Shown here: in pieces, positions 1 to 64,000 of the stretch
How positions within the stretch are numbered: position 1 is the first letter of the stretch
Layout of the letters: each line of letters opens with the position of its first letter
Assembly: GCA_021513715.1 (NCBI GenBank)
Contig: CP084167.1
Span: 2,592,001-2,656,000, forward strand
Direction of reading: 5' to 3'
Length of the DNA: 64,000 nucleotides
DNA from: Candidatus Heimdallarchaeum endolithica
GTDB taxonomy: Archaea > Asgardarchaeota > Heimdallarchaeia > Heimdallarchaeales > Heimdallarchaeaceae
Translations under genes and position numbers: made by a program
Notes under the pieces: model-generated
Database searches by the model: none
What the model was told of the DNA's origin: nothing
What the model saw: the letters and a program-made list of their open reading frames with translations, nothing else

Positions 1-66
1 AAAACTAGAAGATAGTGGATTTTGGTAAATAAAGAAATAGAATAATCAAAAAATGGTGTGTAATGT

Positions 67-1851
67 ATGTCCGAGGAAGAAAATCAAGAAATAGTGGACA
101 AGTATGAGAAAGAACTTGCAAAGCAAGAAGATGAATCAGCAAAAAAACAAAAGGTTAAGAAAGTAAAAACCAAAAAACAGAGTAAAAAACCAAAGAAAAA
201 ATTTAAGCTTCAAAAAGTAAAATTTACGAAATATTCTTTGGCTATGACTTTGTTGTTTCTCATAGTTATAATTCCACTATTTATTGGTTTGGTTGGCTTG
301 GGTGGAAAAAGTGTGAAATTTTCCATCTATAACACTGGATGGGATGGTCTTTCCACTGTGTATAATACATTACAAGCTGAAAATAAATATGAGATATCAA
401 ATGGAATGTCAAGTTTGACAATCTTGAACAGATTAAATAGTAGTGGTGTTCTTGTAATTATTGGTCCAACAACAAGTTATAATTTCGCAGAAACTATTAG
501 TCTTGTAACCTTTTTGGTTAGAGGAGGAAGTTTGATAGTTGCAGATGATTTTGGTTCAGGAAATAAGATATTTGAACCTTTTTGGAATGTTATTGAAACA
601 TATGACTCACTTGTTTCTTTGGGACTTGTTCCTTCCTTAACAGACATATTTTTTGGAAATCAAAGTTCTCCTTCAAATGTTACATCAGTTGAAGATTTAG
701 CTGGTGCAGCAATATTCGAGATGCTGGCTGGGATGTTAAAAGCAATAGGCTTTAACCAAACAGTATTAATGGACGCTGGAAGTAATTATGGGGGTGTAAG
801 TTCTCAACCATTGTTAAAAGATACAAACCCTGATAATCCTTTGACAGCTGGAATCACAAAAGGTGTTCAGATGGAATTTGGTACGGTATTAAGCGTTAAA
901 ATAAACAACTCTCGTTATAATCCTTCTACAAGACAGTATGAGTGGTATACAGATTGGGTTCCTTTGCAGCCTTTGTCTATAAATATTACGATTGAAGGTG
1001 GCGAATATGGCAATATGGAACCAATATTTATAGAAGATGTAATGTTGCCATTTCTCTCGTTTTTCACTACTACAACATCTTGGATGGAATCAAATTTTAG
1101 AGAAGCTTTAACTGGTGATGCGATACCAGATGAGGGTGAGTGGGGAAACACTGCTTTTGCGCCTATATTGTCAATACCTATAGGTAGAGGAAAAATAGTA
1201 ATGATTGGAGATCCTGACATTTTCATAAATAAATGGATAGAAGATACAGAACATAATGATAATCTTATATTTTGTCAGAATTTGTTTGATTATGTTACTG
1301 AAAATATTGTTGCAAATACAACAAGTGGAAAAATACCTATAATATTTGATGAAGGACATACACAATATAAATTTTATAGTCCAGCTCTGGTATCGACTAT
1401 TTTAATGAGGTTGATTACAGAGATGTCTATGTATCCACTTTATTCACCTTTTGTTCCTATTATGTTTGCAGTTATGGCATATCCCCTAATACCAAAAACT
1501 AGACGATTGACTCCTGTATTGTGGACACGATACAGAGGAGAAAGAGGAAGATCACGTTTTGAGCGTGAAATAAAAAGAATATTAGAAACTGGAAGCTACA
1601 GTGAAGCAGTAGGTTTGCTTTATAGGTCCATGTTAAGGGGAGTAAGAAAAGTTGATACTTCTGCCGCAAGTTCTCCTAGAGCTTTGGCAGAGTTCTTTAT
1701 TTCAAGGGGATTCCCCTTGAAAAAGGGAGCTTTGGTAAGCGAATTTGAGCGAATTGATCGCTATCTACAAAGACCAAAGTTGCTCCCACAATCAGAATTT
1801 GAAAAAATGTTGCAGTTTATCAAAAATCTAATTGATACTCTGCCTAAATAA
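67..1851 (+). CDS. DUF4350-like membrane protein, first gene of a MoxR operon
   Basis: Basic N-terminus, TM helix, 'SIYNTGWDGLS', 'GGSLIVADDF', 'GKIVMIGDPDIFIN' and 'IIFDEGH' motifs; directly upstream of a MoxR ATPase. Confidence 0.7.
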   Translation: MSEEENQEIVDKYEKELAKQEDESAKKQKVKKVKTKKQSKKPKKKFKLQKVKFTKYSLAMTLLFLIVIIPLFIGLVGLGGKSVKFSIYNTGWDGLSTVYNTLQAENKYEISNGMSSLTILNRLNSSGVLVIIGPTTSYNFAETISLVTFLVRGGSLIVADDFGSGNKIFEPFWNVIETYDSLVSLGLVPSLTDIFFGNQSSPSNVTSVEDLAGAAIFEMLAGMLKAIGFNQTVLMDAGSNYGGVSSQPLLKDTNPDNPLTAGITKGVQMEFGTVLSVKINNSRYNPSTRQYEWYTDWVPLQPLSINITIEGGEYGNMEPIFIEDVMLPFLSFFTTTTSWMESNFREALTGDAIPDEGEWGNTAFAPILSIPIGRGKIVMIGDPDIFINKWIEDTEHNDNLIFCQNLFDYVTENIVANTTSGKIPIIFDEGHTQYKFYSPALVSTILMRLITEMSMYPLYSPFVPIMFAVMAYPLIPKTRRLTPVLWTRYRGERGRSRFEREIKRILETGSYSEAVGLLYRSMLRGVRKVDTSAASSPRALAEFFISRGFPLKKGALVSEFERIDRYLQRPKLLPQSEFEKMLQFIKNLIDTLPK

Positions 1852-1907
1852 AATAATGTTTCAAAGAAATAAAAAAATCAAAAAAAAGAAAAGGAAAGTG
1901 AAAAAAA

Positions 1908-2912
1908 ATGAGTGAAGAAGAAAAACCGGCTAAAAAACCGGCTAAAGGAAAAGCACAAACTGAAGCAGTGGTTACACCAAAAGATATCAAAAGAGTGTGG
2001 TCAGAGATCTATGCTGAATTAAAACGTGTAATTATTGGTAAATTAGATGTACTAGAAGATCTCTTTATTGCTCTTCTTGCAAGAGGGCATGTGTTGCTTG
2101 AAGGTGTACCTGGTGTTGCAAAAACTGTGATGGCTAAAAATTTTGCTGCTACACTTGGGGCTGAATTCAAAAGAGGACAATTTACTCCTGACTTACTCCC
2201 AAGCGATGTAGTAGGTACTACTATATATGATCCTAAAGCAGGAACATTTAAGATGAGAAAAGGCCCCATATTTACAAACATCTTCTTGGCTGACGAAATT
2301 AATCGAAGTCCTCCAAAAACCCAAGCTGCTTTGCTTGAAGCTATGGCTGAGAAACAAGTCACAGTAGAAGGAACCACATTTAAACTTGAGCCACCTTTTC
2401 TGGTAATTGCAACTCAGAACCCTGTAGAACAAGAAGGAACATACCCATTACCGGAAGCACAAGTAGATCGTTTTATGTTTAAATTGATTGTTGACCTACC
2501 TTCTCCAGAGGAAGAAATAGAAATAATTGATCTTTCACATAAACATGCTTTTCGTACAGTTCGCAGAATAACCACTCCTATGACTATCATTAGAATGATA
2601 GAAACTGTGGAAAAGAGAATCTATGTACATGAAGACATTATGTCCTACATCAGAGATATTACTGTAGCAACTCGTACTGATCCACGATTATTACTTGGTG
2701 GTTCTCCAAGATGTAGTATTGCGCTGTTAAATGCTTCAAAAGCTGTGGCAGCAATGAATGGCAGAGACTACGTTATTCCTGATGATGTTAAACGTGTCGC
2801 CAAGATAGGTGCAGCTCATCGTTTACAAATGAAACCTGAAGCGGAGTTGGAAGGTACCACTGGAAATATGGTTATGGATGATATCTTACGCAATTTACCT
2901 GTACCCGTATAA
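1908..2912 (+). CDS. moxR: MoxR family AAA+ ATPase
   Basis: 'LLEGVPGVAKT' Walker A, 'QFTPDLLPSD', 'LADEINRSPPKTQAALLEAM', 'ATQNPVEQEGTYPLPEAQVDRF'. Confidence 0.95.
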   Translation: MSEEEKPAKKPAKGKAQTEAVVTPKDIKRVWSEIYAELKRVIIGKLDVLEDLFIALLARGHVLLEGVPGVAKTVMAKNFAATLGAEFKRGQFTPDLLPSDVVGTTIYDPKAGTFKMRKGPIFTNIFLADEINRSPPKTQAALLEAMAEKQVTVEGTTFKLEPPFLVIATQNPVEQEGTYPLPEAQVDRFMFKLIVDLPSPEEEIEIIDLSHKHAFRTVRRITTPMTIIRMIETVEKRIYVHEDIMSYIRDITVATRTDPRLLLGGSPRCSIALLNASKAVAAMNGRDYVIPDDVKRVAKIGAAHRLQMKPEAELEGTTGNMVMDDILRNLPVPV

Positions 2913-2922
2913 ACTTAATTAG

Positions 2923-4371
2923 GTGATTACAATCTTTACACGAAGAGGAGGATACCTGATATTCTTTGGTATTGTAATGATTAGCATAGGCTTTGCACTT
3001 GCAGGTTTCCTAGCTCTAAATAACATTCTTGAATCATTTGGAGCACATCCAGTGCCTGAGACATCAACAGAACCCCCCCAAGGAACAGGATTAATGGACC
3101 TTTTCCATTTCTACCTTTTAGATTCGACTCTAATATGGTATTTCATCATCCTAGGAGTTATGCTTATTTTCTCCGTTATGCTTGGCTTACCATTCTATAG
3201 ACTTGGTGCAAATCCTGAATCTATTGAAATAAAAAGAAAAGTAGCTAAAGCAAAAGCTTTTGCTGGGGATTATGTGTATATAGAAGTGACAGTAAGAAAC
3301 AAATCAGTAAATCAGCTTCCCCATGTAGAAATTTATGATGCTATTCCAGAAGTTTTTGACTTGGTGTTAGGAGAAAATTTCATCATTACACAACTGAACC
3401 CAAAAGAAATAGTAACTTTTGGATATGTAGTAAGGATTCCAATAAGAGGGTTGTTTAACATTGGACCAACTAAAATAATAATTAAAGACCGAATGGGTTT
3501 TTATGCTACAGAAGGTGAAATTAAAACAAAAACAGAGATATTAGTTTATCCAAGCTATGAGGATATTAGAAAAATGGAAATGATTGGTAAAAAACGCCGA
3601 TTAGGAGTTATTTTTGGAATGCATCGAACTAAAGTTAAAGGAATGGGTGATGACTTCGCAGGAATCAGACAATATCAAACAGGAGATCCATTCAAGTTTA
3701 TTGATTGGAAAAGCGTTGCACGTTCAGGCAAAATGATGGTTCGTGAATTTGAAGCTGAACAAAATATTAGAGTCATTATCATGATTGATGCTTCTGCAAG
3801 TATGGGTGCTGGACTTCCTAGAAATACGAAACTAGAATATGCTATCCGAAGTGCAGTGTTATTAATGCATCTGGCTTTTGAAAAGCATGATATGGTTGGT
3901 TTGTGTGTATATGATGATGAAGTGAGGACTTGGATTGATCTAACTAGCTCTAGAAGCAGACTATTTGCATTTTTAGAAGCATTGGCCTTAGTGAAACCTA
4001 GGGGCGAATCAGATTTAGAGAAAGCTATGGATTATGCAATAAAAAGAACAAGAAGAGCATCGTATATTGTTGTTTTGTCTGATTTAGAGTCTCATCCTCA
4101 AAAAATAGTTTCTGCAATAAGACAGGCACGAGGACGAAAACATCAGGTCACTGTGATAAGTCCATTTGGTCCATGGTTTGAGATTGTATCACAGCAATTA
4201 AGCCCTATAGAACAATTGATAGGTTATGCAATGGTTGAAAAGCAGATGGGTGAAAGATATAGAATGTTTAAAGCTATAAGAAAATTCGATGCTACAACTG
4301 TTAATGTAGGTCCAGATGACTTCTTGCCTACTATAATGGCTCAATTTAGAAGAATGCAAAGGAGAGGATAA
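2923..4371 (+). CDS. DUF58 / von Willebrand A domain membrane protein (MoxR partner)
   Basis: 'DFAGIRQYQTGDPFKFIDWKSVAR', 'VREFEAE', 'IDASASM' MIDAS-like motif, 'VLSD'; two N-terminal TM helices. Confidence 0.9.
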   Translation: MITIFTRRGGYLIFFGIVMISIGFALAGFLALNNILESFGAHPVPETSTEPPQGTGLMDLFHFYLLDSTLIWYFIILGVMLIFSVMLGLPFYRLGANPESIEIKRKVAKAKAFAGDYVYIEVTVRNKSVNQLPHVEIYDAIPEVFDLVLGENFIITQLNPKEIVTFGYVVRIPIRGLFNIGPTKIIIKDRMGFYATEGEIKTKTEILVYPSYEDIRKMEMIGKKRRLGVIFGMHRTKVKGMGDDFAGIRQYQTGDPFKFIDWKSVARSGKMMVREFEAEQNIRVIIMIDASASMGAGLPRNTKLEYAIRSAVLLMHLAFEKHDMVGLCVYDDEVRTWIDLTSSRSRLFAFLEALALVKPRGESDLEKAMDYAIKRTRRASYIVVLSDLESHPQKIVSAIRQARGRKHQVTVISPFGPWFEIVSQQLSPIEQLIGYAMVEKQMGERYRMFKAIRKFDATTVNVGPDDFLPTIMAQFRRMQRRG

Positions 4372-4374
4372 AGA

Positions 4375-5889
4375 ATGGAATCGTTATCAGAAACAAGAAT
4401 GATTGATCTAGGAATTAGAGGTGTAGAACGAAGGCTCAAGGGCGCAAGAACGCAGACAATTATTACTAATGTAATCTCTAGAGTAATAGCAATAGGCGTG
4501 ATTTTGTGGCTGTTTCTTCAATTATGGACTAATATTGACAAAACAAAATTACCTCCAGGTCATTTGGTTGATTCTCTTACCATCGCCTTTCTTTATTTTG
4601 AGAGTGTTGCAGTTTTATTCTTCCTTATACCCATATTCTTAACCTCTCTGATTTTTGGGGCAATGGGCGGCAGTTCTGATGGAAGTGCTATATTACTTAC
4701 TGCTAGGGCATTCTTTACAGTAGACATTTTTAACAATGTATCTCCCCCTGAACCGTTGTCTTCATCTGATCTCTATGGGAGCGATAGCACAAACCTGCTT
4801 TCTGTTTTTACTAGCTCCTTTGGTTATCTGTGGAAAAACCGTGTCTTCTTTAAAGAAACTAACAGAGCAACAATTCTTATTTTAGCAGTTGTTATCTTCT
4901 GGTTAGGTGTAACTGCCTTCTTAATGAGGTCAGATATGCGAACGGCTGCGACTGTTTTTGCTTCTTCTCAATTTATTGTTCTATATGCTCAAACTCAATT
5001 ATTATTCAAAGATCAGTTGTCTTATTCTCCAACAGAAAAAATATTTGAGCTTTTTTCCTATGATGCAGTAATTACAGCTTTAGCCTCATATTTGTTCCTT
5101 GAAATAGCATTGCAAACTTCTTATATTTCAAAGATACTCAACCCAACACAAGACAGGCAAAAGAGGGTCTTACAAGCTCTTGATAGACTAAAGGAATTTA
5201 GACTGGGAGTAACTCCTGTAACAACTGAAATAAGTAAACCAGAGGAAGAGGAAACTAAAAAAGAAGCTTCAAAAACGATTTCTGGAGCAGGTAGCAGTTT
5301 AGTTAAAAAATATGGTGCTACAGCTGTTGCATTTTTAGCAGAAAAAACTAAAGACTCATTATTTGCTAAACCTGGGGGAAGACAAGCTAAATTAACTGGA
5401 AGGTTGCAACGATATCATGATAGTTTAGTGCATAGTGATACAGAAGTAGATCAAAAACTAGTGGGTGCGTCAGTTGCTGTTTCACCAATGATGACTATTG
5501 TATATATTACAATATCAATCATCTTTAGACTAGTAATTATGATGTTAGGATTATTCTTAGTCTTGAACCCTGATATTCTGTTGTTTATTCTTCGTTATCC
5601 TCCTTCAATTTATTATAGCTTAGAACTGTTAGAACCTGAAGGAGTGGTTTTGCTATTAATTCCTATTATAGTGATGATTTTATTGCTTACAGAATTAATA
5701 GGTTATATACAAAAAAGATTGGCTGCAAGAATAAGTCAAGAAAAAACAGAAGAAGAACTAATGGAAGAAATACAGTATGAAGAAGAAGAGGGGACAGGAA
5801 TAGTAACTGAAGGGCCGATAAGCGGAATATCAGAGGAAGAATTATTCTATAAACAATTAGAAGAAGAATTCTCTGATGAAGAAGAATAA
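4375..5889 (+). CDS. Multi-pass membrane protein of unknown function with acidic C-terminal tail
   Basis: 504-aa ORF with several hydrophobic helices; starts 3 nt after the DUF58 gene. Confidence 0.7.
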   Translation: MESLSETRMIDLGIRGVERRLKGARTQTIITNVISRVIAIGVILWLFLQLWTNIDKTKLPPGHLVDSLTIAFLYFESVAVLFFLIPIFLTSLIFGAMGGSSDGSAILLTARAFFTVDIFNNVSPPEPLSSSDLYGSDSTNLLSVFTSSFGYLWKNRVFFKETNRATILILAVVIFWLGVTAFLMRSDMRTAATVFASSQFIVLYAQTQLLFKDQLSYSPTEKIFELFSYDAVITALASYLFLEIALQTSYISKILNPTQDRQKRVLQALDRLKEFRLGVTPVTTEISKPEEEETKKEASKTISGAGSSLVKKYGATAVAFLAEKTKDSLFAKPGGRQAKLTGRLQRYHDSLVHSDTEVDQKLVGASVAVSPMMTIVYITISIIFRLVIMMLGLFLVLNPDILLFILRYPPSIYYSLELLEPEGVVLLLIPIIVMILLLTELIGYIQKRLAARISQEKTEEELMEEIQYEEEEGTGIVTEGPISGISEEELFYKQLEEEFSDEEE

Positions 5890-6019
5890 AAATAGAACAA
5901 AACTTTCCTTTTCTTTTTATTTTTTTAAGAACTAAATTTCACTTTTTTGATATTTATTAATACCAAAAGAAAATAATGAACTTCAAAATAAAAAATGGAA
6001 TAAATAAAAAAATAAACAA

Positions 6020-8251
6020 TTATGTTCGTTTATACATGAATCTGTCCCAATTGTTGGCTGTTGGTATCTCTGCTGGTAATCCTTTTCTTTCTCTGATGCT
6101 GGCGATAACCTCTTGTTCAAGGTTTGTTGGTACTGGTTCGAAACCTAAAAATTGATAACCAAAGAAAGCTTTTCCTGAACTTTCACTACGGATCTCATCA
6201 GCTAAGTGAATTGTTTCAGCAGTAGGAACCTTGCCTTTGAGTTTAGTGTTTTCTCCCTCTGTAGTCATGTCAAGTATCATTCCTCTATGTTGGGTAAGCA
6301 ACGCTGTTATATTTCCAATGAATTCATTAGGAACTTTTATGTCAATTTGTAATATGGGTTCTAAGAGTTGAGGGTTGGATAAAATGAAAGTGGTATGAAA
6401 ACCAGCGAGACTCATCTGGAAGATTTCACTGAAACCAGTGTGTGCAGGATCAACGTGAACAACAGCATCAGTTATTGTGAATTTTGCACCCATTAAAGGT
6501 TCTTTTGCGAGTGTAGCTCCACTAGCAAAATCATGAAAGACTTGGATGATATATTGTTGAATGTTTTCTAAACGTTGAACACCTTTAGTATTATCTACCA
6601 AAATATTAGTGTCAGCAATAGCCCAAATTCTTCTTGCTTCTCTAGCATCCCAACCTGCTTCTTCATGAAGAGTGGCTGCACGTTCTTTTCTGTCTTGATC
6701 CATATTCACTTTACCTGATTTAATAAGCTCGATTGTTTTTTCATCTAAAGGTTCAACATGAACTTCAAATCTGTTATGACCATTTGGAGATTTGGCGAAG
6801 ACATCAGGACCTCGAGTAGTGGGTCTTTCTCTGTAAACAATAATAGGATCACTTACCTCAATATCAACTTGTTCTCTAATTCTAGTAACTAGAATCTCGA
6901 TTTGTAAGGGGTCAATACCCGAGAGCACATAGGTTTTAGACTCTTCATCATGGCGAAAAGCAGCTGTAGGGTCTGCCATAATCCATTTGGATACAACTTC
7001 TCCTAATTTAGCTATGTCTTGTGGGTCTTTAGGCTTGATGGTACGGCTGACAACAGGTTCAGCAACATAGGAAATTTCCTCAAATGGATGTATTTTACCA
7101 ATATCTTTAGCATTAATGAAAGTTTCACCAGCAGGGCAGATGAAACCGAAGATGGCAAAAAGATTTCCTGCAGGGATTTCATCAACATCAAGAATATCTG
7201 TAATTTCCATTACTCCTAAACGTTTAATGTTAGTTTTGTCTTTTTTACCAACCAAGTATAGTGTGTCAGATTTACGAAGAGTACCACTATAAACACGACC
7301 AATTAAAGTAGGACGCTTAGATTTGGGTTCAATGAAGATTTTGGTAATCATGCCCATTAAAGGACCGTTGGGGTCAGCATTAAGTAAAGCCTTTCCTTGA
7401 GGACTTTCGAGATCTCCTGACCAAATGTTAGGGATTTTAACTTTTTGACCATCCTCAGGATTGGGTAAATGTTTGATAACCATCTCAAGTAAAGGTTCCT
7501 CTAGAGGAAGATTTTTGCGTAGCCATTCTTTATCGTTTTGATTGTATTTTTCAAAAATATCTTGAGGTTTGATCTTTAGGCGTTTTAAAGTGGACATGTT
7601 GAATGCCCAACCATCTTTGGCTGAACCAATTGCTACAGAGTCATCAGTAAACTTTACACGCCATTTTTTCGCTAATTCTTTAGGTGCATTAGCTTCAATA
7701 AGTTTGTTTACTTCAGTAATAATAGCATCAATTCTGCTAAAAACTTGATCAGGTTTTAAACGAAGTTCAGAAATAAGACGGTCAACCTTGTTAATGTATA
7801 AAACAGGTTTACACATTTCTCCAATAGACAAACGAATATTGGTTTCTGTTTGAGTCATAACTCCTTCAAGAGCATCAACTAAAAGAATAACGCCATCAGA
7901 CCCACGAAGAGCACGACTAACTTCACCAGTAAAACTAATGTGTCCTGGAGTGTCATTAATCTCCATTAAATAACGTTTAGTTTCACCATTTTCATCTGTA
8001 TACTCGTAATCAAGAAGAACAACAGAAGTAAAAATGGTAATACCACGTTCTTGTTCTTCTTGATCTGAATCCATCATAACTTTTTTACCAGCGTCTGCAT
8101 CAGACATGAGTCCAGCTTTTCTTAATAGATAATCGCTTGTTGTTGTTTTTCCATGATCTATGTGAGCTGCGATACTGAACACTCTTCTTAGTTCATTTGG
8201 GTGCTCTTTGATCATTTGTCTAATATCGTCAGCATTTTTTACTTTAACCAT
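6020..8251 (-). CDS. Archaeal elongation factor 2 family GTPase (divergent; possibly the Asgard EF-2 paralog)
   Basis: G1 AHIDHGKTT, G2 ERGITI, G3 DTPGH, G4 NKVD; domain V 'IRERKGLP'; diphthamide loop reads HVDPAHTG. Confidence 0.9.
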   Translation of the reverse strand: MVKVKNADDIRQMIKEHPNELRRVFSIAAHIDHGKTTTSDYLLRKAGLMSDADAGKKVMMDSDQEEQERGITIFTSVVLLDYEYTDENGETKRYLMEINDTPGHISFTGEVSRALRGSDGVILLVDALEGVMTQTETNIRLSIGEMCKPVLYINKVDRLISELRLKPDQVFSRIDAIITEVNKLIEANAPKELAKKWRVKFTDDSVAIGSAKDGWAFNMSTLKRLKIKPQDIFEKYNQNDKEWLRKNLPLEEPLLEMVIKHLPNPEDGQKVKIPNIWSGDLESPQGKALLNADPNGPLMGMITKIFIEPKSKRPTLIGRVYSGTLRKSDTLYLVGKKDKTNIKRLGVMEITDILDVDEIPAGNLFAIFGFICPAGETFINAKDIGKIHPFEEISYVAEPVVSRTIKPKDPQDIAKLGEVVSKWIMADPTAAFRHDEESKTYVLSGIDPLQIEILVTRIREQVDIEVSDPIIVYRERPTTRGPDVFAKSPNGHNRFEVHVEPLDEKTIELIKSGKVNMDQDRKERAATLHEEAGWDAREARRIWAIADTNILVDNTKGVQRLENIQQYIIQVFHDFASGATLAKEPLMGAKFTITDAVVHVDPAHTGFSEIFQMSLAGFHTTFILSNPQLLEPILQIDIKVPNEFIGNITALLTQHRGMILDMTTEGENTKLKGKVPTAETIHLADEIRSESSGKAFFGYQFLGFEPVPTNLEQEVIASIRERKGLPAEIPTANNWDRFMYKRT

Positions 8252-8257
8252 AATTTT

Positions 8258-8262
8258 TCACC
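8258..8262 (-). promoter_or_regulatory. Archaeal Shine-Dalgarno-like GGTGA upstream of the EF-2 family gene
   Basis: Minus strand reads GGTGAAAAATTATG; similar GGTGA/GGAG motifs precede other starts (e.g. 16943, 26120, 42122, 59265). Confidence 0.55.
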
Positions 8263-8500
8263 ATTATTTAACATTAGTACTAATCATAAGTTTACTAATT
8301 GCTTTTCATTAAGTTGAGCGAACTTTCAAAATTTGAATTATAAAGTTAATGATTATATAGTTCTTTCTTTGAGTGTACTATTTGTTGCTAGTAAATCAAG
8401 CATTCAAATTATGTTTTCTTCTCCTAGTTTAACTAAAAAATATTTGGTTTTTTTATTTCTTTAACAATAAGAGTTAAGAATTTCTCTTCTATTTTAACTT

Positions 8501-9655
8501 GTGCAGACTCTATATGCTCATAAAGCTTTAATTGGTGAAAATTTAGAATTAAAGAAAAGTGTCTTAATTGCTTTCTCTGAGGATGGTAATATTCAATCTT
8601 TAGATTTTGATGTAGAAAATTTCTCTGCTGATATAGTTCTGTCTAAAGATACTTTAGTTCTTCCTAGTTTTATTAATATGCATACTCATATTGGTGATTT
8701 TCTACTTAAAGATCGAGGGTTTGGTTTGTCTTTAAGAGAAGTTGTTGGTAAAAATGGAATTAAACATTCTTTTCTCACGCAGATAAGTGATGAACGTCTC
8801 CAATTTTCTTTGAAACAATCTCTTTCCCTTCTCATTTCAAATGGCTACTCTACTTTTATAGACTTTCGGGAGGGAGGAATTAAAGGCGTTTCAGCGTTAA
8901 GGAAAATCTTAAAATCATTTTCTATTCGAGGTATCATATTAGGACGTCCTTATGGTAGTGAAAAAATAGCTGATCTAGTTGGATATGTTGATGGCTTTGG
9001 TTTTTCAGATGTTTTTTCAATATTTGAAAAAGATGAATTAATAACTAACTTAAACAAAATTTGTTCTTCAAATCCTGAGTTATTGCTTTCAATACATATT
9101 GCTGAAACAAAAGAAATAGTAGAAAAATCTATACTAAAAATAGGAAAATCAGACTTCAATTACGTTATGGATAAGTTTACTCCATCTTTTATTGTTCATT
9201 GTAACTATATTACGGAAGATGAAGAATTTCGTAAAATTAAAGAGCATAAATTAGGTGTTGTCTGTTGTCCTCTAACAGCTTCATATTTTGGACTAAGATT
9301 TCCTCCAATAGCTGAATGTTTGAAGTATAATATTCCTCTTGCTCTAGGGACAGATAATATAATGATTGCTGACGTTAATCCTTTCTTTCTTTTGCGTTTT
9401 ACTCTTCTAAGTTTATCTTCTAAAGGCGTTTTTCTTTCTCCTAAAGCTCTCCTGAAAACACTTACTGTTAACCCTGGGTTAATGCTTAACAAGAAAATAG
9501 GTCAAATTTCTCCAGGTTACAAAGCTGATTTAATAGGTATAAATATGTCATCTCTAAATATTATACATTCAAGAGATATCTACAAAGCATTAGTTTTTAG
9601 GACTTCAGTTAAAGATGTAAACTTTCAAATGTTTGAAGGGCGGAAGATAAAATGA
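8501..9655 (+). CDS. Metal-dependent amidohydrolase/deaminase superfamily protein
   Basis: 'FINMHTH', 'HIAE', 'VHCN', 'ALGTDN', 'GYKADL' motifs; stop overlaps next start (ATGA). Confidence 0.85.
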   Translation: MQTLYAHKALIGENLELKKSVLIAFSEDGNIQSLDFDVENFSADIVLSKDTLVLPSFINMHTHIGDFLLKDRGFGLSLREVVGKNGIKHSFLTQISDERLQFSLKQSLSLLISNGYSTFIDFREGGIKGVSALRKILKSFSIRGIILGRPYGSEKIADLVGYVDGFGFSDVFSIFEKDELITNLNKICSSNPELLLSIHIAETKEIVEKSILKIGKSDFNYVMDKFTPSFIVHCNYITEDEEFRKIKEHKLGVVCCPLTASYFGLRFPPIAECLKYNIPLALGTDNIMIADVNPFFLLRFTLLSLSSKGVFLSPKALLKTLTVNPGLMLNKKIGQISPGYKADLIGINMSSLNIIHSRDIYKALVFRTSVKDVNFQMFEGRKIK

Positions 9656-10344
9656 TAGAGGAACTTTTAAGACCAAAAGTAGTCATAAATGTTGCTTGTT
9701 CTTTAGATGGAATAATAGCAACTAATAAAGGACCTTTGGATTTGTCTAATGAAGAAGATTGGTCTCGTGTTCATACTCTACGAAATAACTCTGACGCTAT
9801 TTTAGTTGGTATTAATACAATAATTAACGATAATCCAGGATTGAAAGTTAAACACGTTAAATTAACTCCTCCTCATCCTTATAGAGTTATTCTTGATAGT
9901 TGCGCTAGAATACCTTTAGATGCTAAAGTTTTGCAAGAACAGGCTACATTTCCCACTATTTTATTTACCTCTGAAATTACTAAATCTAAATCTCTTGTAC
10001 TTAAGGAAAAAGGTGTGTCAATTGAAATTGTGAATAAAACAGAAAAAGGTTTTCTGGATCTTGGAATGATATTAGACATTCTTTATAAAAAATATAATAT
10101 TAAAAAATTAATGGTTGAGGGAGGAGGAAAAGTAGTTGCTAGTTTTATCACTTACAAGCTGGTTGATGAATTAATAATTTTTTATGCCCCCACATTTGTA
10201 GGTTCTATAGATGGGATCCCTCTTTTTCCTGTAAAGGCTAAAGAAACAATATCTGCACATGATAGAATTCAAAATTTAGATTGCAAAAAGATGGGTGATG
10301 GATTTCTCATCAAAATTCAGTATGGAGAAAACAAATGTCAATAG
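9652..10344 (+). CDS. arfC: 2,5-diamino-6-(ribosylamino)-4(3H)-pyrimidinone 5'-phosphate reductase (RibD C-terminal / Rib7-type)
   Basis: 'ACSLDGIIA', 'DAILVGINTIINDNP', 'RVILDS', 'LMVEGGG'; no deaminase domain. Confidence 0.8.
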   Translation: MIEELLRPKVVINVACSLDGIIATNKGPLDLSNEEDWSRVHTLRNNSDAILVGINTIINDNPGLKVKHVKLTPPHPYRVILDSCARIPLDAKVLQEQATFPTILFTSEITKSKSLVLKEKGVSIEIVNKTEKGFLDLGMILDILYKKYNIKKLMVEGGGKVVASFITYKLVDELIIFYAPTFVGSIDGIPLFPVKAKETISAHDRIQNLDCKKMGDGFLIKIQYGENKCQ

Positions 10345-11393
10345 AGGAATATCTTAACTTTATAGAAAATGAACAATGCGATCTTCTTGTTAAAGCAAAT
10401 GAAATCAGATTTAACACTTACTCGAATCAAGTGACTTTTTCAAGAAATTATTTTGTTCCTGTAACTCGGCAGTGTAGAAACAATTGCACTTACTGTAGCT
10501 TCTCAAATTCAGATGTCTCAAGTTGGGTGACCCCCTCTCAATTTCAAATACATCTAGCTGAAGCTAAAAAAAATAATTGTTTCGAACTTTTACTTACGAT
10601 GGGAGAAAAACCAGAAGAGCGCTATGAGAGTGCTAGGCAATTTCTTAAAAGATATGATTTTAATTCTTCTACAGAGTATGTTGCTTATCTTTGTGAGTTG
10701 GCGTTAGAAAAAAAAATTCTTCCTCATTCCAATTTGGGAGTGTTGGATTATGAAGAATTATCTGTGTTGAAAACAGTAAATGTTAGTATGGGGCTTATGT
10801 TGGAAAGTTCAAGTAGTCGTTTGTTAAAGAAAGGCATGCCTCATTTTAATTCTCTTGGAAAAGATCCAGTGAAACGATTAGAGACTATCGAAAATGCAGG
10901 TAAATTGAAGATACCCTTTACTACAGGTATTCTTGTTGGTATTGGAGAAACTTGGAAAGAACGTATTCAAAGTCTTTTAGATATTAGATATTTAAGTAAA
11001 AAATATGACCATATCCAAGAGGTAATAGTTCAGAATTTTAATCCTCAAAGTAACACTTTAATGAAAAATCATCCTCCTCCATCGGAAAGAGATTTTTTAC
11101 TAACTGTTGCCTTAGCAAGGTTAATACTTCCTTCAAACGTAAGTATTCAAGTACCACCTAATCTCAATATTCAAAGAATAGTTAAAGCTTTAACATATGG
11201 TGCTAACGACTTAGGAGGAATATCACCTGTAACTCCTGATTATATTAACCCTAATGAACCATGGCCCAACGAATATGAACTTAAACAACACTTAAAACAA
11301 GAGAAATTTGCTCTAATTCAAAGACTCCCTGTCTATACAAAATACATTAAGTATTTAAGTAAAGAGTTGAAAAACATCATTAATCAATTGTAA
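10335..11393 (+). CDS. cofG: FO synthase subunit CofG (radical SAM)
   Basis: 'VTFSRNYFVPVTRQCRNNCTYC', 'LPHSNLG', 'IPFTTGILVGIGE', 'IQVPPNL', 'DLGGISPVTPDYINP'. Confidence 0.92.
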   Translation: MSIEEYLNFIENEQCDLLVKANEIRFNTYSNQVTFSRNYFVPVTRQCRNNCTYCSFSNSDVSSWVTPSQFQIHLAEAKKNNCFELLLTMGEKPEERYESARQFLKRYDFNSSTEYVAYLCELALEKKILPHSNLGVLDYEELSVLKTVNVSMGLMLESSSSRLLKKGMPHFNSLGKDPVKRLETIENAGKLKIPFTTGILVGIGETWKERIQSLLDIRYLSKKYDHIQEVIVQNFNPQSNTLMKNHPPPSERDFLLTVALARLILPSNVSIQVPPNLNIQRIVKALTYGANDLGGISPVTPDYINPNEPWPNEYELKQHLKQEKFALIQRLPVYTKYIKYLSKELKNIINQL

Positions 11394-11399
11394 GGAGAA

Positions 11400-12527
11400 T
11401 TGATAAAAATAAAACTAACTCCAAAGGTTGATACTATTTTATCTTTAGAGGAAATCATTAGCAAATCTTCAGCTGATATAGAATATGTTTATTTTCTCCT
11501 TAAAAAAAGAGGTGAAAACCTCTTTTATTTAATTAAAAAAGCAGATGAGCTGCGTTTTAGATTAGTAGGCGATAAAGTAAGTTTTGTTGTTAATCATAAT
11601 ATAAATTTCACAAATTATTGTGTTGGTTCGTGTAGATTTTGTTCATTTAAAAGTAGTAAAAACTCATTGATTAAAGGATACAGGATGAGTCCTGAACAAT
11701 TTAAAGAAACAGTAAAAGATGCTATAGAAAAAGGAGTAAGTGAAATTTGCATTCAAGGGGGATTAGATCCAACTATAACATATGAATATTATTTGGAGTT
11801 AATAAAAATTGTACGTAGTATTTCTTCTACAGTTCATATTCATGCATTTTCTCCTTCTGAAGTGGCTTATATGTCTCACATTAGTGGAGAAAACGTAGAG
11901 GTGATTTTTAAAGAGTTGAAGTCTAAAGGGTTAAATTCCTTTCCTGGCACTGCTGCAGAAATACTAGATGATCAAGTCAGAAAAATTATTTGCCCTGAAA
12001 AAATAACAACGCAAGAATGGATAGATATTGTTGTAACAGGACATAACCTTGGCATTCATTCATCTTCAACTATGATGTACGGTCATATAGAATCTTTACT
12101 AGATGAAGCAAAACACTTTGTTATCCTCAAAAATATTCAAGAGGAAACAGGGATGTTTACAGAATTTGTACCTTTACCTTTTGTTCATCATAATACTCTT
12201 CTCTATAGTGATTATGGTGCTCAAGCAGGAAGTACAGGATTACATGACCTTGCAATATTCAGTACTGCGAGAGTTTACTTTAATAGTAGCATTCCTAATA
12301 TTCAAGTATCTTGGCCTAAACTCGGGTTAAAATTTGCTCAATTTTCCTTATATGCAGGCGTTAATGACTTAGGTGGAACTCTATACCACGAAAATATTTC
12401 AAAAAGTGCAGGATCAAAGTACGGAGAATTCACATCAGTTGATGATTTTATTAGATTGATTAAGGATGCAGGGAGAATTCCTGTCCAAAGAAGTACGATA
12501 TATGAGGAACTAACTTCTTATAGGTAA
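11400..12527 (+). CDS. cofH: FO synthase subunit CofH (radical SAM)
   Basis: 'NINFTNYCVGSCRFCSF', 'PGTAAEILDD', 'TMMYGHIE', 'FTEFVPLPF', 'NDLGGTL'; adjacent to cofG. Confidence 0.9.
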   Translation: MIKIKLTPKVDTILSLEEIISKSSADIEYVYFLLKKRGENLFYLIKKADELRFRLVGDKVSFVVNHNINFTNYCVGSCRFCSFKSSKNSLIKGYRMSPEQFKETVKDAIEKGVSEICIQGGLDPTITYEYYLELIKIVRSISSTVHIHAFSPSEVAYMSHISGENVEVIFKELKSKGLNSFPGTAAEILDDQVRKIICPEKITTQEWIDIVVTGHNLGIHSSSTMMYGHIESLLDEAKHFVILKNIQEETGMFTEFVPLPFVHHNTLLYSDYGAQAGSTGLHDLAIFSTARVYFNSSIPNIQVSWPKLGLKFAQFSLYAGVNDLGGTLYHENISKSAGSKYGEFTSVDDFIRLIKDAGRIPVQRSTIYEELTSYR

Positions 12528-12636
12528 AGAAGCCCCTTTTGTTTTTCTTTATATTTTATTTTATCTTTCTACTATTAACGTTCAAAGAGTAAAATAACAT
12601 TTTTATGTAATGGTTTCTACTTTAGAATAGAAGTCG

Positions 12637-13497
12637 ATGTCACCTAGTAAAACAAAAGAGCCTATAAATATATTTAAAGCGCTCTCTAATCCAATTAGAA
12701 GGAATCTAGTTAGTTTTATTGGTGACAAATCAAGATATGGTGATTCTGTTTCCTTTACCCAAATTCAGCAAGAATTTAAAATGAAAGTGGGAACCTTGTA
12801 TCATCATCTTGACTCTCTGGGAGATCTGATTACTCAAGATGAGAAGAAAAAGTACTTACTTACTTCAAAAGGAGTTCAAGCTTATAATTTAATAGAAGAT
12901 AAGATTGATGCATTTGCAAAGGAAATCACCTCATTTGGACCTTTTTCTTTTCTGCACAAACTTTTTTTACGTGATTATTTCGGTAAAATTCAATCTGATC
13001 CTTTACGTTTTTTGGGAATCTCATTATTCATTTTTTCTGGGTTTGTTGTTGGTTCATATTTCTTATCTTATGGACCAATCTTTATCTTTCCAACATTAGT
13101 AAATCCACAATTTTTAACTCCAATTTTATTTGTTTTATCAACATTAGTGATTTATTTACTTTTAGAGTTTTTATCCTCTCTATTTTTCAAGAAAACGGCA
13201 GATAAATTAGCATTGTTCCAAGCTGTACTCTACTCTCAAATCCCCTTGTTTATTTTTTCAATTGTTGAATATTTTACTATAGATGTGGATTATTCAGTAT
13301 CGCCTTTAGATATCTCTATATGGCTTTTCTTACTTTTAATTTTCATTCAATTATTATTTTTAGGGATAATTATTGAAGCTCTGATTGTAATTAAAGGATT
13401 AAGAATGGAAAAAGCAGGGTTGATAGCACTATTGGTTATCTACTTACTTAATCTTTTCTCGTTTTTATTATTACGGGGGTTGGTGGTGAGTATATGA
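12637..13497 (+). CDS. ArsR-like winged-helix protein fused to a multi-TM domain
   Basis: 'IFKALSNPIRRNLV...GTLYHHLDSLGDLI...YLLTSKG' then about 5 hydrophobic helices. Confidence 0.75.
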   Translation: MSPSKTKEPINIFKALSNPIRRNLVSFIGDKSRYGDSVSFTQIQQEFKMKVGTLYHHLDSLGDLITQDEKKKYLLTSKGVQAYNLIEDKIDAFAKEITSFGPFSFLHKLFLRDYFGKIQSDPLRFLGISLFIFSGFVVGSYFLSYGPIFIFPTLVNPQFLTPILFVLSTLVIYLLLEFLSSLFFKKTADKLALFQAVLYSQIPLFIFSIVEYFTIDVDYSVSPLDISIWLFLLLIFIQLLFLGIIIEALIVIKGLRMEKAGLIALLVIYLLNLFSFLLLRGLVVSI

Positions 13498-16400
13498 AAA
13501 AGTTACAGAATTTTCGAAATAGATTCACTAACCTAATATTCGAAAAAATTCGAAATAAAGCTTTTTCAAGAGAGAAAAGTATACTCTTTCTGAGAGCGAG
13601 TAAGTTGAAAAGTGCATTATGTTCTAATCAGATTCCAATAGCCCCATCATCTCTGAAACGATACATTGCACTTTTACTCCTCTCACTTATGCTTTTCTCT
13701 TCTCCTCTTCTAGCTCGTGGATTGGCTAATAGTAGTAATCCACGAGCTCTTTCTTCCATAAATGTTTCTTCACCTTTATATCAAGAAAAATTGAGTTTTA
13801 TAGCAGGAAAGAATGATAGTTTATTGGCTAGTTTGTCATTAAAAGGAGGAAACATGGATTTTGATATGGAAATCCCATCATCAATTTTATACAAAATAAA
13901 AGATCTCTCCCTTATTGTTTCAAACCAAACTTTCTTTCAAGATGTTTGGACTAATCCTTTATGGAGATATCCAAATGGGCTGAATATATTGTTTACAATT
14001 AATTCACAAAATCCAACTGTTGTAGAAAATGCTATTCATGATATAATGACAATCATAAACAATCAATATAATGTAAGCTCAATTGTTTATTCTATTAATT
14101 CTTTTAATGAAGGAGAAACTAAAGTTTCGATCTTTTCATTCATTGACTTCTTTTTACAGAAAGAAATATTTACTGATATTTTTGGAATTAATGAGACTGT
14201 AAGTAATGGAAATTTTGTTTCTCTTTTTCATTCTCAATTATTAAAACGTCCATCTGTTTATGCCTTTGGTTTTTATCTATTTCTAAGAAATGGTAAGATT
14301 CAATATCTTACTCGAAAAGCGTTTGTGTTTATAAAAGAGAAAATTCCTGTGGTGAACAATGAACGATTGCTTGAATTAAGCTCTATACTCGGAACTTCAC
14401 TTATGCCAAATACTAATGCATTGTATTCTAATATCGATATTAGATTCCCATTTTTAGCTAATTTTACATTAGTAAGACCCTTTCCAACAAATGTTGCCCC
14501 CAAATTGTCTGGGCTCTTTCAATGGGTGCTAAAAACTCCCTTATTTGTAATTTTTCCCACCTTTAATGCTAGTTTGCATTATTACTTATCCGTTGAAGAT
14601 AGTGCAAAATTTCCAAGAGTTATCATAACTAACTCTTATTCTGATACTTTAATTGAAGAAAATGGTATCTTCAAAATGAATTATGAAGTAGAAAATATAG
14701 GGAACACTATAGCTTATAACACTACCTTGTTCTTTCCAATTCCTCGTGAACTTGAGTTCTATTCAAAAGAAAACCTTTCTGTTCCCGTTCTAAAGGACGA
14801 AATCGAAATAAATTCGAGTTTTAGTAATGAAATTAAATTGAAAATTGATATATCTTCATTAAAAGAGACAGACTTACTTCTGCGAATATTAGGTTGGTAT
14901 CAAAATGTTTCAACTAACGCATTGGAAAGATGGAATGATACTACTCAGATTCCACTATATGGGACTGAATTAACACTGATTTCAGAACATGGGTTTCCAT
15001 CTGACCTTGTTGACTTCTTATTAAACAACGTGGTTCCTGTTCTTATGAACTATACAATTGAAGAATTATATACTAACATAGATGCTGTAATTGAGAAATT
15101 ATATGAATCACTTATTTATACCTATAATACAACTTTCTACGCCTTCTATGATATGAAATCAATATTTAATTACATATCAGATGATTTTCAAATAATATAT
15201 ACTTCTTTTGGAAGTTTTCTTTATTGTATAATTCCAGAAATTGGAGTAAATGAAACTATTAGAGTAAATTGGTCAATTGAAAATATTCCAACAAAATATG
15301 ATCGAGTAGGGATATTTAACCTAACATCCGAAGCCAATGATGATCAGGTTATAAAGAAATATGCGATATTTCAAACAAAGAATACAGATTATCATACTCT
15401 TCTCATATCTAAATATTCAGAAATTGACAGTACAGGACGGATATTGAGTGATTACGATGAAATAACGAATTCATTCATTAATATTGGTACCCGATTTAAG
15501 TATTCGAACATAAATGGGGATGAATATTATGGTTTGACAAACGGTATAAATATTCAAATTGGGGATGATGAGGCCATCATAGAAAGTAAATTGACTACAT
15601 CTAGTTCTGTATATTCTGTTGGGGATAATATATTTTTAACATTAAATATAACTAATAGAGGACAAATACCTGCATATGATATTAATATTGAAATTGCCAA
15701 CATCAAACTAGATTTCCTATGGCAACCTAGCGACATTATAAAATTAAAGAGTTTAACGATTGATTCGATTGCTCCTAACGAAAGTTTTGTGAGGATAATT
15801 CAATTAAGAGCAAACAGTTATATCGGCTTTAATACTTATATTGCGTTTATTAGTTTTGTTTCTGACAAAGATCAATCTGGTGTTGAAGTTACTGATCCTT
15901 GGACAAATCAAACTTCAGTGTGGACATACGGTGGTGAAACAAAAAATATTGTTACTTCTACATTAGTTTCTGGATTGCTTATTCCTTCTCAGTCATTTGT
16001 GAATAAATCTAGGCCCAGTTTTCCTTTACCAGAGGTAGTGTCAAATGTTAGTTATTCACTCTCTTCCGACAATTCTACTGTAACAGTACAATATGAAATA
16101 AGCAATACTGGCTTATCAGAAGCAAACGTTTCCATCACACAATTTCTCGATAACTCAACCTACTCTTCCCTAGAATCTGTCGAAATTAGAAAAAGTGGAG
16201 CAAGTTATAATTATGTAGTTAGTAGTTACCTGACTTATATTAAATTAAATCTAATAGAGCAAGTTACTCTTCTTCCTGGAGAAAAAGTAACAATAACAGA
16301 GACTTATTCCATTAAAAACACTAAACTAGTTCTTTCACCTTTACAAATAGAGTATTATTCACTTTATGAGATAATGACAACTGACTTCCAATCAGACTAC

Positions 16401-16685
16401 ACTGATTTGGGTGAAGAAAGCACAGTTTTTGTTAGCGAGTATTTACACTTCAGCCCACTAAACGCAACTGAAAGTGATCAAGCCAAATTCAAATGGTCTT
16501 CGTATTCTGACAGCATTGACATTGATTTGCCTCCGATAGAAGAGGAACCAACAACAAATTTTGTAGTTACTTTTCCTGAAATCCACTTTATGTTTATAGT
16601 TGTGAGCGTTGGCACAGCAACAGTTGTAGTAAGTATATTTTCAATTATAAGTGCAATATTAAGAAAAAGAAAGGGATATATGTAA
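13494..16685 (+). CDS. Large secreted/surface protein with Ig/CARDB-like segments and a C-terminal membrane anchor
   Basis: Hydrophobic signal-like segment near residue 60; repeated 'YEVENIG', 'LNITNRG', 'YEISNTG' strands; many NxS/T sequons; TM plus RKRK tail. True start uncertain. Confidence 0.65.
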   Translation: MKKLQNFRNRFTNLIFEKIRNKAFSREKSILFLRASKLKSALCSNQIPIAPSSLKRYIALLLLSLMLFSSPLLARGLANSSNPRALSSINVSSPLYQEKLSFIAGKNDSLLASLSLKGGNMDFDMEIPSSILYKIKDLSLIVSNQTFFQDVWTNPLWRYPNGLNILFTINSQNPTVVENAIHDIMTIINNQYNVSSIVYSINSFNEGETKVSIFSFIDFFLQKEIFTDIFGINETVSNGNFVSLFHSQLLKRPSVYAFGFYLFLRNGKIQYLTRKAFVFIKEKIPVVNNERLLELSSILGTSLMPNTNALYSNIDIRFPFLANFTLVRPFPTNVAPKLSGLFQWVLKTPLFVIFPTFNASLHYYLSVEDSAKFPRVIITNSYSDTLIEENGIFKMNYEVENIGNTIAYNTTLFFPIPRELEFYSKENLSVPVLKDEIEINSSFSNEIKLKIDISSLKETDLLLRILGWYQNVSTNALERWNDTTQIPLYGTELTLISEHGFPSDLVDFLLNNVVPVLMNYTIEELYTNIDAVIEKLYESLIYTYNTTFYAFYDMKSIFNYISDDFQIIYTSFGSFLYCIIPEIGVNETIRVNWSIENIPTKYDRVGIFNLTSEANDDQVIKKYAIFQTKNTDYHTLLISKYSEIDSTGRILSDYDEITNSFINIGTRFKYSNINGDEYYGLTNGINIQIGDDEAIIESKLTTSSSVYSVGDNIFLTLNITNRGQIPAYDINIEIANIKLDFLWQPSDIIKLKSLTIDSIAPNESFVRIIQLRANSYIGFNTYIAFISFVSDKDQSGVEVTDPWTNQTSVWTYGGETKNIVTSTLVSGLLIPSQSFVNKSRPSFPLPEVVSNVSYSLSSDNSTVTVQYEISNTGLSEANVSITQFLDNSTYSSLESVEIRKSGASYNYVVSSYLTYIKLNLIEQVTLLPGEKVTITETYSIKNTKLVLSPLQIEYYSLYEIMTTDFQSDYTDLGEESTVFVSEYLHFSPLNATESDQAKFKWSSYSDSIDIDLPPIEEEPTTNFVVTFPEIHFMFIVVSVGTATVVVSIFSIISAILRKRKGYM

Positions 16686-16943
16686 TTACCTTAAATCAAA
16701 ATCATCTGAAGTTAGATTCTTCAGAAAAGCCATCATTTCTTCTTGCATATCTTGACTTTGTTTCATGCTCATTGTTTGTGCATAAAACATAGTAAACAAT
16801 TCTCCTAGTAAGCATTGTGTGCATAGTTCTGTAGTAAGTTCCTCATTTGGAAATCTACAAGGAAAATCAAGTTTTTTTACGTTACCATTTGGGTCTCTCG
16901 CATTAATACTTGGCTTCCATTTACATTTTCTCGTTGACTGCAT
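16686..16943 (-). CDS. Small Cys-containing hypothetical protein
   Basis: 85 aa, GGTGA upstream, four Cys including CTQC; stop abuts the stop of the convergent gene. Confidence 0.6.
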   Translation of the reverse strand: MQSTRKCKWKPSINARDPNGNVKKLDFPCRFPNEELTTELCTQCLLGELFTMFYAQTMSMKQSQDMQEEMMAFLKNLTSDDFDLR

Positions 16944-17107
16944 TTTAATTCACCAAAAAGAAAAAACTCTCTGATTTCCTTTTTCTTATTGGATTAAAAG
17001 CTTTATTGTAAAACTCTTTCAGTTTTAAATTTAAATGGTATTATTTTTTATAAATCCTCTTAAGATCAAAGTGACATGTTTAAAAAGAAAAAACTTTTTT
17101 TTCGTTT

Positions 17108-19654
17108 GTGAAATGTCCCGATTGTAGTAAAGCCTTAACAATTGAAGAAAAAAGTCACACATTTACTTTTCGTTGTCAATTTTGTGGATACTACTCAAAA
17201 ATAGTAGGAGCTAAGAATGCTGAAGAAGCTTATGAGAAAGCTGTGGAAAAGGCTATAGTCCAAAATAATACAATCCAAATATCAAAAAAGGAATCAGAAC
17301 AACTGGTTAAAAGATTAACCCTTCAAGAGAAAATTAATTTGATTAAAAAAGGGAATGGTGATCCTTCTAATCTCCCAAATCCCTTAGTTAAATTGTTAAG
17401 ACATCCTGACTTAGAACCAGTTTACTATTTATTCTTGGAGCAGAAGTCTCCAGCTTTAGCTAAAGATTCCCTTTTTCTTCCATCTGAATTAAGTTCCTTT
17501 CTTAAGAAAAAGGGTTTTGTTCAATTATATGAATTTCAAAAACAATCGTTCAAAAAGATAATAGAAGGAAAAAATGTCGTTATTGTAGCCCCAACTGGAA
17601 CAGGTAAAACAGAGGCTTTTCTTTTTGCTATATTAACAGAAATTTGGAAATCTCATCCTCATCCCCTATTACGAACTGGTCCTTATGCAATCTTTATTTA
17701 TCCAAATAAAGCATTAGCTAGAGATCAACAAAAGAAGATAAGTGAATATAGTTCAAAGTTGGGAATAACTTGTGAAATTTTTGATGGAGATACTTCACAA
17801 TCCAAAAGAAAAAAGATTTTGGAAAATCCCCCTGATATTTTAATAACAAATCCTGATATGCTACACTATCATATGCAAAAACCAAGTTTTAGAAGTCTAC
17901 TTTATCCTGTAAGGTTTGTTGTTATAGATGAAGTTCATGTAGCCGTAGGCGCATTTGGAACAAATCTTTATTTTATAATTAGGCGATTAAGTCGATTGAC
18001 AAAAAACAAATTACAGTTTATTGCAGTTTCTGCCACAATTGGTAATGCTGTTGAGTTTACTTCTAAATTATTTAACAGCTCTTCTATGGATATAGTAGAA
18101 GTAACTGATGCACGAAAAGCACCTACACATCTTATGATCGTTTATCCATATGGAACAAGCCAGTATACACTTACAGGAGACATTACTCGATTGCTTGTTT
18201 CATCAGGTAGAAAAATTTTAGTTTTCCAGAATAGTCATAAAAATGCAGAAATTATTAATCTCCTTCTCAGCCAAAGAATGAAAATTGACAGTGCAGTGCA
18301 TAGAGCTGGTCTCACAAAGAAGTATAGAGCACAGGTAGAAAAAAGATTTAGAGATAATGAACTAGATGTGTTAGTTTCAACACCTACTTTAGAATTAGGT
18401 ATAGATATTGGCAGTGTAGATTCTGTTGTATCTTCAATTGTTGACTTTACAAGGTTTACTCAACGACTAGGTAGGGCAGGAAGAAAAGGCCAGGAATCAA
18501 TAGGTGTTCTTATTCTTCGAGACAATGACCCAATCTCTACCTATTATGCTTTTTACCCTGAAGACTATTTTGAAGATATAAGAAAAGGATTTATTGAACC
18601 AAAAAATGAACTCATTGCCTATTACCAAATATTATCTGCTGTGGTGGATAAACCAGTAAAAGAAGGAGAATTTCAAGAGTTTAAACACATTATTTTGAAT
18701 CTTGTAAATGATGGTTTAGTTAAATTAGCACCAAAAGGAGAATTTCAAATAGCTGATTATTCAAAGGCTAGAAAAGTTTTGTCAGCATTTAATTTAAGAG
18801 GAATCGGTGATACTATCATAATTGAAGATATCAACGGCAAAGAACTAGGTAGTCGTTCAATGCCAATGGCTGCAAGAGAGTTACATCCAGGGGCAATATA
18901 TCTACTAGGCGGAAAATATTATCGTTCTCTGTCCTTTCAGTATGATCCGAGGTTAAGTCGTGGAAAAGTTAAAGTTCAAAATATTCCTCCACTTAATAAA
19001 AAAACTACTGCTTTACGTTTTGCAATGCCTGAAATTATTAAAATTCATGAATTAAAGAAAATTACTGGAACAGAAGCAATTTACTGTGATCTACGAATAA
19101 CAGAAAATGTAATTGGTTATTCACTTTCTGATATCTTTACTGATGAGAATGTTGAAAACATTCCCTTAAAAGAACCTATTCAGTATTCTTTTGTAACTAA
19201 AGGATTTATGTTTGTGATGCCTAAACCTCAGGAAATCTTTAGAAAATACCCTGATAAGCATGAAGATGAACTAGTCACTGGCACATTTCATGCAATTGAA
19301 CACGTTTTAATCGAATCAAGCGAAATGATAACTGGTGGAGGGAGTAATGAAATAGGAGGTATTTCGATGGGCAATTCTGGGGCAATTTTTGTGTATGATG
19401 GAGCTAAAGGAGGTTCAGGACTTTCAAAACTACTTTTCGACCGCTTAGATGAAGCGCTAAATCGGTCATTAAATATTCTTAAGAAATGTACATGTAAAAC
19501 GATAGATGGTTGTCCCCGCTGTACTTACAGCTATCAATGTGGAAATAATAACTTTCCATTGAATAAGTATGGTGCAATTGAATCTCTGAGTCTTGTTAGG
19601 AGATCCAAACTTAAAATCATTGAAGATGTGAGCGGCTATAGCCCTTTGATTTAG
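17108..19654 (+). CDS. DEAD/DEAH-box SF2 helicase, Hrq1/MrfA (DUF1998) type, with N-terminal Zn ribbon
   Basis: 'APTGTGKT', 'DEVH', 'SAT', 'QRLGRAGR'; C-terminal 'YDGAKGGSG...CTC...GCPRC...C'; N-terminal CPDC/CQFC. Confidence 0.9.
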   Translation: MKCPDCSKALTIEEKSHTFTFRCQFCGYYSKIVGAKNAEEAYEKAVEKAIVQNNTIQISKKESEQLVKRLTLQEKINLIKKGNGDPSNLPNPLVKLLRHPDLEPVYYLFLEQKSPALAKDSLFLPSELSSFLKKKGFVQLYEFQKQSFKKIIEGKNVVIVAPTGTGKTEAFLFAILTEIWKSHPHPLLRTGPYAIFIYPNKALARDQQKKISEYSSKLGITCEIFDGDTSQSKRKKILENPPDILITNPDMLHYHMQKPSFRSLLYPVRFVVIDEVHVAVGAFGTNLYFIIRRLSRLTKNKLQFIAVSATIGNAVEFTSKLFNSSSMDIVEVTDARKAPTHLMIVYPYGTSQYTLTGDITRLLVSSGRKILVFQNSHKNAEIINLLLSQRMKIDSAVHRAGLTKKYRAQVEKRFRDNELDVLVSTPTLELGIDIGSVDSVVSSIVDFTRFTQRLGRAGRKGQESIGVLILRDNDPISTYYAFYPEDYFEDIRKGFIEPKNELIAYYQILSAVVDKPVKEGEFQEFKHIILNLVNDGLVKLAPKGEFQIADYSKARKVLSAFNLRGIGDTIIIEDINGKELGSRSMPMAARELHPGAIYLLGGKYYRSLSFQYDPRLSRGKVKVQNIPPLNKKTTALRFAMPEIIKIHELKKITGTEAIYCDLRITENVIGYSLSDIFTDENVENIPLKEPIQYSFVTKGFMFVMPKPQEIFRKYPDKHEDELVTGTFHAIEHVLIESSEMITGGGSNEIGGISMGNSGAIFVYDGAKGGSGLSKLLFDRLDEALNRSLNILKKCTCKTIDGCPRCTYSYQCGNNNFPLNKYGAIESLSLVRRSKLKIIEDVSGYSPLI

Positions 19655-19728
19655 TTGTAATACCCTAGTAATGTTCACATCATGTGTCCGTGTTATATCA
19701 TTTTTTTAGGTAAACTAAGAATTGGTTT

Positions 19729-20148
19729 TTGATCAACATGCTATCATCATCAAATCTTAACGTGAAAGAGATGCTAAATATTGCTCTCGACTGTATCTTC
19801 CCAACAAGTGAAGCTATTGAACCTGAAATATTAAAAGAAATCACAAAGTTCCTAGAACAACAAGAACCCCAAGCTCCAACAGAGGATGCTGAAATTGTTA
19901 GAGGAGAAATAAGAAAAGCTTTAATACACTTTAAAAATCGTCCTTATTTATATAATTCAAGAAAAAAGATTGAGAGCCTCTTACTTAAAAATGAAAATTG
20001 GAGAAAGTTCATTATTGCCCCTCACTCATTTAAGGATGAACTAATTGAAGCAGGATTATCATCAAAAGAGATAGCGTTGTTGAGATCGTCCCTTGAGAAT
20101 GCAGAAAACACACTAAATCTCCTAAAACACATTCCTCAACCCTACTAA
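19729..20148 (+). CDS. Hypothetical protein
   Basis: 139-aa ORF with ordinary composition, followed by a T-rich terminator-like tract. Confidence 0.55.
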   Translation: MINMLSSSNLNVKEMLNIALDCIFPTSEAIEPEILKEITKFLEQQEPQAPTEDAEIVRGEIRKALIHFKNRPYLYNSRKKIESLLLKNENWRKFIIAPHSFKDELIEAGLSSKEIALLRSSLENAENTLNLLKHIPQPY

Positions 20149-20270
20149 TCCTTTGCATTCTCTTTTTTATTCTCTATTCTTTTTATAGAGAATTCTAACC
20201 TCTATTTTGTTATTCTATTCTTTCGAAAAAAAAAGATAATGTTTTAAATATTGATTTTTTTTTAATTATA

Positions 20271-21785
20271 ATGGCTAATTTAAGAAAAAAATACACCACG
20301 GCATTAGACAAACAAAGATTGTTAGAAATTGCTGTTATAAGCATTATAATGTTAGTTCTCTTTGTTTTTTCACTTTATATTAAAAATGCGTTTCATTCTT
20401 GGTTTTATGACCAAGAAGGTATTAGTTTTTATTGGTATTATGACCCCTCTAATCCCGAAGCTGTATGGTACATAGAAGGTTATGTCGATGCTTCATATTA
20501 CTATCAACCTTATTTATACGCTTTCAGGTATCAAAATTGGAATCCTTACCTTGGAGGTGAAGGACCATTGAATGGGTATGCTTATGGACCTCTCTTTATT
20601 TATGGACTTTATTTTATTTCCCTTTTTGTGTCTATTATTAATCCATCTCTGTCAAATTTTCAAGTAGTAATTGAATCAGTAAAATGGACACATATTGTTT
20701 TTGATTCATTATCAGTTGTCATGCTTTTTGTAATCATAATTAATTTAGATGTATTAAAGCCAAAGAAATACTCTAAGTACTTTACTGGCGTGATAACTTC
20801 CATTGTTTATATATTCATGCCTTTTAATCTGATGTATATTGATGCTTTAAATTTAAATATTCCTCAAATGACTTTCTTTGTTCTTCTTGGAATGTTTTTA
20901 TTTAGAAAAGAAAAATATGTTTTATCTTCATTTGTTATGACTCTGGGATGGTTATCAAAGCAAATGCCGCTTTTTCTTGTTATTCCTTGGTTTATCATAC
21001 TCTGGAAAAAAAATGAGGATTTGAAAAAAGCAATTGTAGATTTCTTTCTTCCTTTTCTTATTTTTACATTAATGTTTTCCATTCCGTGGTTAATCCTATC
21101 ACCTTTGGGCTATCTTTTTAGGCTATTTGGGCCCGGAAAACCGTTGTCTCTTGTTTCTTTGTCTTCTAAGTATAATGGATATACTGTTAGTTTAGCTCAT
21201 AGTTTTCTAAAATTAGGGAGCGAGACCTTAGCTAACATATATCTGTTTATTAACAAATATATGATACCTTTTTTTATTTTTTATTTACTCACTTTGTTAA
21301 TTAGTTATTTCAATGCTTTAGAGATATTTAATGATGAAAAACAATTTTATATCTATAATACAATTGTTGTTCTTGTTTCTCATATATTTATTTCCAGAGG
21401 AATTTACAAGTATTACGATGCATTTTTTTCTCCATTCTTTATTATTTTTCTTGTTTCACTACTTTGGTATTATTTCGATTATTGTAGATTCAAGCAAAAG
21501 ATCTTATTTTATACATATTTCTTTATATCATTAGTATCATGTTCAATTATTCTTTATTACGTTAATTGGATAATAATTACAAAGTCTAGATTCCTTCATC
21601 CTCTCTATTTATTGTTAATCTTCATTTTTATTTCTAGCTTCTTGGAAAGTGATTTTTACTCGAGTTTAATTAAAATTGAGAATTATAAAATGATATTATG
21701 GGATGTCAAGAAGATTTATTCAGATATAAAAAATGTTTTTCAAAAACGTAAAAAAGACAAAGATCTCAAAAATAATTTGAAATGA
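20271..21785 (+). CDS. GT-C superfamily integral membrane glycosyltransferase (GT87/PIG-M-like)
   Basis: About 11 TM helices, first external loop with 'D..YY...YAYGPL', 'KQMP' motif after a mid-protein helix. Confidence 0.55.
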   Translation: MANLRKKYTTALDKQRLLEIAVISIIMLVLFVFSLYIKNAFHSWFYDQEGISFYWYYDPSNPEAVWYIEGYVDASYYYQPYLYAFRYQNWNPYLGGEGPLNGYAYGPLFIYGLYFISLFVSIINPSLSNFQVVIESVKWTHIVFDSLSVVMLFVIIINLDVLKPKKYSKYFTGVITSIVYIFMPFNLMYIDALNLNIPQMTFFVLLGMFLFRKEKYVLSSFVMTLGWLSKQMPLFLVIPWFIILWKKNEDLKKAIVDFFLPFLIFTLMFSIPWLILSPLGYLFRLFGPGKPLSLVSLSSKYNGYTVSLAHSFLKLGSETLANIYLFINKYMIPFFIFYLLTLLISYFNALEIFNDEKQFYIYNTIVVLVSHIFISRGIYKYYDAFFSPFFIIFLVSLLWYYFDYCRFKQKILFYTYFFISLVSCSIILYYVNWIIITKSRFLHPLYLLLIFIFISSFLESDFYSSLIKIENYKMILWDVKKIYSDIKNVFQKRKKDKDLKNNLK

Positions 21786-21981
21786 AGAAACATATTCCAA
21801 TTAATAGATTAAATGCTGAAATTTTCTTATGTCTTATATTTGTTTTTTTCGTGTCTGCTTTTTACCTTAATGAAAAACATCGACAGAACATAGAAAACCT
21901 TCTTTAATAGTTTTGTTCCACTTCAAAAAGAATTATAAAGTATAAAAATTCATTATTAGTAGTAAATAGTAAGGTATTCAA

Positions 21982-22542
21982 ATGAAGGAAACAAATAATC
22001 GTGCTGTTTCTCCTGTGATAGGAACAATGCTCATGATCAGTTTAGTAGTTGCTGCGAGTGTATTTGTAGCAATTTTTGTTAATAATATTAGCGTTCCTGC
22101 AATAGAAATAGGAGAAGAAACTCCCTCACTTCATTCAGTAAAAATAGATATTGTTTATTTTAATATCACAGATACTAATGCAAATGGATTAAACGATACG
22201 TTTGTAGTAAAATTTAATTTGGGTTTAGATTCTCCAACAATTTATGTACAAGATTTTGATATTTTAATACCAACAGGAGACTTAGTAGACAATACAATTC
22301 CGTGGGTTATTACTGATTCAAATAGTTCGTGGAATACAGATTTTTATGGCTATCCTGTTTTGAATGGTAGTTTGAATGCAACATTCACAGTACAATGCTA
22401 TGATTTATCTACTACTGCAGGAGAAATAGCTCCTGGATATTCATTCTACTACTTAATTAGATATAACTATGTTTCAGTCCAGGGAAATCAATTAACACTC
22501 ATTTCTGATGTTTATCAATCAGAGTTAATAACAACAAACTAA
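21982..22542 (+). CDS. Archaeal type IV pilin-like protein
   Basis: Class III signal peptide 'NNRA/VSPVIGTMLMISLVVAA'; many NxT/S sequons. Confidence 0.85.
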   Translation: MKETNNRAVSPVIGTMLMISLVVAASVFVAIFVNNISVPAIEIGEETPSLHSVKIDIVYFNITDTNANGLNDTFVVKFNLGLDSPTIYVQDFDILIPTGDLVDNTIPWVITDSNSSWNTDFYGYPVLNGSLNATFTVQCYDLSTTAGEIAPGYSFYYLIRYNYVSVQGNQLTLISDVYQSELITTN

Positions 22543-22595
22543 TGTTAAATCTAATCATAATTTCTTCTTTTTTCGTAACATTTTTTTAGATATTT

Positions 22596-23351
22596 GTGCT
22601 AATTACTTTGAACATAATGTCTCTTGAACCAAAGCGCGCTTATAAAATAGTCTTAATTGGAGACCCAGAAGTAGGAAAAACTTCAATAAGAAGAAGATAT
22701 ATGGGAAAAACGTTTAAAGGAGAATATTTGAAAACAATAGGAGCTGATTTTGCAGCACAAAAAGTAGAAATTGAAGATGAAGTTGTTTTACTAACAATAT
22801 GGGATCTAGCAGGGCAGACTATCTTCCATGGAATGCGTTCTTCTTTTTATCAAGGATGTAAATCTGCTTTAGTTGTTTTTGATATTACAAATATTGAAAG
22901 TTTAAATAATGTAGAAAAATGGACTGAAGAAGCAGTAACATATGCAAAAAGTTCGTTACAAGAGATCTATTTAATAGGTAACAAAATAGATCTGAAGAAA
23001 GAGAGGGTAGTTACCAAAGCACAAATAGATGAAAAAGTAAAACAGTTAGAATCTTTGGTTAATTTTCCCATTAGAGTTTATGAAACATCAGCCCTTACAG
23101 GAGAAAACATTCAGTCTTTATTTATGGACCTAAGTAGAAGGTTAATTATAAGTGACAATGTAAAATTTGAAGAAGAAATTGGAACTAAACGCTTGCATGA
23201 TACTAAAAAAGAAAAGAGGAAAGAAGAAATTGGGACTGTTGATTATAAGTCTAAAGAGGACTTGAAAGAGATAATAAGCCATATAGAGCTCCACATTGAA
23301 AAAATAAATGATTTTATCACTTTACTTAAAAAAAGACTAGATAGGATGTAA
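22596..23351 (+). CDS. Rab-like small GTPase (eukaryotic signature protein) with C-terminal helical extension
   Basis: G1 GDPEVGKT, 'TIGADF', G3 WDLAGQ, G4 GNKID, G5 ETSAL; likely start at the internal MSLEPK. Confidence 0.9.
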   Translation: MLITLNIMSLEPKRAYKIVLIGDPEVGKTSIRRRYMGKTFKGEYLKTIGADFAAQKVEIEDEVVLLTIWDLAGQTIFHGMRSSFYQGCKSALVVFDITNIESLNNVEKWTEEAVTYAKSSLQEIYLIGNKIDLKKERVVTKAQIDEKVKQLESLVNFPIRVYETSALTGENIQSLFMDLSRRLIISDNVKFEEEIGTKRLHDTKKEKRKEEIGTVDYKSKEDLKEIISHIELHIEKINDFITLLKKRLDRM

Positions 23352-23431
23352 TCGGTAATCATTTTTTAAGAAATGATACAAACTTTTCTTTTTTTTCACT
23401 TTTAAAAAAAAGAGAGAATTTCACGGATAAG

Positions 23432-24790
23432 TTATTGTTCATCTAGTTTCGTTAATTTGACAAATATTTTTTTGTAAAACTTTTGTACTTTTTGTAAGGA
23501 CTTGAGTTCTACATACTCATTTGCACCGTGAACATTTCCTCCTAGACCTCCAAATTCTATAGCTGGAATATTCTGGGCACTAAACCATCTTGAATCTGTA
23601 GCTCCTCCCATCTCAATTGTTTTTGCAGGTAAGTCAAGATCTTTTACTACTTCGAGAGCTTTTTGAACCAATATCGAGGTTTCTGGAGTATTAACAGGAC
23701 CAATACTACCTTCAGCTTTTATCTCTAATTCAACTTTATGTTCCTTAAAGAAATCTTCAAAATATTTTTGAACTAAATCATGCTTATTACTCATGATTCT
23801 TAAGTCTAATTGTACAAAATAATGTTCTTCTCTCTCAACAAAGTAATTAAAAGTAAGATTTATTCCATAATCACTGTAATCTGATGGAATGTTTACGTTG
23901 TCAAAGTCTTTTACAGAACGAAAGAAAGAGGTTAAATTTTCATCAATCTCAAAAGTTTCTCCGTCTGTAATTTTCTTTACATAGTTAACTGTTATTTCTG
24001 GAGGGATAACGTTATTTTTTACAAAAATACCACTAATCGATTGAACAAAGTCGTCCTTTGAAAGTTTCCTAGATGCTGCAACAGCACAGTGAATGTCTAG
24101 TTTTTTGTTAAAATATGCTGCGTGCATTGTTCTATTTCCAGCGATTTCTGTTGTAAACTTTTCTGAAAATAACTTGCCTTCAATAATTTTCTTCCTCTTT
24201 GGGATCTTTAGGTTTATTACATACGGATTTCTTCTTCTGTTGATTATTTGTAAACCATTAGCATCACCATTAATTACATAATCAGGAGTTAAACCTAGTT
24301 TTTCTAGTTGAGGAAGAAGCTCTCCTGCTCCAAAAGCTCCTCCTGACTCTTCATCTAAATTAAAAGCAAAAATCATTGTGCCTTTTTTCTCTCTTGCAAA
24401 GAAATCAGCCAGACTTAGCATTACAGCAACAGAGCCTTTCATATCTGCACTTCCTCTCGCATATCCTTTTTCGTCTATTATTGTAAAAGCAAAAGGATCA
24501 GTTTTCCAATTAGGGCCAGGAGGAACAACATCACAGTGACCTAAATATAATATTATAGGGGAACCTCTTTTTATATAAGAAATAAGTGACCAATAACCTT
24601 CTTTCTCATACATAACGGATTGATACCCATATTCTGATAGGAGATCCCTAATAAAGAGTAAAATATCCTTGTTAGGTTTAACGTTTTGTACAGGGTTATT
24701 TATTGTGTTAAAAGACACAAGTTTTTCAAGAATGGTTAAATAACTGTTCATAAAAAAAAGAAAAATAGCAAATTTATTAGTTTTCCTCAT
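23432..24790 (-). CDS. M20 family metallopeptidase/deacylase (ArgE/DapE-like)
   Basis: 'GHCDVVP', 'ARGSADMKG', 'DEESGG', 'GGATDSR', 'HGANEYV'. Confidence 0.9.
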   Translation of the reverse strand: MRKTNKFAIFLFFMNSYLTILEKLVSFNTINNPVQNVKPNKDILLFIRDLLSEYGYQSVMYEKEGYWSLISYIKRGSPIILYLGHCDVVPPGPNWKTDPFAFTIIDEKGYARGSADMKGSVAVMLSLADFFAREKKGTMIFAFNLDEESGGAFGAGELLPQLEKLGLTPDYVINGDANGLQIINRRRNPYVINLKIPKRKKIIEGKLFSEKFTTEIAGNRTMHAAYFNKKLDIHCAVAASRKLSKDDFVQSISGIFVKNNVIPPEITVNYVKKITDGETFEIDENLTSFFRSVKDFDNVNIPSDYSDYGINLTFNYFVEREEHYFVQLDLRIMSNKHDLVQKYFEDFFKEHKVELEIKAEGSIGPVNTPETSILVQKALEVVKDLDLPAKTIEMGGATDSRWFSAQNIPAIEFGGLGGNVHGANEYVELKSLQKVQKFYKKIFVKLTKLDEQ

Positions 24791-24967
24791 AAAGAGGTGT
24801 TTTAAATTTTTAAAATAGTGATTCTTTTTTCTAAAGAATTAAGTATAAAATTTGATAATATTTATTATGTATAAGTAAAAAATGAACTAGGCAATCTTTC
24901 GCACTGTTCAGCACAATATTTTTATACTACTTTTTTTATGAATGATTTGCATACTACACGTGTGTAG

Positions 24968-26104
24968 GTGTTAAAAAAAATGAATAAAAAAGGAATCTTT
25001 TTAATGGCTTTGTTCTTACTTTCATTCCTTAGTGTAATGCCAACTAAGGCCGTAGTGGAAGATAAGGACACTGTTACCATTACATTGGGAACAGATGTCG
25101 CTGGTTATGTTGACAAAGGTGAACTTTATGTTGAAATTGACCGCGACGTTCTTCCTGACGGAAAAATCTTCTACACTGGAGATGAAATATGGTTACACTT
25201 CTTCTATGATGTAGCCTATACAAACTTCTTCGGTGCAGCAGGTCCAAATGGAGGTTTCCAATGTGATGCCTGGTTTTATGAAGAACCAGATGAAAACGGA
25301 TTGTATAATGAAACAAGATTCAGTGGTATGCTTAACGGATATCTAGATGACTATGATTTAGGTCTAACAGATTTCGATCCTTATGAAGGTAATACAACAC
25401 AAGAAATTACTATTACCCTAGAAGAAGGATGGCACACCTTTACTATTGTAGCAGCTGAATATATTTCAGACAATACCCATACCGAATTCCACTGGGACTG
25501 GGTTAAAGATGAAGTAAGCTTTTATGTTAGCGCTGATAGTGCCTTAACAGAAGCTCCTGCTGTTGAAACATCCGGAAAGAAAGTTAAATTCGAATCTATT
25601 GCTCAAAACTCTGAAGATATGAAAAACGGATTCGAATGGACAAGTATGTGGGATGTTCGTCCAGTAGCTGAACCAGAAGCATATTCTGACCTAGAAATAT
25701 CAACAAAGAAATTAGTAACAAAAATAACTGCTTATTATAACACAACATGGCAAAAATTGAACCTAACAGACTATGTTTGGGATACAGGTTTCGTTGACAT
25801 GTACTCAATGGGTTATGGTGATGTTGCATGGTTTAATGCTGCTATAAACAACAGTTTAGTTCAAGCTACAAAAGGAACTGTACCTTTGAACCTTGGAGTA
25901 AACTACGTTGTGTTTGCAGTAGTAGGATTTCATGCATATGACTATGCCTATTACTATGGAATACCCTTCCCAACAGTACAATTCTCAAGCGTAATCTATA
26001 AGATTGACGTAGTACCAGGATTAGGACCCTCATACGGTATCCTTATAAGTGTCTCAATCTTTGGTCTAGTGGCTGCTTTAGGATTAAAGCGCTTTAGAAA
26101 ATAA
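24968..26104 (+). CDS. Secreted acidic surface protein with C-terminal membrane anchor
   Basis: Signal peptide MNKKGIFLMALF...KA; C-terminal 'PGLGPSYG' + TM + KRFRK. Confidence 0.75.
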   Translation: MLKKMNKKGIFLMALFLLSFLSVMPTKAVVEDKDTVTITLGTDVAGYVDKGELYVEIDRDVLPDGKIFYTGDEIWLHFFYDVAYTNFFGAAGPNGGFQCDAWFYEEPDENGLYNETRFSGMLNGYLDDYDLGLTDFDPYEGNTTQEITITLEEGWHTFTIVAAEYISDNTHTEFHWDWVKDEVSFYVSADSALTEAPAVETSGKKVKFESIAQNSEDMKNGFEWTSMWDVRPVAEPEAYSDLEISTKKLVTKITAYYNTTWQKLNLTDYVWDTGFVDMYSMGYGDVAWFNAAINNSLVQATKGTVPLNLGVNYVVFAVVGFHAYDYAYYYGIPFPTVQFSSVIYKIDVVPGLGPSYGILISVSIFGLVAALGLKRFRK

Positions 26105-26119
26105 TAAAGGTGAAAAAAA

Positions 26120-28069
26120 ATGAACAAGAAACTATTTATTGCCCTATTTGTGGTCTCTACAATGTTGGTGTCTAGTGTATATTCTGCTTCAACAAGTAAG
26201 GCTGCAGTAGAACCAATAGCCACTTTAACCTATAAAACAAACGGTGGAGGCTTCCGTCCTGATTATGGTCTTTACATTGCTCAATATCTAAGTGAATTAG
26301 GTATTAAAGTAAATGTAAAGGTTGAGGAATGGATAGTCTTTGTAGGCACTCTTACTGTTACTTTCGACTTTGACCTTTCCTTTGTAGGTTTAACTGGTGG
26401 TGGTGCAGACCCAGATCTAACTGGTGTGTATAATGAAAACGGTTCTCTAAACATGTTTGGAATAAACACCAAAATGCCTTATGGAGCAGAAAATGAACAA
26501 ATGATGAAGGAAGGAGTCCTCATCATGGATCTAGAAGAAAGACAACAACACTATTATGAATGGCAACAATTAATCATGGATAAAATCTTGCCAATGTTAC
26601 CATTCTTCAGTCCTCGTTCATATGTTGCTAATTGGGCTACATTAGATGGATATGACAATCGTTGGGGTATTGTTGATTCTTTACCTTATATGGAATTCAC
26701 ATCCTTACACGAAGGTCAAACCTCAACTGCAGAATTCTATGATTCTGACGCTAAATGGAAAGAATTAAACCCATTGTTACAAGATGATGCATCCAGTTCT
26801 TATATCTCATCTTTAGTCATGGAACCATTAATGCAAATGACTCCTGACTTTGAACCAATTAAAACTGGATTAGTTAAAGATTGGCAACAAGATGAAACAA
26901 ATGAGTTACTCTACAAATTCACTCTCCGTGATGATGTATATTGGAATCCATCCTTTAACATCACTGGAAGAGACAGTAGTTCTGACCCACTAGTTGATGA
27001 TGATGGAAACATCGTAGATCCCAGTATCTTAATGTCTGGTGACAAAGGAGAATTTAGTGATGGAACTAACCAACAAGTAACTGCTAAAGATGCAGTATTC
27101 ACTTTGCTTGCTTGGGCTAACCCAATCACCAGTGAAGATGCTGATGTATACAACTGGATTCATGACATATGGGTTGATCCTTCAGATCCTTTATCCTTCT
27201 GGATAGAAATCGATGGTGACCCTGATACTGAAGAAGCAGAAAATTATGCTCCCTTCTGGTCAGCAATGACTCCAAGAGTATTACCTGAATTCTTCTTGAA
27301 TACAACTAACGTAACCGTTACATACTCCAGTGGTGGAGTACCAATGCTTGGTATTGGTGAAGGTATTCTTGATACTCCTCAATGGAAGACTTACAGTACT
27401 TCTGCATTTGGTTGTGGTAAGTACATGTTAGATTACTACGTTGAGAACTCAATTACAGTCTTACAAGCCTCACCATTCTGGTTTGGTGTAGGAGCCATTG
27501 ATGGAACAGAACAGGATCTAGATATCAAAACCTTTAACATTCGTGTTATTCCTGATATTACTTCTGCATTAGCAGAGTTCAAAGCAGGAAAACTCGATAT
27601 CATGGGTATGACTTCCTTCCCAGATGAAAGAAAGGCCATGGAAACTGATCCTAAATTTGATGTTCAATCAGCTCTACAAAGCTATGTTAACTTCATGGGA
27701 TTCAACCTCAGAAGACCATTCATCGGTGGAGATGACAACTATGTCTTCTTAACTGAATCTGGTTATGAGGAATATACCAAGGCTCTTGCTGTCAGAAAAG
27801 CTATTGCATACGCAATTGATAGAGAAGAAATCAACAAAGTTCTTCATGATGGTGAATACTTGATCTCTCACAGCGTTATTTATCCAGTACAAGCATTCTG
27901 GTATTATAACGACGTTATCAAGTACAACCACGATCTTGATACAGCTATTGCATGGCTTAAGAGAGCAGGAGTATACAAGGAAGCTACAACTACTACAACT
28001 CCATTACCAATAATTGGCGTTGTTGCAGCAATCATGTCCTTTGTATTACTCAGAAGGAAGAAAAACTAA
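26120..28069 (+). CDS. ABC peptide/nickel substrate-binding protein (family 5), circularly permuted, C-terminally anchored
   Basis: 'YKFTLRDDVYW', 'VTAKDAVFT', 'GCGKYML', 'VRKAIAYAIDREEI'; the usual C-terminal block lies at the N-terminus; TTTTT linker + TM + RRKKN. Confidence 0.85.
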   Translation: MNKKLFIALFVVSTMLVSSVYSASTSKAAVEPIATLTYKTNGGGFRPDYGLYIAQYLSELGIKVNVKVEEWIVFVGTLTVTFDFDLSFVGLTGGGADPDLTGVYNENGSLNMFGINTKMPYGAENEQMMKEGVLIMDLEERQQHYYEWQQLIMDKILPMLPFFSPRSYVANWATLDGYDNRWGIVDSLPYMEFTSLHEGQTSTAEFYDSDAKWKELNPLLQDDASSSYISSLVMEPLMQMTPDFEPIKTGLVKDWQQDETNELLYKFTLRDDVYWNPSFNITGRDSSSDPLVDDDGNIVDPSILMSGDKGEFSDGTNQQVTAKDAVFTLLAWANPITSEDADVYNWIHDIWVDPSDPLSFWIEIDGDPDTEEAENYAPFWSAMTPRVLPEFFLNTTNVTVTYSSGGVPMLGIGEGILDTPQWKTYSTSAFGCGKYMLDYYVENSITVLQASPFWFGVGAIDGTEQDLDIKTFNIRVIPDITSALAEFKAGKLDIMGMTSFPDERKAMETDPKFDVQSALQSYVNFMGFNLRRPFIGGDDNYVFLTESGYEEYTKALAVRKAIAYAIDREEINKVLHDGEYLISHSVIYPVQAFWYYNDVIKYNHDLDTAIAWLKRAGVYKEATTTTTPLPIIGVVAAIMSFVLLRRKKN

Positions 28070-28182
28070 AATTTCAAACATTTTCTTTTTTTCTTTTTTA
28101 AATTCAGTTTAATTTTGAGGATTGTTAAAATTTTTAACCGTTGTTGTTTATTGTTTTGTAAAACAGGTCAAGTGTTAATATT

Positions 28183-28611
28183 ATGCGATGTCCTTATTGT
28201 GGTTATCATAAAGTAGTAAAAAAGACTAATAAAAGACTAATTTATGAATGTACTAGGTGCAAATACCAATTTGAAGTTAGTTTTTCTAAGATAATGTTCG
28301 AGAAAATTTTTATTATACCTTTTTCTTCAGTAATTGTTTTTTTAGTCATACAAGGGATTTGCTTTTCTTTATCGTTTATTTCAAACAATATTTTATCTAA
28401 GTCTTTTTGGAACAGTTTTAGCGCTTTTAATGCTCTTTTTCTTATTATTCAAATTTTTTTATACTTCATTTATATAGAGCCTAAACAAATTTTCTTGATA
28501 AAAGATAAAGTGAATATTTTTCGTAAGATCGTTTATCTGTCTTCTTACTTAAAAATCTCAATGTTAATTGCAATAACGATAATTATTGTTCAAATTGTAG
28601 TTAATAGATAA
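28183..28611 (+). CDS. Zn-ribbon plus transmembrane hypothetical protein
   Basis: CPYC...CTRC followed by three hydrophobic helices. Confidence 0.55.
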   Translation: MRCPYCGYHKVVKKTNKRLIYECTRCKYQFEVSFSKIMFEKIFIIPFSSVIVFLVIQGICFSLSFISNNILSKSFWNSFSAFNALFLIIQIFLYFIYIEPKQIFLIKDKVNIFRKIVYLSSYLKISMLIAITIIIVQIVVNR

Positions 28612-28691
28612 GAAATTAACAATCTATTTTTTCTATGTTTGGATTAAATAAAAGGGTTTAAAGGGCTTCAAAAGTTAAATAGAGAGATGAT

Positions 28692-29462
28692 TTATTCTTG
28701 CATGCTAATTTTAATTACCTTAGAACACCAATTTATAACACTTTTTGCAATTATAAATTTCTTAAATTTTCTAGTTCTCTTCTCTTTTGTGATGGTTTTT
28801 ACTTTTGAGTATTTTCCAATTTCTTTCCCAAAGTCATATCCGAAAAGTATAACTTCTTTTATACTATAATTGGCAGAGAAACAAACAGCTCTGTCTCCAT
28901 CTGTAAAGCCTAAAAAGTTCCTAAAGCCTCCTAATTCTTCTGATTGCGTTGAAAATAGAAAATGTCCGGTTTTCGTAATTTTAGGTAAATATCTCTTCGC
29001 TTGATCAACATTGTCACCATGGATATGAACAATCAAAATAGAACCGCTTTTTTGTGCTTTTATCTGATCTTCTACACAACCATCTAAATCAGAAATAATA
29101 ATTCCAGGATTTAATCCATTCTCTAATAAAAAAGATGTAGCTCCATCAACAGCAATAAGGACGGCATTTGTATTATCTATTAACATTTTTCTAACCTTTT
29201 TTGCTACTTCCTTTGACAAACTATTTCCTGGAGCTACAATTATTGCTATTTTTCCTTTTAATTGATTTATTAACTCCTTTTCTTTATTTCTTGAATTTAT
29301 TTTGAACAAACTATTTATCTCTTTTACAGCATTTAAATCACTTTTTGGAGAGATACTAAGGAAATCACATATTGCAGGATACCAATATTTTAGCCAAGTA
29401 GTAAGTGAAAAATCCAATTTTTCAAGTTCAAGGAATAGTTTGTCTTCAGTTTTAAAAATCAT
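28692..29462 (-). CDS. mptE: 6-hydroxymethyl-7,8-dihydropterin pyrophosphokinase (MptE/DUF115)
   Basis: 'IAVDGAT', 'IISDLDG', 'VHIHGDN', 'GFTDGDRA', 'GYDFG...GKYSK'. Confidence 0.85.
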   Translation of the reverse strand: MIFKTEDKLFLELEKLDFSLTTWLKYWYPAICDFLSISPKSDLNAVKEINSLFKINSRNKEKELINQLKGKIAIIVAPGNSLSKEVAKKVRKMLIDNTNAVLIAVDGATSFLLENGLNPGIIISDLDGCVEDQIKAQKSGSILIVHIHGDNVDQAKRYLPKITKTGHFLFSTQSEELGGFRNFLGFTDGDRAVCFSANYSIKEVILFGYDFGKEIGKYSKVKTITKEKRTRKFKKFIIAKSVINWCSKVIKISMQE

Positions 29463-31227
29463 CTAAATCTTCCTTTGTTATCTTTCTTTTACTTTCAAGT
29501 TTTAGAAGTGCAGTATTATATCTGCTTACCACGTCATTAAAAGTTATAAAACCAATTACTTTTTTATTATTTTTTAAAGAGACTACTGGCATACCTTCAA
29601 TATTGTTGTCTTTTAACTTTGCGATAACCTCTCTTAATGTGTCGCTGGGTTTAACAGTTATTACATTTTCAGTCATTACTTCATAAACAAATTTTTTGTT
29701 TGAAGAAAAACCTCTTGAAAAGTCTGAACTTGCTATAATCCCAACTAGATTATCTTCTTCATCAAAAACAGAAATAGCTGATACTTTGTGTAAATATAAT
29801 AATGAAATAGTATTTTTGAGTAAGTCATTTTTCTTTACTTTAGGGAAAATAGTATCCATTGCTTCTGAAACTCTTATTCCTTCTAAGATGTCTGTATTGC
29901 TTATTTTTTTCCTCAATATGACTTCTTTACTTTGTACCTGACCAGAATACAAACTGAAATCCATAGAAACTACAAAAGCAGCTGCGTTTGATAGAATAAT
30001 TGGAATTACGAGTGAAGGAAAACCTAACATTTCTAGAACAATAAGCATGGATGCAATTGGAGTTTTTGTAGTGGCAGCATGCATTGCAGACATTCCTACT
30101 ATGATAAATACAATATAGTTAACTCCAGGAAAGACTTTAGAATAAACAGCTCCTAATACAGCCCCTGTCACAAGAGATGGCCCCATTACTCCCCCAGAAG
30201 CACCCATTCCTACACATGTAGAAGTAACAATAATTTTTCCAAGAAAAAGTAAAAGTAAAATGGAAAAACCTATATTTTCTCCATTTTCTAAAAGAAAGTT
30301 TATCGCTTGGAAACCTGTTCCTTGTAAAGATAGACCTTCAGGTAACCCTAAACTAAATAAAAAAACAATAAGAGCTGTAATTGTCATCCCGATGAAAGGG
30401 AGAATATACGACCACTTTATGTATTTATTTACCAAACTTGTTAGTGATTTGTATAGTAATGAAAAACCAATTCCTGATACTCCTGAAATGGCACCTAGTA
30501 ATAAAAATAATAGTGAATTAATTATAGATAGCTGTACAGGGGCAGTTTCTATCTCTAAATAAACTGGATGGGAGTTCAGTGCGGTTAAAATTGCCATAGA
30601 AACTAGAAGAGAAATCGCACTTCCTAGAAGTGCTGGGAGAAATACAGTTTCATCAAGATCATGTTTGTATGGGACTTCAGAAGCAAAAACTGTTCCACCT
30701 AATGGAGAACGAAAAACTGCTGCAGTACATGCTGCAGCTCCAATTGTTATTGCGTGAGTAGCCTCATCTTGGCTGAAATTCATCTTATCGCCTAAAGAAT
30801 AAGCCATTGCAGCTCCTATTGTGACAGATGGCCCTTCTCTTCCTGCTGGAGCATTAACACCTAAAGTAAGAAAACTTGCTATAAACTTTGACCAAATAAC
30901 TCGCATCGGGATTTTCTTTCCAGTGTTTTTATGTTCTAAAATATAGGAAATTCCAGCTCCTCGTACTTCATCAAATCCAAAATAAAGAAAAAGAGAAATT
31001 AAAGCACCAGTTAAGGGAAAAGAAATCAATATAGAAATTTGAGACAACCACTTTTGGGTATTAACTACAAGAGCTGCAAATAAACCCATTATAACCCCAC
31101 TCATAATACCTGTAATGATCGCAAAAGGAAACCATTTTTTACTGTATTTCCAATATTTGATAAAAACCTCTTTAAAATACCTAAAAAATCGTTTTTTTCC
31201 TTTGTTTTTAATTGTCTTTTTTTTCAC
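29452..31227 (-). CDS. CLC family chloride channel/transporter with CBS pair
   Basis: 'GREGP', 'FRSPLGG', 'GGVMGP', C-terminal CBS domains. Confidence 0.9.
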   Translation of the reverse strand: MKKKTIKNKGKKRFFRYFKEVFIKYWKYSKKWFPFAIITGIMSGVIMGLFAALVVNTQKWLSQISILISFPLTGALISLFLYFGFDEVRGAGISYILEHKNTGKKIPMRVIWSKFIASFLTLGVNAPAGREGPSVTIGAAMAYSLGDKMNFSQDEATHAITIGAAACTAAVFRSPLGGTVFASEVPYKHDLDETVFLPALLGSAISLLVSMAILTALNSHPVYLEIETAPVQLSIINSLLFLLLGAISGVSGIGFSLLYKSLTSLVNKYIKWSYILPFIGMTITALIVFLFSLGLPEGLSLQGTGFQAINFLLENGENIGFSILLLLFLGKIIVTSTCVGMGASGGVMGPSLVTGAVLGAVYSKVFPGVNYIVFIIVGMSAMHAATTKTPIASMLIVLEMLGFPSLVIPIILSNAAAFVVSMDFSLYSGQVQSKEVILRKKISNTDILEGIRVSEAMDTIFPKVKKNDLLKNTISLLYLHKVSAISVFDEEDNLVGIIASSDFSRGFSSNKKFVYEVMTENVITVKPSDTLREVIAKLKDNNIEGMPVVSLKNNKKVIGFITFNDVVSRYNTALLKLESKRKITKEDLDDF

Positions 31228-31279
31228 ATTTCTAACTTGAAAAGAACTCTTTTATCTTTTTCTCCTTTTTTTACTTGGA

Positions 31280-32289
31280 TGTATACTCAACTCACATTGG
31301 TAACAAATAAATAGAAGTGGGTTACGTGGGTAAGTGATATATTATGAACAAACCCGAACGTAACCTGGAGAAACTAAGAAAGATTGTGGTTAAAAAAGCT
31401 TTGGAAGGAGAGAAGATAAAAGAGGTAGCTCACAAGTATATGGTGAGTAGGAAGTTTGTGTATAAGTGGTTGAAGAGGTTCAGAGAGAACCCTGAAGGAG
31501 TATGGTGGAAAGATAGATCTTCCAGACCAAAAACTATACACAGGAAAGTAGATGAGGAGTTAAAAGAGAGGATAAGGGAGTTAAGAATAAAACAAGGAAT
31601 GAATGTGGAGAAGATAGCTTATTTGTTGAAGAGAGAAGGAAAAGCACTCTCTCAGACGACAGTGACGAAAGTAATAAAAGAGTTAGGTCTTCCTTTATGG
31701 GTTAATAGAAAAAAGAGGAAAAGACCTCGATACAAGAGTTTTGAACGTCAAAAACCTAACGAACTCTGGCAAATAGATGTGAAAGGACCATTCTGGGTAG
31801 AAGAACAGGGACAACATCTCCATCTCATAACCTTGATAGACGACCACTCACGATTCTGTCTGGGAGCTAAATTCCACCCTTTTGCACCAAAAAAAGAGCA
31901 GATAATAAGTTTGCTAGAGGAAGCAATAAAAGAGTACGGTTACCCCGAGTCTATACTTACTGACAATGGAGCACTCTTCTCTTCCGTTAGAGGAGGAACA
32001 AGTACCTTCTCCCGTTGGTGTCAAACAGAAGGAATAAAACACATCAGAGCTAGAGTTTTTCACCCCGAAACATGTGGAAAAGTAGAAAGACTACATGGGA
32101 CAATCATCCGTGAGATGGAAAGATTAGGTCTAAAATACTGCAACGCAGATCTCTCCTACTACCGCTCTTACTACAATTTTAGTCGTCCTCACCAATCTCT
32201 TAACTTCCTCACCCCAGGAGAAAGATTTATGAATCACCCCTATGTTTCTCTAGTACCCAAAAGTGTAACCCAAGTCTATTGAGTAAACA
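31280..32289 (+). mobile_element. IS481-like insertion sequence, copy 1 (1010 bp)
   Basis: Ends TGTATACTCAA...TTGAGTAAACA; 16-bp direct repeat CCTTTTTTTACTTGGA at 31264-31279 and 32290-32305. Confidence 0.95.
31344..32282 (+). CDS. IS481-family DDE transposase
   Basis: N-terminal HTH, 'WQIDVK', 'IDDHSR', 'LTDNG', 'GKVERLH', 'YNFSRPHQSL'; stop codon lies inside the right terminal repeat. Confidence 0.93.
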   Translation: MNKPERNLEKLRKIVVKKALEGEKIKEVAHKYMVSRKFVYKWLKRFRENPEGVWWKDRSSRPKTIHRKVDEELKERIRELRIKQGMNVEKIAYLLKREGKALSQTTVTKVIKELGLPLWVNRKKRKRPRYKSFERQKPNELWQIDVKGPFWVEEQGQHLHLITLIDDHSRFCLGAKFHPFAPKKEQIISLLEEAIKEYGYPESILTDNGALFSSVRGGTSTFSRWCQTEGIKHIRARVFHPETCGKVERLHGTIIREMERLGLKYCNADLSYYRSYYNFSRPHQSLNFLTPGERFMNHPYVSLVPKSVTQVY

Positions 32290-32450
32290 CCTTTTTTTAC
32301 TTGGAAAATATTCTTTTTAGATTCCTTGGTTGGGAAAACAAATCTAAAATTGATAAACTATTGTTATAAGTATTTAATTATATATAACGATTGATAGTTA
32401 TCTAAAATTTAATATATTTACTTAAAATCCAAAGAGATAGGGGATTAACG

Positions 32451-34223
32451 ATGAAATTACGAGTACCAGCTATAAATTTTAAGTTACCAAGTTATACAAA
32501 AAAATGGTTATTATTGGATGGATTAGGAATAGTTATAGGTATTATTGGAGGATTAGGAGCAGTATTCTTTCGTTTTATCTTAAAATATATTAAAATTCTT
32601 TTTTTTGATATTCTACTTCCATTAATTACGATAAATGTTGGTGGATTTAATATAGGTTATATGTTTCTTCCAATAATTGGAGCTTTAATTGTAGGGCCTG
32701 TTGTTATGTTTTTTGCTCCTGAAACTAAAGGGCATGGTGTCCCTGAAGTTATGGAATCTGTAGCATTAAAAGGAGGAGAAATAAGAAAAAGAGTGGCTTT
32801 TTTAAAAGTAGCTGTATCTTCAATAACTATTGGATCTGGAGGCAGTGCAGGAAGAGAAGGACCAATAGCACAAATTGGTGCAACACTTGGTTCATTTTTC
32901 GGAGGACTATTCAAACTTGACCCTCAACATAAAAAGCTAATGGTTGTATGCGGTCTGTCTGCAGGTATAGCTGGGACATTTAATGCACCACTTGGAGGAG
33001 CATTATTTGGAATGGAGGTGTTGCTAAGAGGAATAGGATTATTCAACGCAATGCCTGTTATTTTATCTTCAGTAGTTTCTGTAGGAGTAGCATCAGTACT
33101 AATTCCGATAGCTTTGGGAGAAGAAGTAGGCCCTGCTTTTATTATTGATGTGGCAACATCATGGAATCCTGCAGAACTACCTTTGTATATTATTCTAGGG
33201 GTAGTATTTGGATTATTGTCAATATTATGGGTAAAAGGATTTTATCTAATAGAAGATGTTTTTGATAAACTAAAAATTTATCCCCATCTTAAACCTGCAA
33301 TTGGAGCCTTTTTTACAGGGTTAGCAATAGTTTTCTTTCCAACTTATGGTATTGCTGGGGTTGGCTATGAAGGAATAGAACTCGCTCTTGTTGGAGAGAT
33401 AACTTTGGGTTTATTAATAGCTCTAGGCTTTCTTAAAATTCTGGCAACTGGTTTCTCTATTGGGTCAGGAGGAAGTGGAGGTATTTTTGCTCCTAGCTTG
33501 TATATAGGCGCAATGTTTGGGACTGCAATAGGTATGATTTTTAAAATAGTTTTTCCAGGAACTGTTTCTAATTGGACAACTTATTCATTGGCAGGTATGG
33601 GTGCTTTATTTGCAGGAGCAGCGCAAGCTCCAATAAATGTAATAATAATGATTCCAGAAATGACCAATGATTATTTATTGATCCCGCCCATAGCCATTGC
33701 TTCCTTCATTAGTTTTTTCATAAATTGGATATTTATGAAAGGAACTTCAATTTATACAATAAAACTAGAAAGAAGAGGCGTTAAAATAAGAATGGGAACC
33801 CCATTCATTTTGGAATTGGTGAAAAACGAAGAAATAATGACAAAAGACGTGGTTACTCTCCAAGAGAAATTCCCTGTTTCAATCCTAGAATTGTATTTTG
33901 AAGAGCATCAACATCATGGCTATCCAGTGTTAAATGAAGAAAAGAAACTTGTAGGAATTGTGACTTTAGGAGATTTGCAAAAGATAGATGAGGACGAAAG
34001 AAAAAACAAAATCATTGGAGATATCTGTTCAAGAGAACTTGTGACTGTTAAGGCAGAAGAAACAGTCTCTGAAGCTTTGAAAAAGATGAATGAGTTTGAT
34101 ATTGGGCGGGTAATTGTTGTGGATAGTGAAGACCCCAATAAAATAAAGGGAATAGTTACAAGAACAGATATTATAAATGCTTATCGTATCGCTTCACAAA
34201 ATCCAGCATTATCTACACTTTAG
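32451..34223 (+). CDS. CLC family chloride channel/transporter with CBS pair
   Basis: 'GHGVPEV', 'GREGP', 'FNAPLGG', 'GGIFAP', 'SIYTIKL', CBS domains. Confidence 0.93.
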   Translation: MKLRVPAINFKLPSYTKKWLLLDGLGIVIGIIGGLGAVFFRFILKYIKILFFDILLPLITINVGGFNIGYMFLPIIGALIVGPVVMFFAPETKGHGVPEVMESVALKGGEIRKRVAFLKVAVSSITIGSGGSAGREGPIAQIGATLGSFFGGLFKLDPQHKKLMVVCGLSAGIAGTFNAPLGGALFGMEVLLRGIGLFNAMPVILSSVVSVGVASVLIPIALGEEVGPAFIIDVATSWNPAELPLYIILGVVFGLLSILWVKGFYLIEDVFDKLKIYPHLKPAIGAFFTGLAIVFFPTYGIAGVGYEGIELALVGEITLGLLIALGFLKILATGFSIGSGGSGGIFAPSLYIGAMFGTAIGMIFKIVFPGTVSNWTTYSLAGMGALFAGAAQAPINVIIMIPEMTNDYLLIPPIAIASFISFFINWIFMKGTSIYTIKLERRGVKIRMGTPFILELVKNEEIMTKDVVTLQEKFPVSILELYFEEHQHHGYPVLNEEKKLVGIVTLGDLQKIDEDERKNKIIGDICSRELVTVKAEETVSEALKKMNEFDIGRVIVVDSEDPNKIKGIVTRTDIINAYRIASQNPALSTL

Positions 34224-34297
34224 TATCTTTTTTTCTTTTTTTTCTCCTTGAAAAAACATAATCTTGAAAAGGTAAGAAAAGAAAAGAATAATAAACA

Positions 34298-36457
34298 ATG
34301 CAGAATAAGAAAAAAACTTTCTATAGTTTAGTGTTTGTTGGAATTATATATACAACTATGTTCTTACATTTATTTGTTATTAACTCTCCAAAAGTTGTTG
34401 CAAATAATCCCATAAATATAGGTGAAGATCATATTAAACTAATAAAACAAGGTTACACAGAGGATTTTGATAGAGAAATAAGTTTGTCAGATTTTCTTAC
34501 CTATTCAATCGAACCTTTTGTTCTTGATTTTGACAAGGATCAATCTTTTGAAATTTTCATTGTTTCAAATCGTTATAATGAAACAGAAGGAAATAAACTA
34601 TTTTTACTAAAGGATTCTAGTATCATGCCAAACTGGCCAATACAGCTAGAGGTGGATATTGAGGATATAGTATGTCAAGAAAGTTATAACGATGAACAAA
34701 TTGTAATAGTGAGGGCTAAAAACAAAAATAGTGCCAACCAAACCTTCTTCTATGGAATTAATAAAAATGGAGAAGTTATTAGTTCTTTTACCAAAGTAGT
34801 AGAAGAAACATTTAGTGGCGATACTTTATTTGGGGATGTTGATGAAGATGGTCAAAATGAATTTATAATACATAATAAGAATCAAGTTTTTATTTATGAA
34901 AATGATTTCACATTAAAGGAAAATTGGCCAAAGGAAACAAATGAAACAATTTTTTCCGAAATTGTTGTAGATGATGTAAATTTAGATGGAAGAAAAGATA
35001 TTTTAGCCTTAACAGAGCAAGGCTTAATTTTTGTGTGGGATTGGAATGGAACATTACTACGTAATTTTCCTAAAAAGATTGATATTCTATATTATAAAAG
35101 TGGTGAAGGATTTAGGGTTATGCCGGTAGTAACAGATAGTAACAATGATGGAATTGTGGAGATTTTCGCTTCATCAACCTTTGGTTATCTCTACTGTCTA
35201 GAACTATCTGAAGGAAAAACAAGTACATATTATCAAAAATTACCAAATGCTATCTATAGCTTAAATCAGGCTACTGCCAGTGATATTAACAAAGATGGGT
35301 TATTAGATATTATACAACCTTTCTCTGATGGTTTCTCTATTTTTAACTTTGATGGAATTTTGGAAGTCAAAGCAAAAGTAGAAGGTTCATATTCTTTTAC
35401 AGGAGCTCCAGTGCTAGCTGATATAAATCAAGATAATATTTTGGAGTTAATTTTTGTTTCTGACTATCGTTTACTAGTTTTCAATTACACAGGTTTTGAA
35501 ATTCAAAATTATGAAAAAACAATTCCCTATGCTTATAACAATGGAATTTCTCCTATTGTATTTGATAGTGATAGTGATAGTGAGATAGAGATAGTCTATT
35601 TAAATAATTACGGAAAAATAAAAATTTTTGAGACAAATGATTTTGGGTTATTCCCTTGGTTGTTTAAGTATTCTTCTCCTCTACATTCAGTTAATAATGA
35701 CTATGATGGCGATGGATTGTTGGATCGTGAAGAAAAAGTAGTAGGTAGTGACCTCTTAAACTTTGATAGTGATTCTGATACAGTTTGTGATGGGGACGAA
35801 GTTAATCAGTACGTAATGAATCCTGTTATTGTTGATTTATCTTTAGATACTGATGAGGACAATTTGACAAATATAGAAGAGGTAGATATTTACTTAACAA
35901 ATCCATTAAATCCTGACAGTGATTTTGACTCATTAACAGATGGAGAAGAAGTACTCATTCACTTTACAAATCCACTATCTGCTGATTCCGATGAAGATGG
36001 CTTACCTGATTCTTTTGAGGTAGAATATACTTTTTTGGATCCAAATAATGATGATGACTCCAAATTAGATTATGATGAAGATGGTTTATCAAATTTAGAA
36101 GAATATCTTTATGGAACAGATCCAAGTAACCCTGATACAGATTCCGATAGTCTTCTTGATGGAGATGAAATTTATAGGTACTTTACGAATCCTATCGTTT
36201 CTGATGCTGATGCAGACTATGATGGAGATGGTTTGACAAATGTTGAAGAAGTGGATATCTATCATACTGATCCATCTTCAACAGATAGTGATGGTGATGG
36301 ATTCAGTGACGGAGAAGAAGTTGAAAAAGGTTCAGATCCTAATAATTCGCAAAGTATTCCTAAAACATCAAAGATCAGTTTTGCATTGTTTTCTGCATTA
36401 ATTTCACTATTTTCTATTGTTTTTTTGTTTACTTTAACAAAAAGGCTAAAGATTTAG
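34298..36457 (+). CDS. Surface protein with FG-GAP-like repeats and thrombospondin type 3-like Ca-binding repeats
   Basis: Repeated 'DVDEDG/DVNLDG/DINKDG', then 'DxDxDGLxDxEE...TDP' repeats; N- and C-terminal hydrophobic helices. Confidence 0.8.
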   Translation: MQNKKKTFYSLVFVGIIYTTMFLHLFVINSPKVVANNPINIGEDHIKLIKQGYTEDFDREISLSDFLTYSIEPFVLDFDKDQSFEIFIVSNRYNETEGNKLFLLKDSSIMPNWPIQLEVDIEDIVCQESYNDEQIVIVRAKNKNSANQTFFYGINKNGEVISSFTKVVEETFSGDTLFGDVDEDGQNEFIIHNKNQVFIYENDFTLKENWPKETNETIFSEIVVDDVNLDGRKDILALTEQGLIFVWDWNGTLLRNFPKKIDILYYKSGEGFRVMPVVTDSNNDGIVEIFASSTFGYLYCLELSEGKTSTYYQKLPNAIYSLNQATASDINKDGLLDIIQPFSDGFSIFNFDGILEVKAKVEGSYSFTGAPVLADINQDNILELIFVSDYRLLVFNYTGFEIQNYEKTIPYAYNNGISPIVFDSDSDSEIEIVYLNNYGKIKIFETNDFGLFPWLFKYSSPLHSVNNDYDGDGLLDREEKVVGSDLLNFDSDSDTVCDGDEVNQYVMNPVIVDLSLDTDEDNLTNIEEVDIYLTNPLNPDSDFDSLTDGEEVLIHFTNPLSADSDEDGLPDSFEVEYTFLDPNNDDDSKLDYDEDGLSNLEEYLYGTDPSNPDTDSDSLLDGDEIYRYFTNPIVSDADADYDGDGLTNVEEVDIYHTDPSSTDSDGDGFSDGEEVEKGSDPNNSQSIPKTSKISFALFSALISLFSIVFLFTLTKRLKI

Positions 36458-36467
36458 AAAAACACGC

Positions 36468-36950
36468 TTAAAATTTCCAACTATAGGTAGCTCCTTGTCT
36501 ATCATCTTCACAAACTGAAACTTTCAAACTCTTGATATGTTCTTCGTTGAATTTTTGTTCTTTTTTCAATATTTCTGTGAAGTATCTGCTAAGTTCTTCA
36601 ACAGTAGTATTCTCAATAGGTAAAATTTTAACATCTTCTTTTGGCATTTCGTATTCTTTGTTTAATCTAGGAATTTTAACAATAACTTGTTTATCTGTTT
36701 CAGTAATTTCTAGATGCTTATTATACTTTGGTAAAATAAGATGATGATCAAGTGAATCAACAAGAGGTTGAACTATTTTTTTAATATCGTAAAAATTTAC
36801 CACCATATTGTCTTTAGATTGTTGTCCTACAACATTTACTTGGACAGTATAATTGTGACCATGCAATTTTTCAAAAAAGCTTTCTCCAATAACAATATGA
36901 GAGCAAGAAAATATGAAATACTCTTTGGATAAGAACAAATCATAGCTCAT
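36468..36950 (-). CDS. 6-pyruvoyl-tetrahydropterin synthase superfamily protein (PTPS-III-type ExxHGH motif)
   Basis: 'FSCSH', 'EKLHGHNY', 'LDH', 'TTVEELS'. Confidence 0.85.
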   Translation of the reverse strand: MSYDLFLSKEYFIFSCSHIVIGESFFEKLHGHNYTVQVNVVGQQSKDNMVVNFYDIKKIVQPLVDSLDHHLILPKYNKHLEITETDKQVIVKIPRLNKEYEMPKEDVKILPIENTTVEELSRYFTEILKKEQKFNEEHIKSLKVSVCEDDRQGATYSWKF

Positions 36951-37031
36951 TTTGATGAAAATATCTTCCTATTAATTGAATTTTGCTATTGAATACTTTA
37001 TTACCTTTTTGAATAGAAATTTTGTTGTTTT

Positions 37032-37973
37032 TTATATTTCTGCGGAAGATAATATTATATTTTCAAGTTCTTGAATTTCTAAGTCTATGTCAACTAAAAA
37101 AACTAAAAATTCAGACATTATTGATGCTAGTTCATTTCTTAATTCTTTTCCAAGTTTAATTAGTTCTTCAACAGAAGAAACATCATCCAAACCCCAAGAA
37201 AGAACATCACACAACCTTCCAAGTTGTTCGTCAGGTATTCTTTCTTCATCTTTCGCTTTGTTATTTGTGTTGATTTGAGAAAGAATTTTTTCTGCAGTGT
37301 TAATCTCATCTTCAAAAACCGTGGATAAGGGATTAATGCTCATATCTAACAGCTCACGTAAAATCATTTGAGCTTTATCTCCAAGTTCTGCGGCTTGGAA
37401 AGAAAGATCTGTTATTTCTTCAACTTGCTCTTTTTGAAGTTGTACAATTTCATCTGGTTCTGTAAAAAACTTCTGAATATATTCTCTGTTTTTTTCGTTA
37501 ACTAAAGATATTTGCTGCCTAAAACTAGCTGATTCTTCAGTCTCTGATGAGAGGAGATAATATATTTCTTGCCATTTATTGTTTAATTTTTCTTTAATTA
37601 AAAACAAGTCTTTTGCTTTTTCCAAAACGTTAATAATTTTCTCAACAATTGCCTCTTTTTCAATCAATCCTTTTGTGCGAGCTCGAGAAACTTCTTCATC
37701 AAATTCTCTAGAAACACTTTCATTTACTCTGAGATTATCTATAAGAGAACTTTGATAATATGTTCGCGCTAGAGAAGCCATGAGTGAAAGTAGTGAAGAA
37801 CGCAAAGAGAAAAGTGATCCTTCATCTGAACTCAAAAAAATATCTATGTACTCAAACAAAGAACCCATTTTTTTGTAAAGCTTACGAATAGGTCTATAGT
37901 TTAAATTATCTAGAAATTTACCTAATAAGGTCTGTCTCTCCAGAACGGTATCAGTATAATTATGCATTGTCAT
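37032..37973 (-). CDS. Alpha-helical/coiled-coil hypothetical protein
   Basis: 313 aa, E/L/K-rich, no recognisable motif. Confidence 0.65.
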   Translation of the reverse strand: MTMHNYTDTVLERQTLLGKFLDNLNYRPIRKLYKKMGSLFEYIDIFLSSDEGSLFSLRSSLLSLMASLARTYYQSSLIDNLRVNESVSREFDEEVSRARTKGLIEKEAIVEKIINVLEKAKDLFLIKEKLNNKWQEIYYLLSSETEESASFRQQISLVNEKNREYIQKFFTEPDEIVQLQKEQVEEITDLSFQAAELGDKAQMILRELLDMSINPLSTVFEDEINTAEKILSQINTNNKAKDEERIPDEQLGRLCDVLSWGLDDVSSVEELIKLGKELRNELASIMSEFLVFLVDIDLEIQELENIILSSAEI

Positions 37974-38059
37974 GAGTCCCCAGAAACAATTTTCTCCAGT
38001 AGAAGATAATACCTAAGTAGTCTAATATATTATTTTCCTTATTGCAAGTCACTTGATTG

Positions 38060-39069
38060 TGTTTACTCAATAGACTTGGGTTACACTTTTGGGTACTAGA
38101 GAAACATAGGGGTGATTCATAAATCTTTCTCCTGGGGTGAGGAAGTTAAGAGATTGGTGAGGACGACTAAAATTGTAGTAAGAGCGGTAGTAGGAGAGAT
38201 CTGCGTTGCAGTATTTTAGACCTAATCTTTCCATCTCACGGATGATTGTCCCATGTAGTCTTTCTACTTTTCCACATGTTTCGGGGTGAAAAACTCTAGC
38301 TCTGATGTGTTTTATTCCTTCTGTTTGACACCAACGGGAGAAGGTACTTGTTCCTCCTCTAACGGAAGAGAAGAGTGCTCCATTGTCCGTGAGGATAGAC
38401 TCGGGGTAACCGTACTCTTTTATTGCTTCCTCTAGCAAACTTATTATCTGCTCTTTTTTTGGTGCAAAAGGGTGGAATTCAGCTCCCAGACAGAATCGTG
38501 AGTGGTCGTCTATCAAGGTTATGAGATGGAGATGTTGTCCCTGTTCTTCTACCCAGAATGGTCCTTTCACATCTATTTGCCAGAGTTCGTTAGGTTTTTG
38601 ACGTTCAAAACTCTTGTATCGAGGTCTTTTCCTCTTTTTTCTATTAACCCATAAAGGAAGACCTAACTCTTTTATTACTTTCGTCACTGTCGTCTGAGAG
38701 AGTGCTTTTCCTTCTCTCTTCAACAAATAAGCTATCTTCTCCACATTCATTCCTTGTTTTATTCTTAACTCCCTTATCCTCTCTTTTAACTCCTCATCTA
38801 CTTTCCTGTGTATAGTTTTTGGTCTGGAAGATCTATCTTTCCACCATACTCCTTCAGGGTTCTCTCTGAACCTCTTCAACCACTTATACACAAACTTCCT
38901 ACTCACCATATACTTGTGAGCTACCTCTTTTATCTTCTCTCCTTCCAAAGCTTTTTTAACCACAATCTTTCTTAGTTTCTCCAGGTTACGTTCGGGTTTG
39001 TTCATAATATATCACTTACCCACGTAACCCACTTCTATTTATTTGTTACCAATGTGAGTTGAGTATACA
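38060..39069 (-). mobile_element. IS481-like insertion sequence, copy 2 (1010 bp)
   Basis: Near-identical to copy 1, inverted; 16-bp direct repeat GCAAGTCACTTGATTG at 38044-38059 and 39070-39085. Confidence 0.95.
38067..39005 (-). CDS. IS481-family DDE transposase
   Basis: 312 aa; differs from copy 1 by one residue (LGAKF vs LGAEF). Confidence 0.93.
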   Translation of the reverse strand: MNKPERNLEKLRKIVVKKALEGEKIKEVAHKYMVSRKFVYKWLKRFRENPEGVWWKDRSSRPKTIHRKVDEELKERIRELRIKQGMNVEKIAYLLKREGKALSQTTVTKVIKELGLPLWVNRKKRKRPRYKSFERQKPNELWQIDVKGPFWVEEQGQHLHLITLIDDHSRFCLGAEFHPFAPKKEQIISLLEEAIKEYGYPESILTDNGALFSSVRGGTSTFSRWCQTEGIKHIRARVFHPETCGKVERLHGTIIREMERLGLKYCNADLSYYRSYYNFSRPHQSLNFLTPGERFMNHPYVSLVPKSVTQVY

Positions 39070-39134
39070 GCAAGTCACTTGATTGTAAAAAGTTTATATA
39101 CCTTAAAGAGAAAAAAAACTTTTAAAAAAATAAA

Positions 39135-39671
39135 CTAAAGTAGTTTTTTTGATTTTGCTACATACCAACCTAAAATCGTAGCTCCGTGAATAATCTTGTT
39201 ATTCTGTATTAATTCTTCAACTTCCGTTTTTGAAAATTCTAAAACATCTATAAATTCATCTTCGTCTAGATTTTGTTTACCCTCTTTTTCTACAATAGCA
39301 AAATAAAGATGTCCCCAACTACTACTGAAAGCAACAGGATGCCAAGTTAGTAAAGATTCAATAGAAACTACTTTGTAACCAGTTTCTTCCCTTACTTCTC
39401 TTTTTGCAGAGCGAATTGGGTCTTCTTCTGGCTCTATAAGCCCTGCAGGAATCTCAATACTCATACTAGTCCAAGGGTATCTGTACTGTTTTATCATAAT
39501 TAAGTTTTTATCCTTCGTCATGCATACAGTGGCAGTGAAGTTTTTACTTTCAACAACAGAAAATTCTACTTCTTTGCCTTTTGGATTCTGTACTTTATCA
39601 TTTCTTACCTTGAGATAATTATTCGAATAAACTTCATTTTTATTTATGCATATCCAGTTGCTTATGTCCAT
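39135..39671 (-). CDS. Nudix hydrolase (ADP-ribose pyrophosphatase-like)
   Basis: Nudix box 'GLIEPEEDPIRSAKREVREETG', 'QYRYP', 'LDEDEFI'. Confidence 0.9.
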   Translation of the reverse strand: MDISNWICINKNEVYSNNYLKVRNDKVQNPKGKEVEFSVVESKNFTATVCMTKDKNLIMIKQYRYPWTSMSIEIPAGLIEPEEDPIRSAKREVREETGYKVVSIESLLTWHPVAFSSSWGHLYFAIVEKEGKQNLDEDEFIDVLEFSKTEVEELIQNNKIIHGATILGWYVAKSKKLL

Positions 39672-39706
39672 GAGATACTTTTTTACTTAAAAAATTAAAT
39701 TTTTAG

Positions 39707-40058
39707 TTTGTGGAGTTATTAGACCAATAACAACCTGAAACACATTTGCATAAATAAAGAATACAAGATATTGGGGAGTGTAACAACTTTTCCGCTGTCT
39801 TTATATATTTAATTCTCATTTATCTAATGTCTTGAGCTATATGCTTAAAGACGTAGGTTTCATTTCTACGACACCCGGTCTTTCCTTTGGGGGTTATGAG
39901 TGCCCGGGATCAGGAGATGAACCCCTTAGAGAACTTAATTAAGACTGTGTCTTTCATGTTCTCTTAAGCAAGTCTTCACAACATTTGCTATGTTTATTGA
40001 CTGGTTGGGTAGAGTCCTGAAGAAATTAAGTAAAATTTCAACTCATTAGTATCACAAA
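39707..40058. ncRNA. Candidate structured non-coding RNA, family unassigned
   Basis: ORF-free 413-bp gap with a G+C-richer core, several stem-loops, a possible pseudoknot and complementary ends. Confidence 0.45.
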
Positions 40059-40084
40059 TCCTTAAAAAGAAGAAGAAAAGAAAA

Positions 40085-41308
40085 CTAAATTTCTTCACTC
40101 TCTTTTTTTGTATTGTACTCTCTAACTAATTTTGTTAATTCTGGAATGATTTTCAATATGTCTCCAATAACAGATAGGTTAGCGACTTTAAATATTGGTG
40201 CTTCAGGGTCATTGTTTACAGCAACAATAACATCAGAGCTTTTCATACCCACTAGATGTTGTACCGCTCCAGAAATGCCAAAAGCTAAGTAGAGATTAGG
40301 TGAAACAGTTTTTCCTGACTGACCAACTTGTCTAGCATGAGGTAACCATCCAATATCTACTAAAGCTCTTGACCCTGATAATGTTGCTCCCATTGCTTCA
40401 GCTAGCTCTTGAGCGATTTTTATGTTTTCTTTGCTTTCTATTCCTCTACCAACTGAAACAAGTTTATCTGCTTCTTCTATATTTACAACTTCATCCAAAA
40501 CGTGAATTTCTTCAAGTATTTTTGTTCTGATGGAAGAACGTTTAAGTTTCACTTCAAAAATTTCTGTTTTTCCTTCTTTTGTTTTATCTTCTTTAGGTTT
40601 CTTAAATACGTTTGGTCTTACAGTAGACATCTGAGGACGGGTGTATGGAGATAAGATCGAAGCCATGATATTTCCACCAAAAGCTGGTCTTGTTTGAACT
40701 AGTTGGTTCTCTTTATCAATATCTAATCCTGTACAATCCGCTGTTAGACCTAGACCTAGCCTTGCAGCTACTCTAGGGGCAAGATCTCTCCCATTAGGGG
40801 TAGCTCCATAAAGAACGATTGAAGGTTTTTTTGCAGCAATTATACTTGAAATCACTGTAGCATAACCATCAGTAGTATATGCTTCTAATAATTCATGCTC
40901 TGCTAAAATAACTTTGTCTGCTCCATGATGGAACAATGTAGAAACCAGTTGTTCAACATTGTATCCTGCTAAGACAACAGTTAACTCTTCATTTACTCTA
41001 TCTGCAAGTTCTCTCCCTTTTCCTAATAGTTCCAAAACAACATTCTTGATATGCGGAATGTTTTCTCTTTTCTCCCACTCTCCCCATATAAAAACGCCAG
41101 TGTATTGAGATAATTGTTCCTTTGAAACTGTTTTCCTTTCAATAGTAAGTGCTCCATAAGGGCAAGCATTAACACATGTTCCACATAGAGTGCAATTTTC
41201 TAAAACTTTTGCTTTTTTTGTGTCAGTTGGGACAATTATTGCTCCAAAAGGACAAACTTTTTCGCAAATTCCACAGCCAATACATTTTTCCATATCAACG
41301 ATTAACAT
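40085..41308 (-). CDS. etfA: Electron transfer flavoprotein alpha subunit with N-terminal 2x[4Fe-4S] ferredoxin domain
   Basis: CIGCGICEKVCP and CTLCGTCVNACP; 'GLTADCT', 'RPAFGGN', 'QVGQSGKTVSP', 'GISGAVQHLVGM'; start moved to ATG 41308 behind GGAGGAG. Confidence 0.92.
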   Translation of the reverse strand: MLIVDMEKCIGCGICEKVCPFGAIIVPTDTKKAKVLENCTLCGTCVNACPYGALTIERKTVSKEQLSQYTGVFIWGEWEKRENIPHIKNVVLELLGKGRELADRVNEELTVVLAGYNVEQLVSTLFHHGADKVILAEHELLEAYTTDGYATVISSIIAAKKPSIVLYGATPNGRDLAPRVAARLGLGLTADCTGLDIDKENQLVQTRPAFGGNIMASILSPYTRPQMSTVRPNVFKKPKEDKTKEGKTEIFEVKLKRSSIRTKILEEIHVLDEVVNIEEADKLVSVGRGIESKENIKIAQELAEAMGATLSGSRALVDIGWLPHARQVGQSGKTVSPNLYLAFGISGAVQHLVGMKSSDVIVAVNNDPEAPIFKVANLSVIGDILKIIPELTKLVREYNTKKESEEI

Positions 41309-41321
41309 TTTTTCTCCTCCT

Positions 41322-42122
41322 TTAAATAAAATTATTAGCAATAAGAAAGTCAAAGATCTTCTTTGCAGCAAGTTTAGGTTCTTCTCTCCCGTCTATTATT
41401 TCCCCTCCACCTTTTTCTGGAGGTGCAAAAACCTTTGCTACTTGAGTGGGTGAGGCATTTAGTCCTACTTTTGTGTCATCCGCTCCAATATCCTCTGCAG
41501 ATACAATCTCTAAAGTTTTCTTCCTTGCTTCTAGTATTTGTTTCATAGATGGCATACGGCGAATATTTGAACCTTTACTCATGGTAACCAAAGCAGGTAA
41601 TCTTGTAGAAACAATCTGATATCCCTCTTCTGTCTCCCGTTTAACAACTATTTTTTTATCTTCAATTTTTGTATTTACTCCATAAGTTATTTGTGGAATT
41701 CCAAGATGCTCTGCAGTTTCTGGTGGAACTTGCGCAGTGTCACCATCAATTGCTTGTTTTCCTGTAAGAATTAGATCAAAGTCAGGAACAAGTTTTTTCA
41801 CACCTAAAGATAAAGCATTTGATGTAGCCCAAACATCAGAACCAGCAAATTTTCTGTCTGAAAGTAAATAAGCTCTATCAGCTCCCAGCTCTAAACAACG
41901 CATAAGCGCACTTTTTGCTTGTGGTGGCCCCATACTTATTGCTATTACTTCTATTTCCTTTTCTGGATATTCTTCCTTGAGTCTGACAGCTTCATCAAGT
42001 GCGTATTCACAAAAAGGATTAAGAATTGAAGCTACTCCTTCTCGAATTAAAGTTCCTGTTTCAGGATTGACAGCCACCTTATCAGCTTCAGGTACTTGTT
42101 TAACTAATACAATAATTTTCAT
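41322..42122 (-). CDS. etfB: Electron transfer flavoprotein beta subunit
   Basis: 'VKQVP', 'NPFCEYALDEA', 'MGPPQA', 'GKQAIDGDTAQV', 'GLNASPT'. Confidence 0.95.
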   Translation of the reverse strand: MKIIVLVKQVPEADKVAVNPETGTLIREGVASILNPFCEYALDEAVRLKEEYPEKEIEVIAISMGPPQAKSALMRCLELGADRAYLLSDRKFAGSDVWATSNALSLGVKKLVPDFDLILTGKQAIDGDTAQVPPETAEHLGIPQITYGVNTKIEDKKIVVKRETEEGYQIVSTRLPALVTMSKGSNIRRMPSMKQILEARKKTLEIVSAEDIGADDTKVGLNASPTQVAKVFAPPEKGGGEIIDGREEPKLAAKKIFDFLIANNFI

Positions 42123-43762
42123 TATTTTTTCACCTCTATATCAAAAATATTTCCTGGATTTAGAATACAATTGGGATCAATGCTTAACTTTACTTGGCGC
42201 ATTTGATCTACATTTTCTTCGCCATACATTATTAACAAGTATTCATGTTTGATTTTACCTATTCCGTGCTCTGCAGAAACAGAACCACCAAATTCTACAG
42301 CTTTCTTCGCAAATTTTTTGTAAAGAAGTTTTCCTTGTTCTAAATCTTCCATGTTTCTAGGAAGAATGTTAACATGAACATGATTGTCTCCAATGTGCCC
42401 CCAAATTACATACTCTAATCCTGCTTCTTCTATTTTTTTATGATAAAATTGCATTATATCTACTAAATGTTCGTCAGTGACAGACATATCAGTCCCAAGT
42501 TTGTGTATCTCAGGGTAGGTTTTCTTTCGTTCAGCAATTAAGTTGTTGACTATTTCAGGTACTGCATGCCTAAAATGCTTGAATCTAGCTCTTTCTCTTT
42601 CTTCATAACCACACCATGTGTTTTCTAATGAGGAATTACATTGTCTAAGGAAATCACCCACTTCTGAAATAATAGTTTCTATTGTTTCTTCGTCAAATGG
42701 TAAGTCAAAAGATATTGCTGCTTCTACAGTTTTGGATATTGTAGGCATGTCAACAAATTTTGGGTCTTCTTCTTGTTTCTCTCTTAACAAGGTTAAAGCG
42801 TTTTTGTCGAAGAATTCAATAAATTCTGGTTTAAAGGTTGATTTTTTGCGAAGTAAATCAACAAAATGTAAAGCATCGATTTCATTATCAAAAAATGCTA
42901 CATTGGACATGTGTGATTCATATTCCTTTATCCACAACTCAGCTTCAGTAATTATTCCCAAAATTCCTTCTGAACCAATGAATAAATCTATAAGATCCAT
43001 ATCTGGTTTTGCATAAAGTCCTGCAGCATTTTTTGCTTTAGGCATCTCATAACTTGGAATAACTAATTTAATTTCTCCTTCCTTTGTTTTGATGATAAAA
43101 TTCCCATCTTTAGCTCGATATTTTCCTCTCGGGATATCAAGAATTTCTCCTGTTGGTATAACCACTCGAATTCTTTTGACCCATTCTCTTGTAGCTCCAT
43201 ATCTAAAAGAACGTGCACCAGAAGCATTAGCAGCGATAGTTCCACCTATTGCTGCACTAGTTTCTGTTGGATCAATTGGGTAGTAATAAGTGTTTAATTC
43301 TTTAAATTTCTCAACCCAATTCTTTTCTGGAGGTATACTCTGATTTTCTTCGAACTTTTTTAATTTTACAACATCATTTAATTCAGATAAAGTAACATTA
43401 GGTTCAAGGCGTACAAACCAACGTTTTTCCTCTTCATCATATCCAATTCCTTTTACTGAATTTAATTGTTCAAAGGAAATGATAACTCCACCATAAAGAG
43501 GTACAGCTGAACCAACAATCCCTGTTCTAGCAGCAGAAATAGTTACTGGTATTTTTTCTTCATTAAGTTTTTTAATAATTGTAGCAACTTCTTGTTCATT
43601 TTTAGGAAAAAAGATCTTTTCCGCATGTCCTCCGCTTATTTTTGATTCATCAAATAAATAACCAGGATGAGAAATTCGTATCTCTTCCTCTCCTTCAATA
43701 ACCCTAATAGTTTCAAGGGGTATTTCTTCTATTGTTTCAGTGATAATAATATTATCAGTCAT
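42122..43762 (-). CDS. FAD-linked oxidoreductase (GlcD / D-lactate dehydrogenase family)
   Basis: 'AIGGTIAANASG', 'FIGSEGILG', 'GHIGDNHVHVN', 'SAEHGIGKIK', 'DPNCILNPG'. Confidence 0.88.
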   Translation of the reverse strand: MTDNIIITETIEEIPLETIRVIEGEEEIRISHPGYLFDESKISGGHAEKIFFPKNEQEVATIIKKLNEEKIPVTISAARTGIVGSAVPLYGGVIISFEQLNSVKGIGYDEEEKRWFVRLEPNVTLSELNDVVKLKKFEENQSIPPEKNWVEKFKELNTYYYPIDPTETSAAIGGTIAANASGARSFRYGATREWVKRIRVVIPTGEILDIPRGKYRAKDGNFIIKTKEGEIKLVIPSYEMPKAKNAAGLYAKPDMDLIDLFIGSEGILGIITEAELWIKEYESHMSNVAFFDNEIDALHFVDLLRKKSTFKPEFIEFFDKNALTLLREKQEEDPKFVDMPTISKTVEAAISFDLPFDEETIETIISEVGDFLRQCNSSLENTWCGYEERERARFKHFRHAVPEIVNNLIAERKKTYPEIHKLGTDMSVTDEHLVDIMQFYHKKIEEAGLEYVIWGHIGDNHVHVNILPRNMEDLEQGKLLYKKFAKKAVEFGGSVSAEHGIGKIKHEYLLIMYGEENVDQMRQVKLSIDPNCILNPGNIFDIEVKK

Positions 43763-43856
43763 ACAGAACTCTCCTTAATAAGCTTAAATAGGAATGAAAC
43801 ATTTAGTTTAAAAAATTAACTCTTATTTGCGAAAAAAAATATAAGTTCTAATTTTA

Positions 43857-44189
43857 TTGGATGTTATGAGTTACTATAAAGTAGTTACTTTAGTCCCAGA
43901 AGAAATTCTGGAAAATTTGATGAGTGAATTGAATAAAATTGTAAAACCTATATATCCCAATTATGATTACGTTTTTGTGTATTCAAAAGTTGTGAGCACT
44001 TGGAGACCACTATCTGGTTCTAACCCTTTTAAGGGAAAAATAAATCAAATTGAATATTCTTCAGAGATAAAACTAGAAATAAATGTGCATAAAGAAAATA
44101 TTGATGATGTAATTAGTACGATTAAAAAAATTCATTCATATGAATGTCCTGTTATTGAGTATTTCGAAATAAGAATACCAAGTTTCTAG
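43857..44189 (+). CDS. Small PII/CutA-like protein (NIF3 middle-domain-like)
   Basis: 'YKVVTLVP', 'WRPLSGSNPFKG', 'HSYECPVI' (HPYEEP-like). Confidence 0.7.
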   Translation: MDVMSYYKVVTLVPEEILENLMSELNKIVKPIYPNYDYVFVYSKVVSTWRPLSGSNPFKGKINQIEYSSEIKLEINVHKENIDDVISTIKKIHSYECPVIEYFEIRIPSF

Positions 44190-44226
44190 CATTTATTATT
44201 GAGTTAAAAAAAGAATCAAGAAGTGA

Positions 44227-46044
44227 CTATGTTTTTTCAAAAAATGTACTCATTTCAGCAATCCATTCAGCAGATTGATGTTTAAAGTATGTGTTATATA
44301 GTTCAGCATAGAAACCTCCTTTACTAAGCAGAGTTTTGTGGGTTCCTTCTTCTATTATTTTTCCATGGTCTAATACAATAATCCTATCTGCATTTTGAAT
44401 AGTAGTTAATCTGTGAGCAATAACAATAGAAGTTCTGTTCTGTAAAAGCTTATCTAAAGCTTCTTGTATTTTCCACTCAGTATAAGCGTCAACAGCAGCT
44501 GTAGCTTCATCTAAAATGACAATTTTTGGATTAGTTATTAGAGTTCTAGCAAAAGAAATCATTTGCCTTTGTCCTAATGACAAACCCTTTCCTCTTTCTC
44601 CGATTTCACTGCTTAAACCATTTGGAAGTGCATCAATAAATTCTTGTGCTGCAACGATTTCTATTACTTGTTTTACTTCTTCTAGAGTAGCATTTGGATT
44701 ACCAAAACGGATATTATCTAACACCGTACCACTGAAAAGAAAAACATCTTGGCTAACCAAGCCAATATTCTTTCGTAAATGTTTAATGTCATAATCTCTT
44801 ATGTCAACATCATCAATTTTAATTGAGCCTTTACTAATGTCGTAGAAACGCATTAACAATGATGCAATAGTGGTTTTTCCTGCACCCGTATGCCCTACAA
44901 TTGCAATAGTCTCACCAGGCTCAATTTCAAGATTTATGTCTTCAAGGACAGGAGAATTAGGCTCGTATTCGTGGAATACGTGTTCAAAAGTTACTTTTCC
45001 TATTATCTCTTTTTGGACAGGATTCTCTTTATTTACGACTTTTCTCTCATGATCTATAATGCTAAATATTCTCTCCATAGCAGCAAAACCACTTTGAATA
45101 ATTGAAATCTGAGAAGCAACTCTCATTAAAGGATAGAGAAAACGATTTAGTAGTAAAATGAATAATAAAATTGTTGAAGCTGTTCCAAGACCCTCAAATA
45201 TGAGCCAGCTACCAAAAAGTGTTATTCCAAAGACCCCTAAAATACTAATTCCGTCCATAACAGGCCAAATTCCAGTTATTGCAAAAGCTCTTCTCTTTGC
45301 ATATTGAAATGTCTTTTCATTAATAACATTGAATTCTTCCTTAGATTTCTTTTCTCTACCAAAAGCTTTTGCTATAGCAATTCCTGCAACACTTTCTTGA
45401 AAAGCCGCATTTACCTCTCCTATAGCTGCCCTCCAACTCCCACTGGTTTTTCTTATAATCTTTCTGAACAATACTCCTGTTGCTATAACTACTGGGCCCA
45501 TCGCAAGTGTGACCAAAGTGAGTCTCCAATTAACTGTAAACATAATTGCTAAAACTGCAAAAAGGATAACAAAATTAGAAATAAATTGTCCTATGAGACC
45601 AATCATTTGATTTAATTCTTGTGCATCATTGGTTATTCTACTCATAATTTTTCCTGTTGACTGTTTGTCATAAAAAACTAAATCGTGCTCTTGCAAACTA
45701 ACAAAAGTATCCACTTGGATATCTTTTATCACTTTTTGCGTAGTTTGAATTAACAATATCCCATTAAATACTTGGATAAGCCATAGAATGAAAGATAGAA
45801 TAACATAAGTGAGTGCATATGGAAAAACTACAGTCCACTGTTGCTTTGCTTCTAAAACATCAAAAGCTTTTTGCACCATGAGGGGAGGAAGAATATTTAA
45901 TCCTGCTCCTACCAAAATTAAAATAATAATGGCAACTAGTTTAACCTTATGTTTTCTTAAATAACTCCAAAACTTGCTTAGTAGTTCTTTATCCGAGTAA
46001 TCTTTGTCGTAATCTTCTTTATAGTTATACTGCATAATGATCAC
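44227..46044 (-). CDS. ABC exporter, fused TMD-NBD (consensus-site half of a heterodimer)
   Basis: Six-TM domain, 'GHTGAGKT', 'LSLGQRQ', 'LDEATA', 'IAHRL'. Confidence 0.92.
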   Translation of the reverse strand: MIIMQYNYKEDYDKDYSDKELLSKFWSYLRKHKVKLVAIIILILVGAGLNILPPLMVQKAFDVLEAKQQWTVVFPYALTYVILSFILWLIQVFNGILLIQTTQKVIKDIQVDTFVSLQEHDLVFYDKQSTGKIMSRITNDAQELNQMIGLIGQFISNFVILFAVLAIMFTVNWRLTLVTLAMGPVVIATGVLFRKIIRKTSGSWRAAIGEVNAAFQESVAGIAIAKAFGREKKSKEEFNVINEKTFQYAKRRAFAITGIWPVMDGISILGVFGITLFGSWLIFEGLGTASTILLFILLLNRFLYPLMRVASQISIIQSGFAAMERIFSIIDHERKVVNKENPVQKEIIGKVTFEHVFHEYEPNSPVLEDINLEIEPGETIAIVGHTGAGKTTIASLLMRFYDISKGSIKIDDVDIRDYDIKHLRKNIGLVSQDVFLFSGTVLDNIRFGNPNATLEEVKQVIEIVAAQEFIDALPNGLSSEIGERGKGLSLGQRQMISFARTLITNPKIVILDEATAAVDAYTEWKIQEALDKLLQNRTSIVIAHRLTTIQNADRIIVLDHGKIIEEGTHKTLLSKGGFYAELYNTYFKHQSAEWIAEMSTFFEKT

Positions 46045-47487
46045 CTATTCTTTCACTCCTGTTTTCAAAGGAGGAAGTTCAGAAAAACGTTCAAAAAGAC
46101 GCCTATAGTCAATACTTGATTGAATTAATTCAATATGTGTTCCGTGAGCAACAAGCTTTCCTTTTTTTAAAATGATTATTTGATCTGCATTTTTTATAGT
46201 AGCTAAACGATGAGTAATAATGAAAGTTGTTCTCTCCTTTAATACATTAGCAATAGCAATCTGTATCTCTCTTTCTGTTTCAGCATCAATAGCACTACTA
46301 GCATCATCAAAAATTAAGATTTTTGGATTTCCCAATAAAGCACGAGCAATAGCAATTCTTTGTTTTTGCCCTCCAGAAAGCTTAACTCCTCTTTCTCCAA
46401 CAATCGTATCATATCCTTCTTCAAATGACATAATAAAATCATGCGCTTGAGCCAACTTTGCAGCGTGTTCAATTTCTTCTTGACTAGCTTGCGGTTTTCC
46501 ATAAGCAATATTTTCTCTTATTGTCTTGCTAAAAAGAAAAATATCTTGTTCTATAGCACCTATATTTTTCCTTAGACTAGACAAACTCATCTCTCTTAGG
46601 TCAATACCATCGATGGTTATTCTGCCCTCTGTAGGGTCATAGAAACGCATTATTAGTTTAATCAATGTAGATTTTCCAGAACCAGGAGAACCGATAATAG
46701 CTATAGTAGACCCTGCAGGAACATGAAGATCGATACGATCAAGAGTTTTCTCATTAGTATTGTTTCCATTGTAAGAAAAAGAAACATTTTCAAAAACAAT
46801 TTCACCTTTTGTTTCTAACCATTCTATAGGGATAATGGCTTCTGGAACGTATTCTTGTCTAGTTTTCATATTGTAAATTCTTTTTGCTGCAGCCATACCA
46901 ATTTGAAATTGAGTACTGGCCCAACCTAATTGCCATGTGGGAGAGTTCAAAGTCATTGCTAACATTACAAAAGAAACTAGTTGCGAAAGTGATATTCTCC
47001 CTTTTGTTACTTCAAAACTACCCCATAGAAAACTAAAAGCTATAACTAAAATAGTTATTAGAATAGGATAATACTTTGTGCTTAGTATTCCTCTTTGTGT
47101 ATTAATCTCTCGAAGCTTATCTGCTTGTATGTCAAAATAATTAATCTCTTCGTCCTCTTTCACAAAACTTCTGATTATTCTAATACCTGTTACACTCTCT
47201 TGTAAGAATTCATTAAGTCTGCTGTTCTGTTCAACTTGAGCTTTAGAAATTGGTTGTAATTTCTTGTTAAAATCATAAATTGTAATAATATAAAATGGTA
47301 ATGCAAAAACAAGAATTAGAGTAAGTTTTGGGCTGATATAAATCATAAGAGAAACAGAAAATAATATCGTAAAAAAACCTTCAAGTAAAAATTTTAACCC
47401 TGGAGAAATGAAGATATTCATCTGACGGGTGTCGTAAGTGGCACGAGCCATGATATCTCCAATACGGACTCGATCATGAAACTCATG

Positions 47488-47514
47488 ATTTACTTTTTGC
47501 GAAGTTTGTCGAAC
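47488..47514 (+). repeat. Terminal inverted repeat (tnpB 3' side)
   Basis: ATTTACTTTTTGCGAAGTTTGTCGAAC. Confidence 0.9.
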
Positions 47515-47724
47515 TTAGTCTTTCAAGAAAAAAACAAAGAAAGAGAATTGTTAGTTTCTTGAGAACTTAATCCTAACATACAATGAAAGAAGAAGGATTA
47601 AGGCAGACGTCATACACGAATCGGGGGAATCATAAAGAAGAGAAGATGTTCTCTTCACTCCACGAGAGACAAAAAAGAAAGAATAACTAGCCCTAAAATA
47701 GAGAAATTATCTTTCTTTTTGTCT
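47488..47724 (-). ncRNA. Candidate omegaRNA (TnpB guide RNA scaffold)
   Basis: Non-coding stretch between tnpB stop and element end, with four stem-loops (47523-47562, 47566-47602, 47637-47656, 47667-47724). Confidence 0.6.
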
Positions 47725-49180
47725 ACTGGGACTGCAACCAATGGCTGAGTCCTCGGCAAACAGTATAATGCGTAAGACTAAACTTTTGACCAGTAAAGTA
47801 ATCAGTAATAGTTGTAACACGGGGACGAAAAAGATGACTAAGGAACTTACGGGCAATATTTCTAGCCCCTGTTAAATCAGAGTGGTAAGTATAGTTACAA
47901 AAGGGACAGTGTATTAATCCTCTGACGGGACGAGAAACTTCTTTTCCACAACGGGAACAATGAGAAGATGTTCCTCTTTCGTCTATTATAAGAATACGAT
48001 GAGGAGCAAAACCTCTTAATATCAATGCTCGACGGAGAAGAGAAAGAACTAAAGAAAAATTCCACTGGTGAAGTTTTCTGCGAAAATAACGAGTATTTTT
48101 ACCTTTCCCTTTTTCTTTTCCTTTTCTGACATTTTTGGGGTAACCTACGACGACGAAAAGGTCATACATTTGAGCATAGGTCCCTATCGTCCGCACAACG
48201 TCGTTTATAAATTGGTGAATATAGGACTGTTTAACGTTTCTATATCTCCGACGAAGATATCCAAGAAAACGATAAATTTGGTGTTTTTTACCCGACTGGT
48301 CATTTAAAGCCGCTTTCCTCTGAAGACGGGAAAACTTGAGTTTATATCTGTGATTGATTCTATTCCACTGTTTGGTATACCAGAATTTTATCTCTTTGCT
48401 TGTTAACTTCTTTTTGGGAGTTAGTAACACTCCTACAGCAGGAATGTTTATCCCTAGATCTATCCCCAGCACAGCTGGGGGAAGAGAAGAAGAATTATTA
48501 ACTGAATAAGAAAAAGAAGAAGGAGGAAGAACTTCTAATTGAAAATATACCCACCACTCACTTGTAGAACGTTTATATCTCAGTTCTAAACTTTTTATCT
48601 GTCCTTTCTTTAACTCTTTCTGGTGGAAAGTGCTCATCTCTAAAGGTAACCACAATCGTTGATGATACCTTGTTTTTCTTTTCCACGTGTCTAATGAGTC
48701 TCTTATTCCTACCCACCAACGAGAAATAGAGTTATTTTTCTCTTTTGGTAAATTAGTAAGAATAAACCTATTCTTATTGATTAGTTGTCTTCGGGGTCTC
48801 TTTTTTGGAGGACGAGTGGCTTCAGGTCTATATCCTTGCTCGTACAGTTGTACTGCTATATCTCTACACTCTTGAAACTCATCATGAGAACAATATGGAA
48901 ACATCTTTTTAAGGTCATGAGGAACAGTCTCTCTTCGCTCTTCTACTTTTTTTAGCCTTGATGTTGTCAATGTTAGTTCATCTAGTTTTCCTCTATGTAC
49001 TCTTATTTCTCCTTTCTTTGTTTTCATACACAGTCTTCTTCTGTTGTGATGTATAATTTTTACATATTTTTCTATTATCCTTGTGTCTCTCCCTGTTATT
49101 CTCCTTAATCTTTCCTTTTTTCTCCTCGTCAAAACTTCATTTTTTATTTTTACTTTCAAAGTTTTGACTATCTTCTCCAT
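47723..49180 (-). CDS. tnpB: TnpB-family RNA-guided endonuclease with rearranged RuvC site
   Basis: RuvC-I 'VLGIDLGIN'; Gly at the usual RuvC-II position ('VVVGYP'); 'IIDERGTSSHCSRC'; Zn finger CSRC/CPFC; RuvC-III 'HSDLTGARNI'. Confidence 0.92.
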   Translation of the reverse strand: MEKIVKTLKVKIKNEVLTRRKKERLRRITGRDTRIIEKYVKIIHHNRRRLCMKTKKGEIRVHRGKLDELTLTTSRLKKVEERRETVPHDLKKMFPYCSHDEFQECRDIAVQLYEQGYRPEATRPPKKRPRRQLINKNRFILTNLPKEKNNSISRWWVGIRDSLDTWKRKTRYHQRLWLPLEMSTFHQKELKKGQIKSLELRYKRSTSEWWVYFQLEVLPPSSFSYSVNNSSSLPPAVLGIDLGINIPAVGVLLTPKKKLTSKEIKFWYTKQWNRINHRYKLKFSRLQRKAALNDQSGKKHQIYRFLGYLRRRYRNVKQSYIHQFINDVVRTIGTYAQMYDLFVVVGYPKNVRKGKEKGKGKNTRYFRRKLHQWNFSLVLSLLRRALILRGFAPHRILIIDERGTSSHCSRCGKEVSRPVRGLIHCPFCNYTYHSDLTGARNIARKFLSHLFRPRVTTITDYFTGQKFSLTHYTVCRGLSHWLQSQ

Positions 49181-49293
49181 CTTTTTTCCTCTTCTTTTCC
49201 TTTTTTTCTTTTTCTTCTCTTCATTTATTTCTACTATTTTTTCTTATAAAAAGTCTCTTTTTTTTCTTTTTCATCCATACTCTCTATCCTAAT

Positions 49294-49320
49294 GTTCGCA
49301 AAATTACGCAAAAAGTAAAG
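49294..49320 (-). repeat. Terminal inverted repeat (tnpB 5' side)
   Basis: Reverse complement reads CTTTACTTTTTGCGTAATTTTGCGAAC. Confidence 0.9.
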
Positions 49321-49742
49321 CATGGCTCTTTTTTAGCATATCATCATAAAATTCTTCTGTAACATTTTTTGTCACTTTGTGTGCTATAACCTCATTTGTA
49401 TAACTCTGTGTAAAATCAGCTAAAGTGCGAATAATTCCCGCTAAAGCAATTAATAAAGCAGTTTTTATAATTTCTAGAAACGAACTATTTTCTTTTGCTA
49501 ACTCATCAAAAATATCCCCAATTAACATAGGTGTAAAAGATACAGTAGCAATAAAGAAAATAAGGAAAAAAACCATAATACTTACTAGTTTCTTTTCTCT
49601 CAATATATGCTTAAATAACCATCTTTTATAACCCATATACAAACCTGCAATTTAATCTTATTCAAATACCGTTGATTAATCTTCTTTAAAACTTTTTTTT
49701 TAATGCATCTTTTTTACAATAAATAATAGTTTGAAGAGTTTT

Positions 49743-50876
49743 TCAAATCAATAGATGTTTATTTCCGATATTAACCATCTTCAAATGTTTTTTTGCTATA
49801 CTTTCGCAGCTTTCGGCTAGTTCTCTAGAAGTAACAGGTAGATCTTTAAACATATGTTGAGGATAAAAAGCTAATAGGGAGTAAGGAATATTTTCATTTA
49901 AGTCAGCAATAAAAGAAGCAATATTTTCAACTTCTTCTTCATCAATATAACCAGGAACAAGAAGAGTGGTAGCATTTAAAACTGGAAGTTCTGGTCTTTG
50001 TTCAAAATAATTTTTAGCTACAAATTTGAAATTCTCTAGCACTTCTTCATTAGTGACTCCAGTCAAAGCTTTATGTATTTGAGGATTCCAAGCTTTTAAA
50101 TCGAATTTAATGTTTCCTCCAGAAATTAGAGAAAACTCTGCTGCTTTTGAAATATATCTTTGATTTCCAAATCCATTCCACTCCCAACAAATACGAACAA
50201 TCCTTTTTTCTTCTTTAGAGATTTGTAAGACTTTTTTTGATAAATTGAGAGCAAAAGGAAAGTGAGGTTCTGGAGAACCTCCAAAGAAACAGATACACGT
50301 GATTTTTTTGTTAGTTCTAAAAGTATAAAGAAGTTTGTTTAGATTTACTTTTTGTCCTAATCTGATGTTTTTATGATGTTGGTTTTGGCAATACAAACAA
50401 TCAAAGGAACAACCATAAAAAAAAATTGATAAGTTATAGAACCCATATTCTTTACCTTCTCTCATCGCAAATTCTGGAAAACCTGAACCTGTACCTGCAG
50501 GACAAAACCAAGCTGCACAACAATTGCAAGGCAAAGGATCTAGATAGTAATCAAGAATACCTATATTTGAATTTGTGAGAGATATAACTTTTCCTTCTTT
50601 GTTATACTTTAACCCACAGTAGCTTATTCCATTTTTATCTAAGCCGCATTTATGATTGCATAAATTGCAAATAGAACTTAAGTTACTAGGTAGTAATGGT
50701 GGAAGATTCTGTTTTTCTCTTGTTTTTTTATGAGCCTTAAAGATATATTCTTCAGTAGCTTTACTGTTATTTCTTAAACAAGAATTGCAAATAGAAAGGA
50801 TTTGTGATATTTGTTTCTTTTCTCCACATACATCACAAATTTGAGTTGTGTTTCTAGAATGGTTGTTGGAAAACAT
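49743..50876 (-). CDS. Radical SAM protein (PFL-activase / AmmeMemoRadiSam-like) with Cys-rich N-terminus
   Basis: 'GCSFDCLYCQN', 'FFGGSPEP', 'KFDLKA', 'TLLVPGY'. Confidence 0.85.
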   Translation of the reverse strand: MFSNNHSRNTTQICDVCGEKKQISQILSICNSCLRNNSKATEEYIFKAHKKTREKQNLPPLLPSNLSSICNLCNHKCGLDKNGISYCGLKYNKEGKVISLTNSNIGILDYYLDPLPCNCCAAWFCPAGTGSGFPEFAMREGKEYGFYNLSIFFYGCSFDCLYCQNQHHKNIRLGQKVNLNKLLYTFRTNKKITCICFFGGSPEPHFPFALNLSKKVLQISKEEKRIVRICWEWNGFGNQRYISKAAEFSLISGGNIKFDLKAWNPQIHKALTGVTNEEVLENFKFVAKNYFEQRPELPVLNATTLLVPGYIDEEEVENIASFIADLNENIPYSLLAFYPQHMFKDLPVTSRELAESCESIAKKHLKMVNIGNKHLLI

Positions 50877-50944
50877 TCACTATAACTAGGTAATTTATAT
50901 TTCTTAATCTTTTGTTGAAAAAGAAAATGCTAATACTGTTTATT

Positions 50945-51682
50945 TCAAAATCCTTTGTTAGGACATTCTGATGGTCCTAGAAGTAAAGGTAAAAGTTCAG
51001 TTACTGAATTTAAAGTAGCATCAGGTTCTAGCTTTCTTATCTCTTCTTCAGTATACTTCTTATTCTCTCCTAAAATTGCTATAGTTTTTGTTCCTGCTAT
51101 TTTTCCTGCTTTAATATCTTGGGGAAAATCTCCTATCATTACGCATTGGTTAGGTTTCTTCTTTAATTTCTTTAAAGCGTATAGAAGCCCGTCTGCATGT
51201 GGTTTTATTCGTTTTACTGTATTTCTAGTCACAATTACTTTGAACGATTCTAGAATTTTTAGTTTTTCTTTCGCCTTTTCTACAGTTTTATCTCCCGCAC
51301 TAGTAACTAAAGCTAAATTATACCCTCGTGAACGAAGAGTTTCCAATAATTTTCCCACTCCGTTTATAGGTACTATTTCTCTAAAAGCCATAGTATCTGA
51401 AATTAGCTGTTTTGTAATTCTGAAAGTATCTTTCCAAGATATTCCAAGTTCTTTTCTTGATTTTAAGAAGATCCTAGCTTTTAGTACTTTAGATCTACCT
51501 TCTGATGTTGTTAATGTCTCCATTAGCATTCTTTCAAATACGTTAAATAGTTTCTTTTTATCTAAATTTGGACAAACAGCAAATATTGCTCTAAAGAAAG
51601 GAGCTCTATATCTTGTCCAAAGATCAGTTAAAGTTCCATCCATATCAAACAATAAGGTATCTACTTCATTAAAGGCATTCAT
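50945..51682 (-). CDS. HAD-superfamily hydrolase (phosphoglycolate phosphatase-like)
   Basis: 'FDMDGTL', 'LVTS', 'KPHAD', 'MIGDFPQDI'. Confidence 0.9.
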   Translation of the reverse strand: MNAFNEVDTLLFDMDGTLTDLWTRYRAPFFRAIFAVCPNLDKKKLFNVFERMLMETLTTSEGRSKVLKARIFLKSRKELGISWKDTFRITKQLISDTMAFREIVPINGVGKLLETLRSRGYNLALVTSAGDKTVEKAKEKLKILESFKVIVTRNTVKRIKPHADGLLYALKKLKKKPNQCVMIGDFPQDIKAGKIAGTKTIAILGENKKYTEEEIRKLEPDATLNSVTELLPLLLGPSECPNKGF

Positions 51683-51798
51683 ATTGTTTTTTTTTGTGAG
51701 TCATTTAAATTTTTATCTACACTGGTAAAAAAGAAAATTAAATCTGTGCAAGATTATTAAAAAAAGAAATTTTATAAAAAAGAAAAAATGTATTTAGA

Positions 51799-53318
51799 TT
51801 AAATTATTCTTTTTTTGCGAACAGAAATAAGTGTCATTAAGATCATAATAGCTGCTAAGGAGTAACTTAGTGAATAATCTAAAGAAAATGTGTTTAATAA
51901 ATCTGTGTTTGTATCTGTGTTTGTATCTGTGTTTGTATTATTTTCAGTTGGTTCTTCTCCTTCTTCTAAAATTCTTAATTCGTGAATAGATAGTGCTGGT
52001 ATACTTTCGTTGTCATATGTCGCATCAAAATAATTGGGTTCTTCTGATTCATATTGAGCTATATTTGTGAAATATATACTTTCTCCTAGATTGGTTTGGA
52101 AATCTCCTCCTTTAGTATCGCCTGAACTTAAAGGCTTTGAAAACTCTATTTGTCTCATACTCTGGTTATAAATGAAGGTAGCTCGTCCATCAATTGTTCC
52201 TCCAACATCAATGTCGCTAATGGGTCCTCCTTTACTTTGATCAAAGACCATATCTTCATATGATTCTGGTGTTATTACAGCAACATCTGCCCCTTTGTCA
52301 ATTTCAAACATATCTGCTGTTTGACCAAACACAAAAATATTCACATCGCCTTCATCATATTTTTCGTCATATATTTCCAAATAGATATATAGTGTAAATC
52401 CATCAGTAACAAATCGAATTTCTCCATCAAAACGATTATCGTCTTGGATATAGTGGTTTTCCCAATCTACGAAATAAATAGTCACGTGATAATTTATTGC
52501 ACTATTCCAAAAATCTTCGTTTGCAAAACCATCATAAGTAATTTCTACTGAAGAAAGATAAACACACTCATAAACCTGGTCAGAAAGTAACCAATTGATT
52601 TTTCCTCCCATTTCTGGTGTGTGTATAATATCTCCGTTATCAGTACCAAGTGAAAGGCGAATATATTTGAACGTAGAACCATCAGCAATAGACCAGTTGG
52701 GGCCACCAGGAGTAGTTTTGTCAATCCAAGCTATAATAAAAACACCAATTGAGTTTCCATAAGCTAGATTAAAATCAAAACCATTGTTATCATTAGACTG
52801 TAGTTCTTTTTGAAATTCAAAATAAGAACCATCACTAGTCATTTTCATAAATGCATTAACATTATTCTGCCCTCCTCTCTCTACATCATTAAAAGGTTCT
52901 ACGAAAAAAGAATCAAAACCATGATCTTCGACTCTATTATCTGAAGTGTTCATAAAAATTGAATCAATTGTTTCTCCTTGTTCTTCTCTCCCAAAGAACA
53001 TTATCTCTGTTGCATAAACTTGTCCTTCTAGATTAGGAATATAAACAAAACCATAAAGAAATGAGTTGTCATATGCAAAATTTACTTTTGCAGAAACAAC
53101 TATAGGGGGATCGTGGGGTTCTATTGGAAACAAATTTATCTCCACAAGGGAACTATTATCCCATTCTTGAAAGATTCCATCTAACACAATAGTGTCGTTA
53201 TAAGAAGCAATTATTGAGGGGTTATCTATTGTTTTACCATAGAGTAAATTGATTTTTGTAGTTAATCCAATTAGAAGGCAAGGAAAAAAATTATTGAAAA
53301 AATTTTTCTATGCCTCAT
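51799..53318 (-). CDS. Secreted, C-terminally anchored protein with two DOMON/CBM9-like repeats; frameshift in the signal-peptide region
   Basis: Two internal repeats ('LDG..EW...D...LY...D..RGG...EF.K.L.S.D..G.DF'); ATG at 53318 with GGTGA is out of frame with the body. Confidence 0.65.
51901..51936 (+). repeat. 12-bp tandem repeat x3 (ATCTGTGTTTGT) encoding a TNTD linker
   Basis: Three exact copies, in the linker before the membrane anchor. Confidence 0.9.
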
Positions 53319-53445
53319 TTTATCACCAACTATATTTGCTTAGACAATGTTTTGATAATATGTATTTTTTTTCAAAAAGGTAATTTGTAAAAAGAAAAAA
53401 ACATTCGTTTTTTTGCAATATGGTTGTGTGAAATTGCTATCTAAA

Positions 53446-54603
53446 TTAGTTTTTCTTTTTTTGAGTAATAAGGGTTATGACAACTGTTGCTACGATTAGA
53501 CTTATTCCACCTATAATAAAAGCTGGATATATAGGTTTAGACGGAATTGGTATTTGTTCATCTTCAATTCCCATTAATTTGTTAAGTGCTGCAGTAGCAT
53601 TTACCAGACCATAACCAAAGTATTTATCTTTTCCTTCATCTCCAAGATCAGTTGCTGTTTCACGTAAAATTTTCCTTATTTCTTCGACAGAGATAGTGTT
53701 ATTTAGTGATTTCATTAAAGCTATTATCCCCGCAATTTGAGGTGCAGCAAAAGAAGTCCCCCACCCAAAAACATAACCTTCTGGAGGATAAGTCCCTTTT
53801 ATTCCTGTCCCTTCATCTCCTACAGGAGCTACTAATTCAGTCCACTCTCCATAATTACTATAATCAGCTTTTTCTCGATCATAATTTGTTGCTCCTACTG
53901 CAATTACTTCATCATAAGCTCCAGGATAAGACATTATCTCTTTTCCTCCCCCATATGAAAGCCAAGAGTTGCCAGTTATTGAGACTACTGCAACATTATT
54001 TTCTATAGCATAAACTATATCGTCGTGATAATCTTCACTTTCAGAATAGTATTGTAAGCTTAAATTAATTACATCTGCTCCATTATCTACAGCATATCTT
54101 ATTGCATCACCTAATCCTTCTAACGTAGTTCCTTGATAATTATCTGACTTTAGTACTCGAATATCCATAATAGTTACGTTGGGTGCTACTCCTGCGGTTC
54201 CCTCACCATTGGTTGGAGCTGCAATAATTCCAGCAATAAATGTAGCATGCCAATGAATAGGGTCATCTTCTTCTGGGCCAGGGATGCTGTCATTAGAAAC
54301 AAAATCCCAACCATGTATATCATCAATATAACCATTATTATCATCGTCAATGGAATTGTTCGCTATTTCATCTTCATTAATCCAAGCTACATTCTGTAAC
54401 TCTGGATGAGAAAAATCTATTCCACTATCAATAACGGCAATAGTAATATCTCTCGAACCATTAGTCAGTTTCCAAGCTCCATAAATATTAATTTGATCGA
54501 AATACCAAGGATTTTCACTGGAAATAGCAAAAGTGTCAAAATAATAGCTAAACTGATTTAAAAGGAATAATAGAACAATTCCAATTATAACTTGTCTTTT
54601 CAT
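53446..54603 (-). CDS. Subtilisin-like S8 serine protease, membrane-anchored
   Basis: Triad 'AVIDSG', 'HATFIAG', 'GTSFAAP'; signal peptide; C-terminal TM + KKKN. Confidence 0.92.
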   Translation of the reverse strand: MKRQVIIGIVLLFLLNQFSYYFDTFAISSENPWYFDQINIYGAWKLTNGSRDITIAVIDSGIDFSHPELQNVAWINEDEIANNSIDDDNNGYIDDIHGWDFVSNDSIPGPEEDDPIHWHATFIAGIIAAPTNGEGTAGVAPNVTIMDIRVLKSDNYQGTTLEGLGDAIRYAVDNGADVINLSLQYYSESEDYHDDIVYAIENNVAVVSITGNSWLSYGGGKEIMSYPGAYDEVIAVGATNYDREKADYSNYGEWTELVAPVGDEGTGIKGTYPPEGYVFGWGTSFAAPQIAGIIALMKSLNNTISVEEIRKILRETATDLGDEGKDKYFGYGLVNATAALNKLMGIEDEQIPIPSKPIYPAFIIGGISLIVATVVITLITQKKKN

Positions 54604-54694
54604 AATTTATAACTAGATTATGGAAATATATAAGACTATAGTAATAATGAAGGATAAACACTAAAAAACGTTCGTTGAAATAATTTAAGAATAA

Positions 54695-57829
<3,135 letters not shown>

Positions 57830-57865
57830 GATAAATAATAAAAATAACAACAAAATTTTTGTTCT

Positions 57866-58687
57866 ATGAAAGGAAAGAGAGGAAAAAACTTTCGTGTAGT
57901 CCCATTTGAGAAAAATCGGAAAATTATTCTAGATTTACTTGAGCAAGGAAAGAAAAGAAATCATGTGAAAGCTTTAGTTGAAGTTGATGTAACTGATGCT
58001 AGAGAGTTTTTTAAAAAATACAAAGAAATTAAAGGAGAAAAACTTTCTTTTACTGCATGGATTATATATTGTGTAGCTAAAGCAATAGATGAAAATATAG
58101 CAGTAAATGCATATAGAAAGGGAAGAAAAAAAATAGTTATTTTTGATGAAGTTGATGTAGGAACAATTATTGAAAGAGAAATTGATGGAAAAAAAATACC
58201 TAGAAAATATATAATTAGAGAAGCAAATAGAAAGAGTTTGATAGATATTCATAATGAAATAAGGGATGTTCAAAGAAAAGAGATTAGTGGGCCTATACTA
58301 GGAAGTAAAAAGGAAACAAAATTTGTTAACTTTTTTGCTTCTTTGCCTAAGTTTATACGAAAAATTTTCTGGTGGTGGACAAAACAAAAACCTGAATTTA
58401 GAAAGAAAATGTTAGGGACGATTACAGTTTCATCAGTTGGTATGTTTGGAAGAACAGGAGGGTGGGGAATAGTTATCTCTTCTGAAACTATTCATGTTCT
58501 GATAGGCGGAATAGCTAGAAAACTTGGTGTGGTGGGTAATGAAATCTTGATTAGAGAGTACTTAGATCTTACATTAATGGCTGACCACTCAATTATTGAC
58601 GGGGGGCCTATAGCCAAACTTCTTCAACGACTCATTGATTTGATAGAAAACTCATATGGATTAGATGACAATCTGATAAAATCATAA
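57866..58687 (+). CDS. Stand-alone 2-oxoacid dehydrogenase acyltransferase (E2) catalytic-domain protein
   Basis: 'EVDVT', 'GTITVSSVG', 'DHSIIDG'; no lipoyl domain. Confidence 0.8.
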   Translation: MKGKRGKNFRVVPFEKNRKIILDLLEQGKKRNHVKALVEVDVTDAREFFKKYKEIKGEKLSFTAWIIYCVAKAIDENIAVNAYRKGRKKIVIFDEVDVGTIIEREIDGKKIPRKYIIREANRKSLIDIHNEIRDVQRKEISGPILGSKKETKFVNFFASLPKFIRKIFWWWTKQKPEFRKKMLGTITVSSVGMFGRTGGWGIVISSETIHVLIGGIARKLGVVGNEILIREYLDLTLMADHSIIDGGPIAKLLQRLIDLIENSYGLDDNLIKS

Positions 58688-58722
58688 ACAAAAACAAAAA
58701 ATGAAAAAGAGAAAAAGAAGAT

Positions 58723-59265
58723 TTATACTTTATCTGTTATGTGGTCAACAATCCTGAAAAGCATTGCAATAGGTGTTAAAGCTCCAAGTATGTAAACAAA
58801 GAAGTTGATAATTATAACAACTATTGGTACAGGGATATATAGGGAACCAATTGATAGACCTATTAAGATAACTAAGAATATGATAAATCCTAAAAGTATT
58901 TTCAAGGATCCACCAAAAGCACCAATGAAACTTACTTTTTTAGAGAATTTTGGTCCTCTTGTGGCAGTGAAAATAAAAGCTGCAAAACCACCAATCATTA
59001 TAAACAAGAATCCTAAGATTATTAGCACAAAACCAATAATACTTGCTACATTTCCAAAAAACGCCGTGGGGTCAAGTAGTACGCTGAAGTCGCCTCCAAA
59101 CAAAGCTAAAAGTGCAGTAAAGTCAAATAAGAAAAATCCTCCTACAACTAAACCAAAACCAATTATATTGTAAACTATTGCTACCAGTATGTAGATAATC
59201 GCTCTTCCATACGATTCAAAAAAATTCGAGATTCCCGACTGTTCTTTATAAACCATTTTTTTCAC
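58723..59265 (-). CDS. Four-TM membrane protein of unknown function
   Basis: 180 aa, hydrophobic, GGTGA upstream. Confidence 0.7.
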   Translation of the reverse strand: MKKMVYKEQSGISNFFESYGRAIIYILVAIVYNIIGFGLVVGGFFLFDFTALLALFGGDFSVLLDPTAFFGNVASIIGFVLIILGFLFIMIGGFAAFIFTATRGPKFSKKVSFIGAFGGSLKILLGFIIFLVILIGLSIGSLYIPVPIVVIIINFFVYILGALTPIAMLFRIVDHITDKV

Positions 59266-59338
59266 CTAATATTTTATTTTATGAAGATTTAGTAGAGGAG
59301 ACATATAAATCTTTGCTATCTCGGTGGTAAAAAATCTT

Positions 59339-59770
59339 TTACTGCTTGAAAATAATTGGTGTAATATAGAGCTTTCCTCCGATAACAGCTTTAAAGGAGA
59401 GAATGTCCTCGGAAAAATCTTTTATTTGCCTTGCTTTTCCTTTAAGAAAAATCGTTTCCAAACACAATTCGTGAGTAATATGAGCATGCATAGTTGATAC
59501 GATTATTTCGTCGTTATCATGTTGTATTTGAGTTAGTTTCTCTGAGCTATTAAAAGAATGGTGGTCATATAAATAAGTTAAACTTCCAACAACTTGAACA
59601 TTAGGGTCAACGTTAAGTTCAGATTTAGCTAAATGCTCCCTTACTATAAATCTAATAGCTTCAGACCTATTAGGAAATTTTTTTTCTTTTATCCATTCAT
59701 CAAGATTTGAAAGTAACTCAGGTTCGAAAGACACTCCTGTTCTAGTGACATAGGTCTTTTTTTCTTTCAT
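59339..59770 (-). CDS. nikR: Nickel-responsive transcriptional regulator
   Basis: RHH 'RTGVSF...NRSEAIR', 'YDHH', 'QH', 'HAHITHELCLE'. Confidence 0.93.
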   Translation of the reverse strand: MKEKKTYVTRTGVSFEPELLSNLDEWIKEKKFPNRSEAIRFIVREHLAKSELNVDPNVQVVGSLTYLYDHHSFNSSEKLTQIQHDNDEIIVSTMHAHITHELCLETIFLKGKARQIKDFSEDILSFKAVIGGKLYITPIIFKQ

Positions 59771-59894
59771 AATTTTCTAATAGCTTTCAAGATTAAAGAA
59801 TATTTCCTAAATGAACTTTATTTTTTAATTATAAGAGAATAACTTAATTAGAAAATAAAATTCAATTTTTTTGTTATTCTATAAAGATGGTACT

Positions 59895-60913
59895 TGTTTA
59901 CTCAATAGACTTGGGTTACACTTTTGGGTACTAGAGAAACATAGGGGTGATTCATAAATCTTTCTCCTGGGGTGAGGAAGTTAAGAGATTGGTGAGGACG
60001 ACTAAAATTGTAGTAAGAGCGGTAGTAGGAGAGATCTACGTTGCAGTATTTTAGACCTAATCTTTCCATCTCACGGATGATTGTTGGGTCCCATGTAGTC
60101 TTTCTACTTTTCCACATGTTTCGGGGTGAAAAACTCTAGCTCTGATGTGTTTTATTCCTTCTGTTTGACACCAACGGGAGAAGGTACTTGTTCCTCCTCT
60201 AACGGAAGAGAAGAGTGCTCCATTGTCCGTGAGGATAGACTCGGGGTGACCATATTTTTCTATTGCTTCTTCTAGCAAGCTTATTATTTGCTCTTTTTTT
60301 GGTGCAAAAGGGTGGAATTTAGCTCCCAGACAGAATCGTGAGTGGTCGTCTATCAAGGTTATGAGGTGAAGATGTTGTCCCTGTTCTTCTACCCAGAATG
60401 GCCCTTTCACATCTATTTGCCAGAGTTCGTTAGGTTTTTGACGTTCAAAACTCTTGTATCGAGGTCTCTTCCTCTTTTTTCTATTAACCCATAAAGAAAG
60501 ACCTAACTCTTTTATTACTTTCGTCACTGTCGTCTGAGAGAGTGCTTTTCCTTCTCTCTTCAACAAATAAGCTATCTTCTCCACATTCATTCCTTGTTTT
60601 ATTCTTAACTCCCTTATCCTCTCTTTTAACGCCTCATCTACTTTTTTGTGTATAGTTTTTGGTCTGGAAGATCTATCTTTCCACCAACCATTCTCCTTCA
60701 GGGTTCTCTCTGAACCTCTTCAACCACTTATACACAAACTTCCTACTCACCATATACTTGTGAGCTATCTCTTTTATCTTCTCTCCTTCCAAAGCTTTTT
60801 TAACCACAATCTTTCTTAGTTTCTCCAGGTTACGTTCGTTTTTATTCATAATATATCACTTACCCACGTAACCCACTTCTATTTATTTGTTACCAATGTG
60901 AGTTGAGTATACA
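59895..60913 (-). mobile_element. IS481-like insertion sequence, copy 3 (1019 bp)
   Basis: Same termini as copies 1 and 2; 16-bp direct repeat CTATAAAGATGGTACT at 59879-59894 and 60914-60929. Confidence 0.95.
59902..60849 (-). pseudogene. Frameshifted IS481-family transposase
   Basis: Relative to copy 2: +4 bp (ACCA duplication, ~60687) and +5 bp (GTTGG, ~60083) break the ORF. Confidence 0.9.
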
Positions 60914-61101
60914 CTATAAAGATGGTACTGATAAATAATTAATTTTGCTAAATTTTTTTTAAATATAAAAACTTATCTTTTTTAACTATTGTGTGTCCCA
61001 AACTTAATTTTTTTAATAACTTTATTACCTACCACTACTCTTTTATTTTAGTTAAAATGTTTAAAGAAAACTTAATTTAAAATTAATTGGAGGCTTAGAA
61101 A

Positions 61102-61488
61102 ATGGAGCCTGGTGAATACATGATGGATTGGTGGGGTATTCCCTTTGTGGGGTATATGATGATTGGAGTAGTACTTGTGATTGTATTAATTGCGTTTCTG
61201 AAATATTTAGATGCAGAAAAACGTGGGCTGAATGGTTTATTGTGGCTTTTCTTGGTTATTGTACCAATGATAAGTGTAGTATCTATTATAGTCTATCTCA
61301 TAATAAGAATTGATTATCCTGTACAGCAACCAGTTGAACAAAGTTTGTTACACAAAGCACAAGTCTATCACAAAAACCCAACATCAATGCTTACTGCTTT
61401 AGCAAATCTTGATGAACATTATGCTAATAGTGAAATAACTCGTGAAGATTACTATCAGATGAAAAGGGACATTGAGTTATCTCAATAA
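61102..61488 (+). CDS. Small membrane protein with C-terminal SHOCT-like motif
   Basis: 'DAEKRGLNGLLW' between two TM helices; 'LDEHYANSEITREDYYQMK'. Confidence 0.75.
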   Translation: MEPGEYMMDWWGIPFVGYMMIGVVLVIVLIAFLKYLDAEKRGLNGLLWLFLVIVPMISVVSIIVYLIIRIDYPVQQPVEQSLLHKAQVYHKNPTSMLTALANLDEHYANSEITREDYYQMKRDIELSQ

Positions 61489-61618
61489 AAATAACATACT
61501 CTTTTTTATTTTTCATTTATAGGAAATATTAATAAGATCAATAAAAAACACAAATTTTTAATGTAAAGTAAAAAATTTTCTGCTTATCATTTCTGTTATT
61601 CTCATTTTTCTGATATTT

Positions 61619-62308
61619 TTAATTTCTTTTTGTTTCTCTTTCAATTATTCCATCTCTCATGTGAATAGTCCGTTTTGCTACTTTTGCAGCAGATAAGTCA
61701 TGAGTAACCATCAAAATAGTTGTACTCTTTTTCTCATTTAATTCCTTTAAAAGTTCTAAAATTTTTTGTCCAGTTTGTGAATCTAGGTTTCCTGTAGCTT
61801 CGTCACACAATAATATTAATGGATCGTTTACTATGCTTCTCATTATTGCTACTCTTTGTCGTTCTCCCGAACTTAATTCTTCAGGAAACTTGTGTTTTAA
61901 GTTGTTTAAATCAAAATCATCAAACAGTTTGTTTACTTTTTTTCTTCTCTCAGAGTAATCTTGATAATCAAAGATAAGTGGGAGTTCTACATTTTCGTAG
62001 GCAGTCAAACCATCAATTAAGTTGAAAAATTGAAAAACAAACCCTATTTTTCTTCTTCTAAACTGTGCTAGCTCATTTGGAGAGAATTTAGTAACATCTT
62101 CTCCGTCAATTATGATAGTTCCTTTGGTTGGGTGTTCTATTGTTCCAAGTAAGTTTAATAATGTCGTTTTTCCACTTCCTGAAGGGCCTACACAAGAAAC
62201 GAACTCCCCTTTATTTATTGAGAAACTTATATCCTTAACTGCAATAACTTCATTTTCTCCAACAATAAATGACTTTTTTAAATGTTCTACTTTTACAATA
62301 GGATTCAT
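61619..62308 (-). CDS. ABC transporter ATP-binding protein (LolD/MacB-like)
   Basis: 'GPSGSGKT', 'IGFVFQFFNL', 'LSSGERQR', 'CDEATGNLD', 'VTHD'. Confidence 0.92.
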   Translation of the reverse strand: MNPIVKVEHLKKSFIVGENEVIAVKDISFSINKGEFVSCVGPSGSGKTTLLNLLGTIEHPTKGTIIIDGEDVTKFSPNELAQFRRRKIGFVFQFFNLIDGLTAYENVELPLIFDYQDYSERRKKVNKLFDDFDLNNLKHKFPEELSSGERQRVAIMRSIVNDPLILLCDEATGNLDSQTGQKILELLKELNEKKSTTILMVTHDLSAAKVAKRTIHMRDGIIERETKRN

Positions 62309-62491
62309 TCTTGAGAACTATCTTTAACATACACTAATAAAGTTGTTTAAAACACATTAAAACTGTTTTTCTTGAGAAATTTAACGTTTCTTTAATTTTC
62401 TTCAAACTTTCATTTATTTTATGAGCAAAAGTTAAAAAGCATAGTCTTTTTTCCACTCAGTAAAACAAAAATTATGGAGTGAATAAATAAA

Positions 62492-63094
62492 ATGGCAGAA
62501 TTTCATTTAACAACACCGATTCCTCCAGAAAAACTGGAAGAAATAAAGGTTGGGGATATTGTATATATCACGGGTATTGTTATTACTGCTCGTGATGAAG
62601 CACATCTTAAAGCCTTAGAATTGCATGAAGAAGGTAAAAAACCTCCTGTGGACTTTAAGGGAAATGGACTTTTCCATTGTGGTCCAGTTATGAAGAAGAA
62701 TGAAGATGGCTCATGGACTGTTGTTGCAGCTGGACCTACTACTTCTGCAAGAATGGAGATTTTTCAAGACAAGTTTATTAAGGCTTTTCATCCTGGAATT
62801 ATTATTGGCAAGGGAGGAATGATGGAAAGAACAGCAAAAGCATGCCAAGAAGAAAAATGCATCTACGGTTATTTTACTGGTGGAGCAGCTCTTTTAGCTG
62901 CAGATAGAATAAAAGAAGTTAAAGATGTCTTTTGGCTGGAAGAGTTAGGTATGCCTGAATGTTTATGGGTTTATCAAGTAGAAAACTTTGGCCCCTTAAC
63001 TGTTACAATTGATGTTCATGGTGGAAATCTTACAGAAGATAGCAAGAAAAATATCATGAAAAATAAAGAAAAAATTTTGGAGGAGATGAAATAA
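62492..63094 (+). CDS. Fe-S hydro-lyase beta subunit (class I fumarate hydratase / tartrate dehydratase)
   Basis: 'TARDEAH', 'AGPTTSARM', 'GKGGM', 'ELGMPE', 'IDVHG'. Confidence 0.92.
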   Translation: MAEFHLTTPIPPEKLEEIKVGDIVYITGIVITARDEAHLKALELHEEGKKPPVDFKGNGLFHCGPVMKKNEDGSWTVVAAGPTTSARMEIFQDKFIKAFHPGIIIGKGGMMERTAKACQEEKCIYGYFTGGAALLAADRIKEVKDVFWLEELGMPECLWVYQVENFGPLTVTIDVHGGNLTEDSKKNIMKNKEKILEEMK

Positions 63095-63972
63095 TGAAAG
63101 ATATTGCCCAAGTTGTTGAAGATACATCTTTTGAATTACTCAAAGTTGCAGCAACTAAATTACCGAGTGAAGTTAAAGAAACTCTTGTAAAAGGAAAAAA
63201 TGAGACTAAAGGAAGCCTAGGCAAGGCACAAATGAGTGCAATAGTAGAAAATGTTGAACTTGCTGAAACAAATATCAAACCAATGTGCCAAGATACAGGT
63301 CTGGTTGCTTTTTTTGTTAAAATAGGTGATAAATTTCCATTAAGATCAGAAGTTAAAGAGATTCTAAAGAAAGCAACTGAAAGAGCAACAAAAAACGTTC
63401 CCCTTAGACCTAATGCTGTAGATATGTTTGAAGGAAACACAAAAACAAATATAGGGTTAAGAGGATATGTTCCTTGGTTTTATTTTGATCTAGTTGAAGG
63501 TGATAAGCTTGAAATTATAGCTATGCCTAAAGGTGGAGGCAGTAGTAATGTTGGTAAAATGAAGATGATTCCTCCAGGAAAGGGAATAAAAGGAGTAAAA
63601 GAATTTGTTGTAGAAGCTTTAGCTGCTGCAGGACCTCTCGCTTGTCCTCCTTATACAGTGGGAGTAGGTGTAGGTGGAGGAGAAGATATGTGTATGAATC
63701 TAGCGAAAAAAGCTCTTCTTCGTCCTCTTTATCATTATCATGAAGATGAGCGAATTGCAGCTATCGAAAAAGAATTACTTCAAACTCTTAACCAACTAGA
63801 AATTGGTGCTATGGGACTAGGTGAAGGACCATCTGTTCTAGATGTTCATATGGAATTTGCAGCACGTCATCCAGCTAGTTTACCTGTTGGAGTCGTTATT
63901 TCTTGTTGGGCTCTAAGACATGCTGGAGCAACAATTGACAAAGATGGAAATGTTGAGTATCACCCTCATTAG
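63094..63972 (+). CDS. Fe-S hydro-lyase alpha subunit (class I fumarate hydratase / tartrate dehydratase)
   Basis: 'PMCQDTG', 'PKGGGSSN', 'ACPP', 'HPASLPV', 'CWALR'. Confidence 0.92.
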   Translation: MKDIAQVVEDTSFELLKVAATKLPSEVKETLVKGKNETKGSLGKAQMSAIVENVELAETNIKPMCQDTGLVAFFVKIGDKFPLRSEVKEILKKATERATKNVPLRPNAVDMFEGNTKTNIGLRGYVPWFYFDLVEGDKLEIIAMPKGGGSSNVGKMKMIPPGKGIKGVKEFVVEALAAAGPLACPPYTVGVGVGGGEDMCMNLAKKALLRPLYHYHEDERIAAIEKELLQTLNQLEIGAMGLGEGPSVLDVHMEFAARHPASLPVGVVISCWALRHAGATIDKDGNVEYHPH

Positions 63973-64000
63973 AATATCTTCTTCTTTTTTCTATTTTTTA

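Follow-up and report, generated by a model that had tools for sequence, protein, structure and literature searches.

An ABC exporter gene of Candidatus Heimdallarchaeum endolithica is interrupted by an insert whose sole gene is a tnpB, and the locus raises two questions: where exactly the element ends, and what moves it. The window, the whole stretch of 64,000 nucleotides that was analysed, belongs to a genome that is a single closed contig (3,326,783 bp, 30.8% G+C). The features of the locus are listed below in window coordinates.

46045..47486, minus strand: 3' part of the host ABC exporter gene (Pfam ABC_membrane and ABC_tran).
47465..47484, minus strand: host DNA past the right end, the predicted guide of this copy (proposed from TnpB biology, in that the TAM plus this stretch make up the empty site).
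47485..47486, no strand: right AT core, the putative crossover dinucleotide (aligned right junctions and empty sites).
47487..47514, minus strand: right end, with units 47504-47513 and 47494-47503 and terminal AAATC, read from the sequence; this end is invariant in subfamilies A and B.
47487..47722, minus strand: predicted omegaRNA scaffold, extending to the right end (folding against shuffles; pairing kept in copies).
47723..49180, minus strand: tnpB, 485 aa, with RuvC residues D241, relocated E401 and D435 and a zinc finger C408/C411/C425/C428 (profile matches, 37-homolog alignment, structure model).
49181..49293, minus strand: purine-rich leader with a TATA-like box near 49243-49252, the likely tnpB promoter; present in all subfamily A and B copies.
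49294..49321, minus strand: left end, with first base G, a short variable spacer and units 49305-49314 and 49295-49304, read from the sequence; kept in the copies, with 2-4 core-adjacent bases varying.
49322..49325, minus strand: CCAT target motif, with the left AT core at 49322-49323, and predicted TnpB TAM (motif from 40 reconstructed targets; TAM role proposed from TnpB biology).
49322..49642, minus strand: 5' part of the host ABC exporter gene, severed by the insertion (Pfam ABC_membrane; in frame with the 3' part once the insert is removed; whole in H. aukensis).

The host gene fixes the insert. When the insert is removed together with one CATG, the ABC-exporter frame reads through again (K-K-S-H-E-F-H-D-R). 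In H. aukensis the ortholog is unbroken, and CATG is the overlap between the two flanks there. The tetranucleotide stands at 47484-47487 and 49321-49324, and between these two sites lie two inverted arms of 27 bp (47488-47514 and 49294-49320; identity 22/27), the longest inverted repeat within 4 kb, each with two tandem 10-bp units. An earlier sequence-only reading had described the split gene, these arms with CATG on both sides, and a 485-aa TnpB-family protein as the only gene; all of this is borne out, the only open reading frame inside being 47723-49180 on the minus strand. The length of 1833 bp given there for the insert agrees with the spacing of the two CATGs, but the repeats, which had been taken as terminal, are subterminal, and the bases next to the core differ among copies. 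Since AT is what the junctions share, the element proper is 47487-49321, between two AT cores.

The sequence-only reading had left three interpretations of the junction, namely a 4-bp CATG duplication, a 2-bp AT core, or TG...CA ends without duplication, and the AT core is the correct one. Among right junctions located by alignment, AT was central in 62/62. Because the search pattern behind the left-end tally itself required AT, independent evidence for the core comes from the right junctions and the empty sites alone. Left and right 4-mers were identical in only 23 of the 40 full elements, and the left end of the E copy reads GATG. At the empty sites in H. aukensis, copies had inserted in targets reading GAT, AAT or CAT-T; the base 5' of the left AT and the base 3' of the right AT derive from the target, and the other two derive from the element. 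The tallies and the empty sites together rule out both the CATG duplication and the TG...CA ends, and a 3-bp duplication likewise fails the empty sites. In addition, 7 of 18 right-end-only remnants, counting clear cases, begin inside the element, at one of its own ATs, which is what recombination of a single end with any AT core would produce. Read from sequence alone, the AT junctions would fit a 2-bp crossover or a 2-bp duplication alike.

The element targets (C)CAT(G), and no position further out is conserved: C was found at -1 in 39 of the 40 reconstructed targets, G at +1 in 32 and C at -2 in 17, and these targets showed no preference beyond -2/+1 and no half-site similarity. As to whether CATG is always the target, AT alone is common to all junctions, and G follows it in 32/40 targets. 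The element is shown to be mobile; it inserts at (C)CAT(G), joins host DNA within an AT dinucleotide, and bases are otherwise neither gained nor lost. A search of the assembly for an integrated junction of right end and left end, of the circle type, found none.

The same ends recur throughout the genome. The check proposed in the sequence-only reading, a comparison of the ends with the full genome, recovered 14 full-length copies in three subfamilies and about 10 fragments, too many for the shared ends to be a matter of chance. Subfamilies A and B are about 80% identical in nucleotides, and subfamily C stands at 53% protein identity. About 11 copies were counted in H. aukensis, most of them at different sites, and relatives from other genera of the family (42-44% identity) follow an identical plan with differing unit sequences. 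The end plan, consisting of an AT core, a subterminal inverted repeat and units of about 10 bp, also bounds two unrelated TnpBs in the genome, D (445 aa, with a canonical RuvC) and E (414 aa), as well as two families of gene-less miniatures of 350-380 bp, which answer to the MITE derivatives that had been anticipated. Movement is recent, since miniature copies reach 99.7% identity. The miniatures retain both ends and the guide-RNA scaffold. The 3' region of TnpB D is present in one family, and in other genera the miniature and the 3' region of the resident TnpB element are 89% identical. Related ends finishing in TCAT were found in other families, with more than 40 per genome in two Hodarchaeal assemblies. 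The end plan spans three families of Heimdallarchaeia. Unit sequences differ between element families within one host.

An autonomous copy with a transposase had also been anticipated; none emerged from end scans of the own genome, from end patterns in sets of 31 and 83 genomes, or among the neighbours of the three TnpB types. Across about 150 loci examined, no element with these ends carried a tnpA. Between two such ends of a Hodarchaeal genome, a stretch of 2.6 kb held a membrane peptidase gene and no transposase, and a search of viral contigs gave no close relative.

The TnpB itself looks intact and is probably a compact, Cas12f-like nuclease with a predicted CAT/CCAT TAM. The protein matches Pfam PF07282 (E=3e-9) and NCBIfam guided_TnpB (E=9e-24, below the cut-off of that model), and none of D241, E401 and D435 varies among 37 homologs. 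The customary RuvC-II glutamate is a glycine (motif VVVGYP), the glutamate being relocated to E401. The structure model (pLDDT 84) has AsCas12f and OsCas12f as its top fold matches, and Cas12f proteins ranked first in both profile and fold searches; Fanzor was absent among 45 PDB profile matches, and Fanzor2 came 21st by fold, behind Cas12f and TnpB. Downstream of the gene, the 236 bases from the stop codon to the right end are predicted to fold much more stably than shuffled sequences (z = -4.8), and the hairpins hold their pairing despite length changes, with compensatory changes, across 23 copies. The RNAs had no match in Rfam. We infer that this region encodes an omegaRNA, with host sequence past the right end as its guide and a TAM near CCAT.

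A Fanzor-like architecture had been suggested for this element, and two shared traits do recall Fanzor1 and Fanzor2, namely the replacement of the RuvC-II glutamate by glycine and the relocated glutamate (PMC3627910, PMC10312701). However, the host here is an archaeon, not a eukaryote or a giant virus, and the nearest structures are those of Cas12f and TnpB. The rearranged RuvC site is active in Fanzors and prokaryotic TnpBs alike (PMC10312701), and the Thermoplasma volcanium TnpB is one prokaryotic protein that has it; because it is common to many of them, it is not diagnostic of Fanzor. Kinship with Fanzors was therefore rejected, given the Cas12f proteins as best structural matches and the frequency of the shifted glutamate, and the ends are not terminal repeats of the DDE type with a duplication. 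The premise that inverted terminal repeats with a TnpB are typical of eukaryotic Fanzor loci is outdated, since six DDE-linked TnpB groups with inverted terminal repeats, as well as Asgard Cas1-linked TnpBs, have been reported in prokaryotes (PMC10691335) and IS607 ends have been described as carrying subterminal inverted repeats, imperfect in sequence, together with short direct motifs (PMC6188088). Fanzor2 elements are themselves also of the IS607 type (PMC3627910, PMC10312701).

The kinship of the protein points to partner switching. The tree was a quick, midpoint-rooted version with no Fanzor sequences included. The window TnpB groups with other Heimdallarchaeaceae proteins (support 99), and the sister group (support 96-98) consists of Thorarchaeal and other Asgard TnpBs at 30-34% identity. 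In at least 13 loci, the sister-clade TnpBs lie head-to-head with a protein of 1400-1750 aa, for which searches gave no match confirming a Cas1 identity or fold; the Thorarchaeal loci show the GTTCACTCA motif, which has been described for Cas1-linked Asgard TnpB groups (PMC10691335). The next group out, with support of 98-99, holds the deepest-branching members of the clade, and these lie directly behind an IS607 tnpA. Their elements also have tandem units of about 10 bp at the ends and apparently finish in TGT, not AT (six loci, by eye); the IS607 elements of relatives have other ends and cores. One TnpB clade shows three arrangements, with an IS607 TnpA, with a large Cas1-like protein, and with no partner.

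The IS607 family (IS607, IS1535, ISC1926, CboIStron) is among the closest of the known systems. Characterised IS607 cores read GG. IS607 ends have imperfect subterminal inverted repeats, short direct motifs and a 2-bp core, without duplication (PMC6188088), and one IS607 element has a strict GG requirement with a weak, 4-base TGGG preference and a circular intermediate (10.1101/2023.11.20.567912). The present element resembles the family in having a 2-bp core at both ends and in the target with no further duplication, an imperfect subterminal inverted repeat with short tandem motifs, minimal target specificity, a tnpB with a right-end RNA (predicted here), and close TnpB kin that are IS607-borne. 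It differs in that its core is AT, not GG, and in that no tnpA occurs in the element, in any copy, or in the two closed host genomes; compared with IS1535, its ends are shorter and more symmetric. The anatomy thus appears to fit IS607 on each point that sequence can address except the letters of the core, and its way of working would be that of an AT-core, non-autonomous IS607 element; it is not assigned to the family as a member, since searches for a cognate TnpA found none.

Other systems resemble the element in part. TnpB-only elements of the IS1341 group, and their omegaRNA-bearing miniatures such as PATEs, likewise show tnpB as sole gene and gene-less forms in which both ends and the RNA scaffold persist, but here there are no Y1-type hairpin ends, and a single end plan is common to three unrelated TnpB lineages of the genome. 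The same-strand subterminal hairpins of IS200/IS605 are absent; the ends are inverted repeats of A+T-rich units. The Cas1H-Asgard TnpB groups (PMC10691335) are alike as the sister clade, with a rearranged RuvC and a GGAG(A)TGAA motif in the RNA, yet no Cas1-like partner is found in the element or genome, and the ends differ. The DDE-1 to DDE-6 TnpB groups (PMC10691335) share a TnpB between inverted repeats and a prokaryotic host, whereas the present element has unconserved terminal bases, no DDE partner and no duplication above 2 bp.

The search for the mover covered the known classes of enzyme. No IS607 TnpA or remnant was found in the closed H. endolithica genome (Pfam and a 65-sequence HMM, six frames), and no IS607 TnpA in the closed H. 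aukensis genome. H. endolithica has one Y1 gene, which is split by a miniature of this element set; H. aukensis has none. IS110 is absent from the H. endolithica genome. Tyrosine recombinases require 6-8 bp of homology; there is one such enzyme, and it was rejected as the mover because the targets lack this homology. Four DDE families are active in the genome; the three multi-copy ones, those whose ends were resolved, have unrelated ends, and duplications of resident DDE elements, where seen, are longer. The end scan of the own genome found no transposase-bearing element with matching ends, and tblastn and HMM searches of the genome found no homolog of the large Cas1-like partner. The sole serine recombinases in both closed genomes are two chromosomal truncated serine integrases (240-249 aa, catalytic and recombinase domain), which are highly conserved, have fixed neighbours and occur in 28/30 Heimdallarchaeaceae genomes; the 249-aa protein keeps the catalytic motifs and matches A118 and Bxb1 integrase domains. 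Extra copies of these genes have no TnpB nearby. The sequence-only reading had taken the host for an Asgard archaeon and the element for a non-autonomous one moved in trans, with no mover gene identified, and this picture holds.

Herein, we favor, at somewhat less than even confidence, a non-autonomous IS607-like element moved by an IS607-type enzyme in trans. A serine recombinase of this type would bind the end-proximal 10-bp units and cut the AT core with a 2-base stagger, and a circle would be released with a right end-AT-left end junction and integrate at another CATG-like site. TnpB with its omegaRNA, guided by the host DNA past the right end and a TAM of about CCAT/CAT, would cut the emptied donor site, and repair of the cut would restore the element. 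The recombinase gene would now be off the chromosome, either recently lost or present on an unassembled virus or plasmid. This reading is supported because only AT is common to the junctions and the empty sites match no 4-bp or 3-bp duplication, because the targets show no preference past -2/+1 (compare the strict GG and TGGG of 10.1101/2023.11.20.567912), and because the end features are shared and the deepest clade members lie behind an IS607 tnpA. It is weakened because both closed genomes lack TnpA despite miniatures of such high identity, because no element with these ends carries tnpA in the approximately 150 loci examined, and because the IS607 elements of relatives differ in ends and cores, characterised cores being GG.

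Several other enzymes might account for the same junctions. The truncated serine integrases could be exploited by the elements, as some phages exploit XerCD, and they are plausible movers in Heimdallarchaeaceae, being the only serine recombinases in both closed genomes, widespread in the family and, in the 249-aa form, catalytically complete in motif; the predicted circle junction is, moreover, near-palindromic around AT. However, they were found in none of 52 other Heimdallarchaeia genomes, including the Hodarchaeal ones with more than 40 such ends, and therefore cannot explain the Hodarchaeal elements; the absence of half-site similarity in targets, the variation of units between element families of one host, and a conservation and gene neighbourhood suggestive of a cell function also speak against them, so that we regard this reading as unlikely. 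A DDE transposase duplicating AT, by cut-and-paste or copy-out, is slightly less probable still. It would accommodate the inverted repeats at both ends and the palindromic centre of the target, and TnpBs with a DDE partner and inverted ends are known (PMC10691335), with four DDE families active in this genome. Yet no DDE gene lies within any element with these ends, and the resident elements have unrelated ends and, where seen, longer duplications. The terminal bases of DDE elements are conserved, but here they vary between near-identical copies and between families.

We give about the same low credence to an IS200/IS605 Y1 transposase acting on single-stranded DNA, for which the two CATs would be a target motif and a coincidentally matching right-end motif. 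A TCAT terminus is frequent among the right ends and TTGAT occurs among the targets, recalling IS605 cleavage sites, and no duplication would be required; on the other hand, the G+C-rich subterminal hairpins of the resident IS605 element are missing, the repeats are inverted between the ends and non-palindromic in some families, the sole Y1 gene is split and H. aukensis has none, and a preference for G after the core is unexpected. No better placed is an unrecognised enzyme common to Heimdallarchaeia that moves the whole element set: among the known transposase classes searched in two closed genomes none matches these ends, movement is recent and the plan extends across three families, but no candidate was found, and the loss or extrachromosomal source of a known enzyme is simpler. 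The Asgard Cas1-like protein, as integrase, is very improbable; although it stands head-to-head with the sister TnpB clade, the genome has no homolog and the sister loci lack AT-core ends. In a broader form, the TnpB elements and miniatures of Heimdallarchaeia may have no transposase of their own anywhere and be moved at the AT core by a host enzyme, either the truncated serine integrases or an unrecognised recombinase; we hold this as a tentative, rather doubtful possibility, with less confidence than the IS607-type enzyme in trans.

TnpB elements with inverted repeats are already on record in prokaryotes, as are solo TnpBs mobilised in trans (PMC10691335), and the significance of the present findings therefore rests on the missing mover, not on a link with Fanzors, on whose origin they have no direct bearing. 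A literature search found no paper on the AT-core element set. Thus, a transposon end type is defined in Asgard archaea, with an AT core and a CATG target, that is shared by at least three unrelated TnpB lineages and several miniatures, and the question is posed of what moves these elements in closed genomes without a matching transposase. A host-encoded mover, if true, would be a new arrangement for TnpB elements.

The insertion of the TnpB element into the ABC exporter gene of the window probably disables a heterodimeric transporter, because an intact gene for a second exporter subunit follows the broken one. Elsewhere in the genome (G000), subfamilies A and B of the element meet in a chimeric copy, pointing to recombination or gene conversion among copies. 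The AT-core ends also enclose a different gene in a Hodarchaeal genome (locus L470), where one side resembles a very short palindromic remnant.

Window 44227-46044: second ABC exporter subunit gene, intact
G000 3321690-3323548: chimeric element copy, left part subfamily B, right part subfamily A
L470:899-3531: 828-aa membrane peptidase gene between two AT-core ends

Among the Asgard kin of this TnpB, loci L056, L062, L053, L058, L041, L073, L075 and L381 carry tnpB head-to-head with a gene for a 1400-1750-aa protein, for which no Pfam match was obtained. At several of these loci, a conserved GGAGTGAAC upstream of tnpB and a complementary GTTCACTCA downstream were observed, and this pair could represent a split guide RNA. 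In a third subgroup of the clade, the gene for a 900-aa HerA/CedD-like ATPase lies upstream of tnpB in five genomes (L024, L030, L032, L033 and L063), possibly a fixed, domesticated locus. These loci are without AT-core ends. IS607 elements of related genomes (L163-L169 and L172) share a conserved left end starting ACCGT; an unusual long ORF B was also noted in them. At another locus, IS607 tnpA precedes an extended tnpB.

L376:968-3526: 852-aa TnpB, extended at its N terminus by MazE/MraZ-like repeats

Two truncated serine integrases, each comprising a catalytic and a recombinase domain, are encoded on the chromosome.

L001:1213-1935 (G000 316.7-317.4 kb): truncated serine integrase 1
L002:1201-1950 (G000 405.3-406.1 kb): truncated serine integrase 2

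Both are 71-87% identical across Heimdallarchaeaceae, and none was seen in Heimdallarchaeia outside this family. One of them resides in a fixed three-gene operon. Because the genome contains just one tyrosine recombinase, a role of these integrases in chromosome dimer resolution is possible.

The gene-less miniatures include one that splits the Y1 gene of a classical IS605 element after its second codon.

L080 (G000 923.9-925.9 kb): IS605 element with AT-core miniature
L228 (G000 1687377-1687755): commonest miniature, present in about 20 further places

The RNA scaffold of the commonest miniature is related to a TnpB subfamily found in other genera and not encoded in the G000 genome; this miniature is an orphan guide cassette, the spread of which is still under way.

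Follow-up and report, generated by a model that had tools for sequence, protein, structure and literature searches.

We found that the structured sequence at the right end of a tnpB-only mobile element in Candidatus Heimdallarchaeum endolithica is probably the omegaRNA of the adjacent TnpB, with a pseudoknotted scaffold, a predicted CCAT TAM that would leave the element itself spared, and proposed movement in trans through an AT core. The element occupies positions 47485-49321 of the window (the whole 64,000-nucleotide stretch that was analysed; features lie on its minus strand unless stated otherwise), its first base being the G at 49321 and its last the C at 47487, followed by the AT core at 47485-47486. 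In the mechanism that we propose, transcription across tnpB and on through the right end would give an RNA that is trimmed to a scaffold of ~240-270 nt plus guide, the last six bases of the scaffold would pair with the P2 loop (a pairing borne out by covariation), and the guide would start at the first variable host base, 47484. By analogy with work on IS605 and IS607, TnpB would cut 5'-CCAT followed by a match to the guide, which is the empty ABC allele left after excision or present on the sister chromosome, and repair from the filled copy would restore the element. Flank statistics suggest that the TCAT of the filled allele would not be read as a TAM, sparing self, and the element would move via its 2-bp AT core with the help of a trans-acting enzyme. 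We regard the omegaRNA as probably real and functional, and as belonging to a known kind of system carried by a variant element.

The element interrupts an ABC half-transporter gene, the 3' part of which lies at 46045-47484 and the 5' part at 49322-49642; the rejoined frame of 589 aa has the length of the intact orthologue, which in the sister genome, Ca. Heimdallarchaeum aukensis, encodes 589 aa and contains a single CATG. As the original prediction had noted, CATG is present at each junction. We excluded a 4-bp CATG duplication, given that the fourth bases on the left and right often differ and one empty site reads CATA. Comparison of empty and filled sites assigned the G after CAT on the left (locus L114) and the C of CAT on the right (locus L119) to the element, so that only AT is common to both junctions. 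These two bases may be the core of a recombination reaction or may have been duplicated on insertion, and the two cases would look alike. Insertion through a shared core dinucleotide is the hallmark used for IS607, with AT as the core here, and AT on both sides combined with terminal inverted repeats also corresponds to the short duplication of TnpB elements mobilised by DDE enzymes. Right junctions read T-CAT-N with N variable. At 9 of 43 left junctions the fourth base was A instead of G, weakly associated (p 0.04) with an A on the right side, and this A may be a carry-over from a former site.

The left end (49294-49321) is an imperfect inverted repeat of the right end (84% over 31 nt in the window copy) that includes two T-run-GCG units ~10 nt apart, and inverted ends were found in all element subfamilies. 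A TATA-like box (49243-49252) lies upstream of tnpB, and the RNA-only mini-elements of relatives retain a similar box. We identified 14 two-ended copies of the tnpB element in this genome, belonging to three subfamilies, plus fragments; of 30 further genomes from the same family, 16 contain relatives. In several sister copies tnpB is frameshifted. Orientations of the insertions relative to genes were mixed, which ruled out an intron or splicing reading of the IStron type, and Rfam returned no group I intron match at the element. One chimeric copy (genome 3321689-3323548) combines the left end and N-terminus of one subfamily with the C-terminus and RNA of the other, and at H. aukensis locus L046 the tnpB 3' end, RNA and guide are tandemly duplicated, placing two identical right ends ~720 bp apart. 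The window also contains two copies of a 22-copy IS481-like element, at ~31280-32290 and 38054-39091 (genome 2623280-2624290 and 2630054-2631091).

The tnpB gene (47723-49180) encodes a 485-aa protein with a C4 zinc finger and a rearranged RuvC (D241, E401 and D435, with G346 in the place of the canonical Glu), and so shows the TnpB fold with RuvC triad and zinc finger by which OMEGA nucleases are recognised; its score of 84.5 against the NCBIfam guided_TnpB profile lies below the cut-off of 100. The catalytic triad (D241, E401, D435) is invariant in 44 homologues, and G346 and E401 are likewise invariant, matching the description of RIIr/TnpB2 proteins, in which the Glu is replaced and an alternative Glu lies ~45-55 residues on, an arrangement that is active in tested cases (PMC10530073). 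A structure model (pLDDT 84.5) gave Cas12f and TnpB as best matches (Z 19.2, rmsd 5.7, 368 aligned), compared with Fanzor2 at Z 15.3 (rmsd 5.7, 362 aligned); since the fold is closer to Cas12f/TnpB than to Fanzor2, it indicates no special Fanzor ancestry. Between copies, synonymous codon differences exceed replacements.

The original prediction had placed a candidate omegaRNA with four stem-loops at the element boundary and had named covariation in homologous loci as a check. All four stem-loops proved to be perfect reverse complements at the positions given there (for the long stem a base-by-base check covered the outer 9 bp and the remainder was taken from the fold), and we found a conserved, covarying, omegaRNA-like structure ending there, with helices covarying across five sequence groups. 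Missing from the first reading were the pseudoknot, the helices P2a and P3 on the outside of their arms, and a hairpin within the last tnpB codons. The predicted scaffold spans 47485-47752, its 5' limit being inferred from the hairpin inside tnpB (47729-47752). It comprises P1 (47667-47724), a long hairpin with a conserved base and a variable tip; P2 (47622-47664), with an outer helix, P2a (47660-47664 with 47622-47626), and an inner hairpin (47637-47656); and the P3 arm (47508-47620), consisting of P3a (47616-47620 with 47508-47512), a K-turn-like loop and P3b (47605-47608 with 47518-47521), which bears P4 (47566-47602) and P5 (47523-47562). The stretch from the tnpB stop to the element end had been given as 235 nt; the scaffold does continue to the end, but since it includes CAT it reaches 47485, 238 nt past the stop.

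Minus-strand folding was much stronger than that of shuffled sequences (z -4.6, 0/200 shuffles), plus-strand folding being weaker (z -2.8), and no Rfam family reached its gathering score in the region. When the helix model was laid over homologues, the share of cells that paired was 97% for 22 genus-level copies and 95% for 11 distant copies, compared with 34-56% in slid controls, counts that overstate independence because the copies are related. The core helices P2a, P3a and P3b exchange pair types among the five groups, and hairpin stems are maintained while arm and loop lengths vary. Covariance models recovered the mini-elements and a third group; a model of the distant group did not match the RNA of the window copy, nor did the reverse search give a match, and the two are connected via the mini-elements and an anchored helix table. 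In the window copy P2a (4/5 pairs) and P3a (3/5 pairs) fall short of the consensus. The guide of this copy is able to pair back onto the end of the scaffold, more strongly (-5.5 kcal/mol) than in any other of 19 copies, and the copy may be less active for that reason. The K-turn-like loop of P3 (AUGA opposite GAG; 47508-47521 and 47605-47620), in which the window copy has AAG for GAG, is a possible L7Ae site.

The scaffold end is defined by a 6-bp pseudoknot between AUGAUU in the P2 internal loop (47628-47633) and AAUCAU, the last six bases of the scaffold (47485-47490), with 6/6 pairs in 71 of 74 homologues. Its support consists of two compensatory events, pair 5 being U-A in the window group and G-C in the others and pair 3 being A-U in one lineage and G-C elsewhere; two further changes are wobbles, and one subfamily (2 copies) has a mismatch. 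Conservation falls from ~2 bits to 0.6 and then 0.1 past CAT. TnpB RNAs generally have a pseudoknot in this position (10.1101/2023.11.20.567912). As the pseudoknot takes the last six bases, we place the scaffold end at CAU (47485) and the guide start at 47484, at the G of CATG; a guide beginning with the whole of CATG, as originally proposed, is not compatible with this, given that CAT closes the pseudoknot. With CAT in the scaffold, the TAM in turn would end in CAT. The predicted guide covers 47465-47484 of the right host flank, a length of 16-20 nt being assumed from other TnpBs. When the guides were searched against other sites of the genome, no site combined a TAM with a match of fewer than 4 mismatches over 16 positions. 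Four viral pattern matches were obtained, of which the one that we read diverges directly after the pattern and is likely a chance match, and we found no close TnpB relative on viral contigs.

The left host flank, CCAT (49322-49325, including the AT core), is the predicted empty-site TAM according to the flank and the empty-site comparison. The earlier proposal that the empty ABC allele is the natural target is supported. Across 62 insertions the base before the target CAT was T in only 2, compared with a genome background of 35% (p ~1e-9). Right ends carry T before CAT, where it forms pseudoknot pair 4, an observation that is free of bias only in this genome, the right-end T of homologues having been partly built into the search pattern. 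The preferred flank base is C in the subfamily of the window copy and A or G in another. We found that it is tracked by residue 100 of TnpB (Asp in the window copy, codon 48881-48883), with Asp going with C in 13 of 13 cases and Asn with A or G in 21 of 23 (the exceptions being one C and one T). The same Asp/Asn split recurs in a separate branch whose left ends are alike, and the link as a whole rests on about two switches. By profile, residue 100 aligns to the start of the Cas12f REC helix, and residues 88-96 of AsCas12f1 contact the PAM duplex (10.1101/2023.07.03.547593); at the level of profiles, residue 100 would fall in this probable PAM-contacting region.

The original prediction had pointed out a self-targeting puzzle, namely that CATG also stands beside the guide-matching DNA of the filled allele, and had offered two ways out, a guide starting within CATG or a difference in the bases 5' of it. 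Both apply jointly, as the guide starts within CATG and the 5' base is C in the target and T at the right end. Going by sequence comparison, we predict CCAT as the TAM here and expect the TCAT of the filled allele to be spared, because its T is fixed by the pseudoknot and, as the flank statistics suggest, would not be read as part of a TAM. The puzzle can be considered resolved in silico, and a precedent has been published for IS607 TnpBs. In ISXfa1 the same difficulty is overcome by GGG versus CGG, and the authors of that work propose selection by TnpB for insertions that carry a TAM (10.1101/2023.08.09.552727).

A homologous omegaRNA with like ends is also carried by an RNA-only mini-element of 378 bp in the window (39669-40046, plus strand), one of 18 two-ended copies in this genome of a family of 364-382 bp. 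In three other genomes tnpB has been deleted with the TATA box, the RNA and both ends retained, which is compatible with an RNA able to act alone. In this genome, where both TnpB types occur, mini-elements are flanked variously by C, A or G, and where only Asn types were seen they are flanked by A or G, the pattern predicted if they are guarded in trans; some 20 RNA-only mini-elements probably borrow TnpB in this way. The RNA of the window mini-element is nearer to the distant homologue group than to the RNAs of this genome's TnpBs, and no TnpB of that group was found here.

We considered several other explanations. It is extremely improbable that the hairpins act in DNA recombination, termination or mRNA stability and not as a guide scaffold: the last 30 nt do double as a recombination end and one terminator-like match was found at P2b, at chance level (a sigma-70 scan being uninformative for archaea), but the structure tolerates G-U pairs and is strand-biased, its pseudoknot coincides precisely with the boundary, like that of TnpB RNAs already known, and the RNA is kept behind a promoter after loss of tnpB. 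The RNA could instead be real and the flank bias come from the mobilising enzyme, with a TAM of only CAT or shorter and self avoided otherwise (by protein-covered ends or by inactivity of this copy's RNA). Transposase preference matches the TAM in IS605 and IS607 (10.1101/2023.11.20.567912, 10.1101/2023.08.09.552727), and element ends differ between subfamilies together with TnpB, so that distinct transposases are possible. In the distant group, however, left ends are alike yet the flank base follows the TnpB residue, and a fragment with the left end of the window subfamily but Asn100 has T, not C, and we consider this account unlikely.

The link between residue and flank would also arise if TnpB helped to choose the insertion site by binding the TAM and recruiting a host recombinase, so that the bias would be set when the element inserts, instead of emerging as unguarded copies are lost later. 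That the TnpB residue predicts the flank base agrees with this, as does the outcome of the mobiliser search, in which the two closed genomes holding young copies yielded no transposase with matching ends. Neither searches for resolvases, Y1 and tyrosine recombinases, IS607 TnpA, Cas1, IS630 and DDE_Tnp_4 nor a repeat census, end-motif scans and a left-end search in 31 genomes recovered a mobiliser with matching ends. HTH-serine recombinase TnpA (IS607) was not detected above the cut-off in this genome or in H. aukensis, and IS607 elements of relatives have ends that differ from those of the tnpB element; the single Y1 gene of this genome belongs to another element, IS630 and DDE_Tnp_4 transposases were not found in five genomes, and none of the four multi-copy DDE families of this genome has matching ends. 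Two further candidates were rejected, a 27-copy IS with CATG in its ends (other ends, ~8-bp duplications) and a HerA-like ATPase, which is not a transposase. The latter gene, or variable 3' remnants, precedes tnpB in one Heimdall branch (L031-L035, L132-L147), which has ~450 nt of conserved structured sequence before tnpB and in which no fixed left end was found. This genome does encode two stand-alone serine recombinases of 240-250 aa (genome 316728-317450 and 405348-406097) with weak XisF/Ccr similarity and like-sized matches across the family, and joined element ends would make a long imperfect palindrome around AT; a 2-bp core with an inverted arm on either side would suit a serine recombinase, and the data fit a DDE enzyme with an AT duplication too. 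Against a role of TnpB in site choice, we found no link between these recombinases and the element ends, at least one insertion lies at GAT instead of CAT, TnpB differs from Cas12k in having an intact nuclease site, and retention of TAM-bearing insertions, as proposed for IS607 (10.1101/2023.08.09.552727), gives the same bias; we therefore hold recruitment at insertion to be highly improbable. Formulated more broadly, the idea is that an element with no transposase of its own relies on TnpB to read the TAM and steer a host stand-alone serine recombinase, which would insert it and its RNA-only derivatives at AT cores; we think this distinctly unlikely, and if true it would mean that the nuclease both guards and places the element.

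Under the preferred reading, a TnpB reading CCAT and guided by its own right-end RNA, the locus offers an Asgard-specific TnpB whose scaffold end, guide start and TAM are predicted and can be put to the test, together with a candidate for a natural switch between CCAT and RCAT that involves a single residue and could serve TAM retuning. The link between a nuclease residue and insertion flanks provides genomic evidence for an influence of TnpB on where its elements are retained, and the element joins IS607-like core logic to inverted ends without a recognisable transposase in two closed genomes.

The combination of TnpB with a right-end RNA and a flank-derived guide is shared with the TnpBs of IS200/IS605 elements (ISDra2). 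IS605 ends carry subterminal hairpins and are not known to have inverted repeats or a shared core. The asymmetric hairpin ends, junctions with nothing shared and Y1 TnpA by which IS200/IS605 elements are recognised do not describe the element studied here. DDE-associated TnpBs (DDE-1 to DDE-6, PMC10691335) resemble it in having inverted ends, solo TnpB moved in trans and stand-alone omegaRNAs, and differ in that the shared bases are TA there and AT here, with no IS630 or DDE_Tnp_4 transposase found in five genomes. As in RuvC-II-rearranged TnpBs (TnpB2, RIIr, TvTnpB; PMC10530073, PMC10691335) and Fanzors, a Gly occupies the Glu site and an invariant Glu precedes the zinc finger; TvTnpB differs in residing in IS605 with a TAM of TGAC. 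Among the Asgard aCas1-linked TnpBs (Cas1H-Asgard-1/2, PMC10691335), the motif GTTCACTCA is shared by thorarchaeal relatives of the window TnpB (30-35% identity); its ACTCA matches the Heimdall scaffold end, and the full motif occurs only in the thorarchaeal relatives. Unlike Cas1H-Asgard, the Heimdall elements are small and mobile with inverted ends, and we found no aCas1 near tnpB at any locus examined and no Cas1 match in the neighbouring giant gene that we scanned. In Thorarchaeota (L148-L199) the relatives stand head-to-head with a conserved gene of ~1400-1600 aa that has no Pfam match (24 loci), with a short repeat on both sides of tnpB and the reverse complement of GTTCACTCA upstream of it, an arrangement that suggests a split or paired RNA.

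Both the concept of an omegaRNA and the logic of self-avoidance have been published before, and the closest parallels are the IS607 TnpBs of ISXfa1 (10.1101/2023.08.09.552727) and CboIStron (10.1101/2023.11.20.567912). The core is GG there and AT here, the scaffold measures 144 nt compared with ~240-270 nt, and no intron is involved here; RuvC-II is canonical in ISXfa1 and rearranged in the Heimdall protein. IS607 elements are said to lack inverted repeats, whereas the ends here are inverted, and no TnpA-S was found in cis or in the genome. In common with both, the element has a 2-bp core at both junctions that ends scaffold and TAM alike, a base 5' of the shared part that would spare self, and a pseudoknot at the 3' end of the scaffold.
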